Part shown: one piece after another, positions 1 through 64,000 of the stretch
Numbering within the stretch: the stretch's first letter is position 1
How the letters are laid out: each line of letters begins with the position of its first letter
Source of the DNA: Selaginella moellendorffii
Lineage: Eukaryota; Plantae; Lycopodiophyta
Assembly (NCBI RefSeq): GCF_000143415.4
Contig: NW_003314274.1
Location: forward strand, 1,065,788-1,129,787
Direction of reading: 5' to 3'
DNA length: 64,000 bases
Program-made: the position numbers and the translations under genes
The notes under the pieces: generated by a model
What the model saw: the letters and a program-made list of their open reading frames with translations, nothing else
What the model was told of the DNA's origin: nothing
The model's database searches: none

Positions 1-599
1 TTCTTATTTTACATTGTTTCTTGTGTGTGTAGCTGATGAGAACGTCCTCTTTATCAAGTAAGCCCAAGGACAGCTGTGCCCACACTATCAAACACTTAGA
101 CAAGATAAATTCTGGTGGTGAGAAGGTGAAATTAAAAGATTCCAAATGTATAAGCTTTAATGGCTATTTCAATGGTTTTGCATAATGTAGGTCTTTAGTG
201 GTGGAATTGACTTGAAGAGTTTTGTATGGATAAAAACCACTAGTGTGTACCATGGATGAATTTGAGGTTGTTTTTCATTTAAGTTTTGCTTCTCGCTATG
301 ACATAAAAAATGTTTGCATAAAATTTTATTTCTAACAATTGAAAATGATGCTGAAAGACATTGTCAAGTTGATGAATTATATTAAAGAGTTCCTCCAAAC
401 TCTTTATAGACTGAGAATGATGCAAGTGTTACTATATACTCTCTTTATGAAAGTTATCAATGAAGTAGAATTTGTTTTGATTTGGATCTTTCATTGGAAC
501 ATGATTAATCAAGTGAGTTAAGTTTTTCAATATAGGACAAACATAAGTTTCAAAAACATTTAAAGAGTCTTTTTGTAGAGAATTATAGTGATGAAACTT

Positions 600-1040
600 C
601 TGCTAAAAATGTTGTAGAAAAGGTTAAGGCTGAGTTAAAAGAGGCTGAGGCTGAGTCAAAAAAGAAAGAGCCAGATGCTATAGCACTAAAGTGTAAGGCT
701 CAGGAAGTTGAGATTAAGAATTTGTGAAGAGAAATTAAGAAAGAGAACAAAAAGAGGAAAAAAAAAAAGCTAAAGCAACTAAACCAACTAGATCTAAACA
801 ACTAAATTCCTTTTTAAGTTCTGAGGATGATGAAATTTTGCAACCACCTTTGGTTGTATAAATTTCAAAGTTCAAGCCTTCAAAACTACCCAATTTTAAA
901 AGCATGTGGGATTATCAGGTTTTGGAAGATTAGGTTTACGATATAGAAAATTATTTCGTACTGGTAGACATAAATAATTGTATGAAAGTTGTGTGCACGC
1001 AATCTTTTTTCACTGATTATACCAAAACTTTGGTTAAATC
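600..1040 (+). mobile_element. Highly degenerate LTR-retrotransposon gag remnant
   Basis: Positions ~865-965 read KFKPSKLPQF-KSMWDYQVLED*VYDIENYF. This resembles the gag segment of the element at ~31570-31670 (KYKPKPPLIFKGVNDYKAVED*IYNMEDYF). AT-rich, with stops. Confidence 0.5.
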
Positions 1041-1395
1041 TTCCATAACTTTGAGATAAAATCTCTTTCTGAAATGTTGAATCTTGGCAATTACATACTG
1101 CAAAGTCTCATATTTGTCACACTCGCCACTCCCAGTCTTCCCATCAAAGCCCTCAGCTCTATTGCCCTTGCATTGTCACATCCCCAACTTCTTGGTAGTT
1201 CCAGCCTGTCACAACTGAAGATGCTCCTAGAATATACCTGGATGTGTCCTCCATCTCAAGAGCAACAGAGTTTTCTACTGTTTTTGATCCATGCTGCCTC
1301 TTGGGGCACCTGAAGAAAAGAATCCATACCTGTTTTCGAATTTTTTAACTAGGAAAAGAATGTGAAGCAAGTATTTATTATAATAAACCCTAAGC

Positions 1396-2916
1396 TTATT
1401 TGACCGGCATTGACTGCCATTTCATGGCCGTGGACACAAGGACGTATGGCGCCGCCGAGTTGACCCTCTCCAGCTTGGCGGCGTGCCTGGCGGCGCGCCC
1501 GGCGTCAAGGTGCCTCTTGCAAGCCCCCACCAAGCACCGCCAGTCCACATCATCTGGAACAAACGGCATGGCCGCCACGAGATCTTCCGCCTCGCCCACT
1601 CGCCCCGCTCGTCCCAGCGCGTCCACCACGCACGAAAAGTGCTGCTTGTGTGGCCTCAGCCACCGATCCTCCACCATCGCCACCATCCAGCTCCAAGCAC
1701 CGCCCACGTCCCCGGCTTGGCTACAAGCCGCCATCACCGAAACCAGCGACGTCTCGTTCGCCGCCACCCCCTCGGCCTCCATCTCGCGAAGAACTCCCAC
1801 AGTCTCCTCCACCTCCCTGCTGTTGTGCGCCTTCGCGGCGAGCATCGCGTTCCACACCGATCCGTGCTGCCTCTCCGGGCACCGCTCCAGCAGCCTCCGT
1901 GAGCTCGCCAAGTCCCCGGCTTGGCCATAGCCGATGACCATCGAGCTCCACGAGAGAGCGTCCCTCTCCACCATCGCGTCGAACAAGCTCTTGGCACCGG
2001 CGAGATCCCTGCTCTGGTTGTACGCCGCCAGCATCGCGTTCCACGACACGAGGTTCTTCTCCGGCATGGCGGCGAAGAGCTCCTCGGCCTCGCCAAACTC
2101 CCCGTCCCTGGCGTGCGCCACCACGGCTGCCGTGCAAGTTACAACGTTGTGCTCGGGCATCTGGACGAACAGCTCCATGAGGCTTTCCAGGCTCTCGCTC
2201 TCGGCCAGCACTCCAAACATGGCCGTCCACGACACCTCGTTCCTCTCCGGCATCGCCTCCAGCACTGCCTTGGCCGCGGAAAGATGCCCGTTCTGAGCGT
2301 ACGCGTCCAGGAGAGCTGTCCAGGCCACAACGTCGGTCTCCTCCATCCCATCAAACACCACCCTGGCTTCGTCCACCCGGCCCGAGCTCCCGAAAACCAC
2401 CACCATGGTCGTGCTCCCGACCAAGTTCCTCTCCGGCATCGCCTCAAACACGTCCCTGGCCTCGTCTGCATGCCCGTTCTGGGCATAGGCCGAGAGCATC
2501 CCGTTCCAAGACACCTGGTTCCGAGCCGGCATTGCATCAAACACCAGCTTTGCCTCGTCCACTCTTCGGTTCTCTGCATAAGCTGTAACCATCGCTGTCC
2601 AGGCCACCAAGTTCTTCTCTGGCATGTCGTTGAACACCTGTCTTGCCTCTCGAGCGTGCCCGTTCTGGCCATAGGCGGTCATCATCAGCGTCCATGAGAA
2701 ACTGTTCCTGTAAGGGAGCCCGTCGAATACCAGTCTCGAGTCCTCCACACTTCGGCACTTCCCATACATCTGAAGGAGCATGTTGGAGAGGTAGAGTCCC
2801 GAGTGAGCCATGTGTTCGCTTTGCACAACCCGGGAGTGGACATGCTTGGCTTCCCAGAGTATCCGGCATGAACTTATGATCGAGACCAACTCTTCGAATG
2901 TCACCGCAGCGAACAT
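1396..2916 (-). CDS. PLS-class pentatricopeptide repeat protein (tandem 31-aa S/SS motifs, C-terminal E domain, no DYW)
   Basis: Intronless ORF with repeated FDxMPERNxVSWNAMLxAYAQNG motifs. C-terminus HFSCVVDALGRAGRVGEAEDLVAAMPFVPD..W..LVGAC. First ATG at 2916. Confidence 0.93.
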   Translation of the reverse strand: MFAAVTFEELVSIISSCRILWEAKHVHSRVVQSEHMAHSGLYLSNMLLQMYGKCRSVEDSRLVFDGLPYRNSFSWTLMMTAYGQNGHAREARQVFNDMPEKNLVAWTAMVTAYAENRRVDEAKLVFDAMPARNQVSWNGMLSAYAQNGHADEARDVFEAMPERNLVGSTTMVVVFGSSGRVDEARVVFDGMEETDVVAWTALLDAYAQNGHLSAAKAVLEAMPERNEVSWTAMFGVLAESESLESLMELFVQMPEHNVVTCTAAVVAHARDGEFGEAEELFAAMPEKNLVSWNAMLAAYNQSRDLAGAKSLFDAMVERDALSWSSMVIGYGQAGDLASSRRLLERCPERQHGSVWNAMLAAKAHNSREVEETVGVLREMEAEGVAANETSLVSVMAACSQAGDVGGAWSWMVAMVEDRWLRPHKQHFSCVVDALGRAGRVGEAEDLVAAMPFVPDDVDWRCLVGACKRHLDAGRAARHAAKLERVNSAAPYVLVSTAMKWQSMPVK

Positions 2917-3079
2917 ATCAAGCCACTCCAACCAAGAGCCTGGGAAGAAAAGAATCCAGCTTCGTTATTTTCATCTCTTCCTCACCTTGAGAAGAGGTAG
3001 AATAGCTTATATATATACACAAGCCCCAAAGTCATCAAAAACACAAAATTTTTAACCTGGTACGCCAGAAGCTCAGTGC

Positions 3080-4251
3080 TTAGTACGGTATCAGTATAGA
3101 ATCGATGAGCTCTTGCAGTGGTGCGAGCTCCTTCTTTTCGACGAGGTTGAATTCCTGTCAAATGAATCACTTAGTAAGTCTCAAAACTTTCAATGAAGTG
3201 ATACTTACGAATGTGAACAAGATGAAGTGTTTGAAGCAAGTATTTAGGTGAGCCTCTTCTTTGAGGCTGACAATCTTCTGGAAATGCGAGTGGTATATGT
3301 GGGCGTATACCCGGAATAATCTTTTGAAAATGGTCTTTACAACCTCCTTGAAGTTGGGAGGAAACGGTGCGCCTGCAGAAGATAAGACAAGTCTTTAGAT
3401 GCCACTTTCTCCCAATCACCAAACAGACGTACCAAGTTTCTGGGGAAAGATCGCTTCGTCGTCGAGCTGGCCTTCGATCCAATCCATAAGATACTCGACG
3501 TACTTCGGAGCCGAGACTTCAATGGGCTTTTTTATTTGAATGCCATCGGCCCATCGATACTCGTATCTACGCAATTAAAGTGAGAATTCACGAGCGAGCG
3601 AGTCACTGTCCAAGCTTACTTCGGTCCAGCAGACATGGTTGGACAATTCTCTGGCGTGCAAAACTCCGTCAACGTCCCGTAGAGAAGATTCACCTGATTG
3701 AAAAAGTCCACCGCTGCATAGCAAAGACTTGAAGTTAGCTCAAAACCTGGAATACGAGCAAGAACAACAACAACAACAAAAAAAAAAAAAAAACGCAGCG
3801 AGGGAAGAACGAGATTACTGTTGATGGCCAACCATTCGTTTAAGTCTTCTCCGGGAGGTAACCGGACTGCTTCTCTCAGGTTACCACTCCCTAAAGTGGC
3901 ATCAATGTGCTTGCGAAGCTGGGCACCCTGATAAAAAAGAAAAAGCAAACCAATGAGCTTAAGTTCTTCGCGCAACCAGCAAAGTAAAAGGAGAATGATA
4001 AAGCCCGATAGCTTTCTTTGCTACTCACCTTGCTTCCAGAGGGAGCGCTCTTTTTAGGCCGGAAGGTACGCTGATTCCTGCGAGAGCAGCGCCACAGGCA
4101 TTAGCTCAATGTAGCCCTAATTGCGGGAGAGAGAAGCAAGCAATGCCGGGATCGGGCAATGGCGCGATGGAAGGGCAAGCGAAATCTTGCAGCGCCAGCT
4201 CCAAGAAGAGGAGAATCGATCGAAATACCTGCCCAGCCCGAAGAGGCTCAT
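3080..4251 (-). CDS. MOB1: MOB kinase activator 1 (multi-exon)
   Basis: Exons splice to MSLFGLGR|[16 protein letters not shown]|[36 protein letters not shown]...[19 protein letters not shown] at 4251, TAA at 3080-3082, GT-AG introns. Confidence 0.96.
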
Positions 4252-4825
4252 GGCGCGAAACGCGGCCGTGTCGAAATTCGGCGACGACGAGAGCGATCGA
4301 TCGGTGGCGCCGCGCTCGCTCGCCCGCTGTTCTTGAGCTCGAGCGAATGATTAGGATTGCTACAGTGTTAAAAAAAACTTTTATATGCGTGCAAGGGAAA
4401 TCTCGGCCGTACTGTCCACGTCAGGCGAATGGTAACCGTCGATCCTCCGCTAACCGAATAGAAGAAGATACTTCCTTTATAAATGTACACGAAGAAGAGC
4501 CACGAAGAACTCACTGCTCGGACTTTTTGTACAGGCTTGTCGATCGATCGATCTCTCTTTCTCTCTCTCTCTCTCTCTTTCGAGTGACTATATACCATCA
4601 CAGCTTCACTGCTTAGCTCCAAGAAAGAAGGAAAAAAAAAAAACGGAAGAAAAACTCGGTACCTCGAAAGTTAAGTTCGCTCGCTTCGCGTTCGTTGTTG
4701 GATGATCGCTCTTCTCGCCTCCAACCTTGTGTGAGTAGCGATAAGCTTCGTTCTCGCTTCCTCGCGCTTGCAACATCTTCGCCTTTGAGCGAAAGCTGGA
4801 AAGCTGGAAGTTTGTGACAAGCCTG

Positions 4826-7800
4826 CTATCTCCTCCGGCCATAACCAGCTGCCAGAGGCCTTCTCTGGCGAGAAACGCTGGATCTCGCCGCGCTACCAGC
4901 GTCATATGCTCCTCCACGGCCACCTCCGGGACTTCTAGATGGAGACGACGAGGACCAGTTCAATGGCTGCGTAGTTCCACCACTTCTCTCGTCTTCTTCT
5001 CTCTCGTTGTACTCCAAGACCAGCCTTTTGATATCCTGCTTCTCTTCCAGCTCCGCGGCTTCTTTCTGCCTCGTGCTTTGCACAAGTGACGAGTCTCGCG
5101 GGATCTTGAGCTGCTTGAGCTGATGCTTGTTGCCTTTCTTCACGAGAACTCTGAAAGCCACGTTGTGTCCCGAGCCGTGCTCGTCAATGCCTTCGTCGCC
5201 ACTCTCGGGGTCCTGTGCTCGGCCGTGGTCTTTGGTCCCCTCGAGCAGATTCATCGGCATCATCATGTTGAGCGTTGGCCGTGCTCGCAGCTCCGACTTC
5301 CTCGAGTCGACGCTCTCTTGCATCAAGGCCCGGAGCTCCTTCTCAAAGTCGGCGTCCTCAAGGGGATCCACTTCTTTCGACTTGCACCGGAGCTTGACGT
5401 GGTCGTCCTCCTCCGACACCGCTGCGTGCTCGAGCTCCGCTTCTTCTTCTTCCTCCTCGCCTTCTTCGTCTCGTTCGACGTCGTCCTCCTCCTCCTCGTG
5501 TCCGTCCATGCTTCCGCTTTCCGTCTCACTGAGGCTCTCGCCTTCGTCAACTCCATTCTCACGACGAAGACCGTTGCCTCCGTTCCCGACCACTTGACTT
5601 GGCTCCGCAGAGAAAGGCACTTCCATCTCTAAGTACTTCCCGTTGGCCGCCTTCTCCATCATCATGTTTTCTCTTTCTTCCATCTCTAACAGTGCTTGAT
5701 TCGCTTCCTCGAATGTTGCGTACCGTGTCATTTTCGGGCGCAAGTCTGCGAAAAGGTCCTGTAGCGAGAGCAAGAGCGATGTTAAAAATCACCACAGTCC
5801 CTGTGAGTCGAATAGACGTTACCTGTAGATCGAACTCCACGTCCAGAGGAATCGATCCCTTCGCAAGGACATATCTTTGAAAGAACAATAGAAACCTGTC
5901 CAGTTTCCTTTTCGACGAGCCTCGATCGAAAAACTGGCCACACGTCTGAAGAAGCATTATCACCAGTCGGATACGAAAATAATCTTCTGTAGGATCCAGA
6001 AGTTCTTGCTGCATGCAAAAGGTTTAGTTTTAAAACCAAGATAAAAAAGCCTAGAAACCATACCTCGGGAGTTCCGTGACCATAAAAGATGATCAGGTAA
6101 AGAGTTTCAAATATTACGCAGGAGTCAATAAGTCGATAGTTATAGAGCTCGCCTAAAAACCGCATGAATACTATCCTACGCTGCTGCATGCCATACTCAT
6201 TCTGCTCCAATCCTACTCTGATTTCTTCAAGCACCTGAAGATAAAAGAAAAGCAAAAAGAATTACAAGATATTACAAGGAGAAACACCAACAAACAAACC
6301 TCATCCACAACTGCAACAGCAAATGAGTCATGGTAGCGATTTAAACCAGCCGTCAGGGACGCGACTAGATGTACTTGGTTGTATTTGATCTTATGAACCT
6401 TCATGAAACACTTCAAAACATAATCCTCGCATTCATCCCATGGCATTTTGCGCAGTTGTCGCAAAATACGCTCGATGGAGGACTTGTCGAGATCTAAAAA
6501 CAGTAGCTTTCGGATGTACTGCAGTGAAGACCACATTCTCTGTCAGTTGATTGCTGTAAGACAAAAGTGAATTACCTGATGTAAAAGAGGCCGAACTTTG
6601 GAGACACGGGCTGATCGCTCTGGAGGCCGGCATTGATAATAGGCATTTTCGACCAGTGTGCTATGCCGGGCATCAAGATTCTTCACGTTCTTTAGCCGCA
6701 TAATAATATCTAGCATGTTTCCCATTCTAACGGACGTTTCTGGAGAGCGGTATAAGAATCGACCACAGGTCTCGAGCAAGTTGCAAGCTACATCGATGTT
6801 ATGGTGGCTGAAATCGTCCAAGCAAGACTGTAACATCCGAAAAATACTTAGAGATCACAGTTAGCTACGACGTTCTCACCTTTAAACATGTAAATATCAG
6901 GGTGGAAGGAGCCACCCGGAACTTAGCCAGCTCTCCTAAGAATCGAATATTTTTTATTTTAGTTTCGATGTTCATTTGATCCTGCAAAGAGCAAACGATA
7001 GGAACTGGCTTTAAATAAATGAGCTGTAAGTCACCTTCTTATTTATGAGGAAGTTGAATTCGTCCTCAAGCAACTGAAGAAGCATTGGAGTGATGTCTTT
7101 CATGCAAGTCGAAAGCGTCGCTACCATCCTAGAATAGTGCGGCAGCAGCTCTAACGAGGTGCGAGGCACATTAAACAACGTCCGCACCAGTTTCTTTCTG
7201 TTGCTTTTTGAGTTCACGTAACAAAAATCGACCTGCAAATCCAGGATTAGTAATACGATTAAAAGACAACCAGAATTCATACTGTGAGCTGATCGATCAA
7301 ATCCCGACTGACTGCTCCAGGAAGTCTTTGCAAGAGGCTGTCAAGATTTCCACCATCCCCAAAAGTTTTCCACTTCTCTTTCTCGTGTTCCTTTTCCTTC
7401 CGGCTACTTTCAGGTTCATCTTTGTCCTTCTCCTTCTCTCTAGCCTTTTCAGAGTTTGGATTCTTTTCTTCAGGAACGACTTCACCGCTAGCATTCTCGG
7501 CCTCATTTGATGGAACATGAACTTCCGGTGTACCAAGTTCGGAGTCAGCTCGTACTTCCTGTTACAAAGAGAGAATAAAAAGGAAACCGCTACCGGCTTA
7601 TTCAAGGATATTGTGTTTCACCTGTTCTGGCGTTTTCGATTCACCAGCTTTTGACTCTGATTCTCCCAGTAAAACAGCAGGAACAAAGGCCCTAATACAA
7701 TTCATTAGACGCAGACTAGAATCTAGAATGAACGACATTAAGTACCGTAAATCTGGAAGACCTTCGTAAAATAGCCGAGTGTCTTCGTCATCCCATATAG

Positions 7801-9245
7801 GCTCCACGGATGCAGGTTCTTTTCCTGCAGGCGAAGAAGCCCCTTCTTCCCCCGCCGACAGGCGCGTTGTATGAGCATCCTCTGGCATCACAGGTGGTTG
7901 TATGTCCATCGCTTCGGCCAGTCTAAAGGTGTTTAGCAATACGGTAAATCCACTAGTGTGATTGAATCGACTTACGAGGAAATACTCCGAAAGAGATGGT
8001 CGTATGACTTCCGCATTTTTTCGTAGGACGCAGCATTTTCCTCGCTAAGTTCCCCTTTAGCGTTGAGCATGCGGGCATTTTCGTGTTCGATCTGACGAAG
8101 GGCCTGAAAAGAAATGGGGAGCATGAACTCGTCGAAAATTAAATCCGATCGCAAAAGTTACCGCATGTTCGGACTGAAGGAGAAACACTGCAGAGTCGTA
8201 AAAGGATTGTATCATTTTCTTCAGCTGCTTCTTGTGATCCTGACTAGCGTTAATCTCTTTGTAAAACTGCACGAAGCGAGGACGTTCCAGTCATTAGCTC
8301 GGAGTGATATTCCATACCTCCTCTTGGCCGTCAGGACCTCCCAGTGGGAGCCCGAGTAGAAACCTCCCTTGGCGTGTAAAAGCTACAAGCAACGACAGGT
8401 TTGTTTGCGTTGCCTCTCGATCTCGCAAGTGGTCACTGCTTGTAAGGTCCTTGACAATGCTAACGAAGATCCCAGCGTCTTCAGTAACCCCGCAGACGTA
8501 GAGCTCCATCAAAAGCTTGAGAGTACTTCGCTTTCTCATAGCCCGAGAGCTCCGATCACTGTCTAGCTCTTCGCCAGCCTTCCCCGGCAAGAACACTTTC
8601 AATAGACCTTGTACGAGGTTGGGAGCAAAGTCTTTGTACCTTTGATGAAGCAAAGAGCACACCTGGAACAGGGAGAGATAAGAAAAGCATACAGTGCTTG
8701 GTAACGCTAAGAATCGAGCAAGTTTACCTGGACAGCAGCATTGATGTCGGAGCTTTTAAGCTTGGCATCGCAAATGGACGTCACAGCCTCGGTCACAAAC
8801 TTGCTCAAATTCACGGACTTGAGCTCCTCTAGTAACCCATCACGCTGCTCTTCATTGATCTGCTTGAGCTTCTTAATCACAGCGGTATTGCGTTTGATAC
8901 TCGAGTCCAAAGTTCTAAGGAAACTTGCATCTGAAAAGGGAAAGAAGGAAAAAAAAAAATTCGAGAGATTGGTTCACCAACACTCTCACACATTACCAGG
9001 TCTATCCGGAGAAAAATTTGCACGACGCAGAGCTCGCTTGGCTTCTATTTGTTTCTTCATCTCTTCCAGCCGCGTGTGAGCTTCCTAAAGTCCCCAAACG
9101 AGCAGCAATCAGCCAACGATCGAGTAAAATCTCCCTCCGCGATAGTAGAAAAACTCACCTCGTCCTCATCCTTGCCCTTCAGCTCGCGCCTAGTGTCTTC
9201 ATCGGGAGCATCCCCCGGCCGCGCCATGGCACTCAGCTCCGCCAT
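4826..9245 (-). CDS. UPF2: Regulator of nonsense transcripts 2 (three MIF4G domains, acidic C-terminal region), multi-exon
   Basis: LDSSIKRNTAVIKKLKQI, SHHNIDVACNLLETCGRFLYRSPET, FLGELYNYRLIDS, DYFRIRLVIMLLQTCGQFF and the C-terminal EEKQDIKRLVLEYNERE. Confidence 0.95.
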
Positions 9246-10625
9246 TAGGGTTCTTCACAAACCATTAAATCACTCAAAATTAACAAAGCTAATTCATTTA
9301 ATTAACAATAAAATTAAACTTTCTTAAACACCTATAAGTAAGAAATTAATAAAACCACAGAAAATTATTGTTTATCCATGCTTCAACCAATTTTACAATT
9401 ATCAGCTATACGCACTTTTGTACGGGCAGCCATTTATGGAGATCTCTTTGCTACAATTTTTTTTTTTATTTCGTCTGTCATAGAAATTATATAAATTATT
9501 GAGAGTTCACGTAATTATGGAGAACATTTACGCCGTGTATTTTTCAGCCCAATCTTGTGAGCCCTCATGAAACAGCGTAGGCCATCCTGTTTTGCAACTC
9601 AAAAATGGTCTCCAAAACGCGGACGAGACTTGGTCTTTGGCAACTTGAGAAGTTTAGGATGTGTTGATTCTCGTCAGCTTTCGATATTTTCCATCTCTGG
9701 TCAACTGGAATTGAGCTGGAGTGTGAAGTAGTACCAGTTGTGGAGGATCTGGATGCGCCGCTACTTGAGATTTTCAAGCTCCATGGACCACGGATTGCAC
9801 CAAATCACTCAAAAAAAGAGTAGACGACATGGCCCTATGGCGGATCCCGCCCAAGCCCGCGGCCTGAGAGGTACAGGAATCCCAGCTGACCCGCTGTCGA
9901 GCGCTTGCACAGCGATGCACAGCGATGATTTTGCCACACATTTCTCGGGCCTGAGGCTGGCAACCAAGGCTTGGATCCTGACAACGAAGGGGAAAGAAAA
10001 AAAGCAAAAAGCCACCAAGCAAATCAGTGCCCCACAGTTGGCCACCATCAGTGGTAAAGAAGTCGAATGGATCGCACGACGAATACTCAGTGGGCCCTAA
10101 ACATACCTCACAGGAAAAAAGGATGAAAAGCTTCAATAGCAATCTGATTGATCAATCCTCTCTCTAGGCAAGCAAATTTTTCAAAGCTATACATAACTTA
10201 TCTCAAACGAGCTTAAGAACATGGTCGCTTAAATACAAAGTTGATATGCTAATGTGGAGGTGGATTTTTTGCTGCTGAGTTGACCTTCAGAAAATTCATG
10301 ACCATGCAAGTTTTGAGAAAGTTTAAAGTTTTTTACAAAGTTTTATGGGCCCATGGGAAAATCCTAGTTTAAAGTGTGGCCAATGGTTTTTGTCACAAGG
10401 GTTTTGGCACTTTGTCTCCATCACTATTGCAGCTTTGTAGCTACAATAGAAGCCATACCTCTATAGCAATCAAAAGGTGATTTCCAGGTCCAGCCCCAAA
10501 ACTGGAAGAGGAAGATTACTTAAAAGCTCTTGCTGGGACCTGTATACATAGATTCAACGCAAGAGATCAGATTAAACACAATCAAATTAATATCACGATG
10601 CTTAAATCTAAACCATAATCAAATT

Positions 10626-12128
10626 TCAAATCCAGCTGGTCTCCATCAAGCTCACAAACGTTTTCATGTCACGCTCGGGCAGCCCATGCACCAGTTCGAA
10701 TCCCTTGCGCGACTCCCCGTGGGGTAGAAACAGTGCCACCTCCGCCTCTGGCAAGCTGGCTGGCGCAGTGAAGAGCGGTGTGCCCCACCCAAAGTCAGTC
10801 GTGTGGAATGCCAGCCTTGACCACGTTGTTATGACCAGCGTTGACTCCAAGCTCGGCCGTAGCCTTGTCTGCTCGAAGAAATCGATCACGGAGCGAAGAT
10901 AAGCATTGTCGATCTTGGCGATCGCCGCGCGAATGAGCTCGATGGCGTGAGAGAGCGATCCCTGCAACAAATCCTCCACGCTAGTGAGAGCGCAAGTGAG
11001 GAGGATTCCATTCCCGACGTAGCCTCGCGGGAGTGCGGGCGAGAGCCTGTTCCTGGCGTCCACCGCGAAGAGGAGCTTCGTTTGCCTGCTCGAGAGACGA
11101 TCACTGCTCGTCGCCATGGTTCTACACTTCCACACCAGCGCCGTGAAAGCCTCGAAGCTACTGCACTTGTCCAGAACTCCCTCCCGGAGGATGGCTTCCT
11201 TGAGAGAGCTCAGCTTCTTCTCATCGAAGGCGATGGACTTGAAGACGAGCTCGCTCTTCTCGGCCGGTTGATCGCTGGGTGGCTGATCCACCTCCAGGAA
11301 CTCCGGATGCGGGAATTCGATCTGGAGTGGGTTTCTGGCTCGGAGGGAGCTCCTGTCAAGGCACGGAGGGACCGAGAGAGGAACCCCTCGAGCAAGCTCC
11401 GACCACGAGTTTACAAATTCCATAGCGGCTATACCATCGAAAATTGCGTGGTTTAGAGACAGGCCGAGAACGAATCCCCCGCACTGGAATCTGGTCACCT
11501 GGAGGAGAGATCGTGAATTGCAAAAAACGAATTTTTCCTTCTTTTTTAAAATGAGAGAAGATGTATGGTGTACCTGGGCGACCAGCGGAGGAATGTCGAG
11601 CACGCTCTTTGCACCAGGAACGCTGTAGACGAATTGCCTTAGATTTGCATCCAGGCCTTGCCCGAGCTTCGAGTCCTTGACAAACTGCTCAAGCGAGACA
11701 TTTGCATCGGCCTCGACAAACAAAGCACCTTGGTCGTTGCACAAAACTTCCAGCTTCATGTCCCGGCTCAAAGCCAGCCTTCCTGCAAGGGGGTAGTACA
11801 AAATGAGAATTTCCTCCAGTGACTTCTTGACAACATCCACAGGATCTCGTGGAGCTGCAGGACAATCGTCAGCATCCAAAACTCGAGAATTATCATCACG
11901 AGTGGTACCTTGCTGGAGCTCGGATGATCCCGATCCTTTGTAGAAATAGACGGTTTGCATGATAACAGCCAAGTTCTGGTCCAAGTTCGTGAGGAAGTAG
12001 CGTTCATCCTTGTGTTGCGCGGAGCTTGACTTTGCGGGAGGAACCAGAATTGGCTCGTGGGTATTCACCACGCAGCACGAGGACTTAACTCCCTGCTGCT
12101 GCTGCTGCTGTGGCTCTTCCACGCCCAT
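10626..12128 (-). CDS. BAHD acyltransferase (omega-hydroxyacid feruloyl transferase-like)
   Basis: HXXXD (HAIFD) and DFGWG motifs, plus YFLTNLDQNLAVIMQTVYFY. One intron at ~11500-11573 after AQ. ATG of MGVEEP at 12128. Confidence 0.9.
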   Translation of the reverse strand: MGVEEPQQQQQQGVKSSCCVVNTHEPILVPPAKSSSAQHKDERYFLTNLDQNLAVIMQTVYFYKGSGSSELQQGTTRDDNSRVLDADDCPAAPRDPVDVVKKSLEEILILYYPLAGRLALSRDMKLEVLCNDQGALFVEADANVSLEQFVKDSKLGQGLDANLRQFVYSVPGAKSVLDIPPLVAQVHHTSSLILKKKEKFVFCNSRSLLQVTRFQCGGFVLGLSLNHAIFDGIAAMEFVNSWSELARGVPLSVPPCLDRSSLRARNPLQIEFPHPEFLEVDQPPSDQPAEKSELVFKSIAFDEKKLSSLKEAILREGVLDKCSSFEAFTALVWKCRTMATSSDRLSSRQTKLLFAVDARNRLSPALPRGYVGNGILLTCALTSVEDLLQGSLSHAIELIRAAIAKIDNAYLRSVIDFFEQTRLRPSLESTLVITTWSRLAFHTTDFGWGTPLFTAPASLPEAEVALFLPHGESRKGFELVHGLPERDMKTFVSLMETSWI

Positions 12129-13229
12129 TCTTGGCAAAAGAGATCGATGATCGTGGAACAGCTTAAAGGACACTGCCGCTCTGCACGGTTCTAGCTCAGC
12201 CTTGGACAATCCAGCAGGCTTTTATCTCCAGACTTCTATGCAGCCTGCACCACCATTGCCAGTTTAAAAGCATCAGTACACAGGGAAGTTTCAGTGGCGA
12301 AGAGCATTTATTTCTAACGTGATCATCCAACAAACTTACCAGCAAAATGAATTCATTTGACAGCTCGAAGCGAACCAAAAGAACAAGATGAGGAAGCACC
12401 GAAAGAAGAGAAGAAAAAAAAAGAAGAAATCGTACTTTGTTGACACTCCACCACCAAAGAATCGGCTTTGTCTCGATTCTCAATGGTGGATTCCTGAGCA
12501 AAGAGCCGGACGGATAGCTTTAGAATGTTACATGTAACTTAAAAGCAGCCCCACACCACACCAAAGATAAAGACTTTGGAAGAAGTTCTCTCTTTTTTCT
12601 TTTCAATCATGTTTGCAGCCGCGGCGAAATACAGGTAGAAAACAACAGGAGTGGAAGAAAAATGAAACCAAAGAAGCATCCATGGAGTCCAAATTTCTCG
12701 ATGGGCAAGATCGTGCATTCCAATGAGATTGAGATTGTAGCTAGCTAGATATGGATCTAGGAACCCTAATCGCGATTTCTTACCTGGAAGAGAGCCCTGG
12801 GCTGGGCGCTAATTAGTGTGCGAAGAACCCTAGGACCACTGCCTTTATCTGGTTGGTGGTCCACTTTGAATGCAACCCAATAAACCCTAAAGTTTCAAAA
12901 CATTTTTCCCGCCAGATAACGTTGAATCTCAGTCGTCCATCGCGCGCTGGCGTGATAGGAATAGGTGCGGGAGTTCTAGGGTTTTCGCGCTCTTGTATGG
13001 CGGGGAATGGGAGACCATGATGCGCGGCAGAGGATTTTGATGCGCGGTGGGCGCTGGCATTGGCGCAATGTAGGCCACAGGCAGGACGTCTTGCCAGATT
13101 TTGAGGCACAGCCTTAGATTTTGGGCAGAGCGGCTGGGCAGTCTCGATTTGCTTCCAAGACATGTAAGTTCTCTCAATGCTGCAGGCCTGACGCTTGCGC
13201 TGTGATCGATGGAATTGTTTTGCTTCATA

Positions 13230-37772: not shown

Positions 37773-38607
37773 GGCAAGGACTAATGAGTCACAAGGTATT
37801 TAAGTGGGGCACCACTCCCCATGAGCTATGAGCACCACAATTAATTTCTCTTTCAGAAGCAGGAGTTGCTCTTGAGCACTTCCTTGGGCCCTTTTGGCAC
37901 CACCCAAGTCTATACTTACTCCCACCCAAGGCCCCTAAGCTCCAATTTCAACCTTAAGTTAATTTGGAAGCACTATTAGAAAGTTTCTTCAAGATTGATT
38001 CTTGGACCTCATTATCGCTACTATACTTTTGGAAACCCTTGCAACCCCCCCTTGGGAGACACACACTTTGGGCTTTCACCCCATGACCTATATTAATATT
38101 TCAATTTCGGACTCAACCTTGGACTCAATCTTGGACTTGATCTCGGATCTGATCTTGGATCTCAAACTCGGTTTTGAATTCGATTTCGAACTTGGTCTTG
38201 AAGTCGGTGTTAGACTCGATCTCGGACTTGGTCTAAAACTAAATTTTAAAGCTGATCTCAGACTTGATCTCATCCGATGAATTCTTTGTCATTTCAGTCA
38301 TGTTTTCAAGGATCTTTTAGCTTACGACACTTCAGAGAATTGATTCCTTACAAGTAGAAGGTAAGGAAAAAGGATCAAATGACAATTTGAAGGATATACA
38401 CTTACTTTACAAAATCTCTAACTTGTCTTCAAAGTTATCTCTAAGCTCTTTATTACAATTTAGAATCCATGCAAACTTGATCTTTGAATATTCTTCAAAA
38501 ACTAAACTATATCATCTATAAACTCTCCAATCAATGGCACAGTCACACTTCACATTAGTTAAATATGGCAAGACATCAAAAATAGAAGACACTATATAAT
38601 TATGTTC

Positions 38608-38942
38608 TACCACCACCAATAAATAACACAGCACTAAAGGTGTCCAAACTTGATGTGGTGGGAATGCCAATCCCAATTCCACTCCCAAATCTGCTACTCC
38701 TCACTCCATCACTACTACCATCACCACCACCTCCAGCTTCCCTAGTGATGGAAGCCTCCAAAGCAGATGTGGTAGGAGTTCTTATTCCAGATTTACCTCT
38801 CACTCCACTGCTGTCACCATCATTATCAATGCCACCTCCATCTCCCACACATATAGAAACGTTTGCAGTGGGAGTTCCTATCCCAAATCTTCCCACTCCA
38901 CCACCACCACCGTCACCTTTAGCCCCTCCACCTTCGACTTAA
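38608..38942 (+). pseudogene. Second copy of the Pro-rich tail of the MiAMP1 fusion (no MiAMP1 domain); marks the duplication junction
   Basis: Near-identical to 21150-21482, with TCA where copy 1 has the TAA stop. Confidence 0.85.
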
Positions 38943-39220
38943 ATGACCTTCACCATCACCACCCCAGCTCAAAATGTTGCATTTTCTTTTGTTATGCTGA
39001 CTGTGTCCAAAATCAAAGTATTTGACTTCTGTTGACGTGTCTTTCAGAGTTTCCTATTCCTAGAGAGTTTCTCACGCGAGTTTTAGATTCTTTGGCATCC
39101 AAAATGGTAGGCTTACTTGGTATTCTATGGCTAGTTATCTAAGTAGTGGATGATTCTCCAAGCATAAAAAGGCCCTCCCATTGAGCGACGCTCAAAAGCT
39201 TCATTTAGTTTCAAACGGAA

Positions 39221-39444
39221 ATGGCTATTTCCACAGCTCAAGTCGTGTCTATCACCTACTTGCATTCTTTGTTTTATCAGTTGTTTCATCGGATCCAGAC
39301 AGTGCTTCAAAACATGCCGTGCACCACAGCATGTTGGCGTGGTGACATGAACATGGCCCCCAGCCGTGTTAACACAGGCCATGTTCATTGACTCGGTCAA
39401 TGCTCCAAAACACGGCTCCAAACACGGTTGAAACACGGTCTTGA
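39221..39444 (+). pseudogene. Germin-like copy A2: signal peptide and last codons only; the body is replaced by a 139-bp foreign insert (39300-39438)
   Basis: Matches A1 up to GATCCAGA and again from TCTTGAGTTTTT. Confidence 0.82.
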
Positions 39445-39834
39445 GTTTTTAATAAGATCAACAAATTTTCCATCAAATGTAATAGTTACCTATATTTATC
39501 TATTTAAAAAACGACCCTTGATTGAAATACTCGCAAAATGCCATATGTAAACATCAAACTAGCAAAACATCCTTTCTAATTTCAGGAAGCAAATCCAGTG
39601 GAGAACATTAGTCAATGTTGACTATCTTCGTTGATTTTACCTTGAAGGCTCCCTTGAAATTTCGCAGACTAGATGTTGATCCAAATTCCTTGTTCCAACA
39701 TGGTGGCTCACTCCGAATCATAGCTCAACGTCTGAATTACAGTTCTCAGTATAAATATGGTTCTCCTCCACATATCTAGCATTACATTTCAGCAATACAT
39801 CTACTTAGTCGCAAAAACACTCAAGTTTTTCTCT

Positions 39835-40488
39835 ATGGCTCTCTTCAATTCCCAAGCTCTTTTGTTAGCTTTGCTTGCATTCTTTGTTTTCTCAGTAGTT
39901 TCATCGGACCCAGATCCACTCCAAGACTTTTGTATTGGAGATCCCAGCGTTGTCCCGGGCATCAATGGATTCCCATGCAAGAACCCATCAACAGTCACAG
40001 TAGATGATTTCATCTACAGCGGAATCGTCAACTCCTCTAACACCACAAACATCAATCGCTCCGGTGCCATCTTTGGAACAGCACTGAGGTTTCCTGGTCT
40101 CAACACTTTGGGTCTCTCCATCGCCAGGCTCGACTTCCTTCCCGGAGGAATCATTCCCCCACACACCCATCCCAGAGGCTCGGAGATGGTCTACGTATAA
40201 GAAGGGAGCGTCTACGCCGCCATTGTCACCGCGGACAATCGTTTGTTTGCACGAGTGATGAACAGAGGCGAAGTTATGGTGATTCCCCGAGGATTGATCC
40301 ACTGGCAGATGAACGTTGGAAGAACAAATGCGAAGATCATTGCCACTCTCAACTCCCAATTTCCTGGAATTCAATTTATTGGATCTTCCTTTTTTGGGTC
40401 TCGACCCCAAATCCCAAATGAGGTGCTCGAGAAGACTTTCTTCTTGGACGAGAACACAGTCAATCATGTCCGATCCAACTTTATGTAA
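39835..40488 (+). pseudogene. Germin-like copy B2 with a single nonsense mutation (GAA>TAA at 40198-40200)
   Basis: Full-length germin frame interrupted by one stop at VYV*E, where paralogs read VYVEE. Confidence 0.88.
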
Positions 40489-41113
40489 AATTTGTTATGT
40501 ATTCATTTTTTTTTATAAAAGAAAAAATTTCAAGTCTTGAAATCGTAAGAGCAGGTTGCCCAGCATTTGCTGGCCAATTTCTTGCCAAGACAAAAACTAT
40601 GAATTTCCTTTCAGAGAAGATCACAGGCAACAAATTTCAGATCGTATAATTTCTGTTGGAAGCCTCATTCTCTTCGCATATGAGGCTATGAGCCGTACTT
40701 CGAGTGATTGTATATCCACAAAGATCAATCATAAACTTTGGAGTAGGCAAAGATCATTGTCGAGCTACTTTCACATGATCATGGGTTTAAATCATAGACT
40801 TTTCTTTGTATTAAGACTTTCAGCTCATTAAACTCCTCGATTCAAAACAAAATCAAACACTTTAGCGTCATTACTTCACTTTCACCAAGTTTGACTGCAG
40901 GCTTTTAGCACAACCAAGTTATTGATTAAAATTCTTTTGTCCAACATGGTTGGCTGACTCGGCGTCCAAAATCGTGTTTCACGTTAGCCATCCACGAAAA
41001 AAAATCAGCAAAGTTTCCAGTTATAAAAGCTGGAGTGCTTGGACAGCCAGAGCATTCAGCTTTTATTCAGCCAAGCACACGCATTTCACGTGTGTTTGGA
41101 TGAATGGATGAAA

Positions 41114-41224
41114 TTCAGTTTATTCCAGCGTCCATGTTCGGTTCCGGTCCCGGCTGAGGTGCTCAAGAAGACCTTTATTTTGGATGAGAGGACCATCGAG
41201 CAAGTGCGATCCAAGTTCATTTGA
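41114..41224 (+). pseudogene. Germin-like copy C2: promoter and last ~35 codons only
   Basis: Upstream region matches 23850-24086 and the 3' end matches 24672-24789. The coding body is deleted. Confidence 0.85.
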
Positions 41225-41335
41225 ATTTATTTAATATCTTCAAACTTAAAATGAAATTTAATTATTGAGCTTCCAGACCGTAAATCGTTGAGCAGAACTT
41301 GGTTGATTCGTCACAGAAGAAGCTTTTGGGTGGAT

Positions 41336-42187
41336 TCATTTCCGGAAGTAGAGGGATGTGAGCAGGGTGCTCTGCTCGACATTGGACATGCGAGCATACA
41401 GGACCTGCTCGTTGACTTGGAGAAGATTAATGAGGTGAATGCACACCATGATTCCATCTCCAACAAGCTCGGAGCTTGTGTCGCCGAACTCGATCTGAAG
41501 CAGGATGTTATGTGCACCAATGTCGTTACTCACGTTGTCCGGATCTCGCCATGTCCCCGAGACGCCCACCTCGGTCACCGCCTTAAAAGCAAAACGCAGA
41601 TCAAGTCGAGCTTAAAACATTCATAGACTAACCTGGAAGAAGTTGAAAGCGTATGCTTTCTTCTGTGGAACTGTGAGAGAAAGAAGCTCTCTTTGATCTC
41701 TGTCAAGGTTCACGCTGCTCTCTGCGTCTCCAAACAGCAGAGCCCACACCATATCCTTTGCATTTTCGAGCAGCATCTTCCCGGATTCCGTTCTGTGTTC
41801 ATCTGAGATAGCGGCAAGGCCTTGGCCTGGCGCATCTTTGGTAAGATACCCTTGCTTTACCAAAATATTCCTCTGGCACTTCGGCCATTTTTCCTTGACC
41901 CATCCCATCAGCACTTCCTCACTGATGCCCCCGCTCTGCTTGAGCCGCGAGATTATGTCCGACTGTGCATCTCCCACGATCTTAGAGACCTTCTCATTCG
42001 ATGCCTTACTGATTTGGCTATCCCTGTGCTTCAAAATGCTGATCCTGTCGCTTGCATTTTTGACACCGATGCTTTTGAGCAGATCATGGTTGAAGTCCGG
42101 GATGTGCTCCCCATTTAGCTCATTCTCATGGAACAGAATGGCATGTTTCTCCATGCTACATGGAGTTAACCAGCTCTTCCAATCCAT
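41336..42187 (-). CDS. SAM-domain protein fused to an uncharacterised C-terminal domain (2 exons, ~266 aa)
   Basis: N-terminus WLTPCSMEKHAILFHENELNGEHIPDFNHDLLKSIGVKNASDRISILK fits the SAM consensus. GT-AG intron at 41582-41632 joins exons 42187-41633 and 41581-41336 in frame. Confidence 0.78.
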
Positions 42188-42579
42188 CTTGCGACTTTGT
42201 GACTCTCCTAATGAGCAATCCGTAAGTGCAGTAATGCTTTAAAAAGATAGAACTGACTTAAGCTGTGGGCCAAAGTTACTTGCACTATATTGAATTATTA
42301 TAATTTAAATAAAATTTATTGTTTTCTACTTGTGAGTGCTCAGAATATGGAAATAAATATATAAAAACAAATAGATTAAATTCAATACTAAAATGCTATG
42401 ATGCTAACTTGTGATTGTTACATTGAATTATCATATTTTATATAAAAATTATTACTTTCCACTTATGAGTGCTTGGGACATGGGAATAAGTATATAAAAA
42501 TGGATGGACCAAATTCAGTTTTAAATGGATGGTCCATGTGCTATAATGCTATAATTAATGTATTACCTAAGTAGGCTAA

Positions 42580-43045
<466 letters not shown>

Positions 43046-46000
43046 TATAAGGGCCAAGTGTACGGCTACGATGCCGTATACTAATATTAGCGTAGTGGGA
43101 TTTTGGTAGCTGTCGGATTGGTTTCAATCCGGACCACTAGCTCCTGTATATAAGTTAGGGTTTTTGGGCTAATTGATATGCACATTTCTATATTCCTTTT
43201 CCATATTCCAAGCCCTCACATTGGTGGAGGTGAGGGGCACTTTTGATTGTCCCTGAGGAGTGCTTGAATTTGGGATTTTGGTTTAGATCTAGCTTTTGCA
43301 TTGTCTAGATCTAGCTTTTTCCATTTCCTTTCTTTTGTTCTTCCTTTTCAGGATTTTGGTTTAGATCTGGCTTTTTGCATTGTCTAGATCTCCCATTTCC
43401 TTCTCGTTTTTTGTCGTTTCTCTTCTTTTGCTCTTTCTTCGTCCGTCTTCATGGCAGATCAGCAATTTCCTCCTTTGACTCTAGAGCAGCAGTTGGTCCA
43501 ATTGCTTGATGCTATGCGCTTGCAATTGAACAACTAAACTCAATTGATGGCGGCATTCACGGCACGTGGTCCAACTCCTCTTGCTCTTGGTGCCAATCCT
43601 CGCGTTCGGCCAGAGTTCTTTCGTGGGAATCCTGAGGATGATGTGTACCATTGGTTCAATCACTTCACGGTGATCACCACATATCATTTTTGGGATGATG
43701 CTCGACGTTTACGTGAGTTTCCCACGTGTCTCCAAGGGACGACATTGCAGTGGTACAATGGATTGAGTGCGGCCACTCGTGAGGATTGGAGTGTTCTTTC
43801 GGACGTCTTCAAACGCGCCTTCAGACATGCCGACGATTGTGACGATGCCTTCCAACATTTGCATCGTCTTCGCCAAGGGCCATCTGAGTCGGTGATGCAA
43901 TTTGGCGTTTGTTTCCGAAGTCTTTTGCTTCGTGCGAAGCCTAATATGTCGGAGCAGATAAAGCTAGGAATGTTATGGCCAGCACTTCGTCAAGATCTTG
44001 TCGGCCTTGTGCATGCACTTGCTCCTGCCACCCTTGATGATGCTCTTCGCTTGGCACAACGTTATGAGACGTCGCCTCTTCCACTTCTCGTTGCACGTCC
44101 TTCCCCTCCACTTCCTATGAGTGATGGTCTTATTCCAATGGAGGTTGATGCTACTGCTACTTGAGTCCAAGGACAAAGGCGAGGACGTGGTCGTGGCCGT
44201 GATGTTCGTTGCTGGGCGTGTGATGAAGTTGGTCATACTTATCGGCGTTGTTGGCGCTTTCCGGATTGGTGACCTCCATTTCCTAGGTGGAGACCTTGGC
44301 TTCAACAACGTCCCATTGGTGTTGCTGTAGTGGAAGGTTTGGACACCGAGATGCATCCGGGAAATGAGGAGTCGTGCGAGTAACAGAGGGACCTTGCGTG
44401 AATAAGTCAATGACCCCTCCATCTTTCTTTCGGGAGTATCATCAAGGGGTTCACTCGGCACCAGTTCATCCAGTGTTTACTTTCCAAGCTCATCTTTATA
44501 ACAAGAGGTCTTCTATTATTCTCTCCATGTTGGTTGATATAGGTTCGAGTTTATCTTCTATTGCTCGACCTGTTGCCACACGTTGTCGTCTACACTTGCG
44601 TTGTGCGGCGAAACCAATTTTCATTCTTTATGGCAACGGCCGTACACATGCATGTGCATGGGATGAGGCAGACCTGGTTGTGCGTGTGGGCGATTTTGAG
44701 TTTGAGTTGCAGTCGTTGCGGGTGGTGCCGAGTCAAGCTTTGACCTCANNNNNNNNNNNNNNNNNNNNNNNNNNNNNNNNNNNNNNNNNNNNNNNNNNNN
44801 NNNNNNNNNNNNNNNNNNNNNNNNNNNNNNNNNNNNNNNNNNNNNNNNNNNNNNNNNNNNNNNNNNNNNNNNNNNNNNNNNNNNNNNNNNNNNNNNNNNN
44901 NNNNNNNNNNNNNNNNNNNNNNNNNNNNNNNNNNNNNNNNNNNNNNNNNNNNNNNNNNNNNNNNNNNNNNNNNNNNNNNCAGTTGACCGGCTCATGACAG
45001 AGTATTCTGATCTCTTTGACTATGACCTATCGTCTAGAGCCAAGATTGCTACATGTCATCCGATTCCAACTGGAGATGCTTGTCAATTCAAAGTTCATGT
45101 TCATCGTCGGTCACCAAAGGAGATCAAGATTTTACGTGCAAATGTCAAGGAGATGTTAGAGAAGGGTGTTATTCAGAAGTCGTGAAGTCCTTGGGCATGT
45201 GAACCTCATCTTGTGACGAAGCCTGATGGGAATATTCGTTTCTGCATTGACTATCGTCCGTTAAACAACATAACGATCCCGGATGTGTACCCTCTTCCTC
45301 ACACTGTTGATCTCTTAGATCATCTGGGGTGAAGTCGTTGGTTCACCAAGCTAGATCTTGCTTCTGGGTACTGGCAAGTACCGATGGCCGAAGAAGATAT
45401 TCCTAAGACTACTTTTCGTACACCATTTGGTTTGTATGAGTTCTTGGTGATGCCATTTGGTTTGAACAATGCTCCAGCAACTTTTCAATGGATGATGGAC
45501 AAAGTTCTTTGCAATATGCCGGAGGTGACTGCTAACTTCATTGATGATGTCTTGATCCACTCGGAGGGGATGTGGGAGGAGCATGTTCGTGATGTTTGTA
45601 AAGTGTTGAATCGGTTATGCGATGTTGGTTTAAAGCTGAAGCGGTCGAAGTGCGTGTTTAGATCCAAGGACACAACTTATCTTGGGTACCGTATTTCTTG
45701 TGATGGTTTGCAAGTTGATCCTGACAAACTTATGGCTGTTCTAAATTTCCCTACTCCAAAGTGTGTGAATGATGTGCAGCACTTCTTGGGCAAGGTGCAG
45801 TATCTCGGGCATTTTGTGGATCATCTTTCTGATCACACCGCACCATTGCGAGCGTTGCTGAAGTCATCAACATCATCTTTCATCTGGTCTCCGGATTGTG
45901 AGGGGGCGTTCGGGGATCTCAAAAAGTTATTGACAACTCCTCCAGTTTTGGCATATCCTGACTACACTCGACTTTTTATTTTGCGCATGGATGCTTCTGA

Positions 46001-48040
46001 CATTGGTCTTGGAGGTGTGTTAATGCAAGAGAGCTCGAGTGTGCCTAGTCAGCGCCATCCCATTGCATATATAAGCCATACATTACAACCAGCGGAGATG
46101 AACTACTCCACGACAGAGAAGGAGTGTTTAGCAGCAGTTTGGGGTTTCGAGAAACTTCATGCATATCTACATGGTTCTCGGACGTTACTTGAAGGTGACC
46201 ATGCTGCTGTTACTTCATTATTAAAGCAGAAGAACCTGGTTGGTCGTACTGCTCGGTGGGTTTTGAAGCTTTAGATATATGATTTTGATGTTGTTCACCT
46301 CCTAGGGAGTTCTATGGCTGATGTTGATGCCCTTTCTCGAGCTCCTCTTCCTTCTCCATTCTCTTCTCATGTTTCTAACGAGCTTGTCGTTCTAGCATCT
46401 GTGGATTTTCTAGATGAGGATTCTGTGCCGTCGGCAGTTGCTGTACTTGACGTTCAGTGTCCACAAGGTACAGAGCAAGATCTACCTTCGCTTGATGAGG
46501 TTCACGAGGCTCAAAAGATTGAGCCACAGATTTGGAGGCTTCGAGATGGGTTTGAGAATCCTGCATCACTTGCTGATGACTTGCCTTTCCGGTATTTACA
46601 TTCTCAATATCGTCTTGAATGTGGCCTTCTTTATTTTGTGGGGACAGATCCTGATAATCATTTACGGCTGGTGGTGCCTTCTATCTTTATTCCGCGGTTT
46701 CTCCATGCCTACCATGATTCTCCTGTTCTAGGTGGGCATATGGGACATCGTTATGTAATCAAGAAGCTACGTAGGTCTTTCTATTGGCCGGAGATGCGAT
46801 GTGATATTATCCGGTATGTGCGTAGCTGCGTTTGGTGCCAAGCTCATAATACTCCCCTTCGGGCTACGGAAGGACGGTTGGAGTCAATTGCAGTTTCCCG
46901 TCCGTTTGAGTTGGTGGCGTTTGATCTTATGGGACTGTTTCCACGGTCAACTATTGGCAATGAGTATGTTATTATTGCTTCTGATTATTTGACTCGTTGG
47001 GTGGAAGTTGGTGCTCTTGCTAGCACCTCTACAATTGCTGTTGGATACTTCCTCCTTAATCGAGTGGTGTTCCAGCATTCTTGTCCAGAGCGGATTTTTT
47101 CGGATAATGGTCCCACATTTATGGCTGAGGCACTTCATGTTTTGACATCTCGGCTAGGGATACGCCACACTTTCACTAGTGCTATCATCCATAATCAGAC
47201 AGTCTGGTGGAATGGCTCGTTCGGACATTCAAGGGGATGATTGCGAAGTATGTGAACTTTCAGCATTTGGATTGGGATGGTTATTTGCCATCTCTTCGGT
47301 ATGCATATGTCACTGGGGTGTAGAGTTCTATTGGTGCTTCACCATATAAACTCCTATATGGTCATGATCCAATATTACCAACGGAGCTGGGTTTACCTTC
47401 GCGATTGCCACGAGCTGCGGATGCTAAGTCATGGGATCAATATTTGACAAGCATTCTTCCACTTGTCCGAGCAGAGTCTGCCGAACACTTAGGCCGCGTA
47501 TAAGTGGGACAACAATGGCGCTACAACTCCCATCATCGTCCACCGGCGGAGTACAAAATGGATGATTTGGTGTTAGTCTGTTTTCCCCATCTTACGGTAC
47601 GTGGTTTATCTAAGGGGCTCCTTGCACAGTGGAAAGGACCGTATCGAGTGTTGTGGCAAGTTGGACCACAAGTTTATGAGGTTCGGCATGATATCCAGCA
47701 GGCCGATCCTCCAGAGATTGTGCATGTACAGCGGTTGAAACGCTTCATACAAAGGGATCAGGAGCAGTTAATACCATCTACAAATCCGCCGATGCTTCCT
47801 CCTCCTCCAGATCCCGGCCCGTCTACAAGAGAACCCTGATGGTCTTCCATTATTCTGAGAGGAGGGGATGATGTGAGGGCCAAGTGTATGGCTACGATGC
47901 CGTATACTAATATTAGCATAGTGGGATTTTGGTAGCCGTTAGATTGGTTTCAATCCGGACCACTCGCTCGTATATATAAGCTAGGGTTTTTAGGCTAATT
48001 GATATGCATATTTCTGTATTCCCTTTCCATATTCCAAGCA

Positions 48041-48046
<6 letters not shown>
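43046..48046 (+). mobile_element. Ty3/Gypsy LTR retrotransposon (R4), defective, inserted in a (TA)n tract
   Basis: 175-bp LTRs at 43046-43220 and 47872-48046. PBS TGGTGGAGGTGAGGGG (tRNA-Ala-like), PPT GAGAGGAGGGGATGA. Contains gag (LRQGPSESV), protease LVDIGSS, RT FIDD, RNase H MDASDIGLGGVL and integrase HDSPVLGGH..C..C / SDNG, with GPY motif and no chromodomain. Assembly gap at 44749-44979. Confidence 0.93.
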
Positions 48047-48114
<68 letters not shown>

Positions 48115-48120
48115 CATAGA
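48047..48120. repeat. (TA)n microsatellite, right flank of R4
   Basis: Perfect TA run. Confidence 0.95.
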
Positions 48121-48122
48121 TA

Positions 48123-49750
48123 TAAAAGATGAAAAAGTGATGATTATAAGTTAGGTGGAACATTTAAAGATCCTACTAAGCAATTATAAATTGCTATAAG
48201 AACTTAAACTCCCACATAATCACCAATATAGTTACTAACAATTATGATAGAAATAAAATCTAAAGTTATAGTATAAATATCAATTGACTATAAACTCTTG
48301 ATGACCCAATTAGAATTACATATGTAACTACTAAATGCTTAAACCAAATCTGAACCAAAGTAAAGGACTTTTAGAGCTGTTAAAGTCTACAAAACACCAC
48401 TGTAACAAATAATTTACCCACTAACCATCTATTAAGACCATTGTTAATTCAAACTCATGACCATTAACAAAATTTATCTATATATCTTCCATTTGGTTAA
48501 GATTTGAGCTTTGTGTTAATTTGAAATTCTAACTTTTGTTCTCATCTAGCACAATACATGGGCACTTCATTCATCTTACATATCAATTCTGTCCCCTTCT
48601 TGAAGGAAAAAAGTTTTGAAACACATTACAATTATCCTCATTTTGCTATTTATATTTAGCCTCACTTTACTATTGTATTCATTTAACCTTATTAAGTTGA
48701 GGTTAAATGTTTTATTTAAACTCATTATGTTCAACCTTACTTTACAATCTATGTTATTTATTCTCATTCCACTACCATATCCACTCATCTTTACTTTATT
48801 GTTAGGGCTAAATTTCTATCCATCCATCCCCTTTATGCCCTCTTTCGAAAAAAGTTTAAGAGTAAAAAAAAAAAGTGGATAAAGAAAAAAAAAGAAAAAG
48901 TGAATAAAGAAGGATTAAAAAAGGAATTTTCAATAACTGTAAAAATGGATATAGAGAAGTAAAAAGAAGATATATATTTAAAGCTTAGATAATAATGGAT
49001 ATGTTATTATAAAATACTCTAGCTACCATAAGATAAATAAGACATTCACAACACTCAACTTTCTCAACATATAACTTAACACTTCATACAAGAAAATATA
49101 TAGAAAAATTCATACTTTCAAAAGAACATAAACTCCACAACAACAATAGTAAAATAAAGTCTTTTAACAGCATTTACAATAAAAAATGCCCACTTAACCC
49201 AAAACTTTAGCAGAAATGATTTAACCCTTAGAACAAAGGATATTCAATATCAAAATTAATCAAATACTCCACAACAAAATAAAAATAAAATTCTCAACTT
49301 CACATATGTTCAATATCTGAATTATTATGAGGAGGATAAAAACACTCAACTCAAATACTGAATTGAGAATGAGAATTATAAAAGTTACAATAATCAATGT
49401 GTTAGAAGAAGGAAATGTTGTAGATAAAGAAGAATACAAAGAATATAAGAAGGTGGGGAAATAACAAAAAGTTTGGAAAAAGCAAAGGTAAAAAGAAAAG
49501 ATCAAATGATAATTTAAAAGATTGACATATATTTTGCAAAATATTTAACTTATCTTCAAATATATCTCTATAATAATCAATCTCCTTGTCACAATTCAAA
49601 ATTCACTCAATTTTTTACACATTATTTTCTCATAAACTCAACCTTTTGAACATTCTCCAAAAACTAAATTGCATCATTTATAACTCTCCAATTAATAGTA
49701 AAGTCATATTTCGACATGGCAAGACAATAAAAATAGAACACACTATATAA
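48123..49750. repeat. AT-rich degenerate repeat, uninterrupted copy
   Basis: Colinear with 25100-26485 plus 38353-38600. Confidence 0.75.
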
Positions 49751-51300
49751 CCATATTTTATGGTAATCATGCCTCACCAAAATCTTAATCTAACAAAGCA
49801 GCATTAATAGCCTCAAATGATAAACTCCTTAATTAATGACAGTGTCACATGACAAAAGAGGAGAATGCAATGGAGATTGAGAATGAAAAATAAATTTATA
49901 GCTATAGTTTTTCTATAATATATTAGTATTATATTTATAATTAAAGATTTTATCAATTGAATAACATTGCTAATATGTAATAAATTATTATAATATTTAT
50001 ATTTTAATATTAATTTTTTATTTACTATAAAAAACTTGTCATTAAGAGAAGAGAAAATGACAAGATTACTAATAAAAACTTTTATCTAATTTGAGTATGG
50101 ATATATGTTATTGTATAATAAGTTTTAAGTTTAAATATCATGAGTAGAAGCTTAGGATTCGATTCCTACCATGGCTAATAGTGGCTCCTCAATAAAAACA
50201 GAGGCATAGTAAATACATAATATCATGCTTCTTTATGATGCTAAGCATAGAGAATGAACTTAAGTATTAATAAGAAGACTAAGTTGGCTAGAACTATTAA
50301 CAACATCGCAATGAGTAATATAAATAGCAACAAAATCAATTATAAGACTAGGTGCTAGAGGAAATAAATATAACTAATGAGAATTAAGATCATAATTGAA
50401 AAATGGAAAGTGATATGTTAGAAATTATTATAAGCAAACTCAGTAAATGAAGGAGATCAAATCAATCACCTTATTGATAGAAATTAAAACATAAAAAATA
50501 TTACTTAAAATTTTTAGAAATACACTCTGATTAGATGGTGAAAAGTCGATAATTTACTTAGGAGGAAAGAAATAAACATTAAAAAAAGTTGGAAGTAAAT
50601 TTATAATCAACTTGTCTTGGTTAAAAATTATTTTGTTGATAAATTAAAATCAAACAGAATTCCTAAAGAGAGTGTACATTCAGATGGACTATTAACTTTG
50701 AGATCAGACCAAAGTTGTTTCTTTTCTAATGCTGGGGTGTAATTTTATAAAAGATTCACTTCATTTAGGCTTGCAACCCACTATTATTATTTTTAATTTT
50801 TTCCTAGAATATGTAAATATATTCAGGCCAAGTCATGTCTGATGTGAAACAATTCTACAGTTATTAGAATACTCAATTGGATTTTAATCTATTCTCTTGC
50901 TCCAGGTTAAATGTAAGCACTTATAAGGGAATTGGCTTGTCCGAGTCATGTTTTCTTTTATTCAGCGTGATTCATAGAGTTAATCACTGAAGTCTATTTG
51001 AGAATGACTGAGATTTGTGTTTTAGATCACTGTGTATTAAATTAAAATCATAAGACCAGAAACACAGAATATTCTCAAAGCAGCTGACTTCGTCCAGCAA
51101 GCTCTACAATTTTCAAAACTCGCTGTTCCAATATAGTTGGCTCACTCGGTTGTCAAATTCTTACAATCCCAGCAACATCCAAGAAACGTACACATTGATA
51201 ATCGTGTAAATTCTCAGTATATATATCTTCTCTTATCCCCAGCAAAATCATTCATTCATCCATCCTTTTCGAGATCCAAAAGTTTTTGATCAGTGAAAAG

Positions 51301-51954
51301 ATGGCTGTTTCCAAATCTCAAGCTCTTGGGATTGCCTTGCTCGCATTCTTCGTCACTGTGGCAGTTTCATCCGATCCAGATCCACTCCAGGACTTTTGCA
51401 TTGGAGACCTCACCGCTGTCCCAGGCGTCAATGGGTTCCCATGCACGAACTCCTCGACAGTCACGGTGGACGATTTCATCTACAGCGGCATCGTCAATTC
51501 TTCCAACACCACGAACATCAATCGCTCCGGCGCCATCTTTGGGACAGTGCTGAGGTTCCCTGGTCTCAACACTTTGGGTCTCTCCATCGCCAGGCTCGAC
51601 TTCCTCCCCGAAGGAATCATCCCCCCACACACCCATCCCAGAGCCTCGGAGATGGTCTACGTAGAAGAGGGCAGCGTCTACGCCGCCATCGTCACCGCGG
51701 ACAATCGCTTGTTTGCTCGTGTCATGAACAGGGGCGAAGTCATGGTGATTCCTCGCGGATTGATCCACTGGCAGATGAATGTTGGGACTGGCAACGCGAA
51801 GATCATTGCCACTCTCAACTCCCAGCTGCCTGGAATCCAGTTCATCGCGAGATCCATGTTTGGTTCCCGTCCAGAGGTCCCAGACGAGGTGCTCGAGAAG
51901 ACCTTCTTCTTGGACGAGGCCGCTATCAATCAAGTCCGATCCAACTTTGTTTGA
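51301..51954 (+). CDS. Germin-like protein copy D (intact)
   Basis: Signal peptide, SDPDPLQDFC, PPHTHPRASE and GEVMVIPRGLIHWQMN. TATA-like TATATATA at ~51218. Confidence 0.95.
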   Translation: MAVSKSQALGIALLAFFVTVAVSSDPDPLQDFCIGDLTAVPGVNGFPCTNSSTVTVDDFIYSGIVNSSNTTNINRSGAIFGTVLRFPGLNTLGLSIARLDFLPEGIIPPHTHPRASEMVYVEEGSVYAAIVTADNRLFARVMNRGEVMVIPRGLIHWQMNVGTGNAKIIATLNSQLPGIQFIARSMFGSRPEVPDEVLEKTFFLDEAAINQVRSNFV

Positions 51955-52389
51955 TCTTATCAGTAGCAAAGTTCTTCTTCTTGTATAATCTTATCCATTT
52001 GTTCTTTTCAATCGATCATTCTTCGTATAATATCTGTAGAGCAAAAAACATCCAAGGAAACGTTTGCTTGGATAGAAAGAGTGACCTACCCGGAGCTTCC
52101 ATCCAAGAGCCAAATCGAAAGGCGCCACCTGGCATTACGCCGTGGTATATTCTATCCCAGGAAGGGAGAGTCCTAAAGTGTGTTCTTTGGATCTATTTTG
52201 TTCCTCCGCCCTCCCTCCAGCTCGCCGCCGCCGGCAAAAGCGTCGCATCCGCCGGCGCCATCGCCATCGCCATCGCCTGTAGAAGCGCAGGTAAATCTTT
52301 CCCTTCTTGATCGATCCGCCTCGATCGAGCCTCGCCGGATTTCGAAAGGTCATTATCTCACGATCTTTGCTCAGAAGCGCAAGATCCGA

Positions 52390-54458
52390 ATGGCGTTCGA
52401 GAAGATCAAGGTGGAGAATCCCATCGTGGAGATGGACGGTGAGTGAGGAGATATTTTTGTTCTTTTCCTCTACAGGATCGCTCACATTTCTATACTTTTT
52501 CGGTTTCTTCCTTGCAGGAGATGAGATGACCCGGATCATCTGGCAAATGATCAAGGACAAGGTTTTGTCACGCGCTCTTTTTTCCCTTGTCCACATTTTT
52601 TTTCTTCTCTTCCATAGATTTTAACTTGGCCCATTCTTGCAGCTCATTTTTCCATTCCTTGATTTGGATATTAAATACTTTGACTTGGGCCTTCCACATC
52701 GTGACGAAACTGATGACAAAGTCACAGTTGAGAGTGCCGAAGCGACCCTCAAGTAACATACATATCCTTTTCTTTTTTACTGGAAAAATCTGTTTCTTCC
52801 CAATTGTAAAGGTACAATGTTGCGATCAAGTGTGCAACGATCACGCCAGGTACACCGGTGCGTTTGTGCTCGTAGTTTCCTTCTCATGCTTTGCGTATGG
52901 ATTTTGGCTATCAGACGAAGCTCGAGTCAAGGAATTCGGCCTCAAGGCAATGTGGAAAAGTCCCAATGGGACAATTCGTAACATTTTGAACGGTAAGACA
53001 CAGACTTTGGTGGATGGCATGTCTTACGTGCAGTGTGACGCGCAGGGACTGTTTTTAGAGAGCCGATTGTCTGCAAGAACGTCCCGAGGCTTGTTCCAGG
53101 TGAGTGTTAGCGGCGTTTCCTTTTACTTTTGTTTACTACGACGAACTCCAGGGTGGACGAAACCAATTTGCATTGGAAGGCATGCTTTTGGAGACCAGTA
53201 TCGTGCCACTGATACAGTTATCAAGGGCTCTGGAAAGCTTAAGCTGGTTTTTGGTAAGAAGAAAACTGGATTTTCTCTTTTTTTTTACCTTTTGTTTACT
53301 CTGCTGTGCAGTGCCTGAGAATGGAGAGGCCTCTGAATTCGAGGTTTACGACTTCAAGGGAGATGGAGGAGTCGCTCTTTCTATGTACAACACTGATGAG
53401 GTTCGGGTGTCTGTTGCAGTAAGTCTTCTATAACGTTTGAGTTTGTAACAGTCCATTCGTTCCTTTGCACAAGCCTCTATGACTACCGCTCTGGCAAAGA
53501 AGTGGCCTCTATACTTGAGCACCAAAAACACGATTTTGAAGAAGTACGATGGCAGGTAAAAGTTTTCAGATGGTAATTCGTGGATACAATCTCTAAGCTA
53601 CAGAAGTTATCAGGTTTAAGGATATCTTCCAAGAGGTCTACGAGGCGGAGTGGAAGAGCAAGTTTGAGGAAGCTGGCATCTGGTTTGTTTTGAATTTATA
53701 TGTTTGCGACCTGCTTACGTTTTATCTACAGGTACGAGCATCGCCTGATTGACGATATGGTTGCTTATGCTCTCAAGAGCGATGGTGGATATGTCTGGGC
53801 ATGCAAAAACTACGATGGTGATGTGCAGAGCGACTTTTTGGCTCAAGGTACATTAATACATTCTCTCTGTCATAGAGACTAAGCATGCCTGTGGCAGGAT
53901 TTGGTTCCCTTGGATTGATGACTTCTGTGCTGGTGAGCCTATAGTGATGGTTTTTCTTTCTTCTTCCACTAATTTTGCTTTCACAGGTCTGTCCCGATGG
54001 AAAGACCATTGAAGCCGAAGCTGCTCACGGGACTGTAACTCGGCACTATAGAGTACACCAGAAAGGCGGTGAAACCAGCACCAATAGCATTGCCTCCATC
54101 TTTGCCTGGTCTCGAGGCCTTTCTCACAGGCATGTATTAGTTTCCCTCTCTTTCCTCGTATAATATTTGCTTTGCTAAACAGGGCCTCACTGGATGGCAA
54201 TGCACGGCTAAGCGACTACGCGGAGAAGCTCGAGGCGGCTTGCGTAGGAATCGTTGAGTCTGGCAAAATGACAAAGGATCTCGCTCTGCTCATCCACGGG
54301 CCAAAGTAAGATAGATTTTTCAGCTTTCCTTTGGATTTTTCGCGACTGTTTTGTTGTGCAGGGTGACAAAGAAAGATTATCTTAACACCGAGGAGTTTAT
54401 CGATGCCGTGGCTGCCGATCTTAAGCTCAGGCTGACAACCGTGCCTTCCAAATTGTAA
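52390..54458 (+). CDS. ICDH: NADP-dependent isocitrate dehydrogenase, cytosolic type with C-terminal PTS1 (-SKL)
   Basis: [60 protein letters not shown] and [13 protein letters not shown]. Ends TVPSKL* (TAA at 54456-58). Confidence 0.96.
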
Positions 54459-55209
54459 AGCCGGCTCCCGATTTCTCAGTTAGATATTTTTTCTCTACTT
54501 ATGGTGGAGGTGCTCGGGTATTTCAACAGACCACTGATTTCTTATCTCTCATTGTCACAGGGAAGCCTGAGCAAACACGGCTGGAAATTCTATTTTTTTT
54601 ACTATCCATCCGGACAATCTCCCTCAAATAACTTCGTTCTTATATACTTAAAAATAATTATTAACACGGACATTTGTTTTCGGGCCATTTCATAGTAGAT
54701 TATTTTCTAACATTTCGCTAGGCACGAGGACTATGGTTATCCAAGGATCAAGCGAGAGGTCGTTCATCAGGTCTGGCGACGGGAATCTAAATTGGATAAC
54801 GCTTCGCCATGTAAGACAATTAAAGCAAGGTCAAGAACATGAGATATGCTATGTGACAATATCTTCTAAACTTTTTTCTTGATATTAGATTTTTCATGAA
54901 GCCGTCGGAGTGGATTTCTACTTGGGAGAAAGGAGGAAGCGTTAGCGTTGCATTTTTTAACGCTTAGCGCAGACCTTTAGAAGCCACAAAGCCTTTCAAA
55001 CCAAGTCTTTCATAAGCAGGTAGCTCTTTTTTTATGCCTTTTGCATTTTTTTTTTTAAATTTTTTTTTTTATGATTCCAGTTCTTCCTTATTCTAAACGT
55101 TTTTATTTTTTCTTATTTTTATTTTTGTAGCTCGACATGCCTCCACCAAGAGCTCAGCTTCGCCTCCCACGCTTGGTAACTGCATGCTTGAGCTTTATTG
55201 CTTTGTATT

Positions 55210-55333
55210 GGCATTATGGTCTGATTCTTGTAGTTTATCATGCACCACCCCGTTTGCAGCCTCCAGCTTGAAATGGAACTGGAGCCGAGGCTGCAAAGGG
55301 GATGGCGCATGATAAAAATCAGACCGTAATGCC
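55210..55333. ncRNA. Candidate miRNA-precursor-like hairpin (124 nt)
   Basis: Three paired helices: GGCATTATGGTCTGATT/AATCAGACCGTAATGCC, TTTATCATGCACCACCCC/GGGGATGGCGCATGATAAA and TTTGCAGCCTC/GAGGCTGCAAA. Intergenic. Confidence 0.5.
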
Positions 55334-55749
55334 CCCTAATCCATCCCCTATGTAGCCTTCCACTCCTTTCTTCTGGAAAGAAAGATTTCCTTTCTTAAGG
55401 AGAAAGAAGAAAACATCTTTCTCCTGGTGGGAACTGGTTGTGAGAGATGGGGTGATGGGGCAGCACACTAGGTTGCTTAACCAGCTGCATCACCAGCACT
55501 CGGCTCCTGTTTCCACTGATGTCTGTAGCAAGCATTCCAAGAAGTATGGTTTTTCTTGCATTTCACAAAACTTCTGATTTCGATTTAAAATAGAAAAGAG
55601 GTTTCCAAAATTAAAATCTAATATAGCTCAAATCTTATTTTATAAAATTATCAGTTGTTCAGATAAACATAACTCTAGACCAGTATATAAGATCATTGAA
55701 TTGAATTGCATTTTTGTATCAAATCATTTTGTTATCTTCATTTGTCTCA

Positions 55750-56585
55750 ATGGCTTTTCGTTTTTTTGTTTTTTATTCTTTTTTCTTTGCTCGTGATTTA
55801 TGGTAATGCTCGTAATTTTGAACAAAAATTGTGTCCTACTGGAATCCTTAGCTTTTCTGATTCGCTTTTGGATACTGGTAATCGCAACCTCGAGGCAGTA
55901 GCAGCAGGCCTAGGTGCATTCAGTCTTTCTGGACATTTACCATATGGAATTACATTGGGAAAACCCAATGGAAGATTTTGTGATGGGTATGTATTTATTG
56001 GTTATTTAGCTCTTCAATTGAAGTTGGGTGATATTGAGCCCCTCCTTATTTCACAAGCTTTAATTTTGGTTATGCTGGAGCAACTGTTCATTCACCTAGT
56101 GTTATAACACATCTTTTGCTACTCCTCATATATTGTCTGCTCAAGTTTCAGATTTTATATGGCATAAACAACAAGTTAATGATCATCAAAATGGTGCTAA
56201 ACTTGATAAGAAAATGCTATATGAAAAAGCACTTTATTATATTGAAATTGGTGGCAATGATCTTGGTTATGGAATGCCAGATTTTGCATATGTGATGAAT
56301 ATTACAATTCCAGCTGTAGTTAAGGGCATCAAATCTAATATTATGGATTTATATAATTCTGATGCAAAATATTTTATGGTAATGAATCTTCCTCGTTATG
56401 ATTGTGCTCCTAGTTATTTACAACTACTTTCATGCTACTGGGATGCATTATGATAAACTTGGATGTCTTGTTCAGGCTAGAAATACTATTGATTTATTTA
56501 ATAAGTTATTGGATATGGTAAATGATATTAACAATCAAAATGATGATATTGAAGTATATTATTTTGATTGGTTTTCTGCAATACT
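55750..56585 (+). pseudogene. GDSL esterase/lipase pseudogene (intronless, frameshifted, 3'-truncated)
   Basis: Block I FSDSLLDTGN, block II PYGITLGKPNGRFCDG and block III LYYIEIGGNDL, in three different frames. Block V is absent. Confidence 0.85.
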
Positions 56586-57312
56586 AGCTTTGAGTTCTCC
56601 CCAAGTGCACCTTCCTCCTCATCACTGGAAGTCTTTGCACCTTGAGAGGCCCATTTCCACTAACTACTTTTTATATTTTCATGAGCAAAAGATCACAGAA
56701 AAACACATTGACACCCCCTCCGAACCAGACTGTGAAAAGATCTCCTGTCACATAAACCTTGAAGTAAAGGATAACTATTTTTTACCGTGATCTTGTTGAG
56801 AGCCCGAACACATCCTCATGGTTCCATCTTTTTTTGCCCTTCCTTATATAGTCCTCTAAATATTTAGAGAAAATGGCAGATTTGGACTATGAACATAAAA
56901 CTGTTGTCAGGTGGTGTTTACAAACGAGTCCAACATCGATAGGTATTCCGAGAAAAAACCACGTTTTGACAGTGTTGCTCGCGTTTCTAGGTGGTCATTT
57001 CGTGTGGCTTGGACGGTGACATGTCTTTCTATGTTGGTGACGCGGCTGGAAGAGCAGGAGATCACAGTGATGCTGACATTGGATTTGCAAAAGGTGAGAG
57101 ATTGACCATACAGTCCAACTAATGCATTCCAGTCGGCTCAAGTTTTTCGTACCCGAAATTATTTCGACGTAAAGCAAAAGGCATCTTTGATCGATTGAGT
57201 GGAAGGATTGTTCCAACTACCTTGTCACAAGCTTTCGTAACAATCGTTTCGGTTGTACATTTCCCGGTGCTTTCGTCGACGGTCATTCGTTCTTGGATTT
57301 CTTCTTCTACTG

Positions 57313-57431
57313 GATCAACCTTTGCTGCCTCGTACTTTATTTCTTCTCATGAACAGGAGAATCTCCACATCGATCAACCTTTGCTGCCTCGTACTTTATT
57401 TCTTCTCATGAACAGGAGAATCTCCACATCG
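57313..57431. repeat. 59-bp perfect tandem duplication at the 3' end of the WD40 gene
   Basis: GATCAACCTTTGCTGCC...GAATCTCCACATC starts at 57313 and at 57372. Confidence 0.9.
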
Positions 57432-59458
57432 ACGCACAGTTCTCCAGCTCTGTGGCATCAAACTATACTATCAGCAATGCGATAGATAGATGGTTTTGGA
57501 AGTAATTGCCTGTTAGAATCTGCGGTGGCTCTTCGTCATCGTCTTTGTCCTCGCTAGTACTAAACCTCCGAGCGCCAGAAGTTGAAGCAGCCAGGGGAAG
57601 TGTGGGATGGAAGGAAAACCCATTGATGGTATCTGATTGTAAGCGAAAGTGAGGGACAGAATAGAACTTTTTGGCTTGTACCTGAGGCTGCGTGAATGCT
57701 GGCAGTGAATTCACCAGTTCGAAGATCATAGAAACGAATATCACCGTCCTGCTTGTTTGCACCTAGTGAGCACTGAATAAAAAAGAAGATAACTCAACCT
57801 CGCCTCCTGTGCCGAGGTGTTGAGCATATGGTTCAATGTCAAACGCTATCCTCTGGTTCGTGTTAGTAACAGCTCTTTCAAGTCTGCGCAAAAAGCACAA
57901 GGTAAGTAATCTAGCGACGAGAAAATCCAGTTGAGGCATACTTGTACACTAAACTCGTTGATACCGAACGTCCCAGCAGCATATCGATGGATCCTGGATC
58001 GACGCACCAAAATGAGGATAGCCAACAGAAGGAGAGACTGTGACACCTTTCGACCGCTGTAGAGATAGTTGCCGTCCTTAGAGAACTGAACCTGTTCGAG
58101 AAACGAGATTAGCAGCGGATAGATAGACTCGAGAGGAAAGAGAAGAACTATACTTGAGTCAGGCCTCCTTCGTGTCCTTGCAGCACATATAGAAGCTCCA
58201 TGTTGCCTTCGTTGTACACTGCTATGGTTCGATCGTAAGAACCAGCCGCAAGAAGATTTGTCTGGTGTCCACTAAAAGCTAGGCACGACACAATTCCTGC
58301 AAGAGGCCCGTGACTACTTTTGTTACTCTAGTCGAAAGACGATCACCTGTAATGCCTTCTTTGGAACTCGTGAGTGTAGAGTGCTCTTCGCAGTGACGAC
58401 CAGGAGTTGAGGTATCGAAAATTCTGATCTTTTTGTTGTATCGACAAAAGAGCCTGCGAGCGTCTAATGGTCAGGCATGGGCAAACCATATCAGAAATCT
58501 TCTACCTGTTACCCGAAGGATTAAAAGCGACTGACAATGGTGCTGTAACTTCATCCATGGCATTGTAAGCTCTATAGCTGCAGCGGAGCTACAGACAGGT
58601 AAAAACACCAAATCTATACTCTGCTAGACGCAAAACTTCAAGCTTACATTACCAGTAGCAGCATCCCACAGATGAACTGGATGACAGATCTACAAGCAAT
58701 CAAAAGCCTTAGTAAACAGCAAGCGCGAGAGATTAAGACGAAGAACCTGTGGCGACCATGTGAGGATACCAGCAAAAATCGTACACAGTCTCTCCTTCCG
58801 ACACCGTCAATGACGAGACAAGTGGATCTAGAATCAAGGCGATAACTTTCATGATCCAGGAAAAATTCTAGAATCATACCCGTCTTGGCAGCAAGATCAT
58901 CCAATGCTTCGACTTCCAGAGCGTTTGACGGACTGGAGCCACAAGTGCTACATTATAAAACGACCCCACAAAGAGAAGAACAAGGAAAAAACAGCACAAA
59001 ACTGGACTTACAAATCGAAAATCCTGAGCCTCTTGTCCTCGTTGCACGTCAGAAAGCAGGAGCCATCAGGAGACCTGCAAGACAATGCAGTAGAAATAAC
59101 GTAGAACGAGCTATAGAACATAGAAATGCAATGAGACACGCGAGGGCACCACAGAAACGAATTCGGTGCTGGCGCCTTCTCTTCTTCCATGAAAAGCCCT
59201 ACATAAACCCTAAATAGCAAAGTCAAAGCTCCAATATTTCCTTGCCCGCACGCCCGGCATTTGCGCCCCGAATTACAAAACGCCATCAACTCCTTCGATG
59301 TCGATTGCGAGAATGAAAAGGGTGGCTACTATGAGATCTTTTGATGCAGGACATTGTGTCTGGCTTGGAACGCTAAAGAATTTTTTTCTTGAGGAGACGA
59401 ATATGAAAATCAAGTCTGGCCAGTGTTCTTTGTTCTTTTTTATTGGCATTTGGAGCAT
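57406..59458 (-). pseudogene. WRAP53: WRAP53/TCAB1 (telomerase Cajal body protein 1) WD40 gene, apparently disrupted
   Basis: SPDGSCFLTCNEDKRLRIFD, EGETVYDFCWYPHM, HPVHLWDAATG, LRCSYRAYNAMDEV, TNQRIAFDI and DTINGFSFHPTLPL. An apparent frameshifting deletion lies at ~58685, and the 5' exons are decayed. Confidence 0.75.
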
Positions 59459-59543
59459 GTCACAGGCTAGAGAAGAGTTGAGAGTTGGAGTCGATCCTAT
59501 GATAGGGGATTGCCACGCTTAGAACTAAACACAGAGCTAATCT

Positions 59544-59606
59544 CGCCATTGCCAGGGATCGAACCCGGGTCATCCACGTGACAGCAGACCACTATCCTGC
59601 AACGAC
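59544..59606 (-). tRNA. tRNA-Asp(GTC) pseudogene (deletion in D-arm / anticodon 5' stem)
   Basis: Minus strand reads GTCGTTGCAGGATAGTGGTCTGCTGTCACGTGGATGACCCGGGTTCGATCCCTGGCAATGGCG, matching plant tRNA-Asp but about 9 nt short. Confidence 0.8.
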
Positions 59607-60475
59607 ATTATCACCCACTGTGAATGGTCTTAGAGAAATATTGTATATAAACCATCTTTATTAGAGTTCAACAACCCAGATGAAGAATTAGGTGAAGACT
59701 CAGGAACATTGCATAATAGGCAATTTGTATTCCTCTCAACTTCACACTTGTGCTAGTGAGCAATTTGGCAGTAGTGTGACATGAGTGACTCATCCAAGAA
59801 AATGTGTTTAGGACCTGAATTAAACCAGACAGCCATATTTTCATATCAATATACTGGAGTACTGAGCTGGTTTGAGTAAGGTGTAAGCTGTCCTGGGCAA
59901 AGAAAGATGGATGGAATTGGTATCATTCAAATGTCATTCCACTAGTTTTCTAAAAACTCCTTAGAGATTTTGTATTGCTGGTTAGAATGTTTCAACCTTC
60001 AGGGAATTGCAATAATGTGGAGGTGCAGAATTTTAAAGAAAGCCACTGGGTTTTAAAAGCCCCTTCCTACACATGCTAATGGCAAGATTGAAGCCTGACC
60101 CCATTGCCCCCAAGGAGTATACAAGCAGGGCCAAAACTAATAACAAAGTTTTAGGTAATTGATTGATGAGTTTTTTTGTATGCTTATCATCTCAGACTAG
60201 CTAGGTATGATTTAGGCTTAGATCAATTACCTGATGTGAGTGGAGTATACAGACAGAGATGATATAACATGTAATGATACCTGGTGCGGTGTGGCTTCCA
60301 TTAACATCCATGTAGTAATAGTTTATATATATATATATATATAAAATTGTCCAAAACTCTTTTTAATGCACTGTCCATAAGGGGTAAAAATAAAAGAATC
60401 TACTTTATGACGAGAATATTCAGGGTTTAATTTCTTAAACTTATCTAATTAAAAATCCTTTAAATATTTGGCACA

Positions 60476-63400
60476 TGGTTGGGCGACGGGCATGGGATAG
60501 AGCCACTAAAGACATCATTCGGAGCGTTCAATGGCGGAAGTTTAAGGTGGAGGGTGCCATTTCCAGGATTGCGGTGCAATAGGGTAGCAGTACACCGGCC
60601 ACCTCCAGAGTTCTCTTTTGTGGGTCGATCGGAATATGCTTCCTCCATGAGATGATACGGCTTCTGTGGGTTAATCATAACAGGTGCCAAGGGTTCAGGC
60701 AAGAGCTGCCTCCTGTGCGCGCTTGCAATTGAGCTCATTTGCCACTTATCCTAGCGTGAGAGAGTAGTTTGCATCTGGCACTTCAATGCTTGCGATGATC
60801 TCCGACTCCAGGTTCAGGAGTTTCTTATTTTTACATTCTATGACACTGACAAAGATGTCATTGAGATGATTCTAGATATCTCTTGTCCCACAGACCTTGC
60901 CGGTTCTTGTTGGACAAAAGAGCAATCGGGGATTTGTCAACCGTATATATGGTTGTATTTTCACACTTGAGGTTGCTTTTGTGAGTACTGATATATTTTT
61001 GAGCTAGAAAAAGGTGAAAAGGGAAGAAGCTCGTTAAAGAAGCTTCCTGGGAATATTCTGTCTAGAGAGAGAGAAAGTTACGGATTTCAGAAGTGAGAAT
61101 TTGAAGAAGTTGTTTTCTATAAAGTTGAAGATCTTATCAAGGGAAGTTCTTTGGTGGTGAAATCAAGTTGATCGAAGTTGTGGATGAAGAGTTATTAGTT
61201 GGAAAAGTCTCAACCATTGGTTGGTGTTTAAGTTTTTGGTAGTTTGAAAATTAGGCATGGCCATTCAGTTTTTTTATAGTTCTTGTTCTTGTTTTCTCTC
61301 TCTGGTTCTTGAGTTCTTTCTGCTCGAAGATGGTGGGACCTCCCATAGGCCGTCGAGATCCTGTTGCCGATTGCATCGCCAACAACATGCGGATAAGGCA
61401 CGCAATCGAGGAGCTGAGAATTCGAGAGGAGCAGCAAATTCCAACTACCTGTCCAACCTGTGGTCAAGTGTGGTACTGTTACTTACGCGTGATCATAGAG
61501 GAGTTACTACAGGCCCAGTGCACTTAGTATGAGTGATTTGTAGTTACTGCTAAAATACAAGCCCTAGGGGAGTCTTTCCAGTCTTTCTTTATTATCGTGT
61601 ATTTTTCCTGACATTTTTGGTGTGTTAGCCAGGAGGGCTTAGTTGCAATAACTGCACAGTAAATAGGGCCTGAGGAAAAGGCCAGTCATCTGCAAGCATC
61701 TGCAGTAAGCATCCTTTGCCGCAGCTGGTTCTCGGTCTGGTGGGTAGATCCCCGGACTGGGATAATTTTCTAGATTTTTCTACTAGGAGGGTAGAGCAGA
61801 ATTGAGGCCAGTCTGAACGAGCAGTGAGGAGACTGTTACAGAACTCGCCTGAAACCAATCCTGAGAACGGCCATTGGCANNNNNNNNNNNNNNNNNNNNN
61901 NNNNNNNNNNNNNNNNNNNNNNNNNNNNNNNNNNNNNNNNNNNNNNNNNNNNNNNNNNNNNNNNNNNNNNNNNNNNNNNCTAGCCTCCTAGTAGAAAAAT
62001 CTAGAAAATTATCCCAATCCGGGGTTCTTCCCACCAGACCGAGAACCAGCTGCGGCAAAGGATGCTTACTGCAGATGCTTGCAGATGACTGGCCTTTTCC
62101 TCAGGCCCTATTTACTGTGCAGTTACTGCAACTAAGCCCTCCTGGCTAACACACCAAAAAATGTCAGGAAAAATACACGATAATAAAGAAAGACTGGAAA
62201 GACTCCCCTAGGGCTTGTATTTTAGCAGTAACTACAAATCACTCATACTAAATGCACTGGGCCTGTAGTAACTCCTCTATGATCACGCATAAGTAACAGT
62301 ACCACACTTGACCACAGGTTGGATAGGTAGTTGGAATTTGCTGCTCCTCTCGAATTCTCAGCTCCTCGATTGCGTGCCTTATCCGCATGTTGTTGGCGAT
62401 GCAATCGGCAACAGGATCTCGACAACCTATGGGAGGTCCCACCATCTTCGAGCAGAAAGAACTCAAGAACCAGAGAGAGAAAACAAGAACAAGAACTGTA
62501 AAAAAACTGAATGGCCATGCCTAATTTTCAAACTATCAAAAACTTAAACACCAACTAATAGTTGAGACTTTTTTAGTTAATAACTCTTCATCCACAACTT
62601 TGATCGACTTGATTTCACCACTAAAGAACTTCCCTTGATAAGATCTTCAACTTTCAAATTCTCACTTCTGAAATCCATCTCTCTCTCTCTCTAGACAGAA
62701 TATTCCCAGGAAGCTTCTTTAGCGAGCTTCTTCCCTTTTCACCTTTTTCTAGCCTGTACTCACAAAAGCAACCTCAAGTGTGAAAATACAACCATATATA
62801 CAGTTGACAGGATTACATTACTCTGCTTTGCGATGGCCAAGAGAAGTTAAATGCATTGCGCTGGGATCGTTCAGAACACACACCTGAAGAACAGGAAAGG
62901 AGAAACTAGATGACTGCCCTCGACTACTACTCTGACGTCGTAGTTAAGGCTTTGTCACTTGAAGCTGTTGATGCGCAGGGCATCCGAAATACCATGCAGC
63001 GGTATGAGCTGAGGTATGTTGTCTTTGGCCACGTAATAGTTCTCCTGCCATACTTCGCTTACTAAATTTTATGTGCAGAACACGTATACTTCATACTCGG
63101 CACCGCATCTGTGCTCAAGGGCTTTGTTCGCAATGGATCTTTTTGCACCAGCTATCTCCATGCAGTACATGCAGAAGCGGCTTTAGAGTGCTTGAAGGGC
63201 ACAGTCTATCGCTCACCAGAGTTCAAGAACAACCTTCTGCACAAACTCAAGAAAGCCAACGTGATTTGGCCGGAAGTGGGGTGGGCTTGCGAGGGTTTTG
63301 TCGGAGAGGCTATCCAGGCTATCGGGTTGAACTTCCAAGGGAACAAATCGAAGTGTTCAAGCTGGAGGCTTTAAAGGGTGAACCAGCAGTGATCAGGCCA

Positions 63401-63727
63401 TATCAATGGAAGCCGCACCAGGCAAGATACATGTTGCCTGGGAAGTACTCGTTCAAGTATGTCGATGGCATGCTAGCGTGGGTAAACGAGCAGCGAGTGT
63501 TACATATCCTTGCACTGCAGGTGACTGTTAGTCCGGAAACACACAGGAAGACAGAGTACAAGTTTGTGATGCAAGGAGAGGTTCAACGCTGGTATACTGG
63601 ACACCGCGTGGTGCACTATGTGTACATCTGCCCAGGCCCGACCAAGCGCGCAGCTGTTTCACACAGTGCAGAGGTAGCGTACACGACGCATGAGCTTGAG
63701 CTTTACCAACCTAATCGACATTCTTAA
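60476..63727 (+). pseudogene. Crinkler/RHS-type P-loop NTPase + restriction-endonuclease-fold gene, decayed and split by an insertion
   Basis: VPFP...FSFVGRSEY...LIITGAKGSGKSCLL (Walker A at 60683-60706)...RVVCI. Across the insertion the frame reads GDYITLLCDG (Walker B-like). C-terminal YMLPGKYSFKYVDG...LALQVTVSPETH is an REase-like D...QxT..H motif. Several stops and frameshifts. Confidence 0.68.
60935..62809. mobile_element. Insertion with terminal inverted repeats of at least 830 bp, TGT...ACA ends and 5-bp TSD; centre is an assembly gap
   Basis: 60935-61794 is the reverse complement of 61980-62809, with scattered differences. GGATT at 60930-60934 and 62810-62814. N gap at 61880-61979. 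Confidence 0.88.
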
Positions 63728-64000
63728 GAAGCTGGGCAACCTGAGAAAGGTAGAAGTGGAACGAAGGAGAAAAGCACGTCTCATGTACCAGCGTGGCGAT
63801 CAAGCTAGTGTTAAGACCATTCCCCATGAGAAGCAGAAACTCTTGAAAAAGGCCTAGGAACAGCCCCACGGAGCCAGGGCATGGCTGGAAAACGAATGCC
63901 GGACCGAGCGCAAGTATGGTATTCGTGGGAAGCAGTACCCAAATGTGTACTCCCTCCTCTCCAGGCAATGACCGTCTAGTTTGATACTTCCAATCCAGAG

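What the first reader, a model, noticed from the sequence alone, without database searches (positions are those of the whole stretch)
60930..62814. Unclassified transposon-like element: integrase-style ends (TGT...ACA, 5-bp TSD) but very long terminal INVERTED repeats
Seen: the element starts TGTCAACCGTATATATGG at 60935 and ends CCATATATACAGTTGACA at 62809, flanked by a perfect GGATT duplication. The arms are reverse complements over at least 830 bp, up to the N gap, and differ by substitutions and small indels, so they are not one read placed twice. Removing the element rejoins the host NTPase frame (AIGD-YITLLCDG), which supports a real insertion. Known: TG..CA ends with a 5-bp TSD typify DDE integrases of LTR retroelements, whose repeats are direct. 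Integrase-using DNA transposons (Ginger/TDD types, plant GingerRoot) have much shorter TIRs as I recall, and Polintons have different termini. Inference: either a new long-TIR integrase-type DNA element, possibly much larger than shown because the gap length is unknown, or an aberrant head-to-head LTR integration.
Basis: partly seen in the sequence, partly recalled or inferred. Interest (0 to 1): 0.85.

Follow-up and report, generated by a model that had tools for sequence, protein, structure and literature searches.

The report
Foldback insertion with LTR-like ends
A 1.9-kb piece of non-coding mobile DNA, made almost wholly of one long inverted repeat, sits inside a decayed NTPase gene of the spikemoss Selaginella moellendorffii. 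Its ends and 5-bp target duplication look like the work of a retrotransposon-type integrase, but only this one copy could be examined, so it may be a new transposon family or a one-off accident.

Summary
Window 60935-62809 is an insertion with ends TGTCAAC...GTTGACA and a perfect 5-bp duplication (GGATT). Its two arms (60935-61794 and 61980-62809) are reverse complements. They differ by 27 substitutions (24 of them transitions) and four indels of 1-17 nt. The window is Selaginella moellendorffii scaffold GL377578.1. The host is an unannotated, decayed member of a lineage-specific STAND-type P-loop NTPase family. A paralogue on GL377583.1 runs uninterrupted across the insertion point and carries one GGATC where the window has two GGATT. 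That shows a true insertion, a true target duplication and a correct scaffold join. The arms have no protein, RNA-family or tRNA signal. The centre is unresolved: 85 unique nt, then 100 N. A classic LTR retrotransposon in the same window (32556-37772) has the same end signature (TGTCAAG...CTTGACA, 5-bp duplication). An integrase-type enzyme is therefore the likely inserter, which is an inference. No second copy could be reached with the tools here. Three readings remain open: a non-autonomous long-TIR family (about 0.45), a single aberrant integration of LTR-derived DNA with two identical ends (about 0.3), or something else. It fits no named family. Interest is moderate.

The parts
60536..60934 (+). 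Left part of the host gene: a decayed STAND-type P-loop NTPase with Walker A motif GAKGSGKS. It is not annotated in this haplotype.
   Evidence: tblastn matches of P0138, P0139, P0143 and P0144. The Walker A piece gives weak P-loop Pfam hits below the cut-offs. No gene is called here.
60930..60934 (.). Left copy of the 5-bp target-site duplication, GGATT.
   Evidence: It aligns to the single GGATC of paralogue L004.
60935..61794 (+). Left arm of the inverted repeat. The outer end is TGTCAACC.
61795..61879 (+). Continuation of the left contig with no known partner. It is either more arm, with its partner hidden in the gap, or part of a central loop.
   Evidence: It folds no better than shuffled sequence (z = -0.07).
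61880..61979 (.). Assembly gap of 100 N at or near the centre of symmetry.
61980..62809 (-). Right arm of the inverted repeat. The outer end is ...GTTGACA on the + strand.
62810..62814 (.). Right copy of the 5-bp target-site duplication, GGATT.
62810..63962 (+). Right part of the host NTPase pseudogene. It runs to, or beyond, the end of the window.
   Evidence: tblastn matches of P0136-P0144. phmmer hit to P0136 at 83% identity, E = 1.5e-62.

Best explanation
It is a real, non-coding, foldback-type mobile insertion of about 1.9 kb as scaffolded. A DDE enzyme of the retroviral-integrase kind placed it in the coding part of a STAND-type NTPase (pseudo)gene. The enzyme acted on two identical ends (TGTCAAC...) and cut the target with a 5-bp stagger. 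The insertion, the duplication, the ends, the inverted architecture and the lack of coding capacity are shown. The class of enzyme is inferred. My preferred reading of its origin is a non-autonomous long-TIR element that moves as DNA and depends on an integrase-like transposase or integrase made elsewhere in the genome. Its arms have since decayed by C-to-T type transitions and small deletions. If transcribed through from the host gene, it would fold into a hairpin of about 860 bp. That is a consequence of its shape, not a demonstrated function.
For: The insertion and duplication are proven by the uninterrupted paralogue. The flank order matches the family proteins. The ends TGTCA fit the TGTNR pattern reported for Gypsy LTRs and Ginger elements, and a 5-bp TSD is reported for LTR retrotransposons and for TDD-4/TDD-5 (PMC2836005, PMC10045372). 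A bona fide LTR retrotransposon in the same window has the ends TGTCAAG...CTTGACA and a 5-bp TSD, so enzymes with this end and stagger signature have been active in this genome. Integrase-related DNA transposons exist in the genus (GingerRoot in S. lepidophylla, PMC6839031). The arms are about equal in length. If they are symmetric, the hidden part of the right arm would nearly fill the stated gap, as expected for a foldback derivative. The arms show no ORF with a homologue, no Pfam or Rfam hit and no tRNA. The 24:3 transition bias is typical of silenced repeats.
Against: Only one copy was seen. There is none elsewhere in the 64-kb window or in about 150 kb of other S. moellendorffii loci, although that sample is far too small to count against a family. 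No integrase-like transposase partner was identified. Arms of at least 830-945 bp are several times longer than the TIRs of any described integrase-type DNA transposon. No subterminal repeat pattern of the kind many DNA transposons carry was found. A one-off origin explains the same facts.
Confidence: 0.45

Rival explanations
1. It is a one-off aberrant product of an LTR retrotransposon. The integrated DNA carried the same LTR end at both termini. Either two separate incomplete LTR DNAs were inserted together and their inner ends were joined by host repair, or a snap-back (self-primed) reverse-transcription product was copied into a palindrome. The element's own integrase then inserted it with the usual 5-bp duplication.
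For: The ends and TSD match those of an LTR retrotransposon in the same window. LTR retrotransposons dominate the repeats seen here. A purified LTR-retrotransposon integrase (Ty1) carries out concerted integration of two separate donor DNAs that bear the same LTR end (U3 only or U5 only) in vitro (PMC8487063), so two identical ends are an acceptable substrate in principle. If the two arms came from two different templates, they could have differed from the start. There is no coding capacity and no second copy.
Against: No primer-binding-site-like or polypurine-like neighbour was found, and nothing resembles the inner neighbours of the two LTR elements in the window. The arm matches neither of those elements' LTRs. 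Two independently truncated DNAs would not be expected to give nearly equal arms. I found no report of such a structure arising in vivo.
Confidence: 0.3
2. It is a non-autonomous TIR element of a non-integrase superfamily, or of an undescribed one. The 5-bp duplication and TGT...ACA ends only mimic the integrase signature.
For: Long-TIR and foldback derivatives arise in several cut-and-paste superfamilies (general knowledge). The enzyme class is inferred from ends and TSD alone.
Against: The TSD lengths and end motifs reviewed place the combination of 5 bp and TGT...ACA with LTR elements and Ginger2/TDD. The flanks allow no longer or shorter duplication.
Confidence: 0.1
3. It is an ordinary solo LTR from a family whose LTR is itself a long palindrome.
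For: TG...CA ends, a 5-bp TSD and no internal genes are all solo-LTR features.
Against: U3 and U5 would be complementary over more than 800 nt. The element's RNA would then be a long double strand, which makes a propagating family unlikely (inference). No such LTR was seen in the window.
Confidence: 0.07
4. It is an assembly artefact: a mis-oriented or collapsed contig joined across the gap.
For: A gap lies exactly at the centre. The arm-to-arm divergence (3.3%) is similar to the haplotype divergence measured on a true allelic pair.
Against: Each junction lies inside its own contig. Reading inward from either flank gives the same 830 nt. The flanks continue one gene in the correct order and strand, and a paralogue is continuous across the site. 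The arms differ by indels, so they are not the same reads. A central gap is what a true long inverted repeat would be expected to produce in a clone-based Sanger assembly (inference).
Confidence: 0.05

Closest known systems
LTR retrotransposons (solo LTR or full element), e.g. the element at window 32556-37772
   Same: TGTCAA... ...TTGACA ends and a 5-bp target duplication. The insertion chemistry is that expected of a retroviral-type integrase.
   Different: The repeats are inverted rather than direct. There is no gag-pol and no recognisable primer-binding or polypurine site. Both outer ends are the same LTR-like terminus.
[quoted passage not shown]
   Same: TGTNR termini, a 5-bp TSD (TDD-4/5), terminal inverted repeats and DNA-level mobility through a Gypsy-integrase-like transposase.
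   Different: Reported TIRs are 50-180 bp, against at least 830 bp here. No transposase was found. The group is not reported from land plants. The target here (GGATT) is not the AT-rich RTATAY preferred by Ginger2.
GingerRoot / IS3EU (Selaginella lepidophylla; PMC6839031)
   Same: An integrase-related DNA transposon in the same genus, with TIRs and occasional TG...CA ends.
   Different: The TSD is 6-8 bp and never 5 in 77 intact copies. Ends are mostly TA...TA. TIRs are 100-150 bp. Elements are 3.9-12.9 kb and coding.
Foldback-type or long-TIR non-autonomous transposons (Drosophila FB, Galileo, Arabidopsis FARE; from my own knowledge)
   Same: Almost the whole element is one inverted repeat with little or no unique centre, and it is non-coding.
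   Different: As I recall, those families make 7-9 bp duplications and belong to other superfamilies. Their arms often hold internal tandem repeats, which are absent here.
Polinton/Maverick
   Same: Long TIRs and a retroviral-type integrase.
   Different: They have a 6-bp TSD, AG...TC ends and a 15-20 kb coding body. They are not known in land plants.
DIRS-like retroelements (from my own knowledge)
   Same: Inverted terminal repeats.
   Different: They use a tyrosine recombinase, make no target duplication and code for proteins. Here the duplication is proven.

Membership tests
LTR retrotransposon / solo LTR | 5'-TG...CA-3' termini | tested here: met
   TGTCAAC...GTTGACA.
LTR retrotransposon / solo LTR | Target-site duplication of 4-6 bp, usually 5 | tested here: met
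   GGATT on both sides. A paralogue has a single GGATC at that position.
LTR retrotransposon / solo LTR | Long terminal repeats in direct orientation, flanking a primer-binding site, a polypurine tract and gag-pol. For a solo LTR, one non-palindromic LTR whose family has such full copies. | tested here: not met
   The repeats are inverted. There is no Pfam hit, no tRNA and no neighbour resembling the inner neighbours of the window's LTR elements. Full copies elsewhere could not be searched.
Ginger2/TDD | TGTNR termini | tested here: met
   TGTCA at both ends. The pattern is from PMC2836005.
Ginger2/TDD | 4-bp TSD (5 bp in TDD-4/5) | tested here: met
   5 bp.
Ginger2/TDD | TIRs of roughly 50-180 bp | tested here: not met
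   The arms are at least 830 and 860 bp.
Ginger2/TDD | An integrase-like transposase (H2C2 zinc finger plus DDE) in the element or in an autonomous partner in the same genome | not testable with these tools
   There is no ORF with a homologue in the element. S. moellendorffii transposon proteins are not in the protein collection, and no plant-genome DNA search is available.
GingerRoot / IS3EU | 6-bp (6-8 bp) TSD | tested here: not met
   The TSD here is 5 bp.
GingerRoot / IS3EU | TA...TA termini (rarely TG...CA) and TIRs of 100-150 bp | tested here: not met
   TG...CA ends alone would be tolerated, but the arms are at least 830 bp.
Polinton/Maverick | 6-bp TSD, AG...TC termini, and protein-primed polymerase and capsid genes | tested here: not met
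   5-bp TSD, TG...CA ends and no coding capacity in the known sequence.
Foldback / long-TIR non-autonomous DNA transposon (descriptive class) | The element consists almost wholly of two long inverted arms, carries a TSD and has no coding capacity | tested here: met
Foldback / long-TIR non-autonomous DNA transposon (descriptive class) | Several genomic copies with different target duplications | not testable with these tools
   No copy in the window or in about 150 kb of other loci. Metagenome scans were empty.
DIRS-like retroelement | No target-site duplication, and tyrosine-recombinase and RT genes | tested here: not met
   The TSD is proven and there are no genes.

The most novel reading that the evidence does not exclude
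The element is the first seen member of a long-TIR, integrase-type DNA transposon lineage in a lycophyte, with TGTCA ends and a 5-bp duplication as in TDD-4/5 but arms five to ten times longer. Put another way, it is a natural case of LTR-like ends in inverted orientation being competent for integration. Bao, Kapitonov and Jurka (PMC2836005) postulated that arrangement for the origin of Ginger TIRs from LTRs.
Probability: 0.3. Interest if true: 0.7.

Novelty: new variant of a known kind. Interest (0 to 1): 0.5.

Why it matters
Integrase-type DNA transposons are rare in plants, and how they relate to LTR retrotransposons is an open question. A family with LTR-like ends in inverted orientation and a 5-bp duplication would be a concrete link between the two modes of mobility, in a lineage where a different integrase-related transposon (GingerRoot) is already known. 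If it is instead a one-off, it would be in-genome evidence that an LTR-element integrase can insert DNA with two identical ends, which is otherwise known mainly from test-tube assays. In either case a hairpin of about 860 bp inside a gene is a likely source of double-stranded RNA. The case also shows why long inverted repeats leave gaps in clone-based assemblies.

Tried and rejected
1. I looked for other copies through the arm's ORFs. Two frames searched against 5.8 billion proteins gave nothing. Pfam gave only noise.
2. Rfam and tRNA scans of the element and the window were empty.
3. Two exact-pattern scans of JGI metagenome contigs gave 0 hits.
4. I tried to sample transposon-rich Selaginella loci through transposon proteins. 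This failed because the collection holds no S. moellendorffii transposon proteins: the best hit to the window's gypsy RT was 47% and came from other organisms. Those hits were not used further.
5. I looked for the other haplotype's empty site. A germin one residue different led to GL377613.1 (L003), which is collinear with window 41301-56581. Collinearity ends before the site.
6. I sampled about 150 kb of other loci through NTPase paralogues and found no arm copy. Two look-ups found no record.
7. A scan for other TGT...ACA inverted ends with a 5-bp duplication found only this element and LTR element A, which is no more than the shifted controls gave.
8. Subterminal or tandem repeats in the arms are weak: only AAGTTG four times.
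9. Folding of the central 180 nt is no better than shuffles.
10. The inner neighbours of the window's two LTR elements do not occur in the element.
11. A literature search for inverted-LTR insertions found nothing relevant.
12. Rejected by the proven 5-bp TSD and the end motif: MULE/FARE-type foldback, hAT, CACTA, Harbinger, Tc1/mariner, Polinton and DIRS.

Full report
Source and setting. An exact protein look-up places the window on Selaginella moellendorffii assembly GCA_000143415.2, scaffold GL377578.1. Cluster members carry S. moellendorffii names. The neighbouring genes are plant genes: PPR, BAHD acyltransferase, GH95, germins, isocitrate dehydrogenase and a WD40 gene. The window has two gaps, of 231 N and 100 N.

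The observation. The stated start, end and duplication are all present. The arms 60935-61794 and 61980-62809 are reverse complements. Of 829 aligned columns, 802 are identical. There are 24 transitions, 3 transversions (K2P 0.034) and four indels of 12, 2, 17 and 1 nt. The inverted repeat ends exactly at TGT/ACA. The left contig goes on for 85 nt with no known partner and then meets the gap. If the arms are symmetric, the hidden part of the right arm would nearly fill the stated 100 N. That would make an almost loop-less foldback of about 1.9 kb. This is consistent with the data but not shown.

The gap and the scaffold join. A phmmer search with a reading-frame piece from the right flank found a family of uncharacterised S. 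moellendorffii proteins of about 700-740 residues. They show weak AAA_16 / nSTAND-NTPase signals. In tblastn, residues 33-140 of P0138 match the left flank (60554-60868, including the Walker A motif GAKGSGKS). Residues 161-690 match the right flank from 62811 on, in the same strand and order. The 22 codons left between 60868 and the insertion fit the 20 residues missing from the P0138 alignment. A paralogue on GL377583.1 (locus L004) is uninterrupted here, and both GGATT copies of the window align to its single GGATC. The two contigs therefore belong together in this order and orientation. The element is a true insertion and the 5 bp are a true target duplication. I compared the two flanks as separate pieces. 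The host is not annotated in this haplotype. It carries an in-frame stop and frame changes relative to its family, so it is best called a pseudogene.

What the element contains. It contains nothing recognisable. The arms' ORFs have no homologue among 5.8 billion proteins and no Pfam domain above noise. There is no Rfam family, no tRNA, no tandem or clear subterminal repeats, and no copy of the sequences that lie just inside the LTRs of the window's two retrotransposons. One stretch (61231-61530) is free of stops in five of six frames, which points to base composition rather than coding. All differences between the arms in the longest frames change the amino acid or are neutral without pattern. 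The 8:1 transition bias suits a silenced repeat.

Who inserted it. This part is inference. TGTNR ends with a 4-6 bp duplication are the signature of LTR-retrotransposon integrases and their DNA-transposon relatives. In the same window, a classic but decayed LTR retrotransposon lies at 32556-37772. It has gag and protease remnants and 387-bp LTRs that are 94.3% alike. It has a 5-bp duplication (GGCAA) and the ends TGTCAAG...CTTGACA. Those ends share their first six bases with the finding. Sharing three bases beyond TGT is weak evidence on its own (1 in 64). It does show that enzymes with this signature worked in this genome.

Family or accident. I could not settle this. No tool here searches plant genomes by nucleotide, S. 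moellendorffii transposon proteins are absent from the protein collections, metagenome scans were empty, and about 150 kb of other S. moellendorffii loci hold no arm copy. I prefer the reading of a non-autonomous long-TIR element moved in trans (0.45). The equal arms and small centre are what foldback derivatives look like. Integrase-related DNA transposons exist in the genus. A member of a multi-copy family is also more likely to turn up in a given window than a unique accident. The main rival (0.3) is a single aberrant integration of LTR-derived DNA with the same end on both sides. Its chemistry is plausible, because purified Ty1 integrase joins two separate donors carrying the same LTR end to a target in a concerted way. 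I found no in-vivo precedent for it. The minor rivals are a TIR element of another superfamily (0.1), a palindromic solo LTR (0.07) and an assembly artefact (0.05).

Comparison with known groups. The element passes the end and duplication tests for LTR elements and for Ginger2/TDD. It fails the architecture test for LTR elements, because its repeats are inverted. It fails the TIR-length test for Ginger2, with at least 830 bp against 50-180 bp. It fails GingerRoot (6-8 bp TSD, TA ends), Polinton (6 bp, AG..TC ends) and DIRS (no TSD). It meets the purely descriptive definition of a foldback element. I therefore rate it a new variant of a known kind, pending a copy census.

Other loci. L003 (GL377613.1) is collinear with window 41301-56581 at 87-96% identity and lacks the gypsy element of about 43.05-48.05 kb. 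A true allelic pair (L007/L008) is 96.5-97.6% identical. L003 may therefore be the other haplotype or a recent duplicate. Its collinearity ends before the insertion site, so presence or absence in the second haplotype is unknown.

Disclosure. I did not put it into any tool call, note or result. The primer-binding-site test used only sequences taken from the window. Animal retroelement proteins returned were not fetched, aligned or used.

Noticed in passing
window 32556-37772: A decayed LTR retrotransposon on the minus strand, with gag and aspartyl-protease remnants and fragmentary ORFs (the breaks were not counted). It has 387-bp LTRs that are 94.3% alike, a 5-bp TSD (GGCAA) and ends TGTCAAG...CTTGACA. 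Those ends share their first six bases with the ends of the finding.
   Followed up: partly
window about 43045-48050 (gap 44749-44979): A Ty3/gypsy element with RT-RNaseH and integrase ORFs and LTRs of about 175-190 bp that are 91% alike. It lies in a TA-rich microsatellite with an 8-bp period (42495-43050). It is absent from the collinear block L003 (GL377613.1), so it is a presence/absence difference between haplotypes or duplicates.
   Followed up: partly
window 21200-24800, 38700-40500, 51300-51950: An array of germin-like genes, at least five copies with one inverted. There is also a duplicated block, 21.2-23.1 kb against 38.7-40.5 kb, at 92-99% identity. The 90% protein cluster has 22 S. 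moellendorffii members on several scaffolds.
   Followed up: partly
window 56581 / L003 14856: Collinearity between the window and GL377613.1 stops abruptly inside a GDSL-lipase-like gene. The next 5.8 kb of L003 (a 264-aa gene and a U-box/ARM gene) have no counterpart in the window. The cause is unknown: a structural variant, a duplication boundary or an assembly join.
   Followed up: no
window 60536-63962; P0136-P0144; loci L004-L008: A lineage-specific family of proteins of about 700-740 aa in S. moellendorffii. They have an N-terminal STAND-like P-loop and no other Pfam domain, and several truncated or decayed copies exist. The family seems uncharacterised.
   Followed up: partly
window 61231-61530: About 250-280 nt of the arm lack stop codons in five of six frames, yet have no protein homologue.
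   Followed up: yes
L007 vs L008 (GL377568.1 / GL377590.1): A true allelic pair of 22-kb loci is only 96.5-97.6% identical by blastn and shows local rearrangement around 9-13 kb. This gives a measure of haplotype divergence in this assembly.
   Followed up: no
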